From a virus (lineage: Duplodnaviria; Caudoviricetes), in IMG/VR virus record IMGVR_UViG_3300031760_000010, positions 32,001-96,000 of that record: a stretch of 64,000 nucleotides of DNA; one strand, 5' to 3'. Below are positions 1 through 64,000 of this stretch, one piece after another. Made by a program: the position numbers and the translations under genes. Within the stretch, counting starts at the first letter, position 1, and each line of letters opens with the position of its first letter. The notes below the pieces were generated by a model. The model had not been told where the DNA came from. It saw nothing but the letters and a program-made list of their open reading frames with translations, and ran no database searches.

Positions 1-315
1 ATTCTCTTCTTTCGCAAATTCTTTGTTATAATCCTCTGCAATCACAGGAGCGTCATATACAAACAGTGCCTCTGTATCATCAGTTACCTCAATATACCAA
101 TTACCATTCGCAGCCTGTTCCCGAATCACACCAGCAAAAGTAGGGGTAGCGGCCTGCTCATATTCATCAAAAGCAATCCAATCGCCACGTCCCACCAAAG
201 CTGTATTATCAGTATCTTCAGTCAAACGAATATTGTAAATGTGTCCCCCACCGTAGCCAGATACTACCTTGCTGGGGAAACCAAACGCATGCTTCGCAAT
301 AGTATACTTAATCAT
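1..315 (-). CDS. Head decoration/capsid-associated protein, runs off window edge
   Basis: ATG at 315 after AAAGGAG; MIKYTIAKHAFGFPSKVVSGYGGGHIYNIRL; follows prohead protease as YonC follows YonD in SPbeta-like phages. Confidence 0.55.
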   Translation of the reverse strand, partial: MIKYTIAKHAFGFPSKVVSGYGGGHIYNIRLTEDTDNTALVGRGDWIAFDEYEQAATPTFAGVIREQAANGNWYIEVTDDTEALFVYDAPVIAEDYNKEFAKEEN

Positions 316-382
316 AGCGTCGTTCTCCTTTCATTAAAATAGCCAGCAAATACTGGCTTCTATGTTATTATTAATTTGTTGA

Positions 383-2113
383 TTATCTCTTTTTAGAAAA
401 TAGATTTCCATACCTTGACTTCTTTGGTGTACCTTTAACACCAGACGGAGATAAACTCATCCGTGCTGGAGCGCGATTTTCAGGCTTAGCAAATGTCAAG
501 TTACCACTCTTAGCATAATTCAAAAGCATTTGATCTACGGTGCTCTTTAATTCCTCAAACGTCATTTCATTTTTGCCGTCGTTTACTTCGGCTGCCAATT
601 TTGAAAAATCCTCTTTGTCAGCTATAGCTGCATAGTCAGCAGAAGCAACTAATTCTTGCTTCTGGTACTGAGCCAATTGACCACAGACGCTCTCATAATT
701 CTGACGCATGTTTTCAATACTGATCTTTTCAGATTCGGTTAATAGCATAATAAACAACTGAGTGCGTTCACCATTCAAGGACAGATTGTCGCCATCTTTG
801 GTGTAACTCTGTTTCCAGACCTTGTTGGAATCCCAATCGTACATGATGAAATAGTCTTCATAAACATCTTCAACATAACACCATTCTTCATCGTTACGAT
901 AAATAGAACACAGAGCATTTAGTCCTTGACGAATTTCGTCAAAACTTAATTCAAACAACTGATCAAAAAGTTCGCTCTTACTCAATTCATTATTCTGTCT
1001 CTTGGGATCAGACTCATCATTATTATTGGCGGCTCCGTCATCTGAACCATCCTCACCGTCTGCACCATCACCATCTTCATCTTCTTCAGTACCAGCATCG
1101 TCATCTAAAGTATCATCAGTTTCAGGGTCTGCTTCCGGGTCGGTTTCAGGATCGGTTTCAGAATCACCATCAAACTGCTGAGTTCCAAAATCCTCCGACC
1201 CAGAATTATCTTCCTGCTCTGCAAATGCTCCCGCAAAGGCGGTTTCCAATTCTTCGTCAGACAAGCCTTCGTAACTAAAAGTTATGTCCTCAGCAGTTTT
1301 ACCGTACTTTTCTAAAAGTTCGTTAAACTTATCCATTGGCTTTTCCTCCTTTCCGTTAGCATTATTTATTTTTAACTCTTCCAACGTTTTATTTAACGCC
1401 TCAAGAGTCTCAATCAATTTATCATTTTGTTCAAAATGCATATTATTTTCATCTGCCGCAAAATCTTCAATCTGAAGATGAGACCCAGCCATACCAGGTT
1501 TACGGTCTGCCCCAAGAAGTGTAATTCCGGCCAATTCAATGTCCTCTAATAAAAGTTCTTTTTTCTTGGCATCATACGACATCTTATTAACATATAATTC
1601 TGCGGACACATCTGTGCCACCACGACGATCAATTATATCCGCAGCGGGAGTATATTCTCTAGGGATCGCGCATTTTGCATATACATAATAACGTTTTGTA
1701 GATCTATCATATTTTATTACAGGCTCATCAGCAGTAATACATCCAACTTGCTTTTCAAGATATATAACGTTACCGTCACTATCTACATCCATATCATGGG
1801 CGGTAAAATCCAGGGCCTCTGACCCGTCTTCCAATGTAACGGTTTGATAATTGCATAAAATCGGTTTATACGCAAAACCTTGCAAACTATTTTGCATTGC
1901 TTCCTTTGTTACGTTGCTACCATTATTATTTTTATTAGTGTGAAAAGCTTTTACATTTGCAAACATCATAGAATCCAAATTAGATTCTTCTTGTTCAAAC
2001 TCCGCTGGCATGCTGACACACAACTGATAGCCTGCATTTTTAGAATCAAATTCAGCAAAATTTTGCTCTTCACAAAATCTCACCAAATCTTCAACACTCA
2101 TTATCTTTTTCAA
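383..2113 (-). CDS. Prohead protease/scaffold protein (YonD-like)
   Basis: 576 aa; N-terminal protease-like region (AHD, DVSAEL, GITLLG...PGM), acidic linker, coiled C-terminus; directly after portal. Confidence 0.75.
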   Translation of the reverse strand: MKKIMSVEDLVRFCEEQNFAEFDSKNAGYQLCVSMPAEFEQEESNLDSMMFANVKAFHTNKNNNGSNVTKEAMQNSLQGFAYKPILCNYQTVTLEDGSEALDFTAHDMDVDSDGNVIYLEKQVGCITADEPVIKYDRSTKRYYVYAKCAIPREYTPAADIIDRRGGTDVSAELYVNKMSYDAKKKELLLEDIELAGITLLGADRKPGMAGSHLQIEDFAADENNMHFEQNDKLIETLEALNKTLEELKINNANGKEEKPMDKFNELLEKYGKTAEDITFSYEGLSDEELETAFAGAFAEQEDNSGSEDFGTQQFDGDSETDPETDPEADPETDDTLDDDAGTEEDEDGDGADGEDGSDDGAANNNDESDPKRQNNELSKSELFDQLFELSFDEIRQGLNALCSIYRNDEEWCYVEDVYEDYFIMYDWDSNKVWKQSYTKDGDNLSLNGERTQLFIMLLTESEKISIENMRQNYESVCGQLAQYQKQELVASADYAAIADKEDFSKLAAEVNDGKNEMTFEELKSTVDQMLLNYAKSGNLTFAKPENRAPARMSLSPSGVKGTPKKSRYGNLFSKKR

Positions 2114-2166
2114 AATATACTAACCTCCTTTCCCACATAATAAAAACTCCTCAACAGGAGAGGAGA

Positions 2167-2340
2167 TTACATAAACAATTTATTGGTATAAATTGTTTTA
2201 TCGTTTAATTCAAAATGAATTTTATCATCATTGACAAAAGTCCAGCCATTGGTTGATTGAGGAGCAACTTCTAATAGTCCTTTCTTTCTCAACACATCCG
2301 CTGTTTCTTTTGAAGTGGTATAAATAAATTTTTTTTTCAT
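2167..2340 (-). CDS. Small hypothetical protein (57 aa)
   Basis: AGGAG RBS, MKKKFIYTTSKETAD...TNKLFM*; fills gap between portal and protease. Confidence 0.6.
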   Translation of the reverse strand: MKKKFIYTTSKETADVLRKKGLLEVAPQSTNGWTFVNDDKIHFELNDKTIYTNKLFM

Positions 2341-2349
2341 GTTTTCTCC

Positions 2350-3915
2350 TTATGACTGTGCATTATCTCTACCTTCAGCACTTTTTTCTCCCGCTGTAGT
2401 TTGCTGCGCATCCGCAGGACGACCACCCGTTTCGGGATCTGTGCCTTCTGTCACAGTCCCAGTATTCGTAAATGAAGAATTTAACGGATAGATCATAATA
2501 TCTTGTAACTTCAAAATATTGTTTTCCAGATTACTCAGCGCCAATGTATCCATTTCTGAAAAACCATTTAAAGTCATATACGCCAACTTCGTCGGCAGAG
2601 AATATTGAGCAGCTTTCATCATATCCTCTTTAAATTGTTCTCTGGTATACACTGAAATAGGAAAGAATTTAACAGTGCAAGGATTAGTACAGAGATAGCT
2701 TAACTGACGATTGACAAATGCTTGCGTTTGAGGTAGAAGAGAAGATATAGCAAATTCTGTATTTGCCACTTGTGAATATCTAAACGCCTCCGCGCCCGAA
2801 ATAGTTTCGCCGTTCAATATTTCTGCACCACCAGCAGTATTTAATACAGTTTTCGTAGCATTGGAAATCTTGCTAGTATCTCCAGCTGCCTGATCTTCGA
2901 AACCAATATAATCTAATTTACCTGGCACGATTGCGGCACTAACATAATCTGGTAATGCTTCATTGATCATTCTTTGGAAATAAGCCAGCATCAATTCAGG
3001 ATTAATTTTCCAGTCATCAATATCTTCGCCAATCGTTTCCATTTGTAACCAGATCATTTTATAAATCTCTTGTTCATCTGCGATTGCCTGAATATCTTCA
3101 AGGTCCGCTAAATTAATTAATGCATTAAATATTGCTAGAAAAGGTGGAAGAATTGTTTCATAATCTTCATACCTATATTTTAAACAAATGGCATATTTGT
3201 CAGGCACAGGAACCCATTTTTGATTAGTACGCTGATATTCTTTATACATGGCATCAAATGGTTCTGGCATATACTCTAATAATTCTTGGCGAGATCTAAA
3301 ATAAGTCATATCCATACTAATCGCAAAATCACCTGTCATATATTTACCATCAATACGAGCATAATCTGCGGGTATTTGCCAAATAAACACTCCAGTTTCG
3401 TCAATAAAATACGCACCATAAAATACGTCCTGTACAAAGCACGTCAAATAAATATTATAAAATTCCTGTTGCAAATGCATGGTTTCCAACCATCTCAAAG
3501 TTTCTTGATATGATTTTAAAGTCTTATTTGCATCAGGAATTTTAATTAAATCATATTGAGGAATTACTGAGCGCCCATTCAAATAAAACATATTAGCATA
3601 AAAGTGGCATAATCGCATATATGTCATGGAACGATAAAACAAAAACCACGATAGATTTCTTAAGTTTTGTTCATTACTTCCCAAACTCTGCATATATCTG
3701 CGCAACAATTCTTTGTTAAAAACGCTAATTGTTTTAGTTTGAGTTTTTGTAGTATCTCGTAATTTTATAATATTCTTACGATCTTCTTCAAATTGTTTTA
3801 GGCGCTCATTTGCTTGTTCATATTTTTGAATCAATTCTTTTTGTTCTGCGACTGTAAGCCGCTGGGTAGCCGAAGATGCCGAGGCTCTCTTCGGAGAAGA
3901 TTTTACTTGTGCCAT
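2350..3915 (-). CDS. Portal protein (YonE-like)
   Basis: ~520 aa between terminase and prohead protease; GGAGG RBS before ATG 3915. Confidence 0.75.
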   Translation of the reverse strand: MAQVKSSPKRASASSATQRLTVAEQKELIQKYEQANERLKQFEEDRKNIIKLRDTTKTQTKTISVFNKELLRRYMQSLGSNEQNLRNLSWFLFYRSMTYMRLCHFYANMFYLNGRSVIPQYDLIKIPDANKTLKSYQETLRWLETMHLQQEFYNIYLTCFVQDVFYGAYFIDETGVFIWQIPADYARIDGKYMTGDFAISMDMTYFRSRQELLEYMPEPFDAMYKEYQRTNQKWVPVPDKYAICLKYRYEDYETILPPFLAIFNALINLADLEDIQAIADEQEIYKMIWLQMETIGEDIDDWKINPELMLAYFQRMINEALPDYVSAAIVPGKLDYIGFEDQAAGDTSKISNATKTVLNTAGGAEILNGETISGAEAFRYSQVANTEFAISSLLPQTQAFVNRQLSYLCTNPCTVKFFPISVYTREQFKEDMMKAAQYSLPTKLAYMTLNGFSEMDTLALSNLENNILKLQDIMIYPLNSSFTNTGTVTEGTDPETGGRPADAQQTTAGEKSAEGRDNAQS

Positions 3916-3932
3916 AGACACCTCCTATATAA

Positions 3933-5978
3933 TTAAGACCAGCTAGAGTAACGAGTGGCTGGTCTAATAACCAGTTGATCTAATAATGATTGTGTATTAG
4001 TAGTTTTTCGTCTTTGAGTAAGATGCTTACGACGTTCCTGCTGAAGAGCGTAAGCAAGCAGACAGGCCGTATAGAAGCGGTCGTCATGGAGCTTTCCTGC
4101 CTTTTCTGGAGCGAGATCAAAAGAATCTTTCCCAGAATCTCTCTTTTTACGCACTATATTAACTATTTCTTCTTTCATTGCATCAATGTTAGCTAGTGCT
4201 AATTCTTCTTGCCAATCAAGTTTAATAGTTTTTGTAGAAACAGATTGAACTTTAGATAATTCTTCTTCGAATTGCTCTTCAAATTGTTCCTTACTTAATT
4301 TTTTCTTCTTCAGTCTCTTTCTAATTTCTACTTTAGCTTTTTCGAGCTTCTCTTCATCTACATCAAAAACAGTTAAATACCCTTTGTTATCATAAGGAGC
4401 AGTAAAACTAATTTTATCTTGATTAACTAACTCGATTAATGCTTCAGCCATTTCTGATTTGTAAGCGGAAGGAGACATTAAATGTAATTTATTAACGGCG
4501 TTAGGGAATCTTTTAACATATTCAGCAGAATACTCTTTATCAATTAGCCCTCTGTGATTTTTCCCTGATTTATCTTCCCAATCTTCCATAAGAAAATCGG
4601 CTATATTAACTCCTCCGCCACCAGAACCCGCATCAATATAAATACCTACTATATTACCATATGCATCCAATTCAGCATTATATTCAAGTATTAATTCTTT
4701 TAAATATTTAATTTGATCAGGGGTCTGCATGGGGGATTTTATTTTTTTGCCAATATCCATTAAGTTAATACAATTACAAATTCTCATTTTAATATCATCA
4801 TCACCATTAACATCTTTATCATGGTATATTTCACCAACGGATATCACACTGTTATCTCTTGAACGGGCAGGATCATAAGCAATAACAAATTTTTTATCTC
4901 CTGTATCATTAGATAATAATGGCCGACGAGTTTCTTCATTACGAGTAATCGTGCCTCTACGAATAATAGCATCTGCACCAACGTCTGTTGTAAATATACA
5001 ATAATACTCTCGTCTGGCTTTTTCGGGATTACGTCTCATTTCAGATTCAATTGTAGAACGAGAAAGAAGAGGAGTAATTAGTTCTCCACGTAAAGTCGGC
5101 TTAAGCGCTTGTTCACAATCAATATGAATTACACAAAAGTCTGGATTGCCCATTATTTGTTCTTTTGAAAAATCTCTATATAATTTATAAAACTCCGTGT
5201 CTGTGCTAGACGCGGAAGAAATATAAAATTTTTGATATGGTAGATTTGTAGCAAAGGTTCGCTGTCTAATCGGATCAATAGATTTGCCAGACGAATCTTT
5301 ACCTGTTTTTAAACTTTTATTCGTAGCGGCAAAAGCACCATAAACAGCAATCATCTCGCTAGACAAAAAACCGCACTCATCAAAAATCACTGTACCACGT
5401 TTACCTCTTTTGGCCGAAATATTGCTATTGAGGGTGGTAGTCTGTGAGCCATTATATAAATTATAAGAAAAGCCATTAGACGAATGACTAAATCCATCTC
5501 CGCCAGCTTGCTTTACTTCGATTTCTTGTTTAAAAATATACCCCGTTGATCCAGCAAATGTATCTATATTATCATTCGCCAATTTTTCGAGTGTCATAAA
5601 TGTTTCCTCTGCCTGCCCACCAGAGCCACTAGCGATATATGTCCATACATTGCTAAAAGCCATATCTTTTGCCATAGTCTCCAAATCTATAATAGTAGAC
5701 TTACCATAGCTTCGGGTACAAACACATAAAACATTTGGACAAAACCAAGATCTTTGCACAATTAATGCCTGTCCATCCAACAATTCATAATTAAACATAA
5801 TATCAATCATTCGAACAGGATTACATTGAAAATATTTTTGCATAGCGGCTATAGCCAATAAGCCATCAATTTTTCTTTGAGAAAGAGGATAGTTTATTGG
5901 TTTTACAAAAACACCATAATCCTGATAAAAATCTTTATCATAATTATCAGGAATCCATATATTACTCTGAGCCAGCAT
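3933..5978 (-). CDS. terL: Terminase large subunit
   Basis: Walker A TRSYGKST, Walker B VIFDE, ISSAS coupling motif, nuclease motifs AYDPAR and HDDRFY. Confidence 0.9.
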   Translation of the reverse strand: MLAQSNIWIPDNYDKDFYQDYGVFVKPINYPLSQRKIDGLLAIAAMQKYFQCNPVRMIDIMFNYELLDGQALIVQRSWFCPNVLCVCTRSYGKSTIIDLETMAKDMAFSNVWTYIASGSGGQAEETFMTLEKLANDNIDTFAGSTGYIFKQEIEVKQAGGDGFSHSSNGFSYNLYNGSQTTTLNSNISAKRGKRGTVIFDECGFLSSEMIAVYGAFAATNKSLKTGKDSSGKSIDPIRQRTFATNLPYQKFYISSASSTDTEFYKLYRDFSKEQIMGNPDFCVIHIDCEQALKPTLRGELITPLLSRSTIESEMRRNPEKARREYYCIFTTDVGADAIIRRGTITRNEETRRPLLSNDTGDKKFVIAYDPARSRDNSVISVGEIYHDKDVNGDDDIKMRICNCINLMDIGKKIKSPMQTPDQIKYLKELILEYNAELDAYGNIVGIYIDAGSGGGGVNIADFLMEDWEDKSGKNHRGLIDKEYSAEYVKRFPNAVNKLHLMSPSAYKSEMAEALIELVNQDKISFTAPYDNKGYLTVFDVDEEKLEKAKVEIRKRLKKKKLSKEQFEEQFEEELSKVQSVSTKTIKLDWQEELALANIDAMKEEIVNIVRKKRDSGKDSFDLAPEKAGKLHDDRFYTACLLAYALQQERRKHLTQRRKTTNTQSLLDQLVIRPATRYSSWS

Positions 5979-7257
5979 CTTCTGATACCTCCTCAGGATC
6001 TTCTTCCAAGCTAGAGAAGACAGAATACATATCTTTTAAATTGGCATATTGCTTGTCTGGCTTCATACTGTTCTCTTCAAGATAATCTTTTAAATCTAAA
6101 TTTTCTTGAAGTAATATTCGATTGATTTCTTTGTATTGATCTTTCTCTTTTCTAAGGGCAACAATAGTCTCTCGCATTTGAGCAACCATATCAGACCATT
6201 CAGACTCATCAAGCGCCAACTGTTTCATAATAGAAGCGTCGCTCATTTCTTGAACTTGTTGCATTCCACGACAAGTTTGAATATCAAATCCATTAACATT
6301 AGCAGCTCTCAGATTTAAATCACGAATTTTTTTGATTTTGCCAGTCCAAGTATTTTCACCCTTTTTAGCATTCTTGCTATTTTTCAAACTAATGCAGCTT
6401 TCCGCAGCTAGATCTTTAATCATCCCGGTAACTTTACCCTTACTTTCCTGAAGACTTTTGATTGTTGCCGAATTAGTTTGCACCTGTGATAAATCACTCA
6501 TCAGTTTGGCAATAGTATCATCAATCTTACTAAGCTGAAGAAAGCCTCTGACAATGCTAATACAACTAGCTGTCCGCATCATATCATCGTTTGCATCTTC
6601 ACTTGCGTCAAGTAATCCCAATAATTGAGAATATAAAAAAGGTTGATCTGATATTTTTTCCTGTTCAAACGGATCGTAAGAAAGAAGACGAGTAACATCC
6701 GCCTTATTCTTTAAAAAATCAGAATAAGTGTCCTGGTCTTCTCTGCCCGCAACGACATCCTCAACCGTTTTCTCATCTTCGTATTTAATATGAGTCTTGA
6801 ACATATCAGAATCACGCCACCCTTGGCCTATGTATTGAGGCATAGCAGAGTTCTTTACCAAAGAAGCCCATACATTATGTTTTACCTGGCCAGAAGCTTC
6901 ATTAGCTACCTCACCCAAACTAGAATCCCATAACTTTTCGGTAAAAGGTCTATTCAAATAAAACAAAGCTTCTTGACAAGACTCCTTTGTTGGTTCATGG
7001 TCTTCACCATTAGCATCTCTCCGCAATGCAATTGCTTTTGCACAATCACGGCATATACCAGAATAATGACTCTGAGAACGAGGATCGCTATCAAAATAAA
7101 AATAATCTGGTTTCTTTTTCTTACCACAAAGTCGGCACCATAACTTACTTTTTTCGTTTTCCAGTTCTTCTTCTAATTCATGTACTCTTAATCGTGCCTC
7201 TGCTGCGGTCAACTTGACCTCTGATTGTGGTTTCATCTTTGTTGTTTTGGCAGCCAA
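5962..7257 (-). CDS. Zn-ribbon protein preceding TerL (possible small terminase, YonG-like position)
   Basis: CxxC...CxxC N-terminus; overlaps terL start; AGGAGG RBS before TTG 7257. Confidence 0.5.
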   Translation of the reverse strand: MAAKTTKMKPQSEVKLTAAEARLRVHELEEELENEKSKLWCRLCGKKKKPDYFYFDSDPRSQSHYSGICRDCAKAIALRRDANGEDHEPTKESCQEALFYLNRPFTEKLWDSSLGEVANEASGQVKHNVWASLVKNSAMPQYIGQGWRDSDMFKTHIKYEDEKTVEDVVAGREDQDTYSDFLKNKADVTRLLSYDPFEQEKISDQPFLYSQLLGLLDASEDANDDMMRTASCISIVRGFLQLSKIDDTIAKLMSDLSQVQTNSATIKSLQESKGKVTGMIKDLAAESCISLKNSKNAKKGENTWTGKIKKIRDLNLRAANVNGFDIQTCRGMQQVQEMSDASIMKQLALDESEWSDMVAQMRETIVALRKEKDQYKEINRILLQENLDLKDYLEENSMKPDKQYANLKDMYSVFSSLEEDPEEVSEDAGSE

Positions 7258-7298
7258 ATTGACCACCTCCTTTTATCTTTTTTTATCCTAAAATATAA

Positions 7299-7372
7299 AG
7301 TCTTATGTCAGATTCGAACTGACCCCGCCAGTTTGGAAGACTGGTATGCTATACCGCTAACACTAATAAGAC
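7299..7372 (-). tRNA. tRNA-Gly(TCC)
   Basis: Cloverleaf; CCAGT-CT-TCC-AA-ACTGG anticodon arm; GTTCGAATC T-loop. Confidence 0.85.
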
Positions 7373-7408
7373 AAAATGCTCCTCGACGTTTTTTCGCGAG
7401 GAACATGA

Positions 7409-8620
7409 TTAAACCAACTCAATTGGATATATTGATTTAATTTTTTTATTATTACAAATAATAACAGTTTGGGACGGTGCTCCTTTAAGACGTTTACGTT
7501 CTGTAAATTCATCACCGTTATGTAGACACCCACTTTGAATCACCTTCACACCAGAAACTTCGTTCATCGCAGGATGATGCATATGTCCCATTAAAATAGC
7601 ATAGGGGAAATACCCAACATATGCACATAATTTTTGTATAGAAGTATCATTCAACCCGTCGTAGTCTCCATGGCAAATTAAATACTTGCTTTCACCAATG
7701 GCAAATTCAGAATACGTGTCATGTTTTTTATCTACATCAATATGATATTGTTTTTGATGCGCGAATATATGACTTAAAAACCATGGAACTAAATTATCTA
7801 GACGTTCTCCTAAAAGTGAATCATCTGCATTTTTCTCAATACGACTATGGTTCCCCGGCACATTATAAAAACTAATGTCTTCAAAAATTTCACCTAATTT
7901 ATACATAAAATCCGCAATTAACTCACAAGCAACCATTACTTGTTCCACAAGATTTTCTCTGTTTGCGATTTGGATTGAAAGATGAATAGTACCAGATACT
8001 AGGTCGCCTAAAGCTGCCACAACGCATTTTTTCGTATGATGCATTTCCGCAATCTCTTTAATTTCATTCAAATATTGTGTCAATCGATCTTTGGCTACTT
8101 CAGTATTAAATTCTTTTGTCTCTAGCCCTAAATGCAAATCAGATAAACATATAATCATAGTATTTGGATTTAATGCACTATAATCCCATAAAGAAGGAGA
8201 TAAATAAAACGGATATCGTTCTTTCCCCAGCTTTTCGATCTTTTCTTCTAAGATGCGTTGGTTCTCTTCATGACGTGCTTCATCTCTTAATAATTTATTT
8301 AATTCATTGCGTTCATCTTGGAGTTTTCTCTTGGCTTTATATATTTCTTGCTCTTTAGCAATCATATCTTTGATAGCTTCTTCAGATGTCTTCCCAATAA
8401 CTTTGTTTTTATAAAATTCTCTTACAAAATTGCCACCTAAAATGTTACGTCCCATCGATTCAGAAATACGCCTGCGATCAAATGGAAGATTATATTTCTC
8501 AATAATCTCAACCCAATCTATATCATTCACTCCGTTAATCTTATCTGCACAATCTTGTAAAAACTCTTCATAAGATTCTGGAGTAAGACCAACTAGTTTT
8601 AATTCGGTTTCTATATTCAA
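7409..8620 (-). CDS. Calcineurin-like metallophosphoesterase with N-terminal coiled coil
   Basis: DLHLG, GDLV, GNH, HGD, GHMH motifs. Confidence 0.85.
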   Translation of the reverse strand: MNIETELKLVGLTPESYEEFLQDCADKINGVNDIDWVEIIEKYNLPFDRRRISESMGRNILGGNFVREFYKNKVIGKTSEEAIKDMIAKEQEIYKAKRKLQDERNELNKLLRDEARHEENQRILEEKIEKLGKERYPFYLSPSLWDYSALNPNTMIICLSDLHLGLETKEFNTEVAKDRLTQYLNEIKEIAEMHHTKKCVVAALGDLVSGTIHLSIQIANRENLVEQVMVACELIADFMYKLGEIFEDISFYNVPGNHSRIEKNADDSLLGERLDNLVPWFLSHIFAHQKQYHIDVDKKHDTYSEFAIGESKYLICHGDYDGLNDTSIQKLCAYVGYFPYAILMGHMHHPAMNEVSGVKVIQSGCLHNGDEFTERKRLKGAPSQTVIICNNKKIKSIYPIELV

Positions 8621-8647
8621 AGCATAATCTCCTTATTGTCATCTATA

Positions 8648-8851
8648 TTAATCAAAATCATTACTTTCTAATTCAATAATCTCTTCAGATTTAGCGGTAC
8701 AAGCTAATGAGAAAGGCTCATCACCATACACTTCTTCCAAATTGGCAATTAAATTTACAACTTCACCTGATTCAAAATCCACAATCTGATGCTCTTTCAT
8801 AACTAAATCCTTAAATTTAATATCTGTCTTTACTGTTCTTTTTGCTTCCAT
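8648..8851 (-). CDS. Small acidic protein, YonK-like
   Basis: GGAGG RBS; size and position next to the phosphoesterase as in SPbeta. Confidence 0.5.
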   Translation of the reverse strand: MEAKRTVKTDIKFKDLVMKEHQIVDFESGEVVNLIANLEEVYGDEPFSLACTAKSEEIIELESNDFD

Positions 8852-8926
8852 AATTTTCCTCCTAAAAAATAGGAGAGAGGACATAATCTGCCCTCTCTCC
8901 CGATTTATTATTTATTTGCTTCCTTA

Positions 8927-9109
8927 TTATTTATAAACATAAGTAGTTGAATTCTCCCTATACTCCTTTAGTTTATATAGCGCCTTCCGATCTTCCGTTA
9001 AATAATATCTTTTAGCACGACCTTTATGTGTCGCACTAGAAACATGCACTAAATAACCTAACTTTTTTGACCGCAGATAATCTGCTTCATCATGAGTAAT
9101 CTTAATCAT
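8927..9109 (-). CDS. Small hypothetical protein
   Basis: MIKITHDEADYLR; the longer ORF call overlaps tRNA-Thr. Confidence 0.6.
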   Translation of the reverse strand: MIKITHDEADYLRSKKLGYLVHVSSATHKGRAKRYYLTEDRKALYKLKEYRENSTTYVYK

Positions 9110-9150
9110 ATTTATTCCTGTGTCTTTCTTAATATTTCCTGTAAAGGATA

Positions 9151-9223
9151 AGCTCCCGCCCGGACTTGAACCGGGAGCCTGTTGATTACAAATCAACCGC
9201 TCTACCAATTGAGCCACAAGAGC
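9151..9223 (-). tRNA. tRNA-Thr(TGT)
   Basis: Cloverleaf; GTTGA-TT-TGT-AA-TCAAC. Confidence 0.9.
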
Positions 9224-9293
9224 AAGATCCCCGGCCCGAAAGCCGGGGTACAAAATTGAACATATTATCAGAATAGATAATAAGAAATGCCAC

Positions 9294-9566
9294 TTACATT
9301 ACTTCTACCTTAAAAACTTTTCCAAACTTCACCTTTGGAGCATACTTTTCGGCCACCTGGACCGCTTCTCCGGTCCGAGGATTGCGACTCATACGAGCTG
9401 GCTTATAAGTACGGGCAAACGTTACACCATCAAACATCTTAACTTCTTCATCTGCCTTAATAGTATCAATCAGCACTTCCTGGGCTGTTTCAAAAACAGT
9501 CTTAGTGTCCTTAATCGTCATACCCGTCTTCTCAGCTACCGCACGATAAAATTCATTCTTGTTCAT
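9294..9566 (-). CDS. hup: HU/IHF-family DNA-binding protein
   Basis: MNKNEF..., ARMSRNPRTGEAVQV...PKVKFGK signature. Confidence 0.9.
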   Translation of the reverse strand: MNKNEFYRAVAEKTGMTIKDTKTVFETAQEVLIDTIKADEEVKMFDGVTFARTYKPARMSRNPRTGEAVQVAEKYAPKVKFGKVFKVEVM

Positions 9567-9772
9567 CTTTTTTATCTCCTTATATTCATATATTTAGGCT
9601 GGATTAACCGCCAGCCTTTCGGTTATTGGTCATGACAGCTTGCTTGTATACCGCATTGCCAAAAAAGCGGTTGATATACTTGATTTTTCCTATTAAATGT
9701 TTCTATCATTTATCCACAAAATATTGCCTTAAAAAAGTGCAATAAAATATTAATATTTTATATAACGTATAA

Positions 9773-10674
9773 TTATCCAGCCGCCGATTTTTTACTTATA
9801 AAACATGCTAAAAAGCACTTTGAGTTAACTTCGTAGAGGGTCTTCAATAATAAAGCTTTGTTATAGTTAGTTGATGAAACCATCTTTGCGATGTTACTTT
9901 TTACCCCTGGAGTAATCACAAAAGCTCTATTAATTAATTTAGAAACTAAGCCAACATAATTTTTAGATAAATAAATTTGGCGGATATCTTCTATAAGCTT
10001 TTCAAAATCTTCCGCCAACATCATAAATAAATCTTCATCCGTTGGATCATCAGCCACTCCATGAGATAACAGTTTCAAAGAATATTTTTCAATCATCTTT
10101 TCAACTTTTCTTGACACCCTATGATGTTCCGTAAATTCATGTTTAATAAAAAAGTCCTGAATTGGAAGAGTGGAAGTAGTTGGATTATACGACTTTGGCT
10201 TTAATCTATATACATAATTCATTGGACATTTTAGTTGCTTATTCATTTTCTTCTTATCAAATTGCGGTCTTATCAATCCCCAAAAAGAAGGGTACCCACG
10301 TTGGTCAATTAGCATTGATTGCTTAATCAATTTTATTTCTTCCATTATATCAATGTCATATTTTCTTTTAGCATTGTCAATAGCACATTGAGCAAGAACA
10401 CTTAAAATACAAACATTATCATATAATTTCTGATCATCATAATTGTATGTATAAGACAATGCTATCTGTGCCAAGTTGCTGGATTCACCTATTGCCCGCT
10501 GGCTGGCCGCAAGGTTATTATCAATTCGCGCAAAATCTGCTAAAGTATTATTATAATGGTTAGCATCTTTGGGTATATTATTTACTATAGTAGGATATTC
10601 CCGATAAAATCTCCGGGCACTATCCACTACAGACGGTTGATTAGTAACGTATAGCGAATCTGAATCTTGATCTG
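9773..10674 (-). CDS. Single-subunit RNA polymerase (YonO-like), exon 2
   Basis: Frame resumes as (T)CA GAT CAA GAT TCA GAT = S-D-Q-D-S-D-S-L-Y-V-T-N-Q, then IGESSNLAQ, LAQCAIDNAKR. Confidence 0.85.
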
Positions 10675-11776
10675 CCTATTTGTTTCGTCCCAGGCTCTTT
10701 ATCCTGGGCGGCTCCGGGTTTCCCCGGAGTGTCGGACTATATCTTCACCTACGACTTTACGTTTAGGTGTTCGGCGCTCGTGGATGAATTATCGCTTTAC
10801 CCGCTCGTCATCTAGTCTCTAAGCTTTCCCATCTTTATTCGGTATTGGATGGGCTTAGTAATTGATTGGCTTATGTGTGTGATAATAATTAATTAGCCAT
10901 TTCGAAATAATAATTGTGATATAATTTCTGCTTTTTTGCCGCTCTTGATATGCAAGAAATCATACTTGATATTTTAATAGATAGTTTGCATTGCTCTTTA
11001 ATCCATGCGCAAGCATCCATTATCGTATCTGTGGTTAGTATATAATTTTTGTTTTGATCATATATATGAACTCGTTTGGCATTGGGATTTTCTTTTCCGG
11101 TTTGATGAGATAGGCGGTTTTTTGTTTTCGCTAACCACTGTTGATACTTTTCATCCGACATTCGTTCTTTTGGGGAAACCCCAAACATCGCGTTATTAGC
11201 ACCCGATGAAGTAATGCTGTATCGCTGTTTTAATTCGGCTACTTCTTCAGGCGTCTTTAACTCCCAATAATTGATTCCATAGGCAGGATTCTTTTCCCCT
11301 TTCATGGCCTCAGAATGTTGAATACACCATTCTTTGCTATGCACCATCCCCACACTACCATCTCCTCCAAAAGTATGGTTGGTTAAATGCCCTGGTTCAT
11401 TCTGACGATTATTATAACCAATAATATCAATCCCATAGCCTTTATTAAAAACATAATCCATAACAGTTTCATGTTCTAGTCGGTATGCTTCTTCTTCAGA
11501 TAAATTATCATAAAGAATATTTACACGCATTCCCACTTTATTAACAATTCTATCATGATGTTCGTTCCGTCTAGTATTGTAAGCTCGTTTCTTTCGTCCT
11601 TTTCCCACATAAAAACAAGTATCATTATCTAATCTAATATGCTCATATACACAATATCCTTGATCTTCTATATATTACACCTCCTTTTTAATTTAACTAT
11701 TATCACACACACTTAGCGTTCCAATTTTCACCGAATATTTTTTACGCATATTTCTATACGCTGGCCCAGTATGTTA
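10675..11776 (-). mobile_element. Group I intron (~1.1 kb) in the RNA polymerase gene
   Basis: Exon ends in U, intron ends in G; core elements CTTAGAGACTA (R) and AAGATATAGTCC (S); splicing restores NNGSDQDSD. Confidence 0.88.
10889..11671 (-). CDS. Intron-encoded GIY-YIG homing endonuclease
   Basis: CVYEHIRLD...FYVGKG...RAY motif, NUMOD-like repeats (GEKNPAYG, GANNAMFG, GKENPNAK); probable ATA start 8 nt after AGGAGG. Confidence 0.85.
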   Translation of the reverse strand: MEDQGYCVYEHIRLDNDTCFYVGKGRKKRAYNTRRNEHHDRIVNKVGMRVNILYDNLSEEEAYRLEHETVMDYVFNKGYGIDIIGYNNRQNEPGHLTNHTFGGDGSVGMVHSKEWCIQHSEAMKGEKNPAYGINYWELKTPEEVAELKQRYSITSSGANNAMFGVSPKERMSDEKYQQWLAKTKNRLSHQTGKENPNAKRVHIYDQNKNYILTTDTIMDACAWIKEQCKLSIKISSMISCISRAAKKQKLYHNYYFEMAN

Positions 11777-13481
11777 AGCCGTTATTCCGATCCTGTGCAT
11801 CCGTTCCAATCATATTTAATGCTATAATCAATTTCCCAAATGTGAAATACCTCTTAAACCGTTCATCATAATGATTATGTAAATAATCCAGATTATTTCT
11901 ACTATTGAAAGGGTTCCTGAATCCAGCAAGATATTCACCATCTTCAAATCGTTCCGTATAACATTGAATTGCACCGTCTTCAATCATCAACGTATCATCT
12001 TTATGATAATCATCCCCGGCTGAAGCCAACAACATAGCATACGGAGATCCAACAATTACAAGATTGTCTGCTTGTTGAATAAGTTTACCTGTCTTTACAT
12101 TTTTTACATACGTACGAATTATTTCTTTTTTTCTTTCTCTAAAATAATCACAACGTATGAATTCCGGGTTATGCTCAACTAATGCGACAAGTACTTCATA
12201 ATCATTTGCAAAATTAGTATTTCTTCTCAAGTAATCTACAAATACAGCATCATTCCGCTTTAATTGCTGTATATAATCCAGAGTCTCTTGGCATATATTC
12301 TCCATTAGGTCTATATCTAATGCATTAACCATCTGATAGCTCATACGCTGTACCTCACCCAATTTACTAGGATGAGCTGTCTTCACTATACCAAACTGGC
12401 AGCCATTTTTTCGTACCCATTCAGACCAATATTCAAAATCAACATGAAACTTAAGCCACTTAAGTGCGTTTTCAGTGGTAATCAATTTTACATTCCTTGC
12501 TAATATTTTATGACCCCACATGTCTTCAACTTCAGCAGTTTCATATTGATCACCAAAATAATCTTGATAGAAGAGTTGTATATTGCTTCGAAAGGCTGCC
12601 ATCTTACAGAAATGATGTCGTAAGAGAATATAACCCTCCCCCCATTCCGGGAAAATGCTCTCATCAATTAATGCCTGTCCATCAAATAATGTATTCTTTA
12701 CTTTATAATCTTGTCTGGGAACTGCTACACAATGTTTGTTTTGATCCAATTCAACACTAATGACATTTGTTTTAAAATGGGCATCAATATCCTTTATAAC
12801 TAATATCTCTTCAGGTTTTATGGTGATCTTACCAACAATAGTACTAGTCACGAGAGAAGAGTAGGCTCCTATTTCCACAACAGGAGCGTTTTCATCAGGA
12901 AGTTGTATCCCCATACGCAAAAAAGAGATAGCCGCATCATAAAGGCCATCTCTAATAAACATACATGTTCCCTTCTTAGCTTTTCCGGGAGTCCTATACA
13001 GCATCTTATAATGTATTACATCAGTCTTAATTACTTCGCCCTTTTTATTATGCGTCTCATACTTTATATCTACACCATTTATATAATAGTATTCTCTTAA
13101 TGTTTGTCTTGTAACCTTTATAAACTTATCTTGATTTTCTTCTGCTTTTTCTTTAAGACGATGCATTACATTAGTATATTCTGTCAGTTCCTTATCAGAA
13201 ACTTTGCCCTTATCGTATTCTTTTTGTTTGTTTTTAATTCGTTGTTCTATCGAACGAATTTCTTCTTTATAACTCTTGACACCATAACTAAATTCCAAAC
13301 AAATGACGTCGCGGGTACTTTCTTCCTTCCAAACATTTAGCCCATTCTCTTTTAAAAAATCTAAGAATAGGCTATTAGTTAGCATAGCGTCCGTAGTATC
13401 ATATTTATCACGAATCCCTAAATCATATCCATAAATAGAGCCAGCTTGATAGTTTTTTATCTTGTAGCCAAATTGGCCCAT
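11777..13481 (-). CDS. Single-subunit RNA polymerase (YonO-like), exon 1
   Basis: YRTPGKAKKG, LFDGQALID, LLRHHFCKMA, RMSYQMVNAL, FRNPFNS; ends at DRNNG just before the DxDxD motif. Confidence 0.85.
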
Positions 13482-13510
13482 ATAACATCACCCCTTTTGG
13501 CTGAAAATAA

Positions 13511-13705
13511 TTACCGTCGATTTAAATCATTAATTTTATATTTAACATATTCAATCAACTTCCGTCCTGTTACAATATCCTCATCTCCTATTGCAAATTC
13601 ATAGGTCTGTAAATAACGTTCTGCAGTAGAAATCACCCAACTAACTCCCTCTACATAACCATATTCATAACCATTTTTATACTCATTTTCTTCCATTAAA
13701 CTCAT
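13511..13705 (-). CDS. Hypothetical protein
   Basis: ORF in packed minus-strand operon. Confidence 0.5.
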   Translation of the reverse strand: MSLMEENEYKNGYEYGYVEGVSWVISTAERYLQTYEFAIGDEDIVTGRKLIEYVKYKINDLNRR

Positions 13706-13708
13706 AGC

Positions 13709-14161
13709 TCACCACCATAGATTTCTAAAGTATTTTGCGAACAAAACCAACCCCACCTGAATTTGTTCATTATATTTATCCCAACTGGAACGCCATTCTT
13801 GCCTCACATCAGGGTCAATATTAGAAGAATAAACCTTTTTACCGTCTTCTTCTTTTATAACGGTTGTAATAAAATCATCAGATATTAAAGGCTCCCGATC
13901 ACCATATGCCACTTCTCCAAAAGACCAAATCATTTTATCCAAGATATCCTGCCAACGTTGTTCTGCGTCTTTAACAAACCCTGGATCTTGCCGCAAATTC
14001 CCTTCTTCATCTAATAAGAACTGCCCTGGACACCCGGTAACTTTCTTAAATTTCTTTAATCTTGGAAGGATAAACTTAGCAATCGTCACATCCAAGCTCC
14101 ATAGTTCTTCATCTTTAAACCGGGTATAAATACCGCGCTTTTTCTTCTGCCGTTTATTCAT
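13709..14161 (-). CDS. Conserved phage hypothetical protein
   Basis: ELWSLD..IAKFILPRL...LFAKYFRNLW pattern typical of large phages. Confidence 0.65.
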   Translation of the reverse strand: MNKRQKKKRGIYTRFKDEELWSLDVTIAKFILPRLKKFKKVTGCPGQFLLDEEGNLRQDPGFVKDAEQRWQDILDKMIWSFGEVAYGDREPLISDDFITTVIKEEDGKKVYSSNIDPDVRQEWRSSWDKYNEQIQVGLVLFAKYFRNLWW

Positions 14162-14885
14162 TCACTTTCCTCTTTCTATTCTTCCAACGTATCTTAGTTA
14201 CGATTTCACTAATATCATACGTCTCTGTTTTTTCATTGCCATTACTCCAAGTGGTCATTGTATAACTGGTGGGGATTTTTTCATCTCCCGTATAACCCGC
14301 ATCTTGCAGCCGCACTTCATAAGGTATTCTATCTAATTTAGAAATACGAGATGGAAGATTGTAACAACGCTTACATAACGGTAGGAACCATCCATAATTA
14401 TTTACAATGTGAGCATCCAACGCACCGCATTTAATGCATATATGTTCTGAAATAACTTCAAATGCATTTGTAACATGTGCTATTGGTTTAGCATAATTAT
14501 TATGGTAAACCCGAAGCTGCCCATATTTTTCTTTCATTTGATTGATACGAAAAGAAGTAACAAAATTAGTTGCTTCCAGGGCTTTTTGCATTTCTTCGCA
14601 CCAAATATCTCCAAAAGCTTTCCGCCAGCCATTGTCCATTGCATCTAATTCAATGTGATCGTAAGGACGTGACACCCAGCTTATCTTATCTGTCCATACG
14701 TTGCGAGGTACCAGCCAGGGATATTTCTTGCAAAGTTTCTTGTTACGAATTCTTTCTTGTTTCAGTTTTATTCCGTTTTTCCTCCCATGGCGGTGATACG
14801 GACGCTTGCCATACGTTTTAGCAATTTTCCGCTCCGTCCATTTATCAATGATCCGCCATCTTGGATTGCTTTTTTTATTTTTCAT
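14154..14885 (-). CDS. Conserved phage protein with QMKEKYGQLR motif and Zn ribbon
   Basis: QxKEKxGxLR followed by CxxCG...CxxC. Confidence 0.65.
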   Translation of the reverse strand: MKNKKSNPRWRIIDKWTERKIAKTYGKRPYHRHGRKNGIKLKQERIRNKKLCKKYPWLVPRNVWTDKISWVSRPYDHIELDAMDNGWRKAFGDIWCEEMQKALEATNFVTSFRINQMKEKYGQLRVYHNNYAKPIAHVTNAFEVISEHICIKCGALDAHIVNNYGWFLPLCKRCYNLPSRISKLDRIPYEVRLQDAGYTGDEKIPTSYTMTTWSNGNEKTETYDISEIVTKIRWKNRKRKVNE

Positions 14886-14896
14886 GTCTACGCCTC

Positions 14897-15283
14897 TTAA
14901 TCATTAGCTGTAAATGTGAATGGAACAATTGCCTTAGGAATATAATTAATTTCATAATGATACTTGCTTACCGCAGCACCGCCAAGATCTTCAACCACGT
15001 ACATATTATTATCGGTAAGATTTATGATATGTTTGTGATACCGGCCATTATCATCTTCCACAATAGCGTCAATTCTGCCAGAACCCACATTAATACTCAT
15101 CTTTCCAATAACTTCAAATTCAACTTTATCAGTACGAGTATTAATAATAACTATGCGGCGGTAGACATTAAAATTATCTGCTTCTTTTGCAATATTCTCA
15201 CTTACTTTATCTGCCTCTGTGCACCCTGTTAAAGACAACGCCATAACGAACAACATCATAATAGCTATAAATATTTTTTTCAT
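14897..15283 (-). CDS. Phage lipoprotein
   Basis: Signal peptide with lipobox LTGC; EADNFNVYRRIVIINTRTD. Confidence 0.75.
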   Translation of the reverse strand: MKKIFIAIMMLFVMALSLTGCTEADKVSENIAKEADNFNVYRRIVIINTRTDKVEFEVIGKMSINVGSGRIDAIVEDDNGRYHKHIINLTDNNMYVVEDLGGAAVSKYHYEINYIPKAIVPFTFTAND

Positions 15284-15483
15284 AACTTCTCCTTTATTCC
15301 AAAACGATCACATAATGTATTAAAGAATTGGATCTGAGCCTGGTATAAATCATTTTGTATCTTTTTAACATTAACCCCACGCGCTTCTAATTCTTCTTTA
15401 TACTTATCCAAAGAGCGCATCATTGCGGCACGAGAATCAGCTGCGTCAATTTCTTTCGAGTCCCAAAACTTTTTTCCACTCAT
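15280..15483 (-). CDS. Hypothetical protein
   Basis: ORF overlapping the next start. Confidence 0.5.
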   Translation of the reverse strand: MSGKKFWDSKEIDAADSRAAMMRSLDKYKEELEARGVNVKKIQNDLYQAQIQFFNTLCDRFGIKEKL

Positions 15484-15485
15484 TT

Positions 15486-15746
15486 TTAACTATGCCCCGC
15501 TTTCATATAAGCTCCACAATTAGGACAATAGGGAGAGTTGTTCCAAGGCTGTACATCATATCCACATGCAGAGCATATATAAGTCATGACATCAGTGCCC
15601 GCCCATACCCAATGGCCTGTTTTTATTGGCGGTAGTGCTGAAAATGCTTCTGCTAATACATCAGGATCAATATTGTATTTTTCATAATCTCCATCCATTC
15701 CTATATAACAATTGCGGTCATCGTCTATATCAATCCATCTACTCAT
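15486..15746 (-). CDS. Zn-ribbon protein (GHW...CSACG...YCPNCG)
   Basis: Same module family as 43.8-46.5 kb genes. Confidence 0.6.
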   Translation of the reverse strand: MSRWIDIDDDRNCYIGMDGDYEKYNIDPDVLAEAFSALPPIKTGHWVWAGTDVMTYICSACGYDVQPWNNSPYCPNCGAYMKAGHS

Positions 15747-15769
15747 AGGAATTTACCTCAGATTCCATC

Positions 15770-16111
15770 TCACTCATTCCGTTCACTCCAATCCAGTTTT
15801 TGCCCGCATTTCGGGCAATGCTCAAAATGATAGATCATATAAGCACTGCAGCTGGGACAAAGTGGGTCATTACGATAATAAGATGGGTCATAAGGTTTTC
15901 TTGGCGCCATCTTTTGCAGACTCTTGGTATCAAACCAATATGCTCTGCGTTTCATCTCATCCTCCTCGTCAAATACAGCACTTACCTCCGCGTATGAAAA
16001 GTTCCCATTCTTATCTATTTCAATATAGAAACGATTCTTTCCCCAACCCAGGTCTATATAATGATCCTGATGTAACTGTTCAATCTGTTCTGGTGTCAAC
16101 TCTATTTTCAT
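15770..16111 (-). CDS. Zn-ribbon hypothetical protein
   Basis: CPSC...HCPKCGQKLDW. Confidence 0.6.
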   Translation of the reverse strand: MKIELTPEQIEQLHQDHYIDLGWGKNRFYIEIDKNGNFSYAEVSAVFDEEDEMKRRAYWFDTKSLQKMAPRKPYDPSYYRNDPLCPSCSAYMIYHFEHCPKCGQKLDWSERNE

Positions 16112-16127
16112 CCTCTACTCCTTCCAA

Positions 16128-16376
16128 CTACGGTACCAACTCAGGCGGCACTACTGGTAACTGCAATTCTTTAACTTTATCTTCATATATCGGGTCGTAT
16201 CCCTCACAGATACCAGCATATACAGGACCATAACACATATCTGCAAAATAACCACAATTATCACAATATATATGAAACTCTACCGGACCGATTCCGTATT
16301 CCGACCATTGCGTATATTGTATTTCTGAATTACAGACAGGACACTTCATTATCATCTTACTCATTAGAACCACCAT
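16128..16376 (-). CDS. Zn-ribbon hypothetical protein
   Basis: CPVC...CDNCG. Confidence 0.55.
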   Translation of the reverse strand: MVVLMSKMIMKCPVCNSEIQYTQWSEYGIGPVEFHIYCDNCGYFADMCYGPVYAGICEGYDPIYEDKVKELQLPVVPPELVP

Positions 16377-16935
16377 TTAATTTATCATGTAAAGAATCAA
16401 ATGATTTGTACTCTTTGTATACCCAATACCAAGCAGTTGTTTCCGGCCAGCCATTTGCTATCATCTCTTCATATAATTCTTTACGATAATATTGATGCAT
16501 TGAGAGATGAAGCCCCTCTGTATTTGCTTTTTTACCATACTCAGCTACCCGGTCCGCTATAGAATAATCTATATCTGATACAAAGTACCCCCCGGTATGA
16601 AGAGCTGCTTCTTCCGTATTATAAGGTACATGATTCCTTTTACAACGATTGTAATAACGAAGGGTATACTTCAGTTTCCAATTCAGACGTTCCTGTTCTT
16701 CCTCATCCACAAAAGAGGAAGAGGAGAGATGAATCCTTCCTTGATTATTATAATAACCAGCCATAGTAACTAAATAGGGGTAATAAGGTACTAAATCTTT
16801 TTCTGAGGTTATATGTAATGGTACTATATGCCCGGCAGCATATACTTTAAGAGTTCCCTCTATTATATTGTTGATCCGTTTCTCATCCAGACAATCATAA
16901 AAGTCGCATTTACCTGAAAATCTGCTCATAATCAT
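16357..16935 (-). CDS. Hypothetical protein
   Basis: AGGAGG RBS and upstream sigma-A promoter. Confidence 0.65.
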   Translation of the reverse strand: MIMSRFSGKCDFYDCLDEKRINNIIEGTLKVYAAGHIVPLHITSEKDLVPYYPYLVTMAGYYNNQGRIHLSSSSFVDEEEQERLNWKLKYTLRYYNRCKRNHVPYNTEEAALHTGGYFVSDIDYSIADRVAEYGKKANTEGLHLSMHQYYRKELYEEMIANGWPETTAWYWVYKEYKSFDSLHDKLNGGSNE

Positions 16936-16949
16936 CCTCCTTTTAGGAT

Positions 16950-16978
16950 AGTATATATTATTTTGGATTAATTGTCAA
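16950..16978 (-). promoter_or_regulatory. Sigma-A type promoter
   Basis: TTGACA-N17-TATACT on minus strand. Confidence 0.6.
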
Positions 16979-16992
16979 GTACGTTAATTAAT

Positions 16993-18009
16993 TTATTCAG
17001 TATAAAGAGTAATGAGATAATCTGAAAGCTTACGCTGGGCAGACAACCAGGCTTCTGTATAATAAGGATGTTCTGAATTCATTGAAGTAATGTATTGCTT
17101 TACGGATTGATTATTCAGAAACTGAAATACTTTTAAATTAAGATCCCGTTTTATCTGGTCCTTATTAGTCACTTCACTTAATACTTTGTAAGAATAATAC
17201 AATTTATAGGTCTTATAATAAAATAACCAGTCAGGTCTTGCTTCCTTCATTAATTGATCCAGCTCCTCATAATATTTCTTCTTCTTTCCTTCGTTTAACC
17301 ATAACTCACGTATATCTTTGATCCCCTGGCGCTGCATAGCTTCCTTTTGTAATTCAATAATACATTGTCTGTCCTCAGTCGTAGCTTCACGTAATATTGC
17401 TTCATTATTATTCTGTTGCACCCGGATTACATAAGTCTCCACATACTGAATAATACCTCTGTTCTTCATTGAATTAAGAGAGGATACCAGAACATCCCGA
17501 AAATAAGAATCAGTTCTTAAATAAAAAGAGGAGATATCTGAAGTTAGTAATTTGAATTCCTTAGCTAATTGTGTCTGGTCTTCATTCTGATGATACCGGG
17601 CATACCGCTGATTCGCCAGCCCACAGATAATACTCAAATCAATAGGCTTCAAATATAATACTTGTTCTCCTGAATTATAGATATAAGAAGTTAATATATC
17701 TATTACATCTGATGCATATTTGCTGGATGACGTTACTGGAAGATAAGGAAGAGGAGACGGATAAATCTCTGATATAAAGTATTTGCTTCCTACCTTTTCA
17801 TAATTAAACCATCTGCTTAGTTCCAGTAACTGACGCTTCTTTTGTGAACCGGCAACTGCGGGTAAGTTTAATAATGAACAGAGTGACTTATATGTATATG
17901 GTGTATTGGTAACTAATGCAGCTGTATCAAGTTCTGTTATCTGAGGCAACAGCTTGTTGTTCTTATTACTTACTTCTTCTTCATTACCTCTGAAACGAAT
18001 GATATCCAT
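16993..18009 (-). CDS. Putative DNA-binding/replication initiator-like protein
   Basis: AGGAGG RBS before ATG 18009; basic, YKSLCSLL..GSQKKRQL..FISEIY N-terminal pattern; function inferred from context. Confidence 0.5.
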   Translation of the reverse strand: MDIIRFRGNEEEVSNKNNKLLPQITELDTAALVTNTPYTYKSLCSLLNLPAVAGSQKKRQLLELSRWFNYEKVGSKYFISEIYPSPLPYLPVTSSSKYASDVIDILTSYIYNSGEQVLYLKPIDLSIICGLANQRYARYHQNEDQTQLAKEFKLLTSDISSFYLRTDSYFRDVLVSSLNSMKNRGIIQYVETYVIRVQQNNNEAILREATTEDRQCIIELQKEAMQRQGIKDIRELWLNEGKKKKYYEELDQLMKEARPDWLFYYKTYKLYYSYKVLSEVTNKDQIKRDLNLKVFQFLNNQSVKQYITSMNSEHPYYTEAWLSAQRKLSDYLITLYTE

Positions 18010-18155
18010 AAACACCTCCTTTACATTGCATCCACATGGTAAGGATTGCGAATTCAAAGCGATTTGTATGTATAATAATTTGTTAAATAATAAATTAAAA
18101 GATAATATGTTAAATTGTATATACAATACTTTATTATCTTATGCGGCGACTTAAT

Positions 18156-18221
18156 AAAGTTAATTTTTGACTCTAAAAACCCAATACTATATATTTTATT
18201 ATTGGGTTTTTGGAGACAAAA
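18156..18221. repeat. 22-bp imperfect inverted repeat with a third copy at 30454-30484
   Basis: TTTTGACTCTAAAAACCCAATA / TATTGGGTTTTTGGAGACAAAA. Confidence 0.8.
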
Positions 18222-18381
18222 GTTTAAAAAAAGCCAAGTGAGAATTGGTAAAAATTGAGGTGGAGGGTATAGCAAAAATTTATGTCACAATTTTATTGTA
18301 GATGGAATAATGGCTGATGGGGGTTGATATAATCGTTGATAAAATAATAATGGGTGGTTGGGCTGATAAAAGATTGATGGG

Positions 18382-18410
18382 ATTATAGCATGGATGAGGA
18401 GATGTGTCAA
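18382..18410 (-). promoter_or_regulatory. Consensus sigma-A promoter driving leftward transcription
   Basis: TTGACA-N17-TATAAT with extended -10 TG. Confidence 0.75.
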
Positions 18411-18819
18411 GGATGGTGGGGGATGGAGTGGGAGATGGAGAGATGGGAAGATAAGTGTTTATACTTAACTGTTTTATGATTTTAATATTTTTCGATTTAA
18501 TGGCCGATGAATAATTTTTAGAGCTGTATTAACAAGGTTACTATGAAAAAGAAAAATAAATTAAAGAAATATGAGATAAATATGAGATTGAAAAAATGAG
18601 TCAGTGTAAAAATGGACCCGCTATTGGGAAAATTGAAAAAATTTGTCGAATTTTGGTTCAAACACCCCCTGATTTCCTCAAAAAAACTGTAATTTTTCGC
18701 AAAAAAGTTTGGTTTTATGGTAGTATTGAATCGGAGGAACTATGTAAACCGCTTTTCGAAAACACTTTTCAAAAACACTTTATTAAAAGCGCCGATTGTA
18801 TCGGCAAAAGGAGGCTTAT

Positions 18820-19926
18820 ATGCGTACACCTAACACACTATCCGAACAACTCAATTCTTTTTTCGGTATTTCAGAAAATAATTATCCGATACCGCAAAAT
18901 TCAATCGAACGCTATCAAAAAACAGTTGAACTATCTAATCTGTTTAACGAATTGAACGAAAGTACCGCCGAAAATAATGACGATATTTTTTCGCCGTATA
19001 TTTCAGAAAAATCGTTATTAAAAGCGTTTTTTGACCGTCTAAGCGACGCCGAATATCGTGTAAAAATGGATGAATACGACGAAAGTCTAAAAACCGCCAA
19101 GTATCATTTTACACCATTCATACCTGCGTCAGAATTTACCGATATAGGCGAGTATATTGCCCAAAACAATTTGCATATCATTTTAACTAAAGTTGTCTTA
19201 AAAGGACTTTTGAGATATTCAACTAGACGAAAAGCCCATATTGCAAATACGGCGAAAAAAGCGCCGTCTTTCCGTAATGATTGGGCGATAGAACGAATAA
19301 TCACTAGTGGTTACAACGATCAAATTTTTGACGATATGACACAAAATGTAGCGTTGTGTATTTACGAAACTTTGATTCCAAATGGTATGATTAGTTTTGT
19401 ACCATTCGAGAATGATTTATGCTTATTTGATATTCATTTTGACATAGACCAAAAAGCGTATATCAAATTATGGAATGTTGTACAAAATACATTTACTCAA
19501 TGCCATGGTCACTCATATAGCGTGAAACATGCGTCAATTGAATCATTATCGGAAATAGGTGTACAATTTCAGACCGCCGAAAATGACATTGAAACGCGAC
19601 TTGCAAATATAAGATATATTGATAGTTTTCACGCAAATATGTGCATAATGAAAATATTCATGAAAGATAAAATGTATCATGAATTGACCGCTATCATTGA
19701 GGGAATATTAAAAGGATATAATCTTGAAACAATCAATAAAGCAACGAATATTCGTTGCGACTATGTTATCTCAAAAGCGCGTTTTTTCCATTGTTTCGCG
19801 CTTTTAGTACAAAAAGGACACACACAAAACTATATCTGTAAAACTATGAATATATCTGAAAAAACTTATAATAGGTATATAGCAAAATTGCCTGCCGACT
19901 TTGGGAAAATGGAATTTGCAATCTAA
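18820..19926 (+). CDS. Protein with C-terminal helix-turn-helix (possible sigma-like/early regulator)
   Basis: AGGAGG RBS; GHTQNYICKTMNISEKTYNRYI HTH; distinct codon usage. Confidence 0.6.
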   Translation: MRTPNTLSEQLNSFFGISENNYPIPQNSIERYQKTVELSNLFNELNESTAENNDDIFSPYISEKSLLKAFFDRLSDAEYRVKMDEYDESLKTAKYHFTPFIPASEFTDIGEYIAQNNLHIILTKVVLKGLLRYSTRRKAHIANTAKKAPSFRNDWAIERIITSGYNDQIFDDMTQNVALCIYETLIPNGMISFVPFENDLCLFDIHFDIDQKAYIKLWNVVQNTFTQCHGHSYSVKHASIESLSEIGVQFQTAENDIETRLANIRYIDSFHANMCIMKIFMKDKMYHELTAIIEGILKGYNLETINKATNIRCDYVISKARFFHCFALLVQKGHTQNYICKTMNISEKTYNRYIAKLPADFGKMEFAI

Positions 19927-19939
19927 TTAAACTATATCG

Positions 19940-19971
19940 AATACCGCCGACTTCGGCGGTATTTTTTTTTT
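19940..19971 (+). terminator. Rho-independent terminator
   Basis: AATACCGCCG-ACTT-CGGCGGTATT followed by T-run. Confidence 0.85.
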
Positions 19972-20190
19972 GAAAAAAATTGGTTTTTTCTAGTCTTGAT
20001 TGATAGTTATAGTGTAAGGATTGATTGAGAATGACATAGAAATATGTCATTAGAAAAAACCAAAGATAATTCTATGTTTTTTCAAACATGGAATTATTTT
20101 TCAAATTTTTTTGAAAAAAATTGGTTTTTTCTAGTCTTGATTGATAGTTATAGTGTAAGGATTGATTGAGAATGACATAGAAATATGTCA
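19965..20190 (+). repeat. Two identical 85-bp direct repeats (19965-20049, 20106-20190)
   Basis: Exact duplication offset by 141 bp; each has TATAGT and palindrome TGACATA-GAAA-TATGTCA. Confidence 0.9.
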
Positions 20191-20624
20191 ATCATTCATT
20201 CACTTGCAAGTGCGGTTAGTTAGAGTCGCAACCGCTTTTCCGAATGACTTAAAATGGACTTTGTGAATGAACGGTTGACATTGGGAAGTGTCAAATCCTC
20301 ATCAATCTGCGCACACCGCATGGTTAGAGCGAGTCTCGGCGGACAGGGGCGAAGCTCAGACGAATCTAGCCAGACTTTGGATGACCGTCTTAAAATGTCA
20401 CCCCGCTTGTTACCGCAGACGTTAAGGCGGTAACCGCCAAACCCGGCAGGCTGTAGAAATGTTCCGGGTTGCTTTTCGGTGGATCGTTGACCCTGAGAGG
20501 AGTCTCTCAGGAACCGATGAACGTCTTCTTAGTCTTGCACCCTTGCAAATTCTAGGGCATAGTTCTAGGACTTGCAAGGATGCAAGACTGCATCCTAAAA
20601 ATAATATTTTTAGGAGGTCATATT

Positions 20625-21584
20625 ATGACGTACAACAACATGAAGAAGGCTGAGCTTGTGAACCTGTGCAAAGAGCGGAATCTTCCCAGTAATGGCAAGG
20701 TTGCCACGCTGATTGAGCGCTTGGAGACTGCAGACCGTAAGGCTGCTGAAGCTGCCAACGCCGGGATTGGCGTTGGAGCGAACTCCAAGAAGTCCTATGC
20801 CGTGAACGCGATGCGTCCGGCAATCGTGGCGGCAAATGAGGCGAATAATCGCCGCGCCATCACTAAGGACGACGCCGCAGAAGCGGGCGTAGACGAGGAA
20901 CGCTGGCAGGAATGGAAAAAGTGGTGTGCAGATCTCCACGAGATCGTTTCCACCTACGTGGAGGCAAAACGCTCCAGATCTGCATCTTCTGCATCTACTG
21001 AGATGCGCCAGACGTACCGCCAGAAGATCTACCCGGCATGGAGAACCATGCTGAAGGTAGGGGAGGAAAACATTTTTTCGCCGAAGATGTACCTGCGAGA
21101 GGATGACGTAGAGTCCCTGATCGGATTCTGCGAAGACTTCGTGGGGACTGCAATGGGAACTGAGCAGGCCAACGCAACCGAAGGGAAGTTCCGCAAGTTG
21201 GTGGAGACCCTGATCGGTTGCCGCATTAAGGGATGTGAGACGCTTCCTGCAAAGGATCGCGATCTGATCATCCTGTACGAGAGCGCTCTGCGCTCCAAAG
21301 AGAAGGCTGAGAAGGCACTGAACGGAGACGGAAAGAATATCGTGGGTATCATCCGCGAACTGCAGGCTGCTGAAGTGCAGACTGAGAAATTCGTAACGTC
21401 TCTGCGGGAACTGGGACTGACCGAAGAGCGCATCGCCGAGGTGACGGCGCCGTTCTACGTGAAGGTAAAGGATCTGAAGGAAGCTAAGAAGCGTTCGGAA
21501 AAGGCTCTGAAGAAGGCCGAAGAGACGATCGCCGCGAAGAAAAATGCGGCGCAGGAGATCTACGATCGCATCAAGAGCCGCTAA
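20625..21584 (+). CDS. SAP-domain protein with coiled-coil C-terminus
   Basis: MKKAELVNLCKERNLPSNGKVATLIERL matches SAP consensus; AGGAGG RBS. Confidence 0.7.
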   Translation: MTYNNMKKAELVNLCKERNLPSNGKVATLIERLETADRKAAEAANAGIGVGANSKKSYAVNAMRPAIVAANEANNRRAITKDDAAEAGVDEERWQEWKKWCADLHEIVSTYVEAKRSRSASSASTEMRQTYRQKIYPAWRTMLKVGEENIFSPKMYLREDDVESLIGFCEDFVGTAMGTEQANATEGKFRKLVETLIGCRIKGCETLPAKDRDLIILYESALRSKEKAEKALNGDGKNIVGIIRELQAAEVQTEKFVTSLRELGLTEERIAEVTAPFYVKVKDLKEAKKRSEKALKKAEETIAAKKNAAQEIYDRIKSR

Positions 21585-21593
21585 ATTAAAACC

Positions 21594-21617
21594 GGGGAGG
21601 TGAAATACCTCCCCTTT
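21594..21617 (+). terminator. Rho-independent terminator
   Basis: GGGGAGG-TGAAATA-CCTCCCC-TTT. Confidence 0.6.
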
Positions 21618-21958
21618 ATGGACTCATGTGCAAGCCTCCCCGTGGCGAGTCTGGATTCGAACCGATTGCACAAGAAGGGAACCTTATGGTATAATGCTCT
21701 GAGGTAAAGGAGGGTTATTATGCACACAGTATCTGTTTTCTATGACGGAGAGTGGTTGACGTATGAAAACTGCAGCCCGCTCACCACACTTTGCATGATT
21801 AACGACGCTTTAGCGCAGGGGCTGCGTGTAAAGCGTGACGGCAAAGAGATCGTAGAATCTTCTTACACTTGAAACGACCAATGTGTCCCCAAAAGGGAAG
21901 CGTCCACGTCGCGGGGGATGGGCAACGGGAATTATCCCGGCTGATTTCCTAGAAGGAG

Positions 21959-22387
21959 GTGTGTCATATAGGCGAGAAAGGAAAAATACTATCCCTTTCC
22001 AATGAGGATCTTTTAGAGACGCTCCAGAAGAACAACCCGGAGTTACTCAAAAGTGCTTTATCCAAAATTGAGGAGGGCCTCCGTGAAGAATCGGAGGGGA
22101 CTTGTTTCGTGCCCGCCAAGGCAAAGGAATTTGAAAACCTATGCGTAGAGCTTAGGGAAATCGTTTCCGCCTTGGAGGGCGAAGTCATCGCCATTACTCC
22201 TATTGGGAGAAAATGTTTACGCCATTATATAGACGTATGCATCCCGGATGAGGCAGTAATGGATGCCGAAACGTTCCAGCGTTTTTTGGAATGTCTCAGG
22301 CATTTCAATTATTGCCATTGGAGTATTGAGGATGGCGATGACTTAATTACTCTGGGATTGTCCTTTAGTGGGATTTACCAGAAGTAG
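21959..22387 (+). CDS. Hypothetical protein
   Basis: AGGAGG RBS region, 142-aa ORF, downstream hairpin. Confidence 0.55.
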   Translation: MCHIGEKGKILSLSNEDLLETLQKNNPELLKSALSKIEEGLREESEGTCFVPAKAKEFENLCVELREIVSALEGEVIAITPIGRKCLRHYIDVCIPDEAVMDAETFQRFLECLRHFNYCHWSIEDGDDLITLGLSFSGIYQK

Positions 22388-22491
22388 GGTACGGAAATCA
22401 TTTTATTCCAGACTAGAACACAGGAGCTACGGAAACGAATTCCGACTCCTGTGTTTTAGTATGCAATAAAATGCAAAATAAGGAGGAACCA

Positions 22492-22734
22492 ATGGAAACT
22501 GAAACCAAGAAACTCACCGCAACCCGGCAAAAAGCTATTGCGACCGCAATAGCTTTATGCTATCCTGTTTCTGTGGTCTCCAAATTAACGGAGGCAACAA
22601 CGGAAACGGAAATCAATCGCATTATGACGACAGCCCGCCATGACGCGATCAAGGCAGACGAATTCCGGACACGTTCCCGGATCGTCTGCAACTTCAAGCC
22701 CCATTCTCGTGGGGTTGTGGTATTTGCAAGATAA
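22492..22734 (+). CDS. Hypothetical protein
   Basis: AGGAGG RBS. Confidence 0.6.
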   Translation: METETKKLTATRQKAIATAIALCYPVSVVSKLTEATTETEINRIMTTARHDAIKADEFRTRSRIVCNFKPHSRGVVVFAR

Positions 22735-22772
22735 CGGAAACTAATGCACAAATTAAAATTAGGAGGGAAACT

Positions 22773-23381
22773 ATGTGCTACAATGGAAATTTTAACGTTT
22801 TATTCAACTCTGAGCAGTTCTGGGCAGAGTCCGAAATCTTCTGGGATCACGCAGATGACGGAGACCTTCTGGAGTGGCTTGCGCCGCGCCGAGAGAAGGA
22901 AAACGAGATGGACGCAATGGAAACACCTGCAAAGGTGATGTTCCGTGGTAACCGAAACAGCCAGTACCGCTATCGCGTGATGAAGCGCGAGAAGGCGAAA
23001 TACGGCAAGACAAAAGCAGATCGCCGTCAGGGACGGAAGGATTATCGCGACCTGTGCCGGGAGATGCACGAGTTCCGTGTATACAATGCCGGGGACAAAA
23101 AATCCCGGAAGGCAAAGGAGCAGTTCGCCTCCGCCCTGGGTGACGAATGGGACGTCACCCGGGGACAGGCAAACAACATTGCCGCAACGGAAGTTGTGGC
23201 CGAAGATTTTGTAGAGTCCCGGAAGGCAGAGCTGAAGGCAGTACAGGAAGAGATCCGTAAGGTAAACCTGAAGTGGTCCGATCTGCTGGGCCAGATGATG
23301 GCTCTGGAAGACGAACTCGCTGAACTCGCTCCCGGTTGGAAAGAGTGGGAAAGCTACAAAGCAAAGGAGGAACGGAGATGA
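22773..23381 (+). CDS. Hypothetical protein
   Basis: AGGAGG RBS, coiled-coil end. Confidence 0.65.
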   Translation: MCYNGNFNVLFNSEQFWAESEIFWDHADDGDLLEWLAPRREKENEMDAMETPAKVMFRGNRNSQYRYRVMKREKAKYGKTKADRRQGRKDYRDLCREMHEFRVYNAGDKKSRKAKEQFASALGDEWDVTRGQANNIAATEVVAEDFVESRKAELKAVQEEIRKVNLKWSDLLGQMMALEDELAELAPGWKEWESYKAKEERR

Positions 23382-23797
23382 AAAAACTCATCATCAGACT
23401 GGCTCTGATCGCCAGCCTTGCGTCTGCAACGGAAGCTACCGGGATCAGTCCCTATAGCTTCTACAAGAAGCTGGTCAAGAAACAGAAAATCGGTGTGGTA
23501 AGGGAATACTATACCGATAAATTGACAGGAGATATTCTTCGTAATCGCGGTGATGACATCATCGTGGAACGGATCATCGGCAAGGTAATTGACAACAAGG
23601 GCAATGGAAAAGTCCTTGGTGTTGAGGATTATGACTATATTTCCTACAACGGAGTCAATGGAATCTGCAAAGGAGATATAGTCATGACGGTGTGTATCTA
23701 CGCACCGAACAGTGACGGCGAAGATGATATAATTGAGCGGTTTGATTATATCATCGACCGAAAGGGAAAGAAGGTGAAAAACGCGAAGAATAAGTAA
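23378..23797 (+). CDS. Secreted/membrane-anchored hypothetical protein
   Basis: MKKLIIRLALIASLASA signal-like N-terminus. Confidence 0.6.
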   Translation: MKKLIIRLALIASLASATEATGISPYSFYKKLVKKQKIGVVREYYTDKLTGDILRNRGDDIIVERIIGKVIDNKGNGKVLGVEDYDYISYNGVNGICKGDIVMTVCIYAPNSDGEDDIIERFDYIIDRKGKKVKNAKNK

Positions 23798-23932
23798 TAC
23801 ATAAATTAAAACAAATCCTGCTCAGTACTGGTGTACCGCTAGTGAAACGAATGACGGAATAGCTTGCGTCTGGGTTCAATTCTCAGATGAGTGGTTCTGC
23901 GGATTTATCGCAAAGCAAAGGAGGAATTATCC

Positions 23933-24142
23933 ATGAGCAGCAAGGAAAAGGAACTGAAAGAACTGGAGTGCTTCGAACAGTACTTCGACCCAAATCGCCA
24001 ACCTTTGGTTGACGAGTATTTCTGCAAGGTAACCCGAAGGGAGACGATCCTGCGGAAGATCAAGAACGCGATTCTTGATTTCATCTGCAATCCGTTTGTG
24101 CTGATGATGGCCGCTTTTGTGGGATGCATCATCTACGGCTAA
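23933..24142 (+). CDS. Small protein with C-terminal transmembrane segment
   Basis: AGGAGG RBS; hydrophobic tail. Confidence 0.55.
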   Translation: MSSKEKELKELECFEQYFDPNRQPLVDEYFCKVTRRETILRKIKNAILDFICNPFVLMMAAFVGCIIYG

Positions 24143-24210
24143 TTACAACTTAATATTGGTAATATACAAAATAATAAACACATAGCCAACAAGGCAAAGG
24201 AGGAACAATT

Positions 24211-26175
24211 ATGTTCAACGTAGGCGACATTGTAACCGGTATTGATTCTAAGCAGTATTGCATTACGAACGATGCAGCGATCTGCAGAGTTATGGCGGTA
24301 GGGATCGCTGGAAATCCAGACAAAATCAAGGTAAAAGTTCTGGAACGAACCGATGGAGAGTATGAGGAGAGTGTCGGGGACATTTATCCGGTAGACGCCC
24401 GGCACTTCAAGTTGGTTGAGGGGTATCAGGTAGTAAGCGAGATCCCGGAACCTGAATATGATCTGACGCCAGTGTCGGATGAGATCATTGACCGAATCGC
24501 AAGTGAAATGGCAGTATTTTTTGATAAGTACGGTCATAGGCACTCCATGGAGGGTATCAGGGAAATCCTTCGGGTGTATCTGGAAAACAACATGCCGCTG
24601 ATCGGCATCCTGCGTCAGCATCCGAATTGGGATGAAGAAAAGCTGGCAATCGTGTTCTCCAAGGGATACGTCCGCAGCGTCCAGTATCAGCAGGTAGTGG
24701 AGTTTACTGACTGGTTTCTTGCGAAGAAAGTGGAGCAGATCAACGCAAACGAAGTCAAATACTGCGGTAAGTCTTACCGTTGGTGGATGAGCCAGTATCG
24801 CCAGTTAGACCGAGCTGTAGATTTCATAAGCAATCTTGAGAGTGGCTTTTCTGCTTCTATTTCGTTCAACGGAATGGAAATCGATCCCAGACAAGAAAAA
24901 AGATTTGCCAGAAAAGCAATCGAAAGTCTGGATAATTTCCCGACTGTTACGGGAAAATATGTAAACTATACTTACTTTGCGGATTACGACAAGGTAAAAT
25001 CTTTCCGCCAGGTACTTCTGAATTATTTCGGTCAGGAAGATCCGAGTACCATTTCTCCGGTAGCCACAAAGGAACTGACGGATAAAATTAACGAGATTTA
25101 TCCCGGTATGGCTGTAGAGGGACAGAAGATCTCCCGGATCGTAGGGAAAATCGGCAAGCTCCTTGGGTTCGATCAGATTAAGGAAAAGTGGAACGGTCGT
25201 GACTACGGTTGGAACAGACAGTTCGCCATGTTCGCAGATGCTATTAATCCACTGGAATATACAAAGTATACTCTCATTTCCTTAAATCCTATGGATTTCC
25301 TGACCGCCAGTTTTGGTCACGGTTGGGCGTCCTGCCAGACTCCTGATTACCAGAACTTAAGAAATTGTTCACATACTTACGAAGGCATGTACATGAGCGG
25401 TACTCTTAGCTACATGCTGGATGGGGTATCCATGGTATATTACACGGTAGATGCCGATTACAAGGGAGATGAGTTCTGGAAACAGGATAAATCACAGCGG
25501 TGCATGTTCCACTACGGAAACAACGTACTGGTTCAGGGCCGGGTTTATCCTGATGGCAGAGATGGTGGAGACGGAAGTCTTGCTTCTCAGTTCAGGGCGG
25601 TCATGCAGGAAGTAATTACTACCTGTACAGGGAAACCGAATCTGTGGACTCTAAAGAAGGGAAGTGGTTCTATCAGAGAATTTACAGAATCTCATGGTAC
25701 CCATTACAGAGATTACCAGCAGTATAATGATTGCACGATCTCTCTGCTCAAGGGATGTGAGCACAAGATAATCCATATTGGTCACAATCCGATCTGCCCG
25801 GAGTGTGGAAGGGAACACGAAATCTGTGGTCAGTTAACCTGTGATCGCTGTGGTCGTACAAAATACTGTAACCATTGCGGATGCGAGGTTGATCCTGATT
25901 TTGCAATCGAAATTGACGGCAACGTATTCTGCGACTCTGAATGTGCTGAAGCGTCTGGTTATGTGAATACTACCGATGACGGATGGCATGAAAGGGAAAG
26001 TTGCTTGTATGATGACCTGGAAGATGAATGGTACTGGGATTACGAAAGCAGTTACGTGGTAACGGAAGATGGTCATAGTTATATTGACGAAGACAACGCA
26101 AGGGAGGCTGGTTATGCCCAGAACGCAGATGGCGAATGGGTTGATGCTGCCAGTCTGAGCGAGGAGGCGGAATAA
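24211..26175 (+). CDS. Large conserved phage protein with C-terminal Zn fingers
   Basis: ISLNPMDFLTAS..GWASCQ, QGRVYP, CPECG; coupled to peptidase gene. Confidence 0.7.
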   Translation: MFNVGDIVTGIDSKQYCITNDAAICRVMAVGIAGNPDKIKVKVLERTDGEYEESVGDIYPVDARHFKLVEGYQVVSEIPEPEYDLTPVSDEIIDRIASEMAVFFDKYGHRHSMEGIREILRVYLENNMPLIGILRQHPNWDEEKLAIVFSKGYVRSVQYQQVVEFTDWFLAKKVEQINANEVKYCGKSYRWWMSQYRQLDRAVDFISNLESGFSASISFNGMEIDPRQEKRFARKAIESLDNFPTVTGKYVNYTYFADYDKVKSFRQVLLNYFGQEDPSTISPVATKELTDKINEIYPGMAVEGQKISRIVGKIGKLLGFDQIKEKWNGRDYGWNRQFAMFADAINPLEYTKYTLISLNPMDFLTASFGHGWASCQTPDYQNLRNCSHTYEGMYMSGTLSYMLDGVSMVYYTVDADYKGDEFWKQDKSQRCMFHYGNNVLVQGRVYPDGRDGGDGSLASQFRAVMQEVITTCTGKPNLWTLKKGSGSIREFTESHGTHYRDYQQYNDCTISLLKGCEHKIIHIGHNPICPECGREHEICGQLTCDRCGRTKYCNHCGCEVDPDFAIEIDGNVFCDSECAEASGYVNTTDDGWHERESCLYDDLEDEWYWDYESSYVVTEDGHSYIDEDNAREAGYAQNADGEWVDAASLSEEAE

Positions 26176-27182
26176 TGAAAAACAAATCTACATTCCCGGA
26201 ATTCATTGAGATCTGCAAGAAAACGGAAAAGGAATTGAAAGTATTCCTTGAAGGCGAACTGAAAAAGTATTATACGGAAGTCATCAACGCAAATGGCTTC
26301 CTGTATGCCAAAGCAAACAATTGTCCGGTGCTTCTCACAGCTCATATGGATACAGTTCACAAGGAAACGATCAAAGATTATTACGAGGACATTTCCTGTG
26401 GTCAGCATATGATTTCCTCACCTCAGGGAATTGGTGGTGATGATCGGTGTGGAATCTATATGATTCTGCGAATCCTTAAGGAAACGGATATGAGGCCGGC
26501 AGTACTGTTCTGCGAGCAGGAAGAGATCGGCGGTGTTGGTTCGAATAAGTTTTGTACGACCGAGCATCTGGAAGATATTAAGAAACTGAAGTTCTGTATT
26601 GGACTGGATCGTACCAATGCAAAAGACTTGGTATTCTATGATGATGACAATGAAGAGTTTCAGGATTTCTGCGAGAAGGTAACTGGATATAAAACTGCTT
26701 GGGGATCATTCAGTGATATCAGTCATATCTGCCCGGATGCAGGAGTATCTGGTGTGAATATCTCATGTGGATATTACAGAGCACATACAGTTCAGGAATA
26801 TGTCATCATGGAGGAGATGATTGAAAGCATCAGTAAGGTAAAGGAGTTAATGCAGGAGGCAAACAAAGAGGAAACTGAACAGTTCGAATTTGTCCAGACG
26901 CCGTACAAGGGATACCTTTGGGAACGCTATGATGCGTATGATGATTATTACAATCATAACTACAGTTATTATGGCAGATATTACGGGAACTATAACAAAT
27001 CCAAAGCACCTGTGAAAATGAATCCGGGATATGAACTGTATATCCAGTTTGTAGAGGAGGGAGTACACAAAGAAGATTGTATTGACGGAGTAAGTGAAAG
27101 CGACTGCTGGCTGACGTTTTTTCTGGATCATGCGTCTGTATGCTTTAATGATGTGTTAGATTGGGAGGGATACGACATCTAA
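26175..27182 (+). CDS. M20/M28-type zinc metallopeptidase
   Basis: AHMDTV, GGDDRCG, EQEEIG, LDR, GYYRAHT metal-ligand motifs. Confidence 0.8.
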   Translation: MKNKSTFPEFIEICKKTEKELKVFLEGELKKYYTEVINANGFLYAKANNCPVLLTAHMDTVHKETIKDYYEDISCGQHMISSPQGIGGDDRCGIYMILRILKETDMRPAVLFCEQEEIGGVGSNKFCTTEHLEDIKKLKFCIGLDRTNAKDLVFYDDDNEEFQDFCEKVTGYKTAWGSFSDISHICPDAGVSGVNISCGYYRAHTVQEYVIMEEMIESISKVKELMQEANKEETEQFEFVQTPYKGYLWERYDAYDDYYNHNYSYYGRYYGNYNKSKAPVKMNPGYELYIQFVEEGVHKEDCIDGVSESDCWLTFFLDHASVCFNDVLDWEGYDI

Positions 27183-27290
27183 TATAGATACATAATACAA
27201 CCGAAATTAAAAATAGAAGTTTACAACAGAAAGCAAAAATAGGATTTGGAGAATTGTTTTAGAATTCATATATAAGAAAGGAGTAACATT

Positions 27291-27863
27291 ATGGCAACAA
27301 TGGAAACGACGACAGAGCATATCCGAGACAACATCTATAAAACTCTTATGTCTCCTATCTGGCAGATGGATAAAGTAGATAAATGCCCGCATAGAAAATG
27401 GAATGATTTGGTTATCTGCTATAGATATAAGATTGATGATGAACATTGTGCATTAATTACAAAGGAGATTGCGGACCAGCTTGAGATGACAGAAGAAGAT
27501 CTGTATCAGGGAAGCAAAACAGACCATGTCATGATACAGGGAATGTTTGATGTACTTACTGCTTATGGTTGTGAATACACTGGAGGTGCAAGTGAAAACT
27601 TTTTAGTGGTTAACCCTAATACTTTGCATGGTGCATCTAGTATTTTGAATGAAAAAGAATTTAAGGAAAAAGTCAAGGCAGATTGTTATCTGATTCCTTC
27701 TTCTATTCATGAATGGCTGTTATTAAATCCGGCTGTTATTGATACGGATTCTGTCAAAGAAATGGTTAAAAGTGTTAATAATTCTGAAGTCGATCCAAAA
27801 GACAGACTGAGTTATAACGTATATTGGTACGATGCTGTTAACGGTATGATTACGATTCTGTAA
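27291..27863 (+). CDS. DUF5688-like protein
   Basis: GASSIL, YLIPSSIHE, MVKSVN..V.PKDRLS.NVYWYD. Confidence 0.7.
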   Translation: MATMETTTEHIRDNIYKTLMSPIWQMDKVDKCPHRKWNDLVICYRYKIDDEHCALITKEIADQLEMTEEDLYQGSKTDHVMIQGMFDVLTAYGCEYTGGASENFLVVNPNTLHGASSILNEKEFKEKVKADCYLIPSSIHEWLLLNPAVIDTDSVKEMVKSVNNSEVDPKDRLSYNVYWYDAVNGMITIL

Positions 27864-27924
27864 GTAATAAAGCAAATAAATAATATCACACACATACATA
27901 TTTAATTATCAAGGAGGTCATATA

Positions 27925-28878
27925 ATGAAGTTTAGTTTTGGTAAGAATGAGAAGGCTCTGAAGATTGTTGCTCCCGTTGCTGAGAAGTCCGCAGAAGAGA
28001 AAGTCCTGGATCGTCTGTTTGATCTTACGGAAAGTAATAAGCAGGTGATTGGTGGTAAGGTATACGCCAATATCCCGGTGGAACTGCTAAAGCTGGATGA
28101 GCTTTATCAGAGAACCAATACTTACAATCTGGATACGGTAAGACGCCTGACGCTGCAGTTTGATCTGAAGCAGATGGATACGCTGATGGTATCTGTCCAC
28201 GAAGAAGAGAAGCGGTATTACATCATGAATGGTATGCACCGTTTCTTGGCGGCAACTGCGAAGGGAATTGATGCACTGCCTTGTGAGATTCAGTTCATTG
28301 ATGGTGATGCAGAGACTCGGAGAAAGGCAGAAGCAAAGTATTTCATCTCTCAGCAGATTCTGGTGGACAAGATGAGTCCGCTTGATCAGCACAAAGCACA
28401 TGTTGTTCTGGGAGATCAGGAGTATGTTGATCTGGATGACATTGTGAATAACACAGACGGTATTCAGTTCAAGAAGAATCGCCACAAGGGAAGACAGCCG
28501 AAGGGAACTCTGACCGGGTATGCTCAGGCAGTTGCCATTACGAGTAAATACGGAAAGGAGCATATGCAGAATGTATTTGACATTTTGATTGGTGCTCATT
28601 GGAATGAAGTCGGTACTGGTCTAAGCTATTATGCACTGCGCATGGTTTCTGATGTACTTGCGGCTCATAATACTGCGGAAGTGAAAGCAGAGATCACCAG
28701 AGTACTTCGCAAGTGGGATCCGAAGCTGTTCCAGGCAGTTGCTTGGAGTCATTACACTACGAGAACCCAGGGCAACGCAAATGCACTGTTCCTTGAAGAC
28801 TACGTTTGCACGAATCTGAATATTCCTCGTCTGATCGATAAGGAAGTAACGGAAAGATTCAATCCGAACGTTGCATAA
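27925..28878 (+). CDS. ParB/Srx-like N-terminal domain protein
   Basis: YQR...YYIMNGMHRFLAA. Confidence 0.7.
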   Translation: MKFSFGKNEKALKIVAPVAEKSAEEKVLDRLFDLTESNKQVIGGKVYANIPVELLKLDELYQRTNTYNLDTVRRLTLQFDLKQMDTLMVSVHEEEKRYYIMNGMHRFLAATAKGIDALPCEIQFIDGDAETRRKAEAKYFISQQILVDKMSPLDQHKAHVVLGDQEYVDLDDIVNNTDGIQFKKNRHKGRQPKGTLTGYAQAVAITSKYGKEHMQNVFDILIGAHWNEVGTGLSYYALRMVSDVLAAHNTAEVKAEITRVLRKWDPKLFQAVAWSHYTTRTQGNANALFLEDYVCTNLNIPRLIDKEVTERFNPNVA

Positions 28879-29018
28879 TAGGTAAATTAAATAAAACGGG
28901 GAGTCTGTATCACACGGGTACAGGCTCCCCGCCAATGAGTGGTGTAGTTAAATATTCATGACAATGAATGTTTAGTTATGTTACTCATTCACCAAGCATA
29001 TTAATGGAGGGAAACAAA

Positions 29019-29261
29019 ATGGAATCGAACAACAAGGAAACGGTAGAAATGATGATCACTTATTTTTTGAATGAAATTGAATTTCAGAAAGAGCTGATTC
29101 GTCATGCGAAACACGATATTGATGACGCAACGGAAGATGGTGATAATTCGAAACTTAGAATTCATACCAAGATGCTGCGGAGAAGAGAAGCGAAGATGAA
29201 TGATCTTCACCGGATGTTGGACTTTGTACAGAGGCTGCATTACGAAATGGAGGTACAGTAA
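29019..29261 (+). CDS. Hypothetical coiled-coil protein
   Basis: GGAGG RBS. Confidence 0.55.
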   Translation: MESNNKETVEMMITYFLNEIEFQKELIRHAKHDIDDATEDGDNSKLRIHTKMLRRREAKMNDLHRMLDFVQRLHYEMEVQ

Positions 29262-29728
29262 TGAGAGCAATTCAGTATGATACCAGATTGAGCCGGGATC
29301 GGTTGCCGATGCTTGTAAAAGAAAGCAGCTTCAATTACAGCGGTAATGTTTACTTGACTTCTCCTGTTGCGATCTATCAGTTTCTGCGTCAGGCAGATGA
29401 TGTTGAGACGTTGGACAAAGAAAAAGTGTATTTGTTTTGCTTTAATAACAAAAGCAAACTGATTGGTTGGTTCATTGTATCTGAAGGAACGATCAATCTT
29501 TCGTTAATGTCCTCAAGGGAAGTGTTTATCAAAGCGCTTGCCGTCGGAGCGGTAAATATTATTCTGGTTCACAATCATCCGAGCGGTGATCCCTCACCCA
29601 GTACAAACGATGACAAAGTAACAGAAAATGTTAAGCAAGGTGGTAGTATTCTGGGAGTACCGTTATTGGATCATGTTATTATCGGTGACAGAACTTATTA
29701 TTCCTATATGGAGAATGGGAGGTTGTAA
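29261..29728 (+). CDS. RadC-like JAB domain protein
   Basis: E...HNHPSGDPSPSTND...LLDHVII. Confidence 0.9.
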   Translation: MRAIQYDTRLSRDRLPMLVKESSFNYSGNVYLTSPVAIYQFLRQADDVETLDKEKVYLFCFNNKSKLIGWFIVSEGTINLSLMSSREVFIKALAVGAVNIILVHNHPSGDPSPSTNDDKVTENVKQGGSILGVPLLDHVIIGDRTYYSYMENGRL

Positions 29729-29729
29729 T

Positions 29730-30026
29730 ATGAATAACAATACGGAAATTATTTCCGGGTTTACATTCTGTATTCGGGGCAGAGATTACTTTGTTCCGTC
29801 TCAGTTAGTGAAACGGACAAAAACGTTCTCAAAGAAGATTCTGACCAAGTTAAGTTACCCGCTGACAGAAGCGAATGTGAATTGGATGTTCGATCACATT
29901 CAGAAATGTGATAAGGAACAGACTTCATATGGGCTGAGGATTTGCGGTGACCGCTACGGAAATAAATTCACGCTCTGCATTCCGTATGGAGAAAGAGAAG
30001 ATTATATAGAAATGGAGGTAAGCTGA
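29730..30026 (+). CDS. Hypothetical protein
   Basis: GGAGG RBS before ATG 29730. Confidence 0.55.
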   Translation: MNNNTEIISGFTFCIRGRDYFVPSQLVKRTKTFSKKILTKLSYPLTEANVNWMFDHIQKCDKEQTSYGLRICGDRYGNKFTLCIPYGEREDYIEMEVS

Positions 30027-30205
30027 TGCGGTATCCAAAGGAAGTGTTCCATGTCCGTGAGGATGTAACCAGGGAAAATATGAGAGCTTACGAAGCAAAA
30101 CGAGATCGGTTCTACAAAAAGTGTGAGGAACTGTTCCCGGATTTCTGGTCACTGCCGTTTAGAGAAAGAATGGAAATTAAAAAACTGGTAGAGGAGGAAA
30201 TGTAA
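30026..30205 (+). CDS. Small hypothetical protein (59 aa)
   Basis: TGATG overlap, GGAGG RBS; MRYPKEVFHVRED. Confidence 0.5.
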   Translation: MRYPKEVFHVREDVTRENMRAYEAKRDRFYKKCEELFPDFWSLPFRERMEIKKLVEEEM

Positions 30206-30612
30206 TGAATCAGATTGTTGTGGAAGAAGATATGTTCGCAAGGGAATTCACGAAAGAAGAAAGATGGGATCGTGCGGCTAAGTTGGGTCGTCACAATCTT
30301 GAGCAGTGGAGAAAATTACATGAACGGTACAATACGTTAGGTAAAGAAAGGGAGAATGCGTAAAGCAAAATAACAGTCAGTGATAATAATTAATAGTATA
30401 TATAATATACATAATGAAATAGAAAAAATTCTACATATGTATTTATATAATATTATTGGGTTTTTGGAGTCAAAAATTAACTTTGTAAAGTAAAAGAGGT
30501 GTTTGACTTAATAAAATTAAGTGATAATAAGCGACATTAGGTAAAATTACCCAGTATTAAGTTCGCCTTGAAACATGTTGGAAACGATGTTGACATTGAA
30601 ACAGAAAGGGAT

Positions 30613-30900
30613 ATGAATATGTATTATGTAATTATGTCACACAATTTTGATGCAGAGACTTGCATCTGGGAATTCGATGAATATCAGGTAGCGGTTGCAT
30701 TCCTGCATTGGGAATGGGAAAGATATTACAATGAAGAGATCGCTTGCGAAAGCAGACTGAATGAAAATGAATGCTTCCATGACTGGGATTATGCCAAGGT
30801 AGAATGGTCTGATGGTGATTATACGGAATTCACTTTGGTTGAAGGTTTGGATGACGTTCCATCTGAATTTGAAGAAGAATGGGAACGGTATGCACCGTAA
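30613..30900 (+). CDS. Highly acidic hypothetical protein
   Basis: Glu/Asp/aromatic-rich ~95 aa. Confidence 0.6.
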   Translation: MNMYYVIMSHNFDAETCIWEFDEYQVAVAFLHWEWERYYNEEIACESRLNENECFHDWDYAKVEWSDGDYTEFTLVEGLDDVPSEFEEEWERYAP

Positions 30901-31085
30901 AGCAAAGGAGGTATACACATGCGGTATTATTACAGATTCATTATTGTAGACGGTTCCGGGGCTGAGGTAAGCAGAGATTACGTCACAAGAAAAGACGCTG
31001 AGTTCGATCTGCCTGAGTACAAGAAACTGTGTGGTGGTTGTCGCATTAAGAGAAGACGGTATTACTATCAGTAAAGGAGAATAAC

Positions 31086-31478
31086 ATGAAATATTACATC
31101 GTACCGAAGAATGAAATTGCAATGGAAATCAATGCCAATATCATGAAGTGTGAATCCGCAGCGGACGCCATGTCCTTTTTCGCCATCAATATGGATTCTG
31201 ATATGAATACATATTTTGAAGCTGTAAGCGAAAATGATTGGGCAATGTATCAGCTTAAGCGAACTCAGACAGAAGAGAAACGAATATTTCTTGAGTTCGC
31301 AGAAGATGTTTTAGAGGAAGACTTCGATGATATTGAAGAAGACGATATTCCTGCTTTGGCAGAATATGCTTGGGAGCTGTACTGCGGAGAACGCAAAGGA
31401 GGTGAGGGACTGACAGAGTATGAGTGCATTGAGAAGGCGGTTGATGATAATTATGAAACGATTGAGGAGGAAGAATGA
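31086..31478 (+). CDS. Acidic hypothetical protein
   Basis: AAGGAG RBS. Confidence 0.65.
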   Translation: MKYYIVPKNEIAMEINANIMKCESAADAMSFFAINMDSDMNTYFEAVSENDWAMYQLKRTQTEEKRIFLEFAEDVLEEDFDDIEEDDIPALAEYAWELYCGERKGGEGLTEYECIEKAVDDNYETIEEEE

Positions 31479-31807
31479 TGTCGTGGACTAGCATGAAAAA
31501 TTCCAGATCTTATCTGAAGGCAGATACGAAGAGAAGAGATTATAATGATCCATATGCAGAAATAGCTGCAGCTGCTGTTCGTCAGGCTGTGAATGATTGG
31601 GTGGAGTTACATAAGAAGAGAGGCAAACCTGAATGGTTACGTGACCCGCCTGGTACGAAAAAAGAGAATCGGCGCACGAAGGCAGATGAAATTCGTAACA
31701 TTGAAGAGTTTTTCTTGAGTGAAGACTTTCAGATGTACACGGATATTGATGGGAAAAAGCTGTTGGAATATCTGAAAGATCTGTATCTGTTGCGGAGAGT
31801 TGTATAG
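31475..31807 (+). CDS. Hypothetical protein upstream of RT
   Basis: ATGA overlap; AAAVRQAVND...IEEFFLSE. Confidence 0.65.
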   Translation: MMSWTSMKNSRSYLKADTKRRDYNDPYAEIAAAAVRQAVNDWVELHKKRGKPEWLRDPPGTKKENRRTKADEIRNIEEFFLSEDFQMYTDIDGKKLLEYLKDLYLLRRVV

Positions 31808-31830
31808 GTTAAATTAAACGGAGGCAAACA

Positions 31831-33084
31831 ATGGATGTATTACTGCAGAAAATGTTTTTGGAACCAGAGAGATGGACCGAAGCGATTGAAATTGGTGTTG
31901 GTAAAAACATCAGCAAAACAGAAATGAGACAGTTATGTGATCCTGAAGTACGGAAAGCATTGTTGTACAAGATTGCAACAGATCAGTACAGAATTGCTCC
32001 ACCGCATACAGCACAGATTCCAAAGGATACACCGGGTGAATTCAGAACGGTTTATATCAATGAAAACATTGATCGAATCTTTCTGAGTCTGGTGAACAAT
32101 CTTCTGTTTGAGATGTTCCCGGAGATGATTCATCCTGCTTGTACGTCTTATCAGAAGGGCATCGGTTGCGGCAAGGTAGTGCAGAGTATCTCTAAAGAGA
32201 TACAGAAAGGGAACGGAACAGTCGGATTCAAATCAGATCTGAGTAAATACTTTGATTCAGTCCCGCTGAAATGGATTGATTATGTCTTCGATCAGATCGA
32301 AACGAAAGTCGGGAAGAGCATAATCATTGATATTATCCGTGATTATTATCATACGGACTGGTGCTTTGACATTGAAGGGAATTTGATTCAGCATTATCAG
32401 TCATTGAAACAGGGCTGTGCTGTAGCGAGTTTTCTTGCGGATGCCATGTTATATGACATGGATGAGCGGTTAAGTAAACTAAAAGGGAAGTATGTACGAT
32501 ACAGTGATGACTGTTTATATGTTGGATCTGATTATGAAGATGCAATGCGGATAATGAAAGCAATGTTAGCAGAGAAAGGACTGACATTGAATCCGAAGAA
32601 AGTAGAGTACATTGATGGAAATCGTTATGTCAAATTCCTTGGTTTCAGCATTTGCGGAGGAAATATCAGTCTCAGTAAGAGCCGAGTAAAGACATTCCAG
32701 AAAGAAATTGAAAAGCGAACCATCAAAAGCAAACGGTCGTATAAAGCAGCTGTAAATGCAGTCAATCAGTATCTGTATGGTGGAGAATACAGTTGGGCAA
32801 CATCTGTATTACCAATCATCAATGTAGAGGAAGACATACAGGAACTGAACAAGTTCGTTATGGACGCATTGAGAGCTGTGCAGACAGGGAAAAAGAAGAT
32901 AGGAGGTCTTGGCTATGTTCCTGATGGTAAAGTAGGCGTGATCAGTCGTGGAACTGGCCGCAACGTAAAAGCGAATCGTATGAAAACAGCTAAAGAAATT
33001 AGTGGGTATCATACGATTAATGAAATGCGGCTGGCTTTAATGACTTCAAGGGAAGTGTTTGATACTCTGGTAAGAATGATGTAA
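31831..33084 (+). CDS. Stand-alone reverse transcriptase
   Basis: RT blocks: IPKD..GEFRTVY..IDRI, SYQKG, KSDLSKYFDSV, LKQGCAVASFLAD, YVRYSDD, GLTLNPKK, KFLGF; no endonuclease domain, no VTG retron motif. Confidence 0.95.
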   Translation: MDVLLQKMFLEPERWTEAIEIGVGKNISKTEMRQLCDPEVRKALLYKIATDQYRIAPPHTAQIPKDTPGEFRTVYINENIDRIFLSLVNNLLFEMFPEMIHPACTSYQKGIGCGKVVQSISKEIQKGNGTVGFKSDLSKYFDSVPLKWIDYVFDQIETKVGKSIIIDIIRDYYHTDWCFDIEGNLIQHYQSLKQGCAVASFLADAMLYDMDERLSKLKGKYVRYSDDCLYVGSDYEDAMRIMKAMLAEKGLTLNPKKVEYIDGNRYVKFLGFSICGGNISLSKSRVKTFQKEIEKRTIKSKRSYKAAVNAVNQYLYGGEYSWATSVLPIINVEEDIQELNKFVMDALRAVQTGKKKIGGLGYVPDGKVGVISRGTGRNVKANRMKTAKEISGYHTINEMRLALMTSREVFDTLVRMM

Positions 33085-33086
33085 AC

Positions 33087-33315
33087 AACAAATCATTATG
33101 GCAAGAATGTATGCTAGGCAAATGAAATTTAAGTCATACAGCTCCCAGCCACTTAACCTGGATCCTGCCAGGCTCGAGCTTGGCAAGTTGTCTGACGACA
33201 ATGCCGGAAGCTCGAACCAGGCAGGATCCAGGTGACCATCCTGAAGTATCCTTCAGGATTAGTCGCTGGTAGCTGTATCTCCTATGAAACAAATAAAGGA
33301 AGCCATCATGTTTGT
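33087..33315 (+). ncRNA. RT-associated hairpin cassette 1
   Basis: Closing ATGGC/GCCAT; branched hairpin 33136-33278 including 14-bp ACCTGGATCCTGCC/GGCAGGATCCAGGT and ATCCTGAAG/CTTCAGGAT. Confidence 0.7.
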
Positions 33316-33334
33316 AAGGCATACATAAATAATA

Positions 33335-33480
33335 GTGCAATGGAAATCAATAAGGATCTTATATTTAGTCCATGCTGGAGGCGGCCACCGGTCGTCGCCC
33401 GCAATGGACTCTATCGTTATGCGGGCGACGACCGGTGGCCGCCTCCAGCATAATGACATGAGACAAATAGAGAGAAGCAC
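33335..33480 (+). ncRNA. RT-associated hairpin cassette 2
   Basis: Closing GTGC/GCAC; perfect 32-bp inverted repeat 33372-33403/33420-33451. Confidence 0.75.
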
Positions 33481-33507
33481 CGCAAGATATGAGTTGGTTT
33501 CAATCCT

Positions 33508-33659
33508 AATGGCAAGGGAAGTATGAGGAGAGGTAAACATTTATGATTACGGATCCCGGCAGCACCTGCTGCAGGCACACGTTTCATTGACATTCACGGA
33601 TCCTGCAGCAGGTGCTGCCGGGATCCGTAATTGATGATACTCAGTACAGAGATGCCATT
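33508..33659 (+). ncRNA. RT-associated hairpin cassette 3
   Basis: Closing AATGGCA/TGCCATT; perfect 30-bp inverted repeat 33546-33575/33602-33631. Confidence 0.75.
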
Positions 33660-33702
33660 TTTACCCCGGATCATACATTTAATAGAGTAAGGAGACAGCG
33701 AA

Positions 33703-34146
33703 ATGATTTTGTTTGATAAATTGGTCAACGAGATAGGTAAAGGTTCGTCAGTACTCATACGACTGAAGGAAAAGGACCTAATCGTGAATGGTCAGTATTG
33801 GATTCAGAACGGTAAAGTAAACGAACCGTGTGATACACTGATGAAACACTATGCGAATATTATGGAACTGATTGAAGATATGTATATCAGTTACAAGTAT
33901 TCGTATCCCGATGAAATGGGAACCAAACGAAAGCGAAGTTATTTTAAAGCGCTTACCGCTGATGAAATGACAGATGCAGAACTGGTGACTGGTGCTAAAA
34001 GGAGGACAGCAAGAGTTCTGTTAGAAGCAACTGTATTACTTAGTACATTGAACGGAGATCTCAAATGGAGGGATGAATGGGGATCTTGGTTCTATCAGGG
34101 AAAGAAAGATAAGGATTTCATTCTGTTAAAGGAATGGGTCGTGTAA
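33703..34146 (+). CDS. Hypothetical protein inside RT cassette locus
   Basis: AAGGAG RBS; 147 aa. Confidence 0.7.
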   Translation: MILFDKLVNEIGKGSSVLIRLKEKDLIVNGQYWIQNGKVNEPCDTLMKHYANIMELIEDMYISYKYSYPDEMGTKRKRSYFKALTADEMTDAELVTGAKRRTARVLLEATVLLSTLNGDLKWRDEWGSWFYQGKKDKDFILLKEWVV

Positions 34147-34198
34147 CGTAACTTAGTGGGTAAGTAAACTACAATATAAAATAATAGGAGAATAAATT

Positions 34199-35125
34199 AT
34201 GCAGAACAGAAATAATAGAATGAACACTCTGAACAACGCTGGTATCGATACTTCCAAATATTATAACGTGGCTATTGACAAGGCACTTCCGAAGGGAACT
34301 ACGCTGACGATCACGATTGGTGAGAATGGTCTGCCTACGGTTACGACAACGGAACTGAAAGGAATGCTGGACCAGATCGACAATCAAGGATATGTAAAGA
34401 ACAGCAATCTGTTCAGACGTTGGGTGATGGCTCAGACGTTCCGTATGATGAAACATGAGGGCGGCTATACCACAGCTCTGAACGAGAAGCCGTATAAGTA
34501 TCAGTGGACGATGCTTGAGAATGAACTTCATGCTATGAGCAAGATCGAAAAGGAAGATAAAGAACTGTTCAAGGTACGGAAAGATTTCTTTACCAAGGAA
34601 GTGATCATTGCCATGCTTGAGGATTACAAGGCAAAGCTGAATGCCGAGTGTGAGCGCGAGTTTTGGGCGTGGGCACAGCGTAAGCGTACAGAAGGTATCG
34701 CAATTGCGAATATCACAATTGATGCAATCAAGCAGTGTACAAATTATAATGGTTACTATCAGATTATCCGAGAGTTTAACAAGGAACTGAAGGGTGGACG
34801 AAGAGATGGTTATTATTGCCCGGATCTGACACTGAGCCGTACCACTGCCAAGTGTAAGGAATGGATCGATGCGTACAAGGGAGCGGGTGCGTATTACAGC
34901 CTGCAAAATTATCTGCGGTTCCATGCAAATACTCATGTATATCTGCCGACGAATGAGAGAGGCCGTGTTCTTTGGGCAACTCGTCTGGAGGCGGAGGGAG
35001 AACTGGAAGTCAAGAGAGAAGAATACAAGGGACAGTGGTATAAACTGTTCGGTTACTTCAAGAGAGTAATTGAACTGAATCAGTTCGATTTCGATAAAGC
35101 CATGCGTCAGAAGTATAATCGGTAA
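34199..35125 (+). CDS. Hypothetical protein inside RT cassette locus
   Basis: AGGAG RBS; 308 aa; LFRRWVMAQ, WIDAYKGAGAYYSLQN motifs. Confidence 0.75.
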   Translation: MQNRNNRMNTLNNAGIDTSKYYNVAIDKALPKGTTLTITIGENGLPTVTTTELKGMLDQIDNQGYVKNSNLFRRWVMAQTFRMMKHEGGYTTALNEKPYKYQWTMLENELHAMSKIEKEDKELFKVRKDFFTKEVIIAMLEDYKAKLNAECEREFWAWAQRKRTEGIAIANITIDAIKQCTNYNGYYQIIREFNKELKGGRRDGYYCPDLTLSRTTAKCKEWIDAYKGAGAYYSLQNYLRFHANTHVYLPTNERGRVLWATRLEAEGELEVKREEYKGQWYKLFGYFKRVIELNQFDFDKAMRQKYNR

Positions 35126-35138
35126 TAACGGAAAGGGA

Positions 35139-35261
35139 TTGCGACCCGATAATACAATACTATAAGTTTAACATTATGATCCTGGAAGGCGGATAGCTGC
35201 GGATTATCTTCCGGCTTCCGCCTTCCAGGATCAGATTGATGAATCCATTACAGAAACGCAA
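35139..35261 (+). ncRNA. RT-associated hairpin cassette 4
   Basis: Closing TTGCG/CGCAA; 17-bp inverted repeat 35177-35193/35217-35233; same flanking motifs and spacing as cassettes 1-3. Confidence 0.7.
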
Positions 35262-35288
35262 AATGATAGTTGAGTATTGTCAAAGTCC

Positions 35289-35342
35289 TTGCCAAAGGAC
35301 AATGAGCATGGTATAGTATGAACAGAAACGAACATATGTTCG
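35289..35342 (+). promoter_or_regulatory. Sigma-A promoter with LexA (Cheo/SOS) box
   Basis: TTGCCA-N17-TATAGT with extended TG; CGAACATATGTTCG at 35329-35342. Confidence 0.75.
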
Positions 35343-35359
35343 AAATATTATAAAGGGGG

Positions 35360-35602
35360 ATGACGAATATGTATGTTGTAGTTGTAACCAATAATTATAA
35401 TGACAAAGGAGAAGCTATCTTATGTAAGACAAAAGATGACGGTATTAAGGAACTGAAGGAAAAATTCTTGACACTATGTGATGAAGCAATCAATTTAAAC
35501 AGACACCACACACATGTGTCTGCTGATCTGCTGTATGCGGAAGTATGGGATGGATTATTGGCAACAGAAATGAGAGTACTACCCGCTGTGGGAACGAACT
35601 GA
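35360..35602 (+). CDS. Small hypothetical protein, putatively SOS-regulated
   Basis: Monocistronic between SOS promoter and terminator. Confidence 0.6.
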   Translation: MTNMYVVVVTNNYNDKGEAILCKTKDDGIKELKEKFLTLCDEAINLNRHHTHVSADLLYAEVWDGLLATEMRVLPAVGTN

Positions 35603-35622
35603 TTGTAAAATAAGGAGAAGAT

Positions 35623-35654
35623 AAGGAACCAGTAAACACTGGTTCTTTTTCTTT
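35623..35654 (+). terminator. Rho-independent terminator
   Basis: GAACCAGT-AAAC-ACTGGTTC-TTTTT. Confidence 0.7.
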
Positions 35655-35716
35655 AGATTAAAGTATACTAATTAACTTAAATATACTAATGATGGTATAT
35701 CAAAGGAGGTTATATT

Positions 35717-36466
35717 ATGGCAAGAAGAAAGCCGAAACAGTACAAGCTGACAAACGGCGTGGTTTATGATCTGTATCTGACAGGAGACACGCATGTGCAT
35801 ATCTCTAGCGGTAACGAAAAGATTGGCAAGGGAATTTACAATCTGTCCTTGCTTCCGGGAGACGAACCGTTGAAACGGAAAGATGGTCTGCAGCTTACGA
35901 ATATTGCTGGTACTTGCCATGGTTGCTGTGATGGTTGCGGTGATTGTTGCTATGCAAAACGTTCTGCAATTCAGCATCACAATGTGAACATCAAAGCATG
36001 GGGTGAGAATACTATGCTTGCAAGGGAAGATACGGAAACGTTCTTTGCTGAGGTCCAGACCTTTCTTGATCGCAATGTGGTTTCGGTATTCCGAGTTCAT
36101 GTGGGCGGAGAGTTCTTCTCTTATGCTTACATAAAGAGATGGGTTGAGTTCGCTGCGAAGAATCCTGATGTGATCTTTTATGTTTACACGAAGCGGTTCG
36201 GATGGGTCGAGAAGGTAGACGAAGAGTACAACGGAGTTCTTCCTGATAATTTTAGAGTGCTGGTTTCGATTTGGCATAAGAATTACAGCAACCCGAGAGG
36301 CTTTGCAGAGTTCATTTATGACGACGGAACGGAACCTGAGCTGAAAGATGTTGTCCACTGCCCGGCAGTAGATAAGAATGGTCATGAGACTGGTGTTACT
36401 TGTTCGATGTGCAAGAGATGCATTAAGGCAAAGAAAGGGACCAGAACTGCAGTGTACGCACATTAA
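35717..36466 (+). CDS. GP88-family (radical-SAM-like fold) protein
   Basis: TC..CC..C..CCYA, FRVHVGGEF, FYVYTKR, CP..TCSMCKRC. Confidence 0.7.
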   Translation: MARRKPKQYKLTNGVVYDLYLTGDTHVHISSGNEKIGKGIYNLSLLPGDEPLKRKDGLQLTNIAGTCHGCCDGCGDCCYAKRSAIQHHNVNIKAWGENTMLAREDTETFFAEVQTFLDRNVVSVFRVHVGGEFFSYAYIKRWVEFAAKNPDVIFYVYTKRFGWVEKVDEEYNGVLPDNFRVLVSIWHKNYSNPRGFAEFIYDDGTEPELKDVVHCPAVDKNGHETGVTCSMCKRCIKAKKGTRTAVYAH

Positions 36467-36526
36467 TACATGATAAATTAAAACGCAAATAATTACTTGA
36501 CAGATAAGGCAAAAGGAGGTATCATA

Positions 36527-36913
36527 ATGGCAACAGAAAAGAATACAGCAAACAAAGAGTGGATGACAGCTTACAAACTGATGAGACTAGGGAAAGATGG
36601 TAAAGTGTATCCACTCTTTATTAATAGGAAAGAACCGACACGGTTCGGAGCAGTGCTGAAGGCAGAATGCTTCCCCACGAAAGGGTTCGCCATTCGGACA
36701 GGGTGGCACTGTTGTTTCACTCCTTATGCACCACATCTTAAAGAAGAACTCGCAAGTGGAGAAAGGAGAGTATGGGTTGAAGTCAAAGTAAAGGATTGGG
36801 AAAGTTATGATCGCCCGGCTAGCCAGGGGAATGCTTGGATACTGGCACAGAACATGGTCGCAGTAAGAGTAATGGATGAAAAGGACGTCATTAAGGTTAG
36901 GAGGGCTGCATGA
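36527..36913 (+). CDS. Conserved phage hypothetical protein
   Basis: AYKLMR...PLFI...RTGWH...PH. Confidence 0.65.
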   Translation: MATEKNTANKEWMTAYKLMRLGKDGKVYPLFINRKEPTRFGAVLKAECFPTKGFAIRTGWHCCFTPYAPHLKEELASGERRVWVEVKVKDWESYDRPASQGNAWILAQNMVAVRVMDEKDVIKVRRAA

Positions 36914-37092
36914 TGAAAAAGTTTTATTGTCCTGTAAATGGTTGGGATTACCCCTATTGGGAAAGAGACGGTACCTGCTCTATAGTTGATAATGGTGATG
37001 ACCCTGTAAAGGAATGCGATGATGCAGCTACCTTTTGGGATGAAGATGATGATTATTTTGTATATGATTATGAGAACGGAAACATTGATTGA
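36910..37092 (+). CDS. Small acidic protein
   Basis: ATGA overlap. Confidence 0.5.
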   Translation: MMKKFYCPVNGWDYPYWERDGTCSIVDNGDDPVKECDDAATFWDEDDDYFVYDYENGNID

Positions 37093-37176
37093 TAATTGCA
37101 TGTTGATAAATAGATAAATTAAACAAGAATAAACAAAATAAACAAGATTAGTAATTCAAGAAAAGGAGATTAAATT

Positions 37177-38112
37177 ATGGCAGCATGTGTAGAGACTATG
37201 TTTAGTGTAAGAGAGACACCGTGGCATCATCAGGGGACCGTTGTTCAGGATGCTCCGACTTCGAAAGATGCGATCAAGTTGGCGGGTCTGGATTGGAGAG
37301 TGATTCAGCATGAAGTAGTAGATAAGGAAACAGGAATTGTGATTCCGGGATTTAAGATCAACGTAAGGGATATCGATAATAAGCCTTTGGGAATGGTGAC
37401 TAATCGTTACCGTATCTGCCAGAACGAAGAAGCATTTGATTTCACAGACGCTCTGCTTGGAGAAGGCGTGACCTATGAAACTGCCGGAAGTCTTTCGTCT
37501 GGAAAGCGAGTATGGCTGTTGGCAAGAATGGAAGGCAGACAGATGACGGGAGAGGACTTCATCCCTTATCTTGTGTTTACGAATAGTCATGATGGCACTG
37601 GTGCTATTAAAGTTGCGCTGACAAATGTTCGCGTTGTATGCCAAAATACTTTGAATATGGCGCTGAATGGCGCTCAGAGAAGTTGGGCATGCGTTCATAA
37701 GGGAAATATTCAGGATAAACTTCAGGAAGCTTACAATACACTGTCCAGAGCAGAAAATTATCTGGACAAGATGGAAGAAGAGTTCGGGGAATTGAAACTG
37801 AAGAAATTGACCGACGATAAGGTAAAAGAGTTTATTGATCTTCTTCTTCCAGTGGACGAGATGAATGATACGAAAAGAAAGATTCTGAATATTACGGAAA
37901 AGAGAGCAGAACTAATGTATCGTTATCAGGAGGCACCTGATCTGAGAGACATCGAAAAGTCTGGCTATAGATTTTTGAATGCTGTAAGTGATTTTGTTAC
38001 TCATTCTGAACCACTGCGGCTGACCAAAAGTTACAAAGAAAACTTATTTATGAACGTGGTGGATGGCCATGCGTTTATGGATAAGGCATATGAGATGATC
38101 AAGGCAGCGTAA
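37177..38112 (+). CDS. DUF932 / phage-plasmid-like protein
   Basis: VRETPWH, AGLDW, YETAGSL..GKRVW, NSHDG, RVVCQNT. Confidence 0.85.
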   Translation: MAACVETMFSVRETPWHHQGTVVQDAPTSKDAIKLAGLDWRVIQHEVVDKETGIVIPGFKINVRDIDNKPLGMVTNRYRICQNEEAFDFTDALLGEGVTYETAGSLSSGKRVWLLARMEGRQMTGEDFIPYLVFTNSHDGTGAIKVALTNVRVVCQNTLNMALNGAQRSWACVHKGNIQDKLQEAYNTLSRAENYLDKMEEEFGELKLKKLTDDKVKEFIDLLLPVDEMNDTKRKILNITEKRAELMYRYQEAPDLRDIEKSGYRFLNAVSDFVTHSEPLRLTKSYKENLFMNVVDGHAFMDKAYEMIKAA

Positions 38113-38179
38113 TAAACACACTAACCTCCGGGGATCTATTCGGTCCCCGGAGGATAATAAACGCAGAAAGGACAGGGAA

Positions 38180-38383
38180 ATGATTAGAGACGGATGGCAC
38201 AATATATGTGCAACGGCCTATGTTTTTACCGAATCCGGAATGGTTTTACGAGCAACCAGATGCTGGCGGCCAGCTTCGGTTTATAAATGGGATGCGAAGC
38301 TAGAATGCTGGACGAATGTTTGCCCGGTAAAATATGAGACGTTTCGTAAGGGATACCGAGAAGGTAGATATGATATTAAATAA
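38180..38383 (+). CDS. Hypothetical protein
   Basis: ORF in packed operon. Confidence 0.5.
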   Translation: MIRDGWHNICATAYVFTESGMVLRATRCWRPASVYKWDAKLECWTNVCPVKYETFRKGYREGRYDIK

Positions 38384-38395
38384 GGAGACGTAATT

Positions 38396-38590
38396 ATGAT
38401 AGTGCTTAAAACAGTGGAAGCTAAAAACGTACTGACCAATGAAGTGCGAGTAAAGACTTATATCAGTTGGGATGAGGTAAAGGAAGATTTAAAAGCGTAT
38501 GCGAGGGAAACGGAAAGGACGGATTACAGAGCTAACGATATAGAATTCTGGGATCTGAAGTTACTTGGTGAAATATTAACGATTGGTTAA
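38396..38590 (+). CDS. Hypothetical protein
   Basis: AAGGAG RBS. Confidence 0.55.
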   Translation: MIVLKTVEAKNVLTNEVRVKTYISWDEVKEDLKAYARETERTDYRANDIEFWDLKLLGEILTIG

Positions 38591-38610
38591 TTACAAGAAG
38601 GGGGACAGAT

Positions 38611-38835
38611 ATGAATAAGATTACTTTTGAATCTTTATGTTTCGACTTTACAGTGGATGAAGCTATGGAAAGAGCAAGAGAAGACAGTACGTCAGATCGT
38701 TTTAAAACTACATATTCTGTTTGGCAGAACAGGAAGACAAAAAAAAGTAGAGTGAGCTGCTATGAGTTCGCATTGAGTTTTAAGAAAGAATGGAGAGTAA
38801 TTGCCCAGTTTAAAAATGGAGAACAGATGATGTGA
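38611..38835 (+). CDS. Hypothetical protein
   Basis: GGGGG RBS. Confidence 0.5.
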   Translation: MNKITFESLCFDFTVDEAMERAREDSTSDRFKTTYSVWQNRKTKKSRVSCYEFALSFKKEWRVIAQFKNGEQMM

Positions 38836-39012
38836 GTGATGTAAGGAGAATAAATATGGAAGCAAAAAGAGAATTAGCTGTAAACTGTATGCTTTATATG
38901 GATATGAAAGACGGTGAAACAAAAGATGAAGCGCTTACACGAATGCTAAATATTTTAGATAAAGCTAAACTCGAATGGGGCATTTATGAATGTGAAGAAA
39001 GGGAGAAATAAT

Positions 39013-39198
39013 ATGAAGTACATAGTATCAGTCAAGATTGACGGCAGACTTGATGTTGAAGTTGAAGCTGATTCGTTTGAAGAGGCTCGAAGGGAAGCTG
39101 AGTTTGAAGCAGGCAACTGTGATTGGAATCGAGTTGAGTGTGTGGATATTGAAGCTGTAAATGCTGAAGATGAAACAGGGAAATTTATTGATTATTAA
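39013..39198 (+). CDS. Small acidic protein
   Basis: VEVEADSFEEA pattern. Confidence 0.55.
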   Translation: MKYIVSVKIDGRLDVEVEADSFEEARREAEFEAGNCDWNRVECVDIEAVNAEDETGKFIDY

Positions 39199-39207
39199 GG
39201 AGGGAAA

Positions 39208-39429
39208 ATGAGTAGAAGTAGTGTTGCATGGCTTAGTAGTTTACTTATTTTATTCGGTATAGTTCTTGCTATGGTTGGGAGTCCTGGAGCGTTAGTTATA
39301 AGCGGCTTATTGATAGGACTGTGGGCGTGGTTACTATGGGCGGCTTATGCAACAGATGAAAAAGAAAAGGAACATATTAATAGTTTAAGAGATGTTATTG
39401 AACAGTTGCGAGAGCAGAAGAAAGGATGA
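39208..39429 (+). CDS. Small two-TM membrane protein
   Basis: Two hydrophobic segments; AGGAGG RBS. Confidence 0.6.
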   Translation: MSRSSVAWLSSLLILFGIVLAMVGSPGALVISGLLIGLWAWLLWAAYATDEKEKEHINSLRDVIEQLREQKKG

Positions 39430-39433
39430 TAGC

Positions 39434-39676
39434 ATGACAAGAAAAATTATGTCGTTGGCAATTGGTGGTGTTCGAATTGAGTGTATTAAAGAAGAGGGAA
39501 AAGTCAATCCCTATGTGGTCCGTCTCGTATGGTGGGATGACGGTTGGCATCGTAAGAAGATGGTTGCATATGCTGATTTTACTTCAGTTTTGTATTATTT
39601 GTTGGATTATCAGCATGCACATCTTGATAACGCGAGTATTGAAGTGAAATTAAACTGGATTAAAAATTATAAGTGA
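39434..39676 (+). CDS. Hypothetical protein
   Basis: ORF in packed operon. Confidence 0.55.
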   Translation: MTRKIMSLAIGGVRIECIKEEGKVNPYVVRLVWWDDGWHRKKMVAYADFTSVLYYLLDYQHAHLDNASIEVKLNWIKNYK

Positions 39677-39883
39677 TAGGAGGGAAGAGAATGTATCAGA
39701 TAGTTGTATGTTCTTTATTTGTATGGATGGAATTAGTAGTGACCGCCTGGGCTGCCGCTAAAAAAGATATATGGCTCACGGCATTAAACGGTTTTTGCGC
39801 AACAGGTTGGATTATTATATTGGTTTATCGTATAGTACAATTTGTAAAATAATAGACAGGGAAATCAAAAGGAGGTATGTTAT

Positions 39884-40087
39884 ATGCAGCGTAGAAATAA
39901 TATTTACAGAGGGTCGCGATTTGTCGGGGATTGTGGTATAATTATACCACTTCCGAGAATGTCAAGGCAGAGAGAAAAAGGACATATCAAGGATCTGTGG
40001 TGTCCTAAGTGTGGGAAAGTGCATGGGTTCAAGGAAGTGAAGAGCAATGAGTTTATTATGACGATGAGCGGAGAAAGGATATGGTAA
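39884..40087 (+). CDS. Zn-ribbon protein
   Basis: REKGHIKDLWCPKCG. Confidence 0.6.
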   Translation: MQRRNNIYRGSRFVGDCGIIIPLPRMSRQREKGHIKDLWCPKCGKVHGFKEVKSNEFIMTMSGERIW

Positions 40088-40095
40088 AATAATAA

Positions 40096-40704
40096 ATGAT
40101 TGGGTTATTATTTCCATGGTTAATTATTGCTGCGGTTTTGGCAGAAAAAACAAAAGAAAAACATTATAATAGTATACAAAAAACAAATATTGCTGATTAT
40201 AGAAGCATTATATATTATGATTATACTGGGTCTCCCAGGTATGCAGTAACAGACGAAAAGGTGCTTATTCATTCCATTAATAATATTAGAATGTATTATT
40301 CTTTGAAAACAGGGAAATTATTATATGATGAGGGAGATGAAATACTTCATTGTTATAATCAATTTTGTCGAGATAAAGGAATGAGAGGACATTATGGTTT
40401 TATCGATGAGTATATGCAAGGAGTCAGGCATCCTGTTAGTCGCAAATTATTTTATTTTGATGACATGAATAGACCATATATTTTATTCATGATTCGACCA
40501 GAATATACAACAGAAAAAATAAATACAAATTATTGTTGCTATCTATGTCATTTTAAAGGAGACTTGGTTCCTTTTGAATTGCAACGTAGTGATAATAATC
40601 GTTATGTATTAGAAGACTATATTGATAGATATAATATAGATGCAAACAGTATGATAATAATACCAACAAATGAAATTCATTTTTATGATTTGGATAAAGC
40701 ATAA
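40096..40704 (+). CDS. AT-rich hypothetical protein with N-terminal anchor
   Basis: Hydrophobic N-terminus. Confidence 0.55.
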   Translation: MIGLLFPWLIIAAVLAEKTKEKHYNSIQKTNIADYRSIIYYDYTGSPRYAVTDEKVLIHSINNIRMYYSLKTGKLLYDEGDEILHCYNQFCRDKGMRGHYGFIDEYMQGVRHPVSRKLFYFDDMNRPYILFMIRPEYTTEKINTNYCCYLCHFKGDLVPFELQRSDNNRYVLEDYIDRYNIDANSMIIIPTNEIHFYDLDKA

Positions 40705-40732
40705 TATTTAAATATGACATGAGGAGGTCACT

Positions 40733-41719
40733 ATGAATGGTAGGGAAGAATATAATTATCGGTTGAAAATTAAAAATGACAAATATATCCATGATCACCC
40801 AGAATTGAGGGGGTTTAAAAACTATTTAAGTGATTATAGTCAAACGACGGTTTATAATTACTTGTTAATTATTACCAGGTTTAATGAATATGTTAAAAAG
40901 CCAGAACAAAGATTAACTATTGATGATTTTAGTGGCTATTTAAATATTATGAAATTTAAAGAAAATGGCGAACTACGTAACAATAGTAACATGATTACTA
41001 TTTATCATGCATTGAAAAACTATGCTAGTTATTTAGAAGCTAAAGGGGTTTTAAAAAATAATCCTATGGAAAAAGTTAGGCGGCCAAAGTTTTCTGAAAG
41101 TCAAATTACGATTCAAAAAAGGGAAAATGCTTTTTTGACGTCACAAGAAATTACAGAACTGTTAAATAACATAAAACAGGGGGTAGGATCTTCAAAAGCA
41201 AAATCTTTTCAAGAACATTTAAAAGAAAGAGATATTGCTATTGTTCTAGTCTTTCTGAGCACTGGTATCCGTTGTTCTGCATTGTGTAATTTAGATGTAG
41301 ATAGCTATGATGCTACCAACCATAGATTAATTGTAACTGATAAGGGAGATAAAACACAATTTTTTTCGTTAAATAGTATAACTTGTGATGCGATTAATAC
41401 TTGGTTACATATTAGGTCTCGTATGATAGCTGATACTGATAATTGTAATGCTTTATTTATTTCTCAAAAACGGAAAAGAATGGATCAATCAACAATTAGT
41501 TACAATTTGAAAAAATATACTATTACCATTCAAGGCAAACATATCACTCCTCATAAACTTCGGGCTACTTATGGTACTCAGCTTTATGAAGCGACAAAAG
41601 ATATTTATTTTGTCCAAAAAGCTATGGGACATAATTCTCCGACGACTACAGAGAGATATGTAAGAGGCCAGGATGAGGTGACAAAGGAAGCTTCTGATAT
41701 TATGGGAAGACTGTTTTAA
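40733..41719 (+). CDS. Tyrosine recombinase/integrase
   Basis: TGIRCSAL (R), DKG (K), HKLR, MGH, TTERY (Y). Confidence 0.9.
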   Translation: MNGREEYNYRLKIKNDKYIHDHPELRGFKNYLSDYSQTTVYNYLLIITRFNEYVKKPEQRLTIDDFSGYLNIMKFKENGELRNNSNMITIYHALKNYASYLEAKGVLKNNPMEKVRRPKFSESQITIQKRENAFLTSQEITELLNNIKQGVGSSKAKSFQEHLKERDIAIVLVFLSTGIRCSALCNLDVDSYDATNHRLIVTDKGDKTQFFSLNSITCDAINTWLHIRSRMIADTDNCNALFISQKRKRMDQSTISYNLKKYTITIQGKHITPHKLRATYGTQLYEATKDIYFVQKAMGHNSPTTTERYVRGQDEVTKEASDIMGRLF

Positions 41720-41735
41720 AAAGGAGGTAAATAAA

Positions 41736-42023
41736 TTGTATAATTACATTAGACTGCTTCATGGATTCGCCTATGTAGATAAAAAGTCTACTCTTAAACA
41801 TGGAGATCTGATCGGTGGCATTGATCAGGATCCAAAAGAAATTAAAAGGTGGCCGATTGACAGATTGGAAGAAGCAAAACAGGAATTAGAGTTGCTTCGG
41901 TGTACATATACAAAACATTTTGATATAGAACGGTGGGAAGAGTATGCACTGGAATACATTCAGGTAGACGATGATGGTGATATTGTAGCTTACGGTGATT
42001 ATATTTATGCAGAGGAAGATTAA
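41736..42023 (+). CDS. Hypothetical protein
   Basis: AGGAGG RBS, TTG start. Confidence 0.55.
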   Translation: MYNYIRLLHGFAYVDKKSTLKHGDLIGGIDQDPKEIKRWPIDRLEEAKQELELLRCTYTKHFDIERWEEYALEYIQVDDDGDIVAYGDYIYAEED

Positions 42024-42030
42024 ATAAGAA

Positions 42031-42222
42031 ATGGCAATTTACATTCCGAATTATGATCCGCTTTCTTCATGTGACCTTTGTTTTATGGCAGACTATTCTC
42101 CTTTTGAAAATTATATACAGTGTTGTATAACTAAAGAAATTATTTCTGGAAATCCAGGGCTTGTCGTGCAGAAACCTGATACATGTCCCCTTATTAAGGT
42201 AGACGAAAGGTATATGGATTGA
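42031..42222 (+). CDS. Cys-rich small protein
   Basis: CDLC...CPL. Confidence 0.5.
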   Translation: MAIYIPNYDPLSSCDLCFMADYSPFENYIQCCITKEIISGNPGLVVQKPDTCPLIKVDERYMD

Positions 42223-42480
42223 TTGGCAGAGGGAGGGGTGAATAGGGTGGAAGAATTAAAAAGGTGCCCGTTTTGTGGAGAACAGCCAGTATCTGGAGTT
42301 GAATTTTCTGGAAGCGATGGTGTAACAATAAAATTAAAAGCGGTTGTTCGTTGCCCAAGATGCGACGTTTCAAGAGGGTTTGTTTTTAAAGCAACGGATA
42401 TTAATCCAGTACCGTTTTTTACTTATGAAGTGGCTTTTGATAAAGCTAAAACGCAATGGAATCAAAGGAGTGACGTATGA
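42223..42480 (+). CDS. Lar-family (restriction alleviation-like) Zn-ribbon protein
   Basis: ELKRCPFCG...CPRC...AKTQWNQR. Confidence 0.65.
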   Translation: MAEGGVNRVEELKRCPFCGEQPVSGVEFSGSDGVTIKLKAVVRCPRCDVSRGFVFKATDINPVPFFTYEVAFDKAKTQWNQRSDV

Positions 42481-42621
42481 CTTTTCTTGTGAGTATGATT
42501 GTTGGGTGTCTTTTGTGTATAGCGCTTAGTTTAAGCAGTATAGTTGCTGAATTAAAAGGGATAGAAAAAGAGTTGAAGTTGATGCGAAAACATAGGACCG
42601 ATTGTTAAGGAGGGAAAATGA

Positions 42622-43047
42622 ATGTGGGTGGCTGTCGTGCTTGACTGCTTGCTTATTGTATTTGTAGGAATAGCTTTGGTATACGTCGTCATGACTATCT
42701 GTAATTATATTAGTAATGACAGTGAATTTTGGTTTTGTCCCGCGCCAAAAGACAAAAGTAACTTGTATATTTCATTCGATAGATTCTATACATTGTATTC
42801 TATTGCACCAGATAAGTGGCGCTTGTACAGGGTGCCTCGTGGCGTGGAATATTATGATAAAATACTATATCATGATGAAATACTATATATGGAATCATTG
42901 ATTGATAGAATACGATTCTACATGTTTTACAAGCACAAAGAAGATTTAAAGATCAAAGAGTGGACTGATAAGAGAGTAAAGGATTTGATAAAGAGCTGGC
43001 AGAACGATATTGATAATTTTAAGAGGGAAACCAATAAAAGAAAATGA
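42622..43047 (+). CDS. Membrane-anchored hypothetical protein
   Basis: N-terminal TM. Confidence 0.55.
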   Translation: MWVAVVLDCLLIVFVGIALVYVVMTICNYISNDSEFWFCPAPKDKSNLYISFDRFYTLYSIAPDKWRLYRVPRGVEYYDKILYHDEILYMESLIDRIRFYMFYKHKEDLKIKEWTDKRVKDLIKSWQNDIDNFKRETNKRK

Positions 43048-43142
43048 GAAAGATTTTTATTATTGGCTGGTGTTTTATGGCGGCAAGGTTTGTGACTGGG
43101 ATATTGATTGGGAGAAAACAAAGGAAGACGAGGTGAAGAATG

Positions 43143-43397
43143 ATGAAAAATTTGATTAACCGTCAAGAAGCAATTGATGAAATAAGAATATGGAAAACTA
43201 AAACGACTGTAGAGGGTTTAGTAAATCGTATTAAGGCTTTACCGGCTAGACGACCGAAAATCGGGTGATGAGTACCAGGCGGTTATGATCTGTATTACAT
43301 TGTATGTTCATGCTGCGGTTATCAGAGATATGATTATTATGAAACTCCGAAAGCAAAATATTGTGAGAACTGTGGAATGAAAATGGATCTTACATAA
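43143..43397 (+). pseudogene. LISRQ/Zn-ribbon family gene broken by tandem TGA TGA
   Basis: MKNLINRQEAID...RPKIG**VPG...CSCCG...YCENCG; stops at 43266-43271. Confidence 0.6.
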
Positions 43398-43404
43398 GAT
43401 TAAC

Positions 43405-43596
43405 ATGTTAAAAATAATAATTAATCGAATAAAAGCAATGTTGAATGATTTACATTATGAAGTATGGAACGATTGGATAATGTCCGATGCTCTTGAATTT
43501 GGATTGGAGCCTGAATTTGTAGAAATGATGCTAGAATCCAATTATATAAATCATTATGGTAAAACATTGACTAAAATTGATGAGGAAAGCAAATGA
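43405..43596 (+). CDS. Hypothetical protein
   Basis: ORF in packed operon. Confidence 0.45.
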   Translation: MLKIIINRIKAMLNDLHYEVWNDWIMSDALEFGLEPEFVEMMLESNYINHYGKTLTKIDEESK

Positions 43597-43811
43597 ATCA
43601 AATTATGTCTGCTTGTGGGTTAGAAAGTAGACCAAGATGGCTTGATTTTGGTCCATCTAAAGAACATAGATATCATTATCAGTGTTCATATTGTGGGGAA
43701 ATAATTCATAAAAGAATTCTCCCCAAAATTTGTCCAAATTGCAAATCTAAAATGAAATTGATTTGAGGGTGATGTTGGTGAAAATTCAATGCCGCATAGA
43801 GGTATGGAAAG

Positions 43812-44117
43812 ATGACAATTAGTGAAAAGCAAATGAATATTGTAATAGATAATTACTTTAAAACAGAATGTGATGTAAATACATCTATACGCAAAGCATT
43901 TGAAAAAGGATTCCGAATAGGAGTACAAAAGGGTACTGCTCTTAAGCCAGAACAACAGATCGGCCAGTGGATTACAGAAACGATGCGTTTTGACGAAAAG
44001 TATCATACTAATGTAATACATTGCTCTAAATGTGGTGTACTGAAAAAAATTGGTTGGAGAACTGAAGACATGCATTATTGTCCAAACTGTGGTGTAAAAA
44101 TGGAGGGAAAAGAATGA
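43812..44117 (+). CDS. Zn-ribbon protein (GQW...CSKCG...YCPNCG)
   Basis: Module family. Confidence 0.6.
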   Translation: MTISEKQMNIVIDNYFKTECDVNTSIRKAFEKGFRIGVQKGTALKPEQQIGQWITETMRFDEKYHTNVIHCSKCGVLKKIGWRTEDMHYCPNCGVKMEGKE

Positions 44118-44431
44118 GTGATCCGATTGATAGGCAGCGGGCGATTGAATCTTTTTATGATTCTATAGGCGGTGTGCCTGTAGAAGCGGTCCAGTATGTA
44201 AAAGAATATGCTGATAAAATGATGAAGAGAATTAAATGCTTACCGTCTATACAGCCAGCGAAGGCAAAGTGGATATGGAAAACAGGAAGCCGCTACGAGT
44301 GCTCTGAATGCGGGACGCAAACGGAAGTTGATGAAGTTATGCAAGAGCCTGTTTATAGGGCGTGTCCATATTGTGGAGCGGATATGTGTGATAATGATGG
44401 AAATGTTAAATGGAAAAGGTATTTAAGATGA
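44114..44431 (+). CDS. IDRQ/Zn-ribbon module protein
   Basis: MSDPIDRQRAI...CSECG...CPYCG. Confidence 0.6.
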   Translation: MSDPIDRQRAIESFYDSIGGVPVEAVQYVKEYADKMMKRIKCLPSIQPAKAKWIWKTGSRYECSECGTQTEVDEVMQEPVYRACPYCGADMCDNDGNVKWKRYLR

Positions 44432-44610
44432 ATGACTTGATCAGCAGACAGGCAGCGAATAATCCGCTGGAGAAATGTTATACATGTAAGCATGTGTATC
44501 AGAGAATATCCGATGATGACACGTTGTATTGTAGATGTAGAAAGGGATGTAGGTATGAAGAATTTAAGTCCAAAAGAAGCAATAACGATTCTGGAAGACA
44601 TGAGGATTAA
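44428..44610 (+). CDS. MNDLISRQ module protein
   Basis: Shared N-terminal module. Confidence 0.55.
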   Translation: MNDLISRQAANNPLEKCYTCKHVYQRISDDDTLYCRCRKGCRYEEFKSKRSNNDSGRHED

Positions 44611-45058
44611 TACTTCATTACCAAAAGCGGCGGTAATGCAAAAAAAACGAAATGCGGCGATAGACATGGCAATTGACACTTTAAAGTATTCGGAAATGCC
44701 GAACAGTTCCGACTCAATTAGCAGGCAGGCGGCGCTTGGGGTAATAAAGCGCAAATTGGCAGAGCCAGCTTATCAACATGCAGGCGAAGATTGGTATGTT
44801 GATATGAATGACGCAGAATCTGAGTTACTTGAGTTGCCCTCCGCACAGCCAGAACAGCGGTGGATACCGTGCAGTGAGAGGTTGCCAGAAGAGAGTGGGC
44901 GATATCTTATTTCCGCTCTTGATGGAATAGGGAGAAGAACAACTGTTGCACCGTATCAGCCGAGATATAAAGCATGGACGATGACAGGAAGAATGGCATA
45001 CTGGAAGGTTATCGCATGGCAACCACTTCCTGAACCGTATGGAGGAGACAATGAATGA
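44555..45058 (+). CDS. DUF551-domain protein
   Basis: WIPCSERLPE...VIAWQPLPEPY. Confidence 0.7.
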   Translation: MKNLSPKEAITILEDMRINTSLPKAAVMQKKRNAAIDMAIDTLKYSEMPNSSDSISRQAALGVIKRKLAEPAYQHAGEDWYVDMNDAESELLELPSAQPEQRWIPCSERLPEESGRYLISALDGIGRRTTVAPYQPRYKAWTMTGRMAYWKVIAWQPLPEPYGGDNE

Positions 45059-45405
45059 AGATAGGTGATAGATGTTTTGTTCACGGATACATAGACGAAA
45101 TCCGCAAAGATACGGTAATTATCCGAAACACTGGTGGGTACTTCGGCACAGACCCGGGAGAGGTTATCACGGTAAATGATACTGCACATCCGAATTGGAT
45201 TTCTCTGGAAGACAGATTTCCAGACAATAATATGGATGTTCTGTTGCAATTTGCAAGCAATATGGGAGTTGGGTTTTTCGAAGACGGTGACTGGGCAATA
45301 AATACTGGTGATGGGATATACAGTGTTATTGGCTATGGGGAAGAAAAACCTATCGCATGGATGCCACTTCCTGAACCGTATAAGGGAGGTGAACAGGATG
45401 AATGA
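45055..45405 (+). CDS. DUF551-domain protein
   Basis: WISLEDRFP...IAWMPLPEPY. Confidence 0.7.
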   Translation: MKIGDRCFVHGYIDEIRKDTVIIRNTGGYFGTDPGEVITVNDTAHPNWISLEDRFPDNNMDVLLQFASNMGVGFFEDGDWAINTGDGIYSVIGYGEEKPIAWMPLPEPYKGGEQDE

Positions 45406-45709
45406 CTTAATCAGCAGACAGGCGGCGATTGATGCACTCCATATGCACTTAATGTACCGCATGGGAACGGATAGCAATAAAAAACGGCTTGATGATTGGA
45501 TTAACAGTTTGCCATCCGCACAGCCAGAACGCACTTGTGTTAATTGTGGCAGGACAGTAAACAACGGTGGATGGTATGCCGATGGGAGAACCAGATGCCC
45601 GATAGAAGAACATTATGCGTTGCCGAAAGATGGGTTCTGTCATTTGTGGGAGAAAAGGAACGTTACTGATGACGATTATCCAGAAAGGAGAACCGATGGC
45701 AGAGATTAA
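45398..45709 (+). CDS. MNDLISRQ module protein
   Basis: First 44 aa near-identical to 45943 gene. Confidence 0.65.
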   Translation: MNDLISRQAAIDALHMHLMYRMGTDSNKKRLDDWINSLPSAQPERTCVNCGRTVNNGGWYADGRTRCPIEEHYALPKDGFCHLWEKRNVTDDDYPERRTDGRD

Positions 45710-45950
45710 AGTCCCGATACAAGTCAATCTGCCGGATGACTGGGTTGAGCAGATTGTGGATCGCTTGCGAAATGATCCTGATGCAGAGTGGGTTGAGATC
45801 ATACGGTGTAAGGATTGCAAGTGGTATGGGAGAGTAGACAAACGAAGATTCTATAGGGGCATGGATTGTTTGCAGAAACACATTGATACGATTGTTCCAG
45901 ATAGAGACTTTTGCAGTAAGGCAGAAAGGAGAGGTGAACAGGATGAATGA
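45696..45950 (+). CDS. Cys-rich protein (IIRCKDCKW...DFCSKAERR)
   Basis: AAGGAG RBS. Confidence 0.6.
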   Translation: MAEIKVPIQVNLPDDWVEQIVDRLRNDPDAEWVEIIRCKDCKWYGRVDKRRFYRGMDCLQKHIDTIVPDRDFCSKAERRGEQDE

Positions 45951-46215
45951 TTTAATCAGCAGACAGGCAGCGATAGATGCGTTGCATATGCACCTTATGT
46001 ATCGTATGGGTACAGATAGCAATAAAAAACGGCTTGATGAATGGATCAATAATCTGCCGTCCGCACGGCCAGAAGTAAAGGAAATAGGATATGCAGAATG
46101 TGCAAATGCGATGCTGAAAATGTGGATAGACAACGTACTGACAGATGGTGAATACAATCGCATTATGGATAAGCTAAATGCCCATCATAATGCAGAGAGG
46201 AGACAGGATGGATGA
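45943..46215 (+). CDS. MNDLISRQ module protein
   Basis: Paralog of 45398 gene with different C-terminus. Confidence 0.65.
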   Translation: MNDLISRQAAIDALHMHLMYRMGTDSNKKRLDEWINNLPSARPEVKEIGYAECANAMLKMWIDNVLTDGEYNRIMDKLNAHHNAERRQDG

Positions 46216-46513
46216 TTTAATCAGCAGACAGGATGCGATTGAATATCTCATGACCAATATGAACTGGTATGACGAAGATGGATATGAATCTGACGATGAT
46301 TATAAGCGTGAGTGCATAACCGAATTAATTAACGGCGTGCCGTCCGCACGGCCAGAACGGAAGAAGGGGAAGTGGATAGAGGTTGATGACCACTATAACC
46401 GTATCAGCGGAAGATGTTCTGCTTGCGGTTGGGAAGCGTTATTGTACGAAACCGATGTTGTGGGTATGGACTTCTGCCCGAACTGCGGCGCGAAAATGAA
46501 TGAAATTACTTGA
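46208..46513 (+). CDS. LISRQ/Zn-ribbon module protein
   Basis: MDDLISRQDAI...GKW...CSACG...FCPNCG. Confidence 0.65.
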   Translation: MDDLISRQDAIEYLMTNMNWYDEDGYESDDDYKRECITELINGVPSARPERKKGKWIEVDDHYNRISGRCSACGWEALLYETDVVGMDFCPNCGAKMNEIT

Positions 46514-46557
46514 CAAATTATTTATTTAAATGTAATATAAAAGAGAGGAGGTGCCCC

Positions 46558-47805
46558 ATGAGAACAACACGAGAAGAATTAGTACAACATTTACGGAAAC
46601 CATTGTTACAACTTAGTATCGATGTACAGAAACGAAATAAGATAGTATCTTATTTGACAGAACAGTATAATGTACCAGAATCAGTTGTTTCAGACTATAT
46701 ACTTGGCCAGAAGAGTATTGATTCAGCTGATAATCAAATGTTGTTCTTTTTATGCGATGGATTAGATAAAGTACAAAAGAAATCTAATTGGGTGGATAAC
46801 TATTTTACTGATCCAGAGAAGCGGTTGTGGGGTACTTCTAAAATAGAAGAGAAGACGATTGAATGGCCGTTACGGTTTGCTATGCTGCAAGTCAGCGATG
46901 ATTCCTGGATCGGACCAGTAACTGTTCGGCAGTTAACAGAATTGTATTCTAGCCAGCTTATTAATTACAATACCAATACGCAAAGGGCTTTAAAACAGTA
47001 TTATGTAAAAAGCGAATATGTGTATAGGATTGCGATTAATAAAAACGCCGTGGCAGAAATCAAGAATCTTTTCCATGAAGGTAAATACATTTCTAATACT
47101 ATCACTTTAAATATTCCAGCTGATAGCAACGCAGATTTCTATTATGACAATAAAAGTCATGAGTTAGTAGTTAAGCATATTGATATGTTTGATATTCTAG
47201 ATGGTTATCATAGATTGTTAGCTATGATTCAAGAATATCATGATAATGAGTTTGACTATCCTATGGAGCTGCGTATTACTAATTATGATGATTTGAAGGC
47301 AAAACAATTTATTTATCAGGAAGATCAGAAAACGAAGATGCGGAAAGCTGAGTCTGATACTTATAATGTTTATTCGCCTGAGAATAAAGTCATTTCCAGA
47401 TTAAACATGGACCCTGGCAGTGAGATACAGGGTATGATTGGTATGGGAGACGCAAAAATTTCTCAGACATGGCTGTCATCTATAATTAGTATTTGGTTTA
47501 GAGGGAAGACCATAGAAGCTAGTAAAAAAATAATTCCAGAAGTGACAACTGCGCTAATGGAAGCCTTTAACAGTTTAATTGCTCATGACCGTATTTATGA
47601 GTATAAGATTTATACTTATAAAGAGATTGCCGCGGTTGGGTATTATGCTTATAAGATAACCGAGGGAAATCATTATAATAATGTTGGCGATGCGATTGCC
47701 AAGTTGATTGCTTTAATAGCTGAAGATAATAATGCTAGATTGTCTGCGAATCGTAATTTTACAAAAACTGTAATTGCTTATCTCGATAGAATCGTAAAGG
47801 GGTGA
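46558..47805 (+). CDS. DGQHR/ParB-like domain protein (YopQ-like)
   Basis: YNTNTQR, ILDGYHRL; upstream TTGACA-N17-TAATAT promoter at 46510. Confidence 0.7.
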   Translation: MRTTREELVQHLRKPLLQLSIDVQKRNKIVSYLTEQYNVPESVVSDYILGQKSIDSADNQMLFFLCDGLDKVQKKSNWVDNYFTDPEKRLWGTSKIEEKTIEWPLRFAMLQVSDDSWIGPVTVRQLTELYSSQLINYNTNTQRALKQYYVKSEYVYRIAINKNAVAEIKNLFHEGKYISNTITLNIPADSNADFYYDNKSHELVVKHIDMFDILDGYHRLLAMIQEYHDNEFDYPMELRITNYDDLKAKQFIYQEDQKTKMRKAESDTYNVYSPENKVISRLNMDPGSEIQGMIGMGDAKISQTWLSSIISIWFRGKTIEASKKIIPEVTTALMEAFNSLIAHDRIYEYKIYTYKEIAAVGYYAYKITEGNHYNNVGDAIAKLIALIAEDNNARLSANRNFTKTVIAYLDRIVKG

Positions 47806-48719
47806 CGACAGTTATGATGTATAATGCGGAGCGGAAAGAACGGTATATTGAAGCAAAAGAAGCCATTACTGAATTGCCCAATAATTTTTTGCCAAGATTG
47901 TTTAAACAGCTAAGCGATTATGAAGAAAAGTTAAGTAAAGACGCATGTGATTTTACAGAAACTGAAATTTGTTCTTATTATAAATTGAGAGGAAGTCGTT
48001 CTGTAAATAATTTAAGGAATCTTAACAGCCAATTGTCATTATACACAGATTGGTGCTTGGGCCAGGGGTTTGTTATTGATGGACAGAACCACTACAGGGT
48101 GCTGAACCAAGAAGACTTTGAGGGTTGTATTAATTTGGCTGCCATTCAGATATTGTCAATTGGAAGGGAAGATCTAATTCGTCAACTTCGTACATTGCCA
48201 AACGCAAGAGAGCGATTCGTAATTCTATATCTATTTGAGGTTGGATCCAAAGACTTAGTCAGTATTTTTAAGCAGATGACGCTTGATTGGTTTGACGGAG
48301 AGATTTTGCATTTGCCTGGCCGAGACGTAGCCATTTCTGATGAGTTATTACAATTTGCTGAGGAAGCTGCTGCAGAAAGAGAATTAGTTTCTTATAATGC
48401 AACGCAAAAAACTTTTCCGCTTGTTCCAGATGGGAAGGTAGTGCAATGGAGAAATAATCAAAGGGCAGAAATTGTACGAATGTCTCAATATTCTTTGATA
48501 TGTAAAAGAGCGATGGATTGGTTAGGATATGGATCATTGCGGCCTAAAGAAATCGAACTTATGGGAATGAAATATATGTTCGAACAATTGGGTAAAGAAT
48601 ATGGATTAAGTATAACGGACGCTATCTTTAATAAAGAACTATTCCAACGGGTTATGAACCAATACGGGGTATCATTCCCGCAAAGAGCATTTTATAATAA
48701 AATAAAAGGGTATCTGTGA
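47802..48719 (+). CDS. Degenerate tyrosine-recombinase-fold protein, MrpR/YopR-like repressor
   Basis: MYNAERKERYI, EEKLSKD, LSLYTDW, LPNARERFVILYLFE; catalytic R/HxxR absent; follows YopQ-like gene. Confidence 0.6.
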   Translation: MTTVMMYNAERKERYIEAKEAITELPNNFLPRLFKQLSDYEEKLSKDACDFTETEICSYYKLRGSRSVNNLRNLNSQLSLYTDWCLGQGFVIDGQNHYRVLNQEDFEGCINLAAIQILSIGREDLIRQLRTLPNARERFVILYLFEVGSKDLVSIFKQMTLDWFDGEILHLPGRDVAISDELLQFAEEAAAERELVSYNATQKTFPLVPDGKVVQWRNNQRAEIVRMSQYSLICKRAMDWLGYGSLRPKEIELMGMKYMFEQLGKEYGLSITDAIFNKELFQRVMNQYGVSFPQRAFYNKIKGYL

Positions 48720-48743
48720 TGCCCTTTTATGTCGGAGAGACAC

Positions 48744-48771
48744 TTGACAAATTAAAATAAAGGTGTATAAT
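48744..48771 (+). promoter_or_regulatory. Sigma-A promoter
   Basis: TTGACA-N16-TATAAT. Confidence 0.6.
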
Positions 48772-48801
48772 ATAGGATAGAACGAAGGGAGACTAGTTTT
48801 T

Positions 48802-49086
48802 ATGGGATACTGTAACTTAGCAACACTGAAGGATATCGTAGAGAATCAGTATGATGAATTTATTATTGATTACCATAACGGCAGTATAGATCTGACATAT
48901 AGTGTAGTCAATACGCAAATTGATATTGATGCAGAAAAAGGGGTTATGACAGTTGATTCGAATGAGCTGGATGAATTGTGTTTCACTGTCGGATCCGTTT
49001 GGAAGGTTGAAGAAGAGCCGGTAACAAATTCTGATAGTTATTTTTGTGGAGCAATTGTATTGACGCATCTAAAGAGTATGGAATAA
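48802..49086 (+). CDS. Acidic hypothetical protein
   Basis: GGGAG RBS. Confidence 0.55.
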   Translation: MGYCNLATLKDIVENQYDEFIIDYHNGSIDLTYSVVNTQIDIDAEKGVMTVDSNELDELCFTVGSVWKVEEEPVTNSDSYFCGAIVLTHLKSME

Positions 49087-49119
49087 GCAGTAATATAGAA
49101 ATTAATTAGCAAGACATGG

Positions 49120-49160
49120 TTGACACGGTTGTCTGGTTGTGGTAAGATAATCGTGTCAAC
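49120..49160 (+). promoter_or_regulatory. tRNA-cluster promoter inside an inverted repeat
   Basis: TTGACA-N17-TAAGAT; GTTGACACG...CGTGTCAAC. Confidence 0.65.
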
Positions 49161-49165
49161 AGTGA

Positions 49166-49241
49166 TGGGGTGTCGCCAAGGTTGGCCAAAGGCATAGCAC
49201 TTTGAATGCTACATTCGTTGGTTCAAATCCAACCACCCCAG
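49166..49241 (+). tRNA. tRNA-Gln(TTG)
   Basis: TAGCA-CT-TTG-AA-TGCTA. Confidence 0.85.
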
Positions 49242-49337
49242 CTCAGTCATAAGCAATCTGTTCCTCCAGTATATACAAAATAACAGAAAGGAAAGAGTTT
49301 CCCACATTTTTCCATTCCTTCAATGCTTATGACATTC

Positions 49338-49425
49338 GCCGGTATACTCAAGAGGTTGAAGAGGGATGACTTGAAATCATCGAGGTCACGAAAGTGGCGC
49401 GGGGGTTCGAATCCTCCTATCGGCG
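49338..49425 (+). tRNA. tRNA-Ser(TGA)
   Basis: GATGA-CT-TGA-AA-TCATC, long variable arm. Confidence 0.88.
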
Positions 49426-49499
49426 TTGTATTGACTACATATTGTGCCATTAAGGCAACCTCCTTTCGCAACCGAGCTGAGCGGTATATCTCAGCATAT

Positions 49500-49581
<82 letters not shown>

Positions 49582-49585
49582 GTTT

Positions 49586-49673
49586 TGGGGATTAGCTCAG
49601 TTGGTGAGAGCCAAGATCTTATAAATCGGAGGCCCTAACAAGGAAATCGTGGGTTCGAATCCCGCATCCCCGA
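49586..49673 (+). tRNA. Atypical tRNA-Ile(TAT) with long variable arm
   Basis: CT-TAT-AA loop, only 3 canonical anticodon-stem pairs, ~19-nt variable region. Confidence 0.6.
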
Positions 49674-49697
49674 TGTCCAAGGTCTAAAAATCGTTTT

Positions 49698-49786
49698 ACT
49701 CCGGTGGCGGAATAGGTAGACGCATTATAGAAAGCCCGGATAGGCAGGTGTATATCCATGCAAGGTGCAAATCCTTACCCGGAGAA
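49698..49786 (+). ncRNA. tRNA-like RNA with Leu-type D arm and non-canonical anticodon region
   Basis: CTCCGG/CCGGAG acceptor, TGGCGGAATAGGTAGACGC D arm, GGTGCAAATCC T arm. Confidence 0.55.
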
Positions 49787-49989
49787 GTGGAGTATGACTC
49801 ATACAGAAGTTATTATTGCTGTCGAAATTAATTTATCAAATAGCTTTTGATATTCAGCTGCTGTTTTTTTCATAACAAACCTAGCCTCCTTAAGATTTCA
49901 TCAGTTTTTCACTTTTATTAAGGATGGGGTCTGTATGAGTCATTCACTCCAAATCATGTATGTAATATTATGTTATTTAAATAATAATA

Positions 49990-50062
49990 CGCCTTGTAGT
50001 TTAAAAAACGGATAAAATACTTTGATCTTGAAGTGACCAGGGTTCAAATCCCTGTAAGGCAT
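49990..50062 (+). ncRNA. Degenerate tRNA-like RNA
   Basis: GCCTTG/TAAGGC acceptor, CAGGGTTCAAATCCCTG T arm, irregular anticodon arm. Confidence 0.5.
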
Positions 50063-50104
50063 TATGCGAAATGATTGCAACATTATCGCAGAGCTTGCAA
50101 AGGA

Positions 50105-50172
50105 ACCCATTTACGTTAGTGGTAGACGACCCATAATTATGGACAGCAGAGGTTCGATTCCTCTAATGGGAA
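50105..50172 (+). ncRNA. tRNA-like RNA lacking a 7-nt anticodon loop
   Basis: CCCATT/AATGGG acceptor, AGAGGTTCGATTCCTCT T arm, CCATAATTATGG palindrome in place of the anticodon arm. Confidence 0.55.
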
Positions 50173-50238
50173 TGGTTGGCAGCCATAATTGCTATAGTAT
50201 CTATTGATACAGTATAAATTAAATATGGAGAAAACAAG

Positions 50239-50877
50239 ATGGAAAAAGTTAGAATGACAGTACATGAAGCGTTGTGTGAAATCAAGGTTGCGGATAATAA
50301 GATTGAGAAGGCAATTGATAATGCTGTTTTTTGTGTAGTCAATAAGGCGAGTAATACCAAAATTAACGGCGCAGATATCAAGGACTTTAATGAGAACGCA
50401 AAAGCATCGTTCCAGAAAGTAACGGATCTAATTCGTCGGACCGAAGCAATTAAAGCTGCTCTTAGCCTAAGTAATGCGGCAACGAGGATTACCGTAGGTG
50501 ATAAGGAAATGTCTGTAGCTGAGGGTATCTATGCAATGCAGCATGGAATGGAGAGCAAGCGAGAGTTGCTGTATGCAATGAATAACCAGTATGCCCAGGC
50601 TTTACAGACTGTACAGTCCAATAACAAAATTGTTGAGGGAGAGCGTTTGGATAAATTTATTGCCAGTACTTTTGGCAATAAGGAAAAAGCAAGCCCTGAA
50701 GATATCCGGGTTGCAACCGAGACGTTTTTGAAACAGCAGAGATATGAGATTGTAGATCCTTTGGATATTAAGAAAAGGATTGATGAACTGCAGGATGAGA
50801 TTGATGAGTTCACTTCTAAGATTGATTCTGCGATTCAGATTAGTAATGCAACCACTTATATCGAGTTTAGTTATTAA
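50239..50877 (+). CDS. Coiled-coil protein (DIP1984/DUF6847-like pattern)
   Basis: MTVHEAL.EIK, IKAALSLSNA.T.I, MSVAEGI, IDSAIQISNATTYIE. Confidence 0.65.
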   Translation: MEKVRMTVHEALCEIKVADNKIEKAIDNAVFCVVNKASNTKINGADIKDFNENAKASFQKVTDLIRRTEAIKAALSLSNAATRITVGDKEMSVAEGIYAMQHGMESKRELLYAMNNQYAQALQTVQSNNKIVEGERLDKFIASTFGNKEKASPEDIRVATETFLKQQRYEIVDPLDIKKRIDELQDEIDEFTSKIDSAIQISNATTYIEFSY

Positions 50878-50902
50878 AACTAATAATATTTATCATACTA
50901 TA

Positions 50903-51229
50903 CCCTTGTATAGCGAAAACCACAAACCATACTTCACTGCACATTTTGGGCATTTTAGGTAGTGTAACAAAACAAAATATAAATGCTCTCCAAGAAAAAA
51001 CATCCTCATGATTAGGATTCTTATTGTTCTATGTACATGCTACGTACATAATTGTGAATATTAAGTATCTTGTATTGAGTAGGAAGTAATGCCTATTTAT
51101 TAATGAGTAACAGTTTTTATTGGATATTTATTAGATGACTAATGGATATTTATTCTGAAATCCATGAGTGATGGTTTTGGGCGTAAGTATAGTTGGCCTG
51201 TGGTAACCCACATGGCTGCTATGCAAGGG
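50903..51229 (+). ncRNA. Putative ~330-nt structured RNA
   Basis: Ends pair (CCCTTGTATAGC/GCTATGCAAGGG); no ORF; ~7-nt periodic core. Confidence 0.5.
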
Positions 51230-51234
51230 AGCAT

Positions 51235-51308
51235 GGTCCCATAGGCAAGTTGGTAAAGCCACAGCCCTTTCAAGGCTGAGACGCTGGGTTCGAATCCCGC
51301 TGGGACTA
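51235..51308 (+). tRNA. tRNA-Glu(TTC)
   Basis: CAGCC-CT-TTC-AA-GGCTG. Confidence 0.85.
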
Positions 51309-51311
51309 TTT

Positions 51312-51396
51312 GCGGTTTTACTCAAGTGGTTAAGAGAGCAGTTTGCTAAACTGCCAGGCCAGAAATGGTGCAAAGGTTCGAATCCTTTAAACCGCG
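51312..51396 (+). tRNA. tRNA-Ser(GCT)
   Basis: GCAGT-TT-GCT-AA-ACTGC. Confidence 0.88.
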
Positions 51397-51535
51397 TAGT
51401 CGCAATGGTGGCCCGCTACGATTTTCGGATCGGTATGACACTGGCAGATACGTCTGCAAAGACTGGCTTATACAGGTTGGTATAAGTCGTGAAAGCTCGC
51501 TGTTTTCGGACAGAATGAGAAAGGCGAGGGTGTTC

Positions 51536-51608
51536 GCGCCATTAGCTCAGTCGGTAGAGCACATGACTTTTAATCATGGTGTCATGGGTTCAATTCCCAT
51601 ATGGCGTA
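51536..51608 (+). tRNA. tRNA-Lys(TTT)
   Basis: CATGA-CT-TTT-AA-TCATG. Confidence 0.92.
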
Positions 51609-51626
51609 GTTAAGGAGGATTAAGGA

Positions 51627-51842
51627 ATGAAAGTGTTGAATAAAAAGAAGATGTCAGAAAATAGCGTGGCCATGATTGTTTGTAACGAAAAAGAAGCTAA
51701 TAATTTTCTTCGTGCAGACCCTTTGCTGAAGAATTCGTTAGTAATTATGGACCAATTGGAAGATGGTGCGGTTTGTGTAATTGAAAAACAAAAATTCATT
51801 GATTTCTTATCCGAGTATGGAGAGATTTGGGCGAAAGAATAA
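51627..51842 (+). CDS. Hypothetical protein
   Basis: AGGAGG RBS. Confidence 0.55.
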   Translation: MKVLNKKKMSENSVAMIVCNEKEANNFLRADPLLKNSLVIMDQLEDGAVCVIEKQKFIDFLSEYGEIWAKE

Positions 51843-51845
51843 AAT

Positions 51846-51916
51846 GGGTTGGTAGTTTAATGGTAGAACAATGGTCTCCAAAACCATAGATCTGGGTTCG
51901 ATTCCTAGCCTTCCTG
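51846..51916 (+). tRNA. tRNA-Trp(CCA)
   Basis: ATGGT-CT-CCA-AA-ACCAT; two U-U mismatches in acceptor stem. Confidence 0.75.
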
Positions 51917-51939
51917 CTTGTTTGAGATAATATATATGC

Positions 51940-52248
51940 GCTCCAGTGGCGGAACGGGAATACGCTGCGGACTTTTCACTTGGCGAACAATAAAGAAAGA
52001 GCCTTACATGGGAAACGATGTAAGTGGAGATGGCTAATTCGGCGAACAGCCAAGAGAACGCCGAGCTAAGTTAAGCAAAAAACTTGCTTATAAATGTGTA
52101 GAGACTATAGACCATCCACCTAAGTCAATATTGATATGGTAAAGACATAGTCCAGACTACAACGCAAATTATTGCGGCCATGGTGACATGGAGTAGTAAG
52201 AAAATCCGTTGACTTTAAGTCATGTGGGTTCGAATCCCACCTGGAGTA
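51940..52248 (+). tRNA. tRNA-Leu(TAA), intron-containing (exons 51940-51974 and 52201-52248)
   Basis: Spliced arm GCGGA-CT-T^AA-AA-TCCGT; acceptor GCTCCAG/CTGGAGT. Confidence 0.88.
51975..52200 (+). mobile_element. Group I intron (226 nt, no ORF) in tRNA-Leu anticodon
   Basis: After U34, ends in G; AATTCGGCGAA / AACGCCGAGCTAAG (P/Q), TGTAGAGACTA (R), AAGACATAGTCC (S). Confidence 0.9.
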
Positions 52249-52279
52249 TTCATATTAAACACAAAGGAGAACAACAGTT

Positions 52280-52819
52280 ATGACTGATGTAAGACTTAAG
52301 ATGTCCCCACCTTGGGTGGTATATGTCAATAAAGTTGAAGCATTGTTTGACGGCGATCCTCAAATCGCATGTAATGTTTATTTGGATGGATCAAAACCTT
52401 CTATTGTTTTGGCTTGCAATAATGGTGATAAGGTAACCGCTCTACAGCGACTTCTACCAGCCGAAGTAGAATTTGGTAATGTTACGCTTACGATTGAAAT
52501 TGATGGAGTACCTTCCAATCGTGCTTTCAAAAACAAGAAAGAACTTTTTGATGTAGCGTTTGAAAAGAATCCGGCATATGCATATGCTGTGTCTCCGGCA
52601 AATGAAGGATATGCATGGTTCGATATTGTTTATGCCGTCTTTAAGAATGTGGTTGTGCAGATGTTCGCGGATAATTTGAACGATTGTCATGGAATTATTA
52701 GCACTCTTTATGAAGATATTGCTAGAGAAATCCTGACTGGCGAGGACGCTCAGGGTGTATATTTCAATACAGATATTGAAGTTGGCAAGCTTGGTAAATC
52801 TTTGGACGAATGGCCGTAA
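52280..52819 (+). CDS. Conserved phage hypothetical protein
   Basis: LKMSPPW, VVQMFADNLND..G..STLYEDIA. Confidence 0.7.
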   Translation: MTDVRLKMSPPWVVYVNKVEALFDGDPQIACNVYLDGSKPSIVLACNNGDKVTALQRLLPAEVEFGNVTLTIEIDGVPSNRAFKNKKELFDVAFEKNPAYAYAVSPANEGYAWFDIVYAVFKNVVVQMFADNLNDCHGIISTLYEDIAREILTGEDAQGVYFNTDIEVGKLGKSLDEWP

Positions 52820-52897
52820 GGTTTGAATACTCGTTTTATTTGAATATTCAGGGCGAACTGTTCAGCCGTCCCTGATAAAACATAACGGCAGAACTTT

Positions 52898-52971
52898 CGG
52901 GATGTAGCGAAGCTTGGAATCGCGCCTGATTTGGGATCAGGAGATCGCAGGTTCAAATCCTGTCATTCCGA
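52898..52971 (+). tRNA. tRNA-Pro(TGG)
   Basis: CCTGA-TT-TGG-GA-TCAGG. Confidence 0.9.
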
Positions 52972-53130
52972 TGAAAGGGTTAAGAGCAAAAATATCACGT
53001 AACCCAGTGACGACCAAAGTTACGGGAATAAGGTTCGATGCGGTGTGTACAGCCAAAACGGAATCCTCAGACGAGTAGAAGTCAGGCCAAAATAGTGAGA
53101 TGTGCGGTTGCGATGACCTTAAGTCGCCCA

Positions 53131-53203
53131 GACCTTATAGCTCAATTGGCAGAGCACTTGGCCGTTAACCAAGGTGTTGTAGGTTCAAGTCCTACTAGGG
53201 TCG
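53131..53203 (+). tRNA. tRNA-Asn(GTT)
   Basis: CTTGG-CC-GTT-AA-CCAAG (C33 instead of U33). Confidence 0.8.
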
Positions 53204-53207
53204 TTAA

Positions 53208-53291
53208 GCCGATGTGGTGGAACTGGCAGACGCTGCAGACTCAAAATCTGTTGCCAGAAATGGCGTGTGGGTTCAAATCCCACCATCGGCA
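53208..53291 (+). tRNA. tRNA-Leu(CAA)
   Basis: GCAGA-CT-CAA-AA-TCTGT. Confidence 0.88.
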
Positions 53292-53419
53292 CTGAGGTCA
53301 TAACTGCAGAATATGGCATCATGGTTCTTTAGAGGATAGCATTGAGGAGTTGTTACAAAAGTGCTGAGGGTGGGACGGATTGATCACCGTGAACAAATGT
53401 GAAGGTATAAAGAACCATC

Positions 53420-53484
53420 AGGACTATGGTGTAACGGGAGCATAGGTTGATCGCCAGGTATTGGTTCAAGTCCAATTGGTCCAA
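53420..53484 (+). ncRNA. tRNA-like RNA with truncated anticodon arm
   Basis: GGACTA/TGGTCC acceptor, TGGTGTAACGGGAGCA D arm, ATTGGTTCAAGTCCAAT T arm. Confidence 0.55.
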
Positions 53485-53528
53485 TTATAAGGTCATGATA
53501 AGTTGTAGAAAGGAGATTGTAATGAAGA

Positions 53529-53729
53529 ATGCAAGAAGAACATAATATTTATTGCATAAAGTGCCGTACAAAACATGCTATAAAACCAGAACAAACATTT
53601 TGGGACGAGCACGGGTATGGTTATTCTACTAAATTATGTAAATGCCCAACTTGCAATAATATTATTATTTTAGAATATTACGAGGACCATGGCCTCGATA
53701 TAAATAAAGACACTCGTTGGTATAACTAA
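53529..53729 (+). CDS. Zn-ribbon small protein
   Basis: CIKC...CPTC. Confidence 0.6.
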   Translation: MQEEHNIYCIKCRTKHAIKPEQTFWDEHGYGYSTKLCKCPTCNNIIILEYYEDHGLDINKDTRWYN

Positions 53730-53755
53730 TAAATTAAAAAGAGGTATAATTAAAA

Positions 53756-54649
53756 ATGGAAACGAATTTGAGACAGGCTGAAGCAAAAGTAAATATTGAA
53801 GGACTGGTGTCTGAAGTAAGTCTTACTGAAGAGATGAACAAAGAGTTGGGATGTAATCAGATTTCTGGTTATCTGACAGTTAAAACTGACGATACTAATT
53901 TCGTGCGTTTTAATGTAAGAGTGAATGAGAAAACAAAAGCAGGAACCGACAACAAAGCGTACCCTGGTATTGTAACGGTTATGAACGAATATCAGAGCAT
54001 TGCTGCTGTAGGTGAAGAAGCCGCTGATAAAGTAAGGATTACTGGTGATCTTAATCTTTATCATTCTGATCAGAATAACCAGGATATGGTTGGATATAAG
54101 AGTAATTTCTTTAACCGGGTGACTGGTGAATATAATCCGCATGCTGAATTCGATGTAGAGATGTTTATTTCTGGTATGACTCCAGAAGTAAATACGGATG
54201 GAGAAGAGACTGGCAGAATTCTTGTAAAGGGTTGGGTACCACAGTATGAGAACGGTATTGAGCCGCTTACACTGGTAGCGCCTGTAGACGTCGCAGATGC
54301 GGTTGAGAGTACATTTGAGCCAGGTCAGACGGTGAGATTTTTTGGCGAAGTGATTAATGATCGAGTAGTTATTAAGAGAGAGATCCCTGTAGCGATTGGC
54401 AAGCCTAAGATTGAAACGCATATTAGTTCGAAGAATGAGCTGAGAATTACTGGTGCATCAGAAGCATATGAGGAGGGTGTCAGCCCCGTAGCGCCTTATG
54501 ATGCGGATACTATTAAAGCAGCAATTCAGGCAAGAAAAGATCGTATTGAAAGCCGTAAGGCTCAGGCCGCAGCTAGAACTGCTGGTGGAAGAACTAATAC
54601 GAAACCAAGTGGTGCCTCCAGAGGTAGAAGCCTCGATCTGGGATTTTAA
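53756..54649 (+). CDS. Putative single-stranded DNA-binding protein (YorF-like position)
   Basis: Beta-rich tandem OB-like pattern, LDLGF tail, first gene of replication module. Confidence 0.55.
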   Translation: METNLRQAEAKVNIEGLVSEVSLTEEMNKELGCNQISGYLTVKTDDTNFVRFNVRVNEKTKAGTDNKAYPGIVTVMNEYQSIAAVGEEAADKVRITGDLNLYHSDQNNQDMVGYKSNFFNRVTGEYNPHAEFDVEMFISGMTPEVNTDGEETGRILVKGWVPQYENGIEPLTLVAPVDVADAVESTFEPGQTVRFFGEVINDRVVIKREIPVAIGKPKIETHISSKNELRITGASEAYEEGVSPVAPYDADTIKAAIQARKDRIESRKAQAAARTAGGRTNTKPSGASRGRSLDLGF

Positions 54650-54665
54650 TTGGAGGTAAGGGATT

Positions 54666-55727
54666 ATGGCAAAAGTAAAAGAAAATCAAGAGGTCGCTCT
54701 AGAAGAAGTAATTGAAGAAGCAAAGAAAAAACCAGTAGCCTTTTCATTGGATGACTTGTTGAATGCGAACGTATCTAGAGTTACTCGCTCTTTGGATAAC
54801 TTTATTGCTTGTTGGTATGGACTTGGTGGGCTTGGAAAAACTCCTGTGGCTGTTGATATGCCAGATTCCTTTTACCTGGCATTTGGTAAATCTGGACTGA
54901 GTGGATTAAATAATGTGCCATTCGTGTCTATTAAATCTTGGTCAGAGTTCTTAAAATTTGTGAAAACAGCATCGGATCCTAAGAATTATGAAGCACTGCA
55001 TTCAAAATATAAAGGTTTCATCCTTGATGAAGTAGAAGTTCTTTATTCTTATTGTGAAAAATATGTAGCAAATAGTGAGGGTGTAAATAAAATCAAGGAA
55101 GGAAATGGCGGTTTCGGTCTATGGGGTGATTTAAAGGCAGAATGGGAATCTGCTATGCTAAAGTTGATTGGTAGCGGGTTTTATGTAATTTTTATTCTAC
55201 ATGCCATAGCTGACGAGGATGGAAGATTCTTCCCTGTTGGAGATAGGAAGCGTATGCTTCCCATTATTCTGAATCATAGTGATGTAATTGGATATGTCAA
55301 AGGGAACGGTGTAGATCCTGATACAGGACGTCCGATTCATTCTTCACTAATGTTGGCGGGGACGGACGAATACTTTGCCAGGACTCGAAATGAATATTTT
55401 GATCCTGTTATTGAAGATTTTACCGCTGAAAATTTGATTCAGGCTTATTATACAGCAATCGATCGGCAGGAACAGGCCGACGGTGTGAAAGCGGTTTCTA
55501 AAGAAGAACGAGATGCAATGTTTGAAACTGAAAAACGGGACTTTGATGATTTAATGAGCGAAGTACAAGAAGTTGGTATGAAAATTGTCCAGAAATATGG
55601 GTCGAAAGAAAAGCTGACTGAAGTTGTTGAATCTGTACTAGGTAAGGGCGCGTTGGTATCTACGTGTACTCCTAAGCAGCAGGAAGCTGTTGAAGTGATT
55701 CTTAATGAACTTAAAGGGTTGTTATAA
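54666..55727 (+). CDS. AAA_24/Sak4-like ATPase (recombinase)
   Basis: Walker A YGLGGLGKT, Walker B FILDE, GFGLWG, IFILH, SDVIGY. Confidence 0.75.
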   Translation: MAKVKENQEVALEEVIEEAKKKPVAFSLDDLLNANVSRVTRSLDNFIACWYGLGGLGKTPVAVDMPDSFYLAFGKSGLSGLNNVPFVSIKSWSEFLKFVKTASDPKNYEALHSKYKGFILDEVEVLYSYCEKYVANSEGVNKIKEGNGGFGLWGDLKAEWESAMLKLIGSGFYVIFILHAIADEDGRFFPVGDRKRMLPIILNHSDVIGYVKGNGVDPDTGRPIHSSLMLAGTDEYFARTRNEYFDPVIEDFTAENLIQAYYTAIDRQEQADGVKAVSKEERDAMFETEKRDFDDLMSEVQEVGMKIVQKYGSKEKLTEVVESVLGKGALVSTCTPKQQEAVEVILNELKGLL

Positions 55728-55729
55728 AA

Positions 55730-56338
55730 ATGTCTAGACCTAAGAAATGTGTGCTCTGTGGGGAGGTTATACTTCCCACAGAGTCTTGCGTACCATATAA
55801 GCATAGATATGCTCATTCAAAATGTTTTAATGATGCGATGCGGACACTCTCAAATGGTAAGAAAAAGCAGTTGCAGACTGCTGCTGAGAGCAAAAAGAAA
55901 AAAATGAATAAACCGCAAGCGCAATTAAAAGAGGGAATGAGCGAGGAAGAATATGCTAAAAAGAAAAAATATTATAATTATTTACAGTCTTTAGTTGAAG
56001 ATGGAGATTTAACGGCAAAGCAGTTTGCTGTATCTGAAAAATATATTGAACGGTATAATTTTAATTTTGAGGGAATGTACAACACGTTAGTATATCTGAA
56101 CGAAATCCTGGAAAAGGATTTAACAGGAGATGTGGTTGGTATAATTCCCTATTATTATAATGAGGCGAATCAGTTTTATGAAGAATTAACTGCTATTGAA
56201 GTTAATAATACAAATATTAATCTGCAAACTTTATATCCAACGAAACACGTATATATTAAGCCTATTAAGAAAAGATTCAAAGAGTTGGATATAGAAGAGA
56301 TAGGAGTAAATAATGATACCATATATGAGAATAATTGA
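55730..56338 (+). CDS. Zn-binding replication-module protein (YorH-like)
   Basis: CVLC...HSKC, VGIIPYYYNEA. Confidence 0.6.
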   Translation: MSRPKKCVLCGEVILPTESCVPYKHRYAHSKCFNDAMRTLSNGKKKQLQTAAESKKKKMNKPQAQLKEGMSEEEYAKKKKYYNYLQSLVEDGDLTAKQFAVSEKYIERYNFNFEGMYNTLVYLNEILEKDLTGDVVGIIPYYYNEANQFYEELTAIEVNNTNINLQTLYPTKHVYIKPIKKRFKELDIEEIGVNNDTIYENN

Positions 56339-56504
56339 TTTTGAAATCTATGTAGCAGACTTTATTGAAGATTTGTCTCCAAAGACAATAGAGGAAATTG
56401 AAGATATAGCTGAAAGTTTGCACAACTCCTTGGAAGTAGGAATTAAAGATTACATCGATGGTGAAGATCGTTTCGATTATGATTATTATGAACCATTGTT
56501 TTAA
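56313..56504 (+). CDS. Small acidic protein
   Basis: AGGAG RBS. Confidence 0.5.
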   Translation: MIPYMRIIDFEIYVADFIEDLSPKTIEEIEDIAESLHNSLEVGIKDYIDGEDRFDYDYYEPLF

Positions 56505-56514
56505 TTGAGGTCAT

Positions 56515-56703
56515 TTGATGTATACAATATGTACAGAATGTATTCATAATAGAGTATGTAAAATGAAAAATGATGTAGATAGAGCGCTGATTCAAATCCA
56601 GAATAATAATTCTGTATCTATATTAGGTATTACAGACTCAGGTATACAAATTAGTGTAAATTGCAGCGAACGAGAGTTGAGGAAAACAAATGGTAGTAAA
56701 TGA
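56515..56703 (+). CDS. Small Cys protein
   Basis: CTECIH..VC. Confidence 0.5.
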   Translation: MMYTICTECIHNRVCKMKNDVDRALIQIQNNNSVSILGITDSGIQISVNCSERELRKTNGSK

Positions 56704-58375
56704 GGGACTGGTAGATAAAAGGGCATATCTCAACGTCATAGGATGCCTTATGCGAGACTCCTCATTGATTGATGATATGGACCACCCTTTGTCAAGGTCT
56801 GATTTTAAAACAGAAGATTTTTACGAATTGCTATTTGTAGCGATTTACAATTTGTATATACAAGGATGTAGTACAATAGATGAATTTGCTATAGATAGTT
56901 ATTTAAGTACTTATAAAAAACAGTATCAAATCTTTCAAGATAATCATGGGTTAGATTATTTAGTGAATGCCAGAGAGATGTCTTCTCTTGATAATTATGA
57001 TTATTTTTATCATAGAATGAGAAAATTCTCTTTGCTGCGATACTATGAAAATAAAGGTGTAGACACTAAGAAGCTGATTTGTGATTGGTCTATTACGGAA
57101 GAAAAACAGGCAGAAATTGAGAAACGGAAATTCGAAGAGTATACAGAATTAGACATAGTTAGCATTATTGAGAATGAGTTGGTGATCACCCCTAAGATGG
57201 ATTATTGTTCAGATTTGTTGTCTGAGAGTATCCAAGCTGGGGATGGTATGCAAGCACTGATTGATGAGTTTTTGGAGACACCTGATTTTGGGTATAATTT
57301 TACCAGTCCTATGTTTAATGCACTATGTAGAGGTGCTAGACGAGGAAAATTTTATTTGCGTTCAGCATCGACAGGAACCGGTAAAAGCCGTAATTTTCTG
57401 ATGGATGCTTGTAATTTTGCTGTGCCATATAAGTGGGATCATAAAAAGAAAGAATTTGTTTTTTCAGGGAGCAATACACCGACTTTATATATAGGTACTG
57501 AGGGAAGTTTGTGTGAATTTCAGACAATTGTATTATCTGCTGTGTCTGGAGTTAATGAAACCCATATTCTTGAGGGAGAATATGATAAAGGTGAATTAGA
57601 ACGAGTCAAACAGGCAGCACAATATATTTCTGAAAGCCCATTGTACTTAGTTTATTGCGATGATTTTAGCATTACCGACATTGAAAATATTGCCAAACGT
57701 TATGTGTTAACATACCAAGTTGATATTTTTATTTTTGACTATCTGCAAAATTCGTTGCGATTGTCTAATGAAATCAATTCAAAATCCAGTATGAGGATGC
57801 AGGAGTGGCAGATTTTATTAATCTTTTCTGCTCGTATGAAGGCATTGGCAGAAAGATTGAACATCGCAATTATTTCTGGTACGCAGCTGTCAGCAGAAGT
57901 GGTAGAAGCCAGATATAAAGATCATACATTACTGCAAGGCAGTAAAGCGGTTGCGAATAAAATCGATGTCGGTTTAATTCTTACTCGACCAAATAAAGCT
58001 GAACAGAAAAAGATCGAGCAACTGACTAAAACTATAATAGGTTGTCCTGAAATCAATTTGTTACAGTGGTGTTATAAAATCCGTCAGGGGAAGTTATCTC
58101 GCATCATTATTTTAAGTAATATTGATTTAGGAACTATGCAGATCAGAGATGTTCTTGTTACTGATTTTGACTTTTCTCAATCAATTCCGATTGATGTAAC
58201 ACGTTCGGAAACGGTTGAAGCAGCCGTAAAAGCTAATAGTATTGGAATTAATACAGTAGATGACCAAAACCCGCAAACAAATGAACAGGTAATTAGTGAT
58301 ACAGAGGATAAGAATACAGAATTGCCTTGGAATAATGATGAAAAGCCTGTAGAAAAAGCAAAGTTGGTATTTTAG
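56690..58375 (+). CDS. DnaB-like replicative helicase
   Basis: SASTGTGKS, YIGTE, FDYLQ, SGTQL, GSKAVANKID, YKIRQG. Confidence 0.88.
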   Translation: MVVNEGLVDKRAYLNVIGCLMRDSSLIDDMDHPLSRSDFKTEDFYELLFVAIYNLYIQGCSTIDEFAIDSYLSTYKKQYQIFQDNHGLDYLVNAREMSSLDNYDYFYHRMRKFSLLRYYENKGVDTKKLICDWSITEEKQAEIEKRKFEEYTELDIVSIIENELVITPKMDYCSDLLSESIQAGDGMQALIDEFLETPDFGYNFTSPMFNALCRGARRGKFYLRSASTGTGKSRNFLMDACNFAVPYKWDHKKKEFVFSGSNTPTLYIGTEGSLCEFQTIVLSAVSGVNETHILEGEYDKGELERVKQAAQYISESPLYLVYCDDFSITDIENIAKRYVLTYQVDIFIFDYLQNSLRLSNEINSKSSMRMQEWQILLIFSARMKALAERLNIAIISGTQLSAEVVEARYKDHTLLQGSKAVANKIDVGLILTRPNKAEQKKIEQLTKTIIGCPEINLLQWCYKIRQGKLSRIIILSNIDLGTMQIRDVLVTDFDFSQSIPIDVTRSETVEAAVKANSIGINTVDDQNPQTNEQVISDTEDKNTELPWNNDEKPVEKAKLVF

Positions 58376-58385
58376 AGGTGAGAGC

Positions 58386-59543
58386 ATGCAATATTTGAAT
58401 AAGGATTATATATTGGATTCTCTTACTGTAGATGACGTGATCTCAATTTGTGATAAATTGGGTAGCCCGTCTTATAAACTAGATAACCAGGGTAACCCTT
58501 GCTTTAGTACTTGTTTATGCCATGGTGGAGATTCGCCATATAAACTGATATATTATCACAAGCCTGGAGAAGAATATGTTGGGCGGCGACATGGGCTATT
58601 TAAATGTTATACCTGTGGAGACGCATACGACATTGTAGAATTAGTTATTAGAGCATTTCGTCAACAGGGAAAAACTTATACTTGGTATAAAGCATTAAGA
58701 TGGATCGCTCAAGTTACTGGGAAAATAGACGCTGCGTCAAGTGACAAGCCTCTTGAAGAACGACATATTGAAGACTTCTCATGGATCGAGCGGCTAAAAA
58801 ATGCTCAAAAAAAGAAGAGGGCTATTCCAAACTTATCAGAGATAAATGAGAATATACTTGAGATCTTTTGCTATTTACCACACGAAGATTGGCTGAGAGA
58901 TCATATCACTACGGAAGCTCTGGGACGTTTTGGGATAGGATATTATGGTTTAACCAATCAAATTATTATACCACATTATGATATTAATGAACGATTGATT
59001 GGGATCCGGGGCCGGTATTTAGATCAGTATGATGTGGAGACGTTGGGGAAATATGTACCTTTACAGATCGAGGGACGTTTTCTATCTCATCAGCTGGGTA
59101 GTAATTTATACGGCATTCATGTTTGTAAGGACGCAATTATGCGAAAAAAGAAGTTGATGCTGGTAGAGGCGGAAAAAAGCGTTCTTCAAAGTTATAGTTA
59201 TTTTGGTGAAGATAGTTTTACCGTTGCGGCTTGTGGATCGTCTATTACGCAGACTCAGGTTAAGATTATTCTAGAACAACTTCAGGTCAGCGAAGTGTTG
59301 TATGCACCAGATCGTGATTATCACTCTAGTGATAGCTTTGAAGCGGAAGTATGGTGGCAAAAACAATTGAAAAAGGTTGCTCCATTAGTACCGTATGTTA
59401 AGGTTTGTATAGTAGCAGATCGAAAAGATCGATTGAATTTCAAGGATAGCCCGACAGATCATGGTAAAGAGGTTCTATTGGAATTGTTGGATGAAAAAAT
59501 TCCAATTACGATGGAAGATATGAATGAGTTGAAAAGGAAGTAA
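58386..59543 (+). CDS. DNA primase (Zn finger plus TOPRIM)
   Basis: CH..GDS, FKCYTC, IIIPHYD, GIRGR, LVEAEKS, PDRD, KDSPTD. Confidence 0.88.
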   Translation: MQYLNKDYILDSLTVDDVISICDKLGSPSYKLDNQGNPCFSTCLCHGGDSPYKLIYYHKPGEEYVGRRHGLFKCYTCGDAYDIVELVIRAFRQQGKTYTWYKALRWIAQVTGKIDAASSDKPLEERHIEDFSWIERLKNAQKKKRAIPNLSEINENILEIFCYLPHEDWLRDHITTEALGRFGIGYYGLTNQIIIPHYDINERLIGIRGRYLDQYDVETLGKYVPLQIEGRFLSHQLGSNLYGIHVCKDAIMRKKKLMLVEAEKSVLQSYSYFGEDSFTVAACGSSITQTQVKIILEQLQVSEVLYAPDRDYHSSDSFEAEVWWQKQLKKVAPLVPYVKVCIVADRKDRLNFKDSPTDHGKEVLLELLDEKIPITMEDMNELKRK

Positions 59544-59548
59544 GTTAT

Positions 59549-60532
59549 ATGAATGAGGAACTATTAAGACCGTACATCCGGGCAGTTACGGCTGAGGACC
59601 GAAAAATACTGCCAAGATTTTCTTATAGTAAGATTGAACAATTTTTGAATTGTCCAATGGCATATGATTTTAAATATAATCAAAAGATGTATGGCAGCGA
59701 TACCAGCATTGCTCTGGAGTTGGGATCACTTTTACATGCGGTATTAGAACGAAAAGGTCATATGCTCCAAGATGGCAATATTGATTATGAGTTACTTGAC
59801 AAATTAATCAATGATGGTATAATAGAGACATCAGAAAAGACCCGTGATCAAATTCCAGGTGTGAACACATTAAGATCTAAATATTGGGAGATATGGTTTA
59901 ATCCTGATACTGAGGGCAGGACGTATGAAGAAAAATTAATGTTGTTTAAGGAAGTTCTTCATAGTGAAATGCAGGATGATGAAAACTGGAAGCCGTATGC
60001 CTTTGAAATGCCTTTTGAGTTTGTTTGGGATAATAAAGTAATATTGAACGGTTTTATTGATCGGGTTGATATATCTACTGATGGGGAGTTTCGTGTTATT
60101 GATTATAAAACCAGTAAGAAAGTATTCTCAAAAGAGAAGCTTCCAACTTCTTTACAGTTTGGTATTTACAATTTAGCATTACTTGCCAACGAACAAATTA
60201 ACCAGTTAGCGGTTGATAACATTTACCGTTTTATTCTTTTGAACGATTACCAGAAAGCATTGACTAAAGGGTGGGAGAAGCGGCTGGCCAAAAAGCTGAC
60301 GCAAGTGTTTACAAGTATTGCCGATAAAGAGGTGTCTAATAGATGGGATCCGAAACCGACTCCACTGTGTCATTGGTGCTTTGCATCGGAAACTAATCCA
60401 GATGCGAAAGAATATAAAGGTGTTTGTGAATATTATTCTTTATGGACCCCAGAGAATAAAACCTTTGAGAAAAAGAAAGAATGGAATGCACTAGAGAATA
60501 AAGAAGAAACTAAAAGAAAACTAATTTTTTAA
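59549..60532 (+). CDS. PD-(D/E)XK (RecB/Cas4-like) exonuclease
   Basis: FSYSKI..F.NCP, GSLLH, GFIDRVD, VIDYKT, Q..IY, CHWC...C. Confidence 0.85.
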   Translation: MNEELLRPYIRAVTAEDRKILPRFSYSKIEQFLNCPMAYDFKYNQKMYGSDTSIALELGSLLHAVLERKGHMLQDGNIDYELLDKLINDGIIETSEKTRDQIPGVNTLRSKYWEIWFNPDTEGRTYEEKLMLFKEVLHSEMQDDENWKPYAFEMPFEFVWDNKVILNGFIDRVDISTDGEFRVIDYKTSKKVFSKEKLPTSLQFGIYNLALLANEQINQLAVDNIYRFILLNDYQKALTKGWEKRLAKKLTQVFTSIADKEVSNRWDPKPTPLCHWCFASETNPDAKEYKGVCEYYSLWTPENKTFEKKKEWNALENKEETKRKLIF

Positions 60533-60544
60533 AGGAGTAAAAAC

Positions 60545-60715
60545 ATGTCTAAGAAATATCCAGGCAGAGATACTGATTATGCGAAGTGGACATCTACTAT
60601 GGCCAAACTCGATTACTTTTTGAAAGCAGAGCATGACCGTTTGAAGAAACAAACTAAAGAAGGTGACATTCGTAAATCCAAAAAGCGTATCAGAGAAGAA
60701 GAGGAGACTGTATAA
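60545..60715 (+). CDS. Small basic protein (56 aa)
   Basis: AAGGAG RBS; MSKKYPGRDTDYAKW. Confidence 0.5.
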   Translation: MSKKYPGRDTDYAKWTSTMAKLDYFLKAEHDRLKKQTKEGDIRKSKKRIREEEETV

Positions 60716-61816
60716 ATGTATTGGGATTATGCAGCGACAACACCTGTAAAGCCAGAGGTCGTAGAAGCAATGATGCCTTATTTGAAAGAAAATTGGTACA
60801 ACCCCTCTGCAGCTTACGAACCGGCAATGCAGGTCAGACGTGATGTTGAAGCAGCTAGGGCACGAATTGCTCAAGAAATCAATGCTGATCCTGATGAGAT
60901 ATATTTTACTTCTTCAGGGTCCGAAGCAAATAGTTGGGTATTACAAAGTTTTGGATCACGAAATATTGTTATTACATCTACAATTGAACATCATTCAATT
61001 GAGCAATATAAGAATCAGAAATATTTAACTAAGGTTCCAGTGGATGACTGCGGTTTACTTGATTTGGATTTGTTACATCAATCCGTTCAGCAACCGTTAG
61101 GTGTGGGCATCTTAGCATCAGTACAGATGGCTAATAACGAAATTGGTGCGATACAAAATTACGAAACCATTGCCAGTATTGTGCATATTAATAACGGTTT
61201 TTTCCATACAGATGCGGTACAGGCATTCGGGAAGATTCCGGTTGATGTAAAAAAAATGGGTATTGATATGTTATCTGCGTCTGGGCATAAGATTGGAGCA
61301 CCAAAAGGTATTGGATTCTTGTATGTCCGACGCGGCATTCCTTTTTCTCCTATGATTTTAGGTTCTCAAGAGTTGGGAATGAGGGGAGGCACTGAGAACG
61401 TGCCATATATTATTGGGATGGCCAAAGCAGTAGATCTGATCGACTATACCGTTCAAGAACGGTTAAAAGAAAAATATGAGTATATGGTCGGAAAAGCTTT
61501 AAAATTTGCGACTATGAATAAGGCACCAGCAGGTCATCAACTATATAATATTCTTAGCATGACTATTGACGCAGAAGTTGATGGGAATATGCTTCTTGGT
61601 ATGCTCCATGACAGAGGTCAGTTTGTTTCTGCAGGTTCGGCCTGTATGGCTCATAATCCAGAACCGAGTCATGTATTAAAAGCTATTGGATTAACAGACG
61701 AAGAGGCTTCAAGGACACTGAGAATTAGTTTATCAGATAATGTTACTTATGAAGATATTGATAAATTATTAGCGGATATTCAAGACTGCATTGAGTTTTT
61801 GAAAGGATGGACATAA
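60716..61816 (+). CDS. iscS: Cysteine desulfurase (IscS/NifS class I)
   Basis: DYAATTP, NPS, FTSSGSEAN, EHHS, NNEIG, HTDAVQA, SGHK (PLP Lys), GGTENV, SAGSAC (catalytic Cys). Confidence 0.92.
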   Translation: MYWDYAATTPVKPEVVEAMMPYLKENWYNPSAAYEPAMQVRRDVEAARARIAQEINADPDEIYFTSSGSEANSWVLQSFGSRNIVITSTIEHHSIEQYKNQKYLTKVPVDDCGLLDLDLLHQSVQQPLGVGILASVQMANNEIGAIQNYETIASIVHINNGFFHTDAVQAFGKIPVDVKKMGIDMLSASGHKIGAPKGIGFLYVRRGIPFSPMILGSQELGMRGGTENVPYIIGMAKAVDLIDYTVQERLKEKYEYMVGKALKFATMNKAPAGHQLYNILSMTIDAEVDGNMLLGMLHDRGQFVSAGSACMAHNPEPSHVLKAIGLTDEEASRTLRISLSDNVTYEDIDKLLADIQDCIEFLKGWT

Positions 61817-62211
61817 TGTTACTGTTTATTATATGCGTGTTAGCTGGAATTGTAGGATTATATCTAGCACATAAATGGGAATTTACTGGTGCGGGCGATA
61901 CAGCTTGTGTCATAGGGATTTGTTCGTTGATTGTTGTATTTTTTATGAGTATATGGATAATTATGTCCTTTGCAACGCGTCAAGATCAAATTATTGAGCT
62001 AGATGAAATGAGGGATGCCATCATCCATGAAATCAATAGTGATTTAGATGATGACGATCCTATTGCAATTACGCATGATATTCGTGAGTATAATACAAAA
62101 GTGACTAACGGGCAGTATTGGTCACATAACTTTTGGGTGGGAATGTTTACGCCTAATATTTATGATGATTACGAATTATTTAGCTATGAATTAGATATGC
62201 AGGAGGATTAA
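61807..62211 (+). CDS. Two-TM membrane protein
   Basis: Two hydrophobic segments. Confidence 0.6.
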   Translation: MDIMLLFIICVLAGIVGLYLAHKWEFTGAGDTACVIGICSLIVVFFMSIWIIMSFATRQDQIIELDEMRDAIIHEINSDLDDDDPIAITHDIREYNTKVTNGQYWSHNFWVGMFTPNIYDDYELFSYELDMQED

Positions 62212-62213
62212 AA

Positions 62214-62411
62214 ATGAGAGATCCAAATAGGTTAGATAACTTTTATGGAGAAATGACTAAGTTACATAAAAAGCATTTCCCTGATTGGCGTTGGGGCCAG
62301 ATGGTTCACAATTTTTTGGGTTGGTTGATGGAGACATACAAAGTAGACGGTTTTTATGCCGAAGAAGATAAGATGTTACAGTGGTTTAAAGAATTTTGTG
62401 AGGAGAAATGA
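62214..62411 (+). CDS. Conserved small phage protein (MRDPNR...PDWRWGQ)
   Basis: Recurrent phage motif. Confidence 0.65.
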   Translation: MRDPNRLDNFYGEMTKLHKKHFPDWRWGQMVHNFLGWLMETYKVDGFYAEEDKMLQWFKEFCEEK

Positions 62412-62412
62412 T

Positions 62413-63111
62413 ATGGGAGAGAATTTAACGACGGGCAGTTTGTTTTATGTTTCAAATAATGATGATACATGGGTAAAACTTGTAGACGTTTCAAACGCCA
62501 TATTTGGAAGTAACGATATAACGACATCTGATTCTAATATAATGATAAATACAGAGCCTCCAGTCTCAGCGAAGACAGTATCCGTTACGTCAGATGCAAC
62601 ACCAGTTTATAATTTGGTTGAAGAGATGAAAAAAGGGAGCGAAGAAATAGTTTTGACGTTTTCATTAGTGTTGATTACCAACATCAATGTTTTGGTTCCC
62701 AATAAAGTAATGGAAGTAACGTTGGCCCCGGAGTATTCTCCTTTAGTTACGCCTGGGACATATAAAACGGTTGTTCGAGAGCCAGATGAATTTAATATGG
62801 AGTTTGGCTGTGCTTTGGCAATTGCCAAAAGTATTTATGGGCAGTATTATACGCACGAATTTGTTGAGCGGGCTGCACGAGAAATTATTCTATATAATAA
62901 ATTTTTCCTGAAAGAAATTCGGTCAGCAATTAAAAGATATAATCGAGGTCAGAAGCAGCAGATGGAGGCATTGAGGGCTGAGCAGGAGCGTCAGGAAATC
63001 ATTGAGCGTCGCAGAGCTAAGAATAAGAAGCGTCGTGAAAAAATGCTTGCTCGTAAAAAAGAAAACGAGATTAATACAATTGCTGAAGCAATTAAGAGGA
63101 GTCGAGAATGA
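62413..63111 (+). CDS. Hypothetical protein (PDEFNMEFG..LAIAK motif)
   Basis: AGGAG RBS. Confidence 0.6.
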   Translation: MGENLTTGSLFYVSNNDDTWVKLVDVSNAIFGSNDITTSDSNIMINTEPPVSAKTVSVTSDATPVYNLVEEMKKGSEEIVLTFSLVLITNINVLVPNKVMEVTLAPEYSPLVTPGTYKTVVREPDEFNMEFGCALAIAKSIYGQYYTHEFVERAAREIILYNKFFLKEIRSAIKRYNRGQKQQMEALRAEQERQEIIERRRAKNKKRREKMLARKKENEINTIAEAIKRSRE

Positions 63112-63596
63112 GTAAGACGACAATTAGAGAAGGAGTTTGGGAAACCAACTCCTCCTCTGTTCATTCGATGGTAGTTAGTAAAAAAGGTTTGAGGAAGTGT
63201 AAACTCAAACCACATAAAGATGGTTATATACATGTAAGATTAAGATACTGGGGTACAGATCTAGAATATTTCCCGAATCAAAAAGATAAACTTTCTTATT
63301 TACTTACTTGTGCCGCTTATTGCTGTGGCTGTGGGTACGGAAGTGACGATTATGATCGATTGTATGAAGATTACCGTTTCCAATATATCGAAGAAGCAGT
63401 AAAGCACTATTATGAAGAAACCACTGGGAAGCATGATTGCTTGGGAGTGCGAGTGGATAATTTAGAGGATGCAGAAATAGATCATCAATCTATTCCTGAA
63501 TATGGAGAAATACCTTTTGTCAGCGTTTGGGACGAACAGAGTATACAGAATTTTATTTTTAACAGTTATATTTCTTTGAAAACAGATCGTGATTGA
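63108..63596 (+). CDS. ETNSSS-motif phage protein
   Basis: IREGVWETNSSSVHS...IDHQS. Confidence 0.7.
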   Translation: MSKTTIREGVWETNSSSVHSMVVSKKGLRKCKLKPHKDGYIHVRLRYWGTDLEYFPNQKDKLSYLLTCAAYCCGCGYGSDDYDRLYEDYRFQYIEEAVKHYYEETTGKHDCLGVRVDNLEDAEIDHQSIPEYGEIPFVSVWDEQSIQNFIFNSYISLKTDRD

Positions 63597-63605
63597 GGTA
63601 GCAAT

Positions 63606-64000
63606 ATGAAGTTTACAGTTCGAAATGGTGTATGGGAAACAAATTCATCTTCAATGCATTCAATTGTAGTAACAAAAACAGATGAAAAGTACACTCAAGA
63701 AGAAATGCTAAGTGACCTTTGGGTAGATGAAAATGGAACGTGGAATCTAAAATACCGCTCAGAGGATTTAAATTTCGGACGGTTCCCTTTTCAGGTCTTA
63801 ACTACTTTCGCTGAAAAAGTCAAATATGTTATAGCTAGTAAGGGCTATTATTGGCATGGGACATATCAAAAAGTATCTCACGAAATGGAGATTCTGTTAG
63901 AGTTTATTACTGAAATTTGCCCAGCCATTAAGAACATTAGATGGCCTACGCAGTACGAAACAGCATACCGAGATCAAGAAGGAAATGAACTTGATTATGA
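63606..64000 (+). CDS. Second ETNSSS-motif protein, runs off window edge
   Basis: MKFTVRNGVWETNSSSMHS; GAGG RBS. Confidence 0.7.
   Translation, partial: MKFTVRNGVWETNSSSMHSIVVTKTDEKYTQEEMLSDLWVDENGTWNLKYRSEDLNFGRFPFQVLTTFAEKVKYVIASKGYYWHGTYQKVSHEMEILLEFITEICPAIKNIRWPTQYETAYRDQEGNELDY

Follow-up and report, generated by a model that had tools for sequence, protein, structure and literature searches.

Reverse transcriptases (RTs) of the UG27 group, together with their association with phages, have been described since 2022 (Mestre et al., PMC9226505), and the variable arrays of non-coding RNAs (ncRNAs) that accompany them were reported on 24 Sep 2026 in a preprint (bioRxiv 10.64898/2026.09.22.753630). 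In that work, five homologous UG27 systems yield hairpin cDNAs of 50-100 nt whose synthesis begins at AUC and ends after UUYA, and these products need the YSDD active site as well as both accessory genes; the published units, a set of 82,314, carry UUYA, the motif AUCN7UANAG and a basal stem, and a pseudoknot is present in the classes of ~149 and 167 nt.

The present analysis concerns a window of 64,000 nt (positions 32,001 to 96,000 of the IMG/VR record IMGVR_UViG_3300031760_000010), in which the stretch 31831-35281 is very probably a complete UG27 (class 2 UG/Abi) system of a rumen phage of ~150 kb that, by analogy with the five tested homologues, would make four single-stranded DNA (ssDNA) hairpins. 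The parts of the system are an RT, a small and a large accessory protein and four ncRNA units, all of them on the + strand, where the units would be transcribed together with the genes, and in the order RT, three tandem units, two accessory genes and fourth unit; on that strand no terminator-like site interrupts the stretch from the start of the RT to unit 4, and a promoter-like site lies 3' of unit 4. An earlier note, made from the sequence alone, had described four cassettes, three in tandem and the fourth two genes later, and a check of the sequence found them as claimed. The novelty that it implied does not stand, since the RT group was known in 2022 and the array and its cDNAs were published in September 2026, and the rumen phage copy is no longer new as a discovery.

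The RT (31831-33084, + strand, 417 aa; PADLOC, Pfam and translation) matches the PADLOC model RT_UG27 over its full length (656.5 bits, E 4.1e-198, residues 4-417 on profile positions 5-420 of 420), the runner-up being the UG26 model at 133.5 bits, and it matches Pfam RVT_1 at E 6.6e-23. Its translation holds the catalytic YSDD intact (VRYSDDCLYVG) and contains neither NAxxH nor VTG, just as the earlier note had read it. The small accessory protein (sORF, cluster 346; 33703-34146, + strand, 147 aa) is covered in full by PADLOC RTas346 (E 7.1e-40, residues 3-146 on profile positions 3-144 of 147) and has homologues that adjoin the RT in related loci; its structure model is confident (pLDDT 88) and has no known fold, with no Foldseek match. 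The large accessory protein (bORF, cluster 337; 34199-35125, + strand, 308 aa; PADLOC RTas337, E 6e-63) has 191 homologues and a mostly helical model (pLDDT 83), for which Foldseek gave nothing at E ≤ 0.001 and the VIA matches were just generic helical bundles (Z ≤ 8.3). A weak Pfam CotH match of bORF (E 0.0034) lies below the cut-off. When sORF was modelled as the partner in a complex, the median score was 0.53 and that of the best control 0.00. For reference, the mark was reached by 58 out of 80 solved complexes and by 2 out of 110 mismatches, and at scores of 0.60 or below by 7 of those solved complexes and by both of those mismatches. With at least 62% of contacts agreeing between runs and a partner pLDDT of at least 81, the models hint that sORF may take part in a complex.

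Each ncRNA unit is predicted to fold into a closing stem (P1), an asymmetric internal loop and a variable central hairpin set between the two sides of the loop, of which the 5' side would end in UUUA and pair, as a pseudoknot, with bases that lie 12-21 nt downstream of P1, and the 3' side would read AUG-N7/8-UANAG-NNA. Unit 1 (33098-33326, + strand, as are the other three) has P1 at 33098-33102/33302-33306, the pseudoknot at 33107-33115/33318-33326, UUUA at 33128-33131, a branched cargo of 152 nt at 33132-33283 and AUG-N7-UAAAG at 33284-33298, the predicted cDNA template being 33128-33286 (159 nt). In unit 2 (33335-33501, 167 nt), P1 lies at 33335-33338/33477-33480, the pseudoknot at 33343-33351/33493-33501, UUUA at 33364-33367, a cargo with perfect arms of 32 bp at 33368-33457 and AUG-N7-UAGAG at 33458-33472, with a predicted template of 97 nt (33364-33460). 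Unit 3 (33508-33676, 169 nt) follows with P1 at 33508-33514/33653-33659, the pseudoknot at 33521-33526/33671-33676, UUUA at 33540-33543, a cargo with perfect arms of 30 bp at 33544-33633, AUG-N8-UACAG at 33634-33649 and a predicted template at 33540-33636 (97 nt). The detached unit 4, which comes after bORF (35139-35281, 143 nt), has P1 at 35139-35143/35257-35261, the pseudoknot at 35148-35155/35274-35281 (alternative register 35154-35161/35273-35280), UUUA at 35167-35170, its cargo at 35171-35238, AUG-N7-UACAG at 35239-35253 and a predicted template at 35167-35241 (75 nt).

The co-varying closing repeats to which the earlier note had pointed (ATGGC/GCCAT, GTGC/GCAC, AATGGCA/TGCCATT and TTGCG/CGCAA in units 1-4) were all found, as were TTTA and the shared 3' motif (ATG-N7/8-TANAG), and for the position of TTTA, which it had put 25-27 nt after the 5' GC, the loop between the closing stem and TTTA now measures 25, 25, 25 and 23 nt. 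Its bounds needed revision in that cassette 1 closes at the P1 given above and not at 33087-33315, and in that each cassette runs ~20 nt further downstream, an extension contributed by the pseudoknot, which had been missed. The hairpins themselves have arms of 26 nt, 92% complementary, in unit 1 (33156-33233); of 32 nt, 100% complementary, in unit 2 (33372-33451); of 30 nt, 100% complementary, in unit 3 (33546-33631); and of 27 nt, 85% complementary, in unit 4 (35167-35243). Folding z-scores against dinucleotide shuffles run from -7.0 to -11.5, and four of the six perfect hairpins with arms of at least 14 nt in the 122.5-kb phage record are those of the units. By itself the short 3' motif shows no enrichment across the window, with 29 matches where 24 are expected; the composite motif is highly specific, and its scan of the 122.5 kb returned exactly these four units, plus one opposite-strand call over unit 4's own hairpin. 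No Rfam family matches within 33085-35300. A single-sequence covariance model built on unit 2 (R1, filters off) found unit 3 at 47.8 bits and unit 4 at 27.6 bits on the + strand and was too insensitive to recover relatives. A candidate fifth unit at 56480-56592 was rejected: its sequence is AT-rich and coding, its loop is of the wrong length, and a stricter scan does not return it.

By motif and geometry the units match the UG27 ncRNA description, and the locus belongs to a family in which the scaffold geometry is kept, the closing helices co-vary and both unit number and cargo change from one relative to another. When 80 related phage loci were scanned with the motifs as anchors, 504 units lay on the same strand as the RT (+) and 1 on the other; a locus carries 1-9 of them (here 3 + 1), P1 takes the form of 38 distinct tetramers, and many loci have a unit after bORF. 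Co-variation was scored with anchored Python scans because MAFFT alignments of the units were too poorly registered for pair counting. When P1 was left out of the search criteria, at least 4 Watson-Crick pairs were present in 89% of 245 candidates against 4-32% in slid windows, and at least 5 pairs in 73% against 0-2%; two conserved bases that were no part of the search criteria, an A that follows AUS in 81% of the family's units and an A that precedes P1' in 94%, occur in 4/4 window units. The pseudoknot is likewise present in all four window units, where loop positions 5-12 pair with the downstream stretch in helices of 6-9 bp; the summed run of 32 was reached by 0/5000 shuffles (mean 19.6). 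In the family, units pair with their own downstream stretch over a mean run of 7.18, which falls to 5.85 when partners are permuted (sd of means 0.058). The cargos are diverse, with 227 distinct ones among units of ≤175 nt and 47 families with no common 10-mer, and related phages whose scaffolds are otherwise nearly identical have had hairpin apices replaced. The start triplet is AUC in 480/508 family units and AUG in 4/4 window units, in their two closest relatives (L001, L002) and in L070. Contigs of related strains break at, or do not cover, units 2 and 3, which is expected because long inverted repeats do this in de Bruijn assemblies and is uninformative on cargo differences.

By analogy with the five tested homologues, the constant scaffold would be recognised by the RT and both accessory proteins, DNA synthesis would begin at the AUG that directly follows the hairpin on its 3' side, a site extrapolated from the published AUC, and would run through the hairpin to end after UUUA, the start and stop sites being taken from the preprint; the products would be four different ssDNA hairpins of ~159, 97, 97 and 75 nt, the first of which, with its branched cargo, is longer than the 50-100 nt reported there. 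The proposal of the earlier note that one RT turns several templates into distinct hairpin cDNAs is supported, because the preprint shows it experimentally for five homologues and the locus has all the sequence-level features of the family, and on the same analogy we infer that the system is active in the rumen phage. Further evidence comes from strand asymmetry: in 35/47 non-redundant units the antisense (cDNA) version of the cargo stem is the better folder, against 10 in which the sense version is (Wilcoxon p 5e-5; RNA energy parameters, the 47 units all being from related phages), with 78 antisense against 39 sense wobble pairs, and the pseudoknot flanks are biased oppositely, at the RNA level (G-U 56 against A-C 27). 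Pairing of the cargo stems seems to be maintained in the cDNA sense, because the mismatches they tolerate turn into G-T wobbles at the DNA level, and the asymmetry points to the DNA hairpin, and not the RNA, as the selected product.

As to what such hairpins might do, our guess is that they act against the host or its defences by binding proteins; the fuller proposal, that the functional DNA hairpins form a phage-borne, evolvable set of ligands or decoys against host DNA-sensing or DNA-processing proteins, each unit being a swappable 'warhead', is a speculative one to which we give a low chance. A role as restriction-site or palindrome decoys was considered and rejected: the cargo arms in the window hold GGATCC, CTGCAG, CTCGAG and ACCGGT, and avoidance of these sites over the genome is inconsistent (outside the units, CTCGAG 0, ACCGGT 2, GGATCC 7 and CTGCAG 17, with 8.1 expected each). 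Nor are 6-mer palindromes enriched in the 47 non-redundant family arms (23 against 24.3 shuffled, z -0.27; 4-mers z 1.0). The cargos show no complementarity to the phage's own genome above chance, and none of the four has a match at E ≤ 0.01 among the 80 related loci, the sole match being the window's own copy (L081).

Three other readings of the locus have to be weighed against that of a UG27 system. That the units act as RNA alone, for example as processing sites, sponges for proteins or punctuation within the operon, without functional reverse transcription here, would suit the RNA-level nature of the scaffold and pseudoknot, with their G-U bias, as well as the position of unit 4 at the operon end; this is nonetheless very unlikely in the face of a full-length RT with intact catalytic motifs, of homologous units that are copied into cDNA, and of a cargo-stem wobble bias toward the cDNA strand. 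Scarcely more than a slight chance, smaller still, is left to a divergent retron, in which the closing repeats would be a1/a2, a branching G would prime synthesis and the hairpins would be msd joined to RNA as msDNA: terminal inverted repeats round a templated hairpin do resemble msr-msd, and PADLOC retron RT models match weakly, RT_Ec107-like among them (34 bits), but those models score 34-49 bits against 656 for the UG27 model, NCBIfam retron St85 reaches 46 bits against a cut-off of 235, NAxxH and VTG are lacking, and the units are multiple, downstream of the RT and pseudoknotted. The homologues, moreover, need two unrelated accessory proteins, and the accessible text of the preprint describes a free short ssDNA and mentions no branch.

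The remaining reading, that generic hairpins (terminators, REP/MITE-like repeats or assembly artefacts) sit beside the RT by chance, draws on the long perfect inverted repeats and on the related-strain contigs that break there, and its probability is close to nil. The hairpins have no U tracts, the same DNA is present in several independent bovine gut runs, and the strand-specific scaffold kept in 80 loci (504 units vs 1), together with co-variation of P1 and the pseudoknot, refutes it.

A UG27 multi-template system is carried intact by a large bovine-gut phage, earlier descriptions having concerned mostly human-gut phages, and in this copy the start triplet is a variant one and one template is branched and unusually long. 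The lineage-specific AUG start would imply that the RT complex co-evolves with the initiation nucleotide, and the strand-asymmetry test offers a cheap computational handle on which product is selected. More broadly, UG27 is a natural one-enzyme, many-template producer of ssDNA and a possible tool to make ssDNA in cells.

The earlier note had also held that the locus fits neither retron, DGR, group II intron nor CRISPR-RT, and tests specific to each class agree. TIGR04416, the group II intron test, gives the RT 100.6 bits against a cut-off of 300, with no Rfam match to such an intron in the window; a DGR-type pair of template and variable repeats did not show up, cargo matches elsewhere in the 122.5-kb record being at chance level (longest exact match 10-13 nt; mean after shuffling 11-12); Cas-associated RT models match weakly (≤60 bits), and direct-repeat arrays are absent, the units having in common a scaffold and not repeats. 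In retrons, too, a short inverted repeat flanks a hairpin that serves the RT as template for a small ssDNA made in abundance, whereas UG27 is another RT clade with many templates downstream of the RT, a scaffold that includes a pseudoknot, two accessory proteins that are obligatory and unrelated, and no evidence of a 2'-5' branch. With the published UG27 systems the rumen phage shares the RT group, both accessory proteins, the phage context, the basal stem, the pseudoknot (compared as to presence), UUYA, the variable central hairpin, AUS-N7-UANAG, an extra unit in a neighbouring intergenic region and a unit number that varies among relatives; units 2 and 3 (167 and 169 nt) correspond to the 167-nt class and unit 4 (143 nt) is near the 149-nt one. 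It differs from them in AUG versus the published AUC, in the N8 spacer of unit 3, in the 152-nt branched cargo of unit 1, in the unusually perfect stems (30-32 bp) of units 2 and 3, and in its bovine, not human, gut origin. DRT2 and DRT9 (UG2, UG28) are likewise class 2 UG/Abi RTs templated by a neighbouring structured ncRNA, but theirs is a single ncRNA that yields long concatemeric or homopolymeric cDNA in host defence, whereas the phage-borne UG27 turns an array of templates into hairpins that are short and discrete.

The window locus is an ordinary, intact member of the recently characterised UG27 family of reverse transcriptases (RTs). Its RT (31831-33084, + strand, 417 aa) is a full-length match to the UG27 profile of PADLOC (656 bits, E 4e-198; runner-up UG26, 133 bits) and keeps YSDD intact, while neither NAxxH nor VTG is found in its translation, and it scores far below the thresholds that NCBIfam sets for maturases of group II introns and for retron RTs. 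A non-coding stretch of 618 nt separates it from the sORF (33703-34146, 147 aa), which is followed by the bORF (34199-35125, 308 aa) and a second non-coding stretch, all on the + strand; the two ORFs match the PADLOC models RTas346 and RTas337, which stand for the pair of gene clusters by which the UG27 neighbourhood is defined. The IMG/VR virus record (window, bases 32001-96000) is linear, 122,559 bp long, an estimated ~80% complete and 37.8% G+C, and several bovine gut metagenome runs contain near-identical DNA. In contigs of two related bovine-gut strains, X3 and X6, the 3' end of the bORF (35076-35116) carries a 41-nt tandem duplication plus 'CA', which would alter its last few codons. Elsewhere in the window are 12 clustered tRNA genes (49166-53291, + strand), clusters of this sort being typical of large phages, with 2 more at 7299-9223 (- strand); a borderline full-model Rfam group I intron match (10712-10963, - strand; 50.8 bits vs a gathering score of 50); and, two genes 3' of the UG27 module, a 249-aa protein (35717-36466, + strand) matching Pfam GP88 (PF17338, E 2.9e-21).

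The four hairpins on which the earlier note had built its claim are real and extreme: their arms measure 32, 30, 26 and 27 nt with complementarities of 100, 100, 92 and 85%, their folding z-scores range from -7 to -11.5, and the whole phage record contains six perfect hairpins whose arms reach at least 14 nt, four of them in these units. The positions previously assigned to the four closing repeats, TTTA and ATG-N7/8-TANAG were likewise confirmed, save that unit 1, whose closing repeat stands, had been given wrong bounds, its proper closure being 33098-33102 / 33302-33306. The short 3' motif alone is not enriched within the window (29 matches vs 24 expected); a composite scan, combining the closing-stem strand P1, a loop of 23-25 nt, TTYA, a stably folding hairpin, AT[GC]-N7/8-TANAG, a gap of 2-5 nt and the opposite strand P1', hits the + strand of the 122.5-kb record at these four places alone, and the - strand once, over unit 4's own hairpin. 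The central variable hairpin, or cargo, of unit 1 is branched, 152 nt long and far stabler than other long candidates, and the cargos match nothing elsewhere in the phage record, nor in the arrays of related loci.

The scaffold proposed from closing repeats, TTTA and 3' motif holds, but it overlooked a pseudoknot, formed in all four units by pairing of the 5' internal loop (positions ~5-12) with a stretch 12-21 nt 3' of P1': 33107-33115 with 33318-33326 in unit 1, 33343-33351 with 33493-33501 in unit 2, 33521-33526 with 33671-33676 in unit 3 and 35148-35155 with 35274-35281 in unit 4. Unit lengths, pseudoknot counted in, are 167, 169 and 143 nt for units 2, 3 and 4. The helix sequences differ among the four units, and their summed length of 32 (shuffle mean 19.6) was attained in 0 of 5000 shuffles; family-wide, loops pair far better with their own downstream stretch than with that of another unit (7.18 vs 5.85; sd of means 0.058). 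A further 9-bp helix can form between the 5' loop of unit 1 (33107-33115) and the unit 3 pseudoknot 3' strand (33671-33679). A GTATG / CATAC core is common to units 1 and 3, which suggests that they are paralogues.

Among 80 related IMG/VR loci, whose RTs are 60-64% identical to that of the window, the composite scan found 504 units on the same strand as the RT and 1 on the opposite strand. Most lie between RT and sORF, often with at least one after the bORF, as in the window; the module's gene order varies, the sORF preceding the RT in some loci (L013, L042, L059, L075). The closest AUG-type relatives reverse the window's arrangement, with 1-2 units between RT and sORF and most of the array after the bORF (L002:7981-8575, L001:8089-8219, L070:7696-8544). 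In 245 distinct candidates defined without any P1 criterion, P1 forms at least 4 Watson-Crick bp in 89% (4-32% in slid windows) and at least 5 in 73% (0-2%); P1 takes the form of 38 distinct tetramers and therefore co-varies. Outside the search criteria, an A follows the presumed start triplet (AUG or AUC) in 81% of units and an A precedes P1' in 94%, both being present in 4/4 window units. Cargo sequence shows essentially no conservation across the family; in the four largest orthologous unit groups scaffold identity is 91-94% and cargo identity 79-84%, and the hairpin apex is sometimes swapped outright. The comparison of homologous loci for which the earlier note had called thus shows unit number (1-9 per locus) and cargo varying while P1 and pseudoknot co-vary. 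Several loci hold 226-229-nt 'cargo' candidates that overlap no other units (e.g. L016:7106-7389, L072:7106-7388) and may each consist of a pair of neighbouring units, of which one escapes the scan owing to a degenerate 3' motif.

Mestre et al. 2022 (PMC9226505) defined UG27, found it to be frequent among gut phages together with clusters 346 and 337, and predicted a structured ncRNA lying between RT and next gene. A preprint of 24 Sep 2026 (bioRxiv 10.64898/2026.09.22.753630) describes variable arrays of ~150-nt units with basal stem, pseudoknot and an asymmetric internal loop bearing UUYA and AUCN7UANAG, in length classes of ~135, 149 and 167 nt, with extra units in neighbouring intergenic regions and a census of 82,314 units in 14,118 loci. 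Five systems in E. coli are reported there to yield 50-100 nt ssDNA hairpins, starting at AUC and ending after UUYA, that are lost in YSAA mutants and on deletion of either accessory gene; the authors regard the hairpins' biological role as unknown and report that complementarity to phage or host genomes was not evident. A second preprint credits this one with discovering the ncRNA arrays beside UG27 RTs. Because the full picture is described there, the mechanism first proposed, one RT copying several templates into distinct hairpin cDNAs, appears right by analogy with these homologues, its claim to be a novel multi-template system falls, and the YSAA versus wild-type comparison suggested with it has already been made on homologues.

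By that analogy, the most likely working of the window locus is that a complex of RT, sORF and bORF would bind each unit's scaffold, initiate cDNA synthesis at the AUG directly 3' of the central hairpin, copy the hairpin and stop after UUUA, giving one minus-strand hairpin ssDNA per unit. The predicted template is 33128-33286 for unit 1 (159 nt, the product being Y-shaped), 33364-33460 for unit 2 and 33540-33636 for unit 3 (97 nt each), and 35167-35241 for unit 4 (75 nt). Structure prediction hints that such a complex may form: with the sORF as scored partner, the three-chain model reached a median of 0.53 (best control 0.00) against a benchmark mark attained by 58 of the 80 solved complexes and by 2 of the 110 mismatches, scores of at most 0.60 taking in only 7 of those 80 complexes yet both mismatches. 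Contact agreement among runs was at least 62% and partner pLDDT at least 81; the single models of bORF (pLDDT 83) and sORF (pLDDT 88) are confident and gave no informative match to solved structures. No terminator-like site was found on the + strand from the RT start to unit 4, and a promoter-like sequence (TTGCCA-17-TATAGT, preceded by TG) comes 3' of unit 4, so that the units are probably co-transcribed with the module genes; within the stretch 35289-35341 this sequence is followed by the palindrome GAACATATGTTC, ahead of a further small ORF at 35360, and a clean terminator lies at 35623-35648.

Several features go beyond published UG27 descriptions. Cargo stems fold better antisense, in the cDNA sense, in 35 vs 10 of 47 non-redundant units (p 5e-5) and contain twice the number of wobbles when read that way (78 vs 39), whereas in the pseudoknot helices the bias is reversed and lies at the RNA level (G-U 56 vs A-C 27). 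By our own pairing assignment, drawn from the hairpin arms and related-strain contigs, two polymorphisms of related strains in the unit 1 stem (33216 A>G and 33212 T>C) switch a stem pair between Watson-Crick and an A-C mismatch (a G-T wobble in cDNA); together with the antisense bias, these anecdotal cases suggest selection on the DNA hairpin. A restriction-site decoy role was rejected: cargo arms look palindrome-rich, but family-wide enrichment is absent (z -0.27) and palindrome avoidance in the phage genome is inconsistent. The predicted product of unit 1, with its branched cargo, should be longer than the UG27 products reported. The published start triplet is AUC, as in 480 of 508 units family-wide, whereas the window lineage uses AUG, in 4/4 window units, in 5/6 units of its closest relatives L001 and L002 and in 7/7 units of L070.
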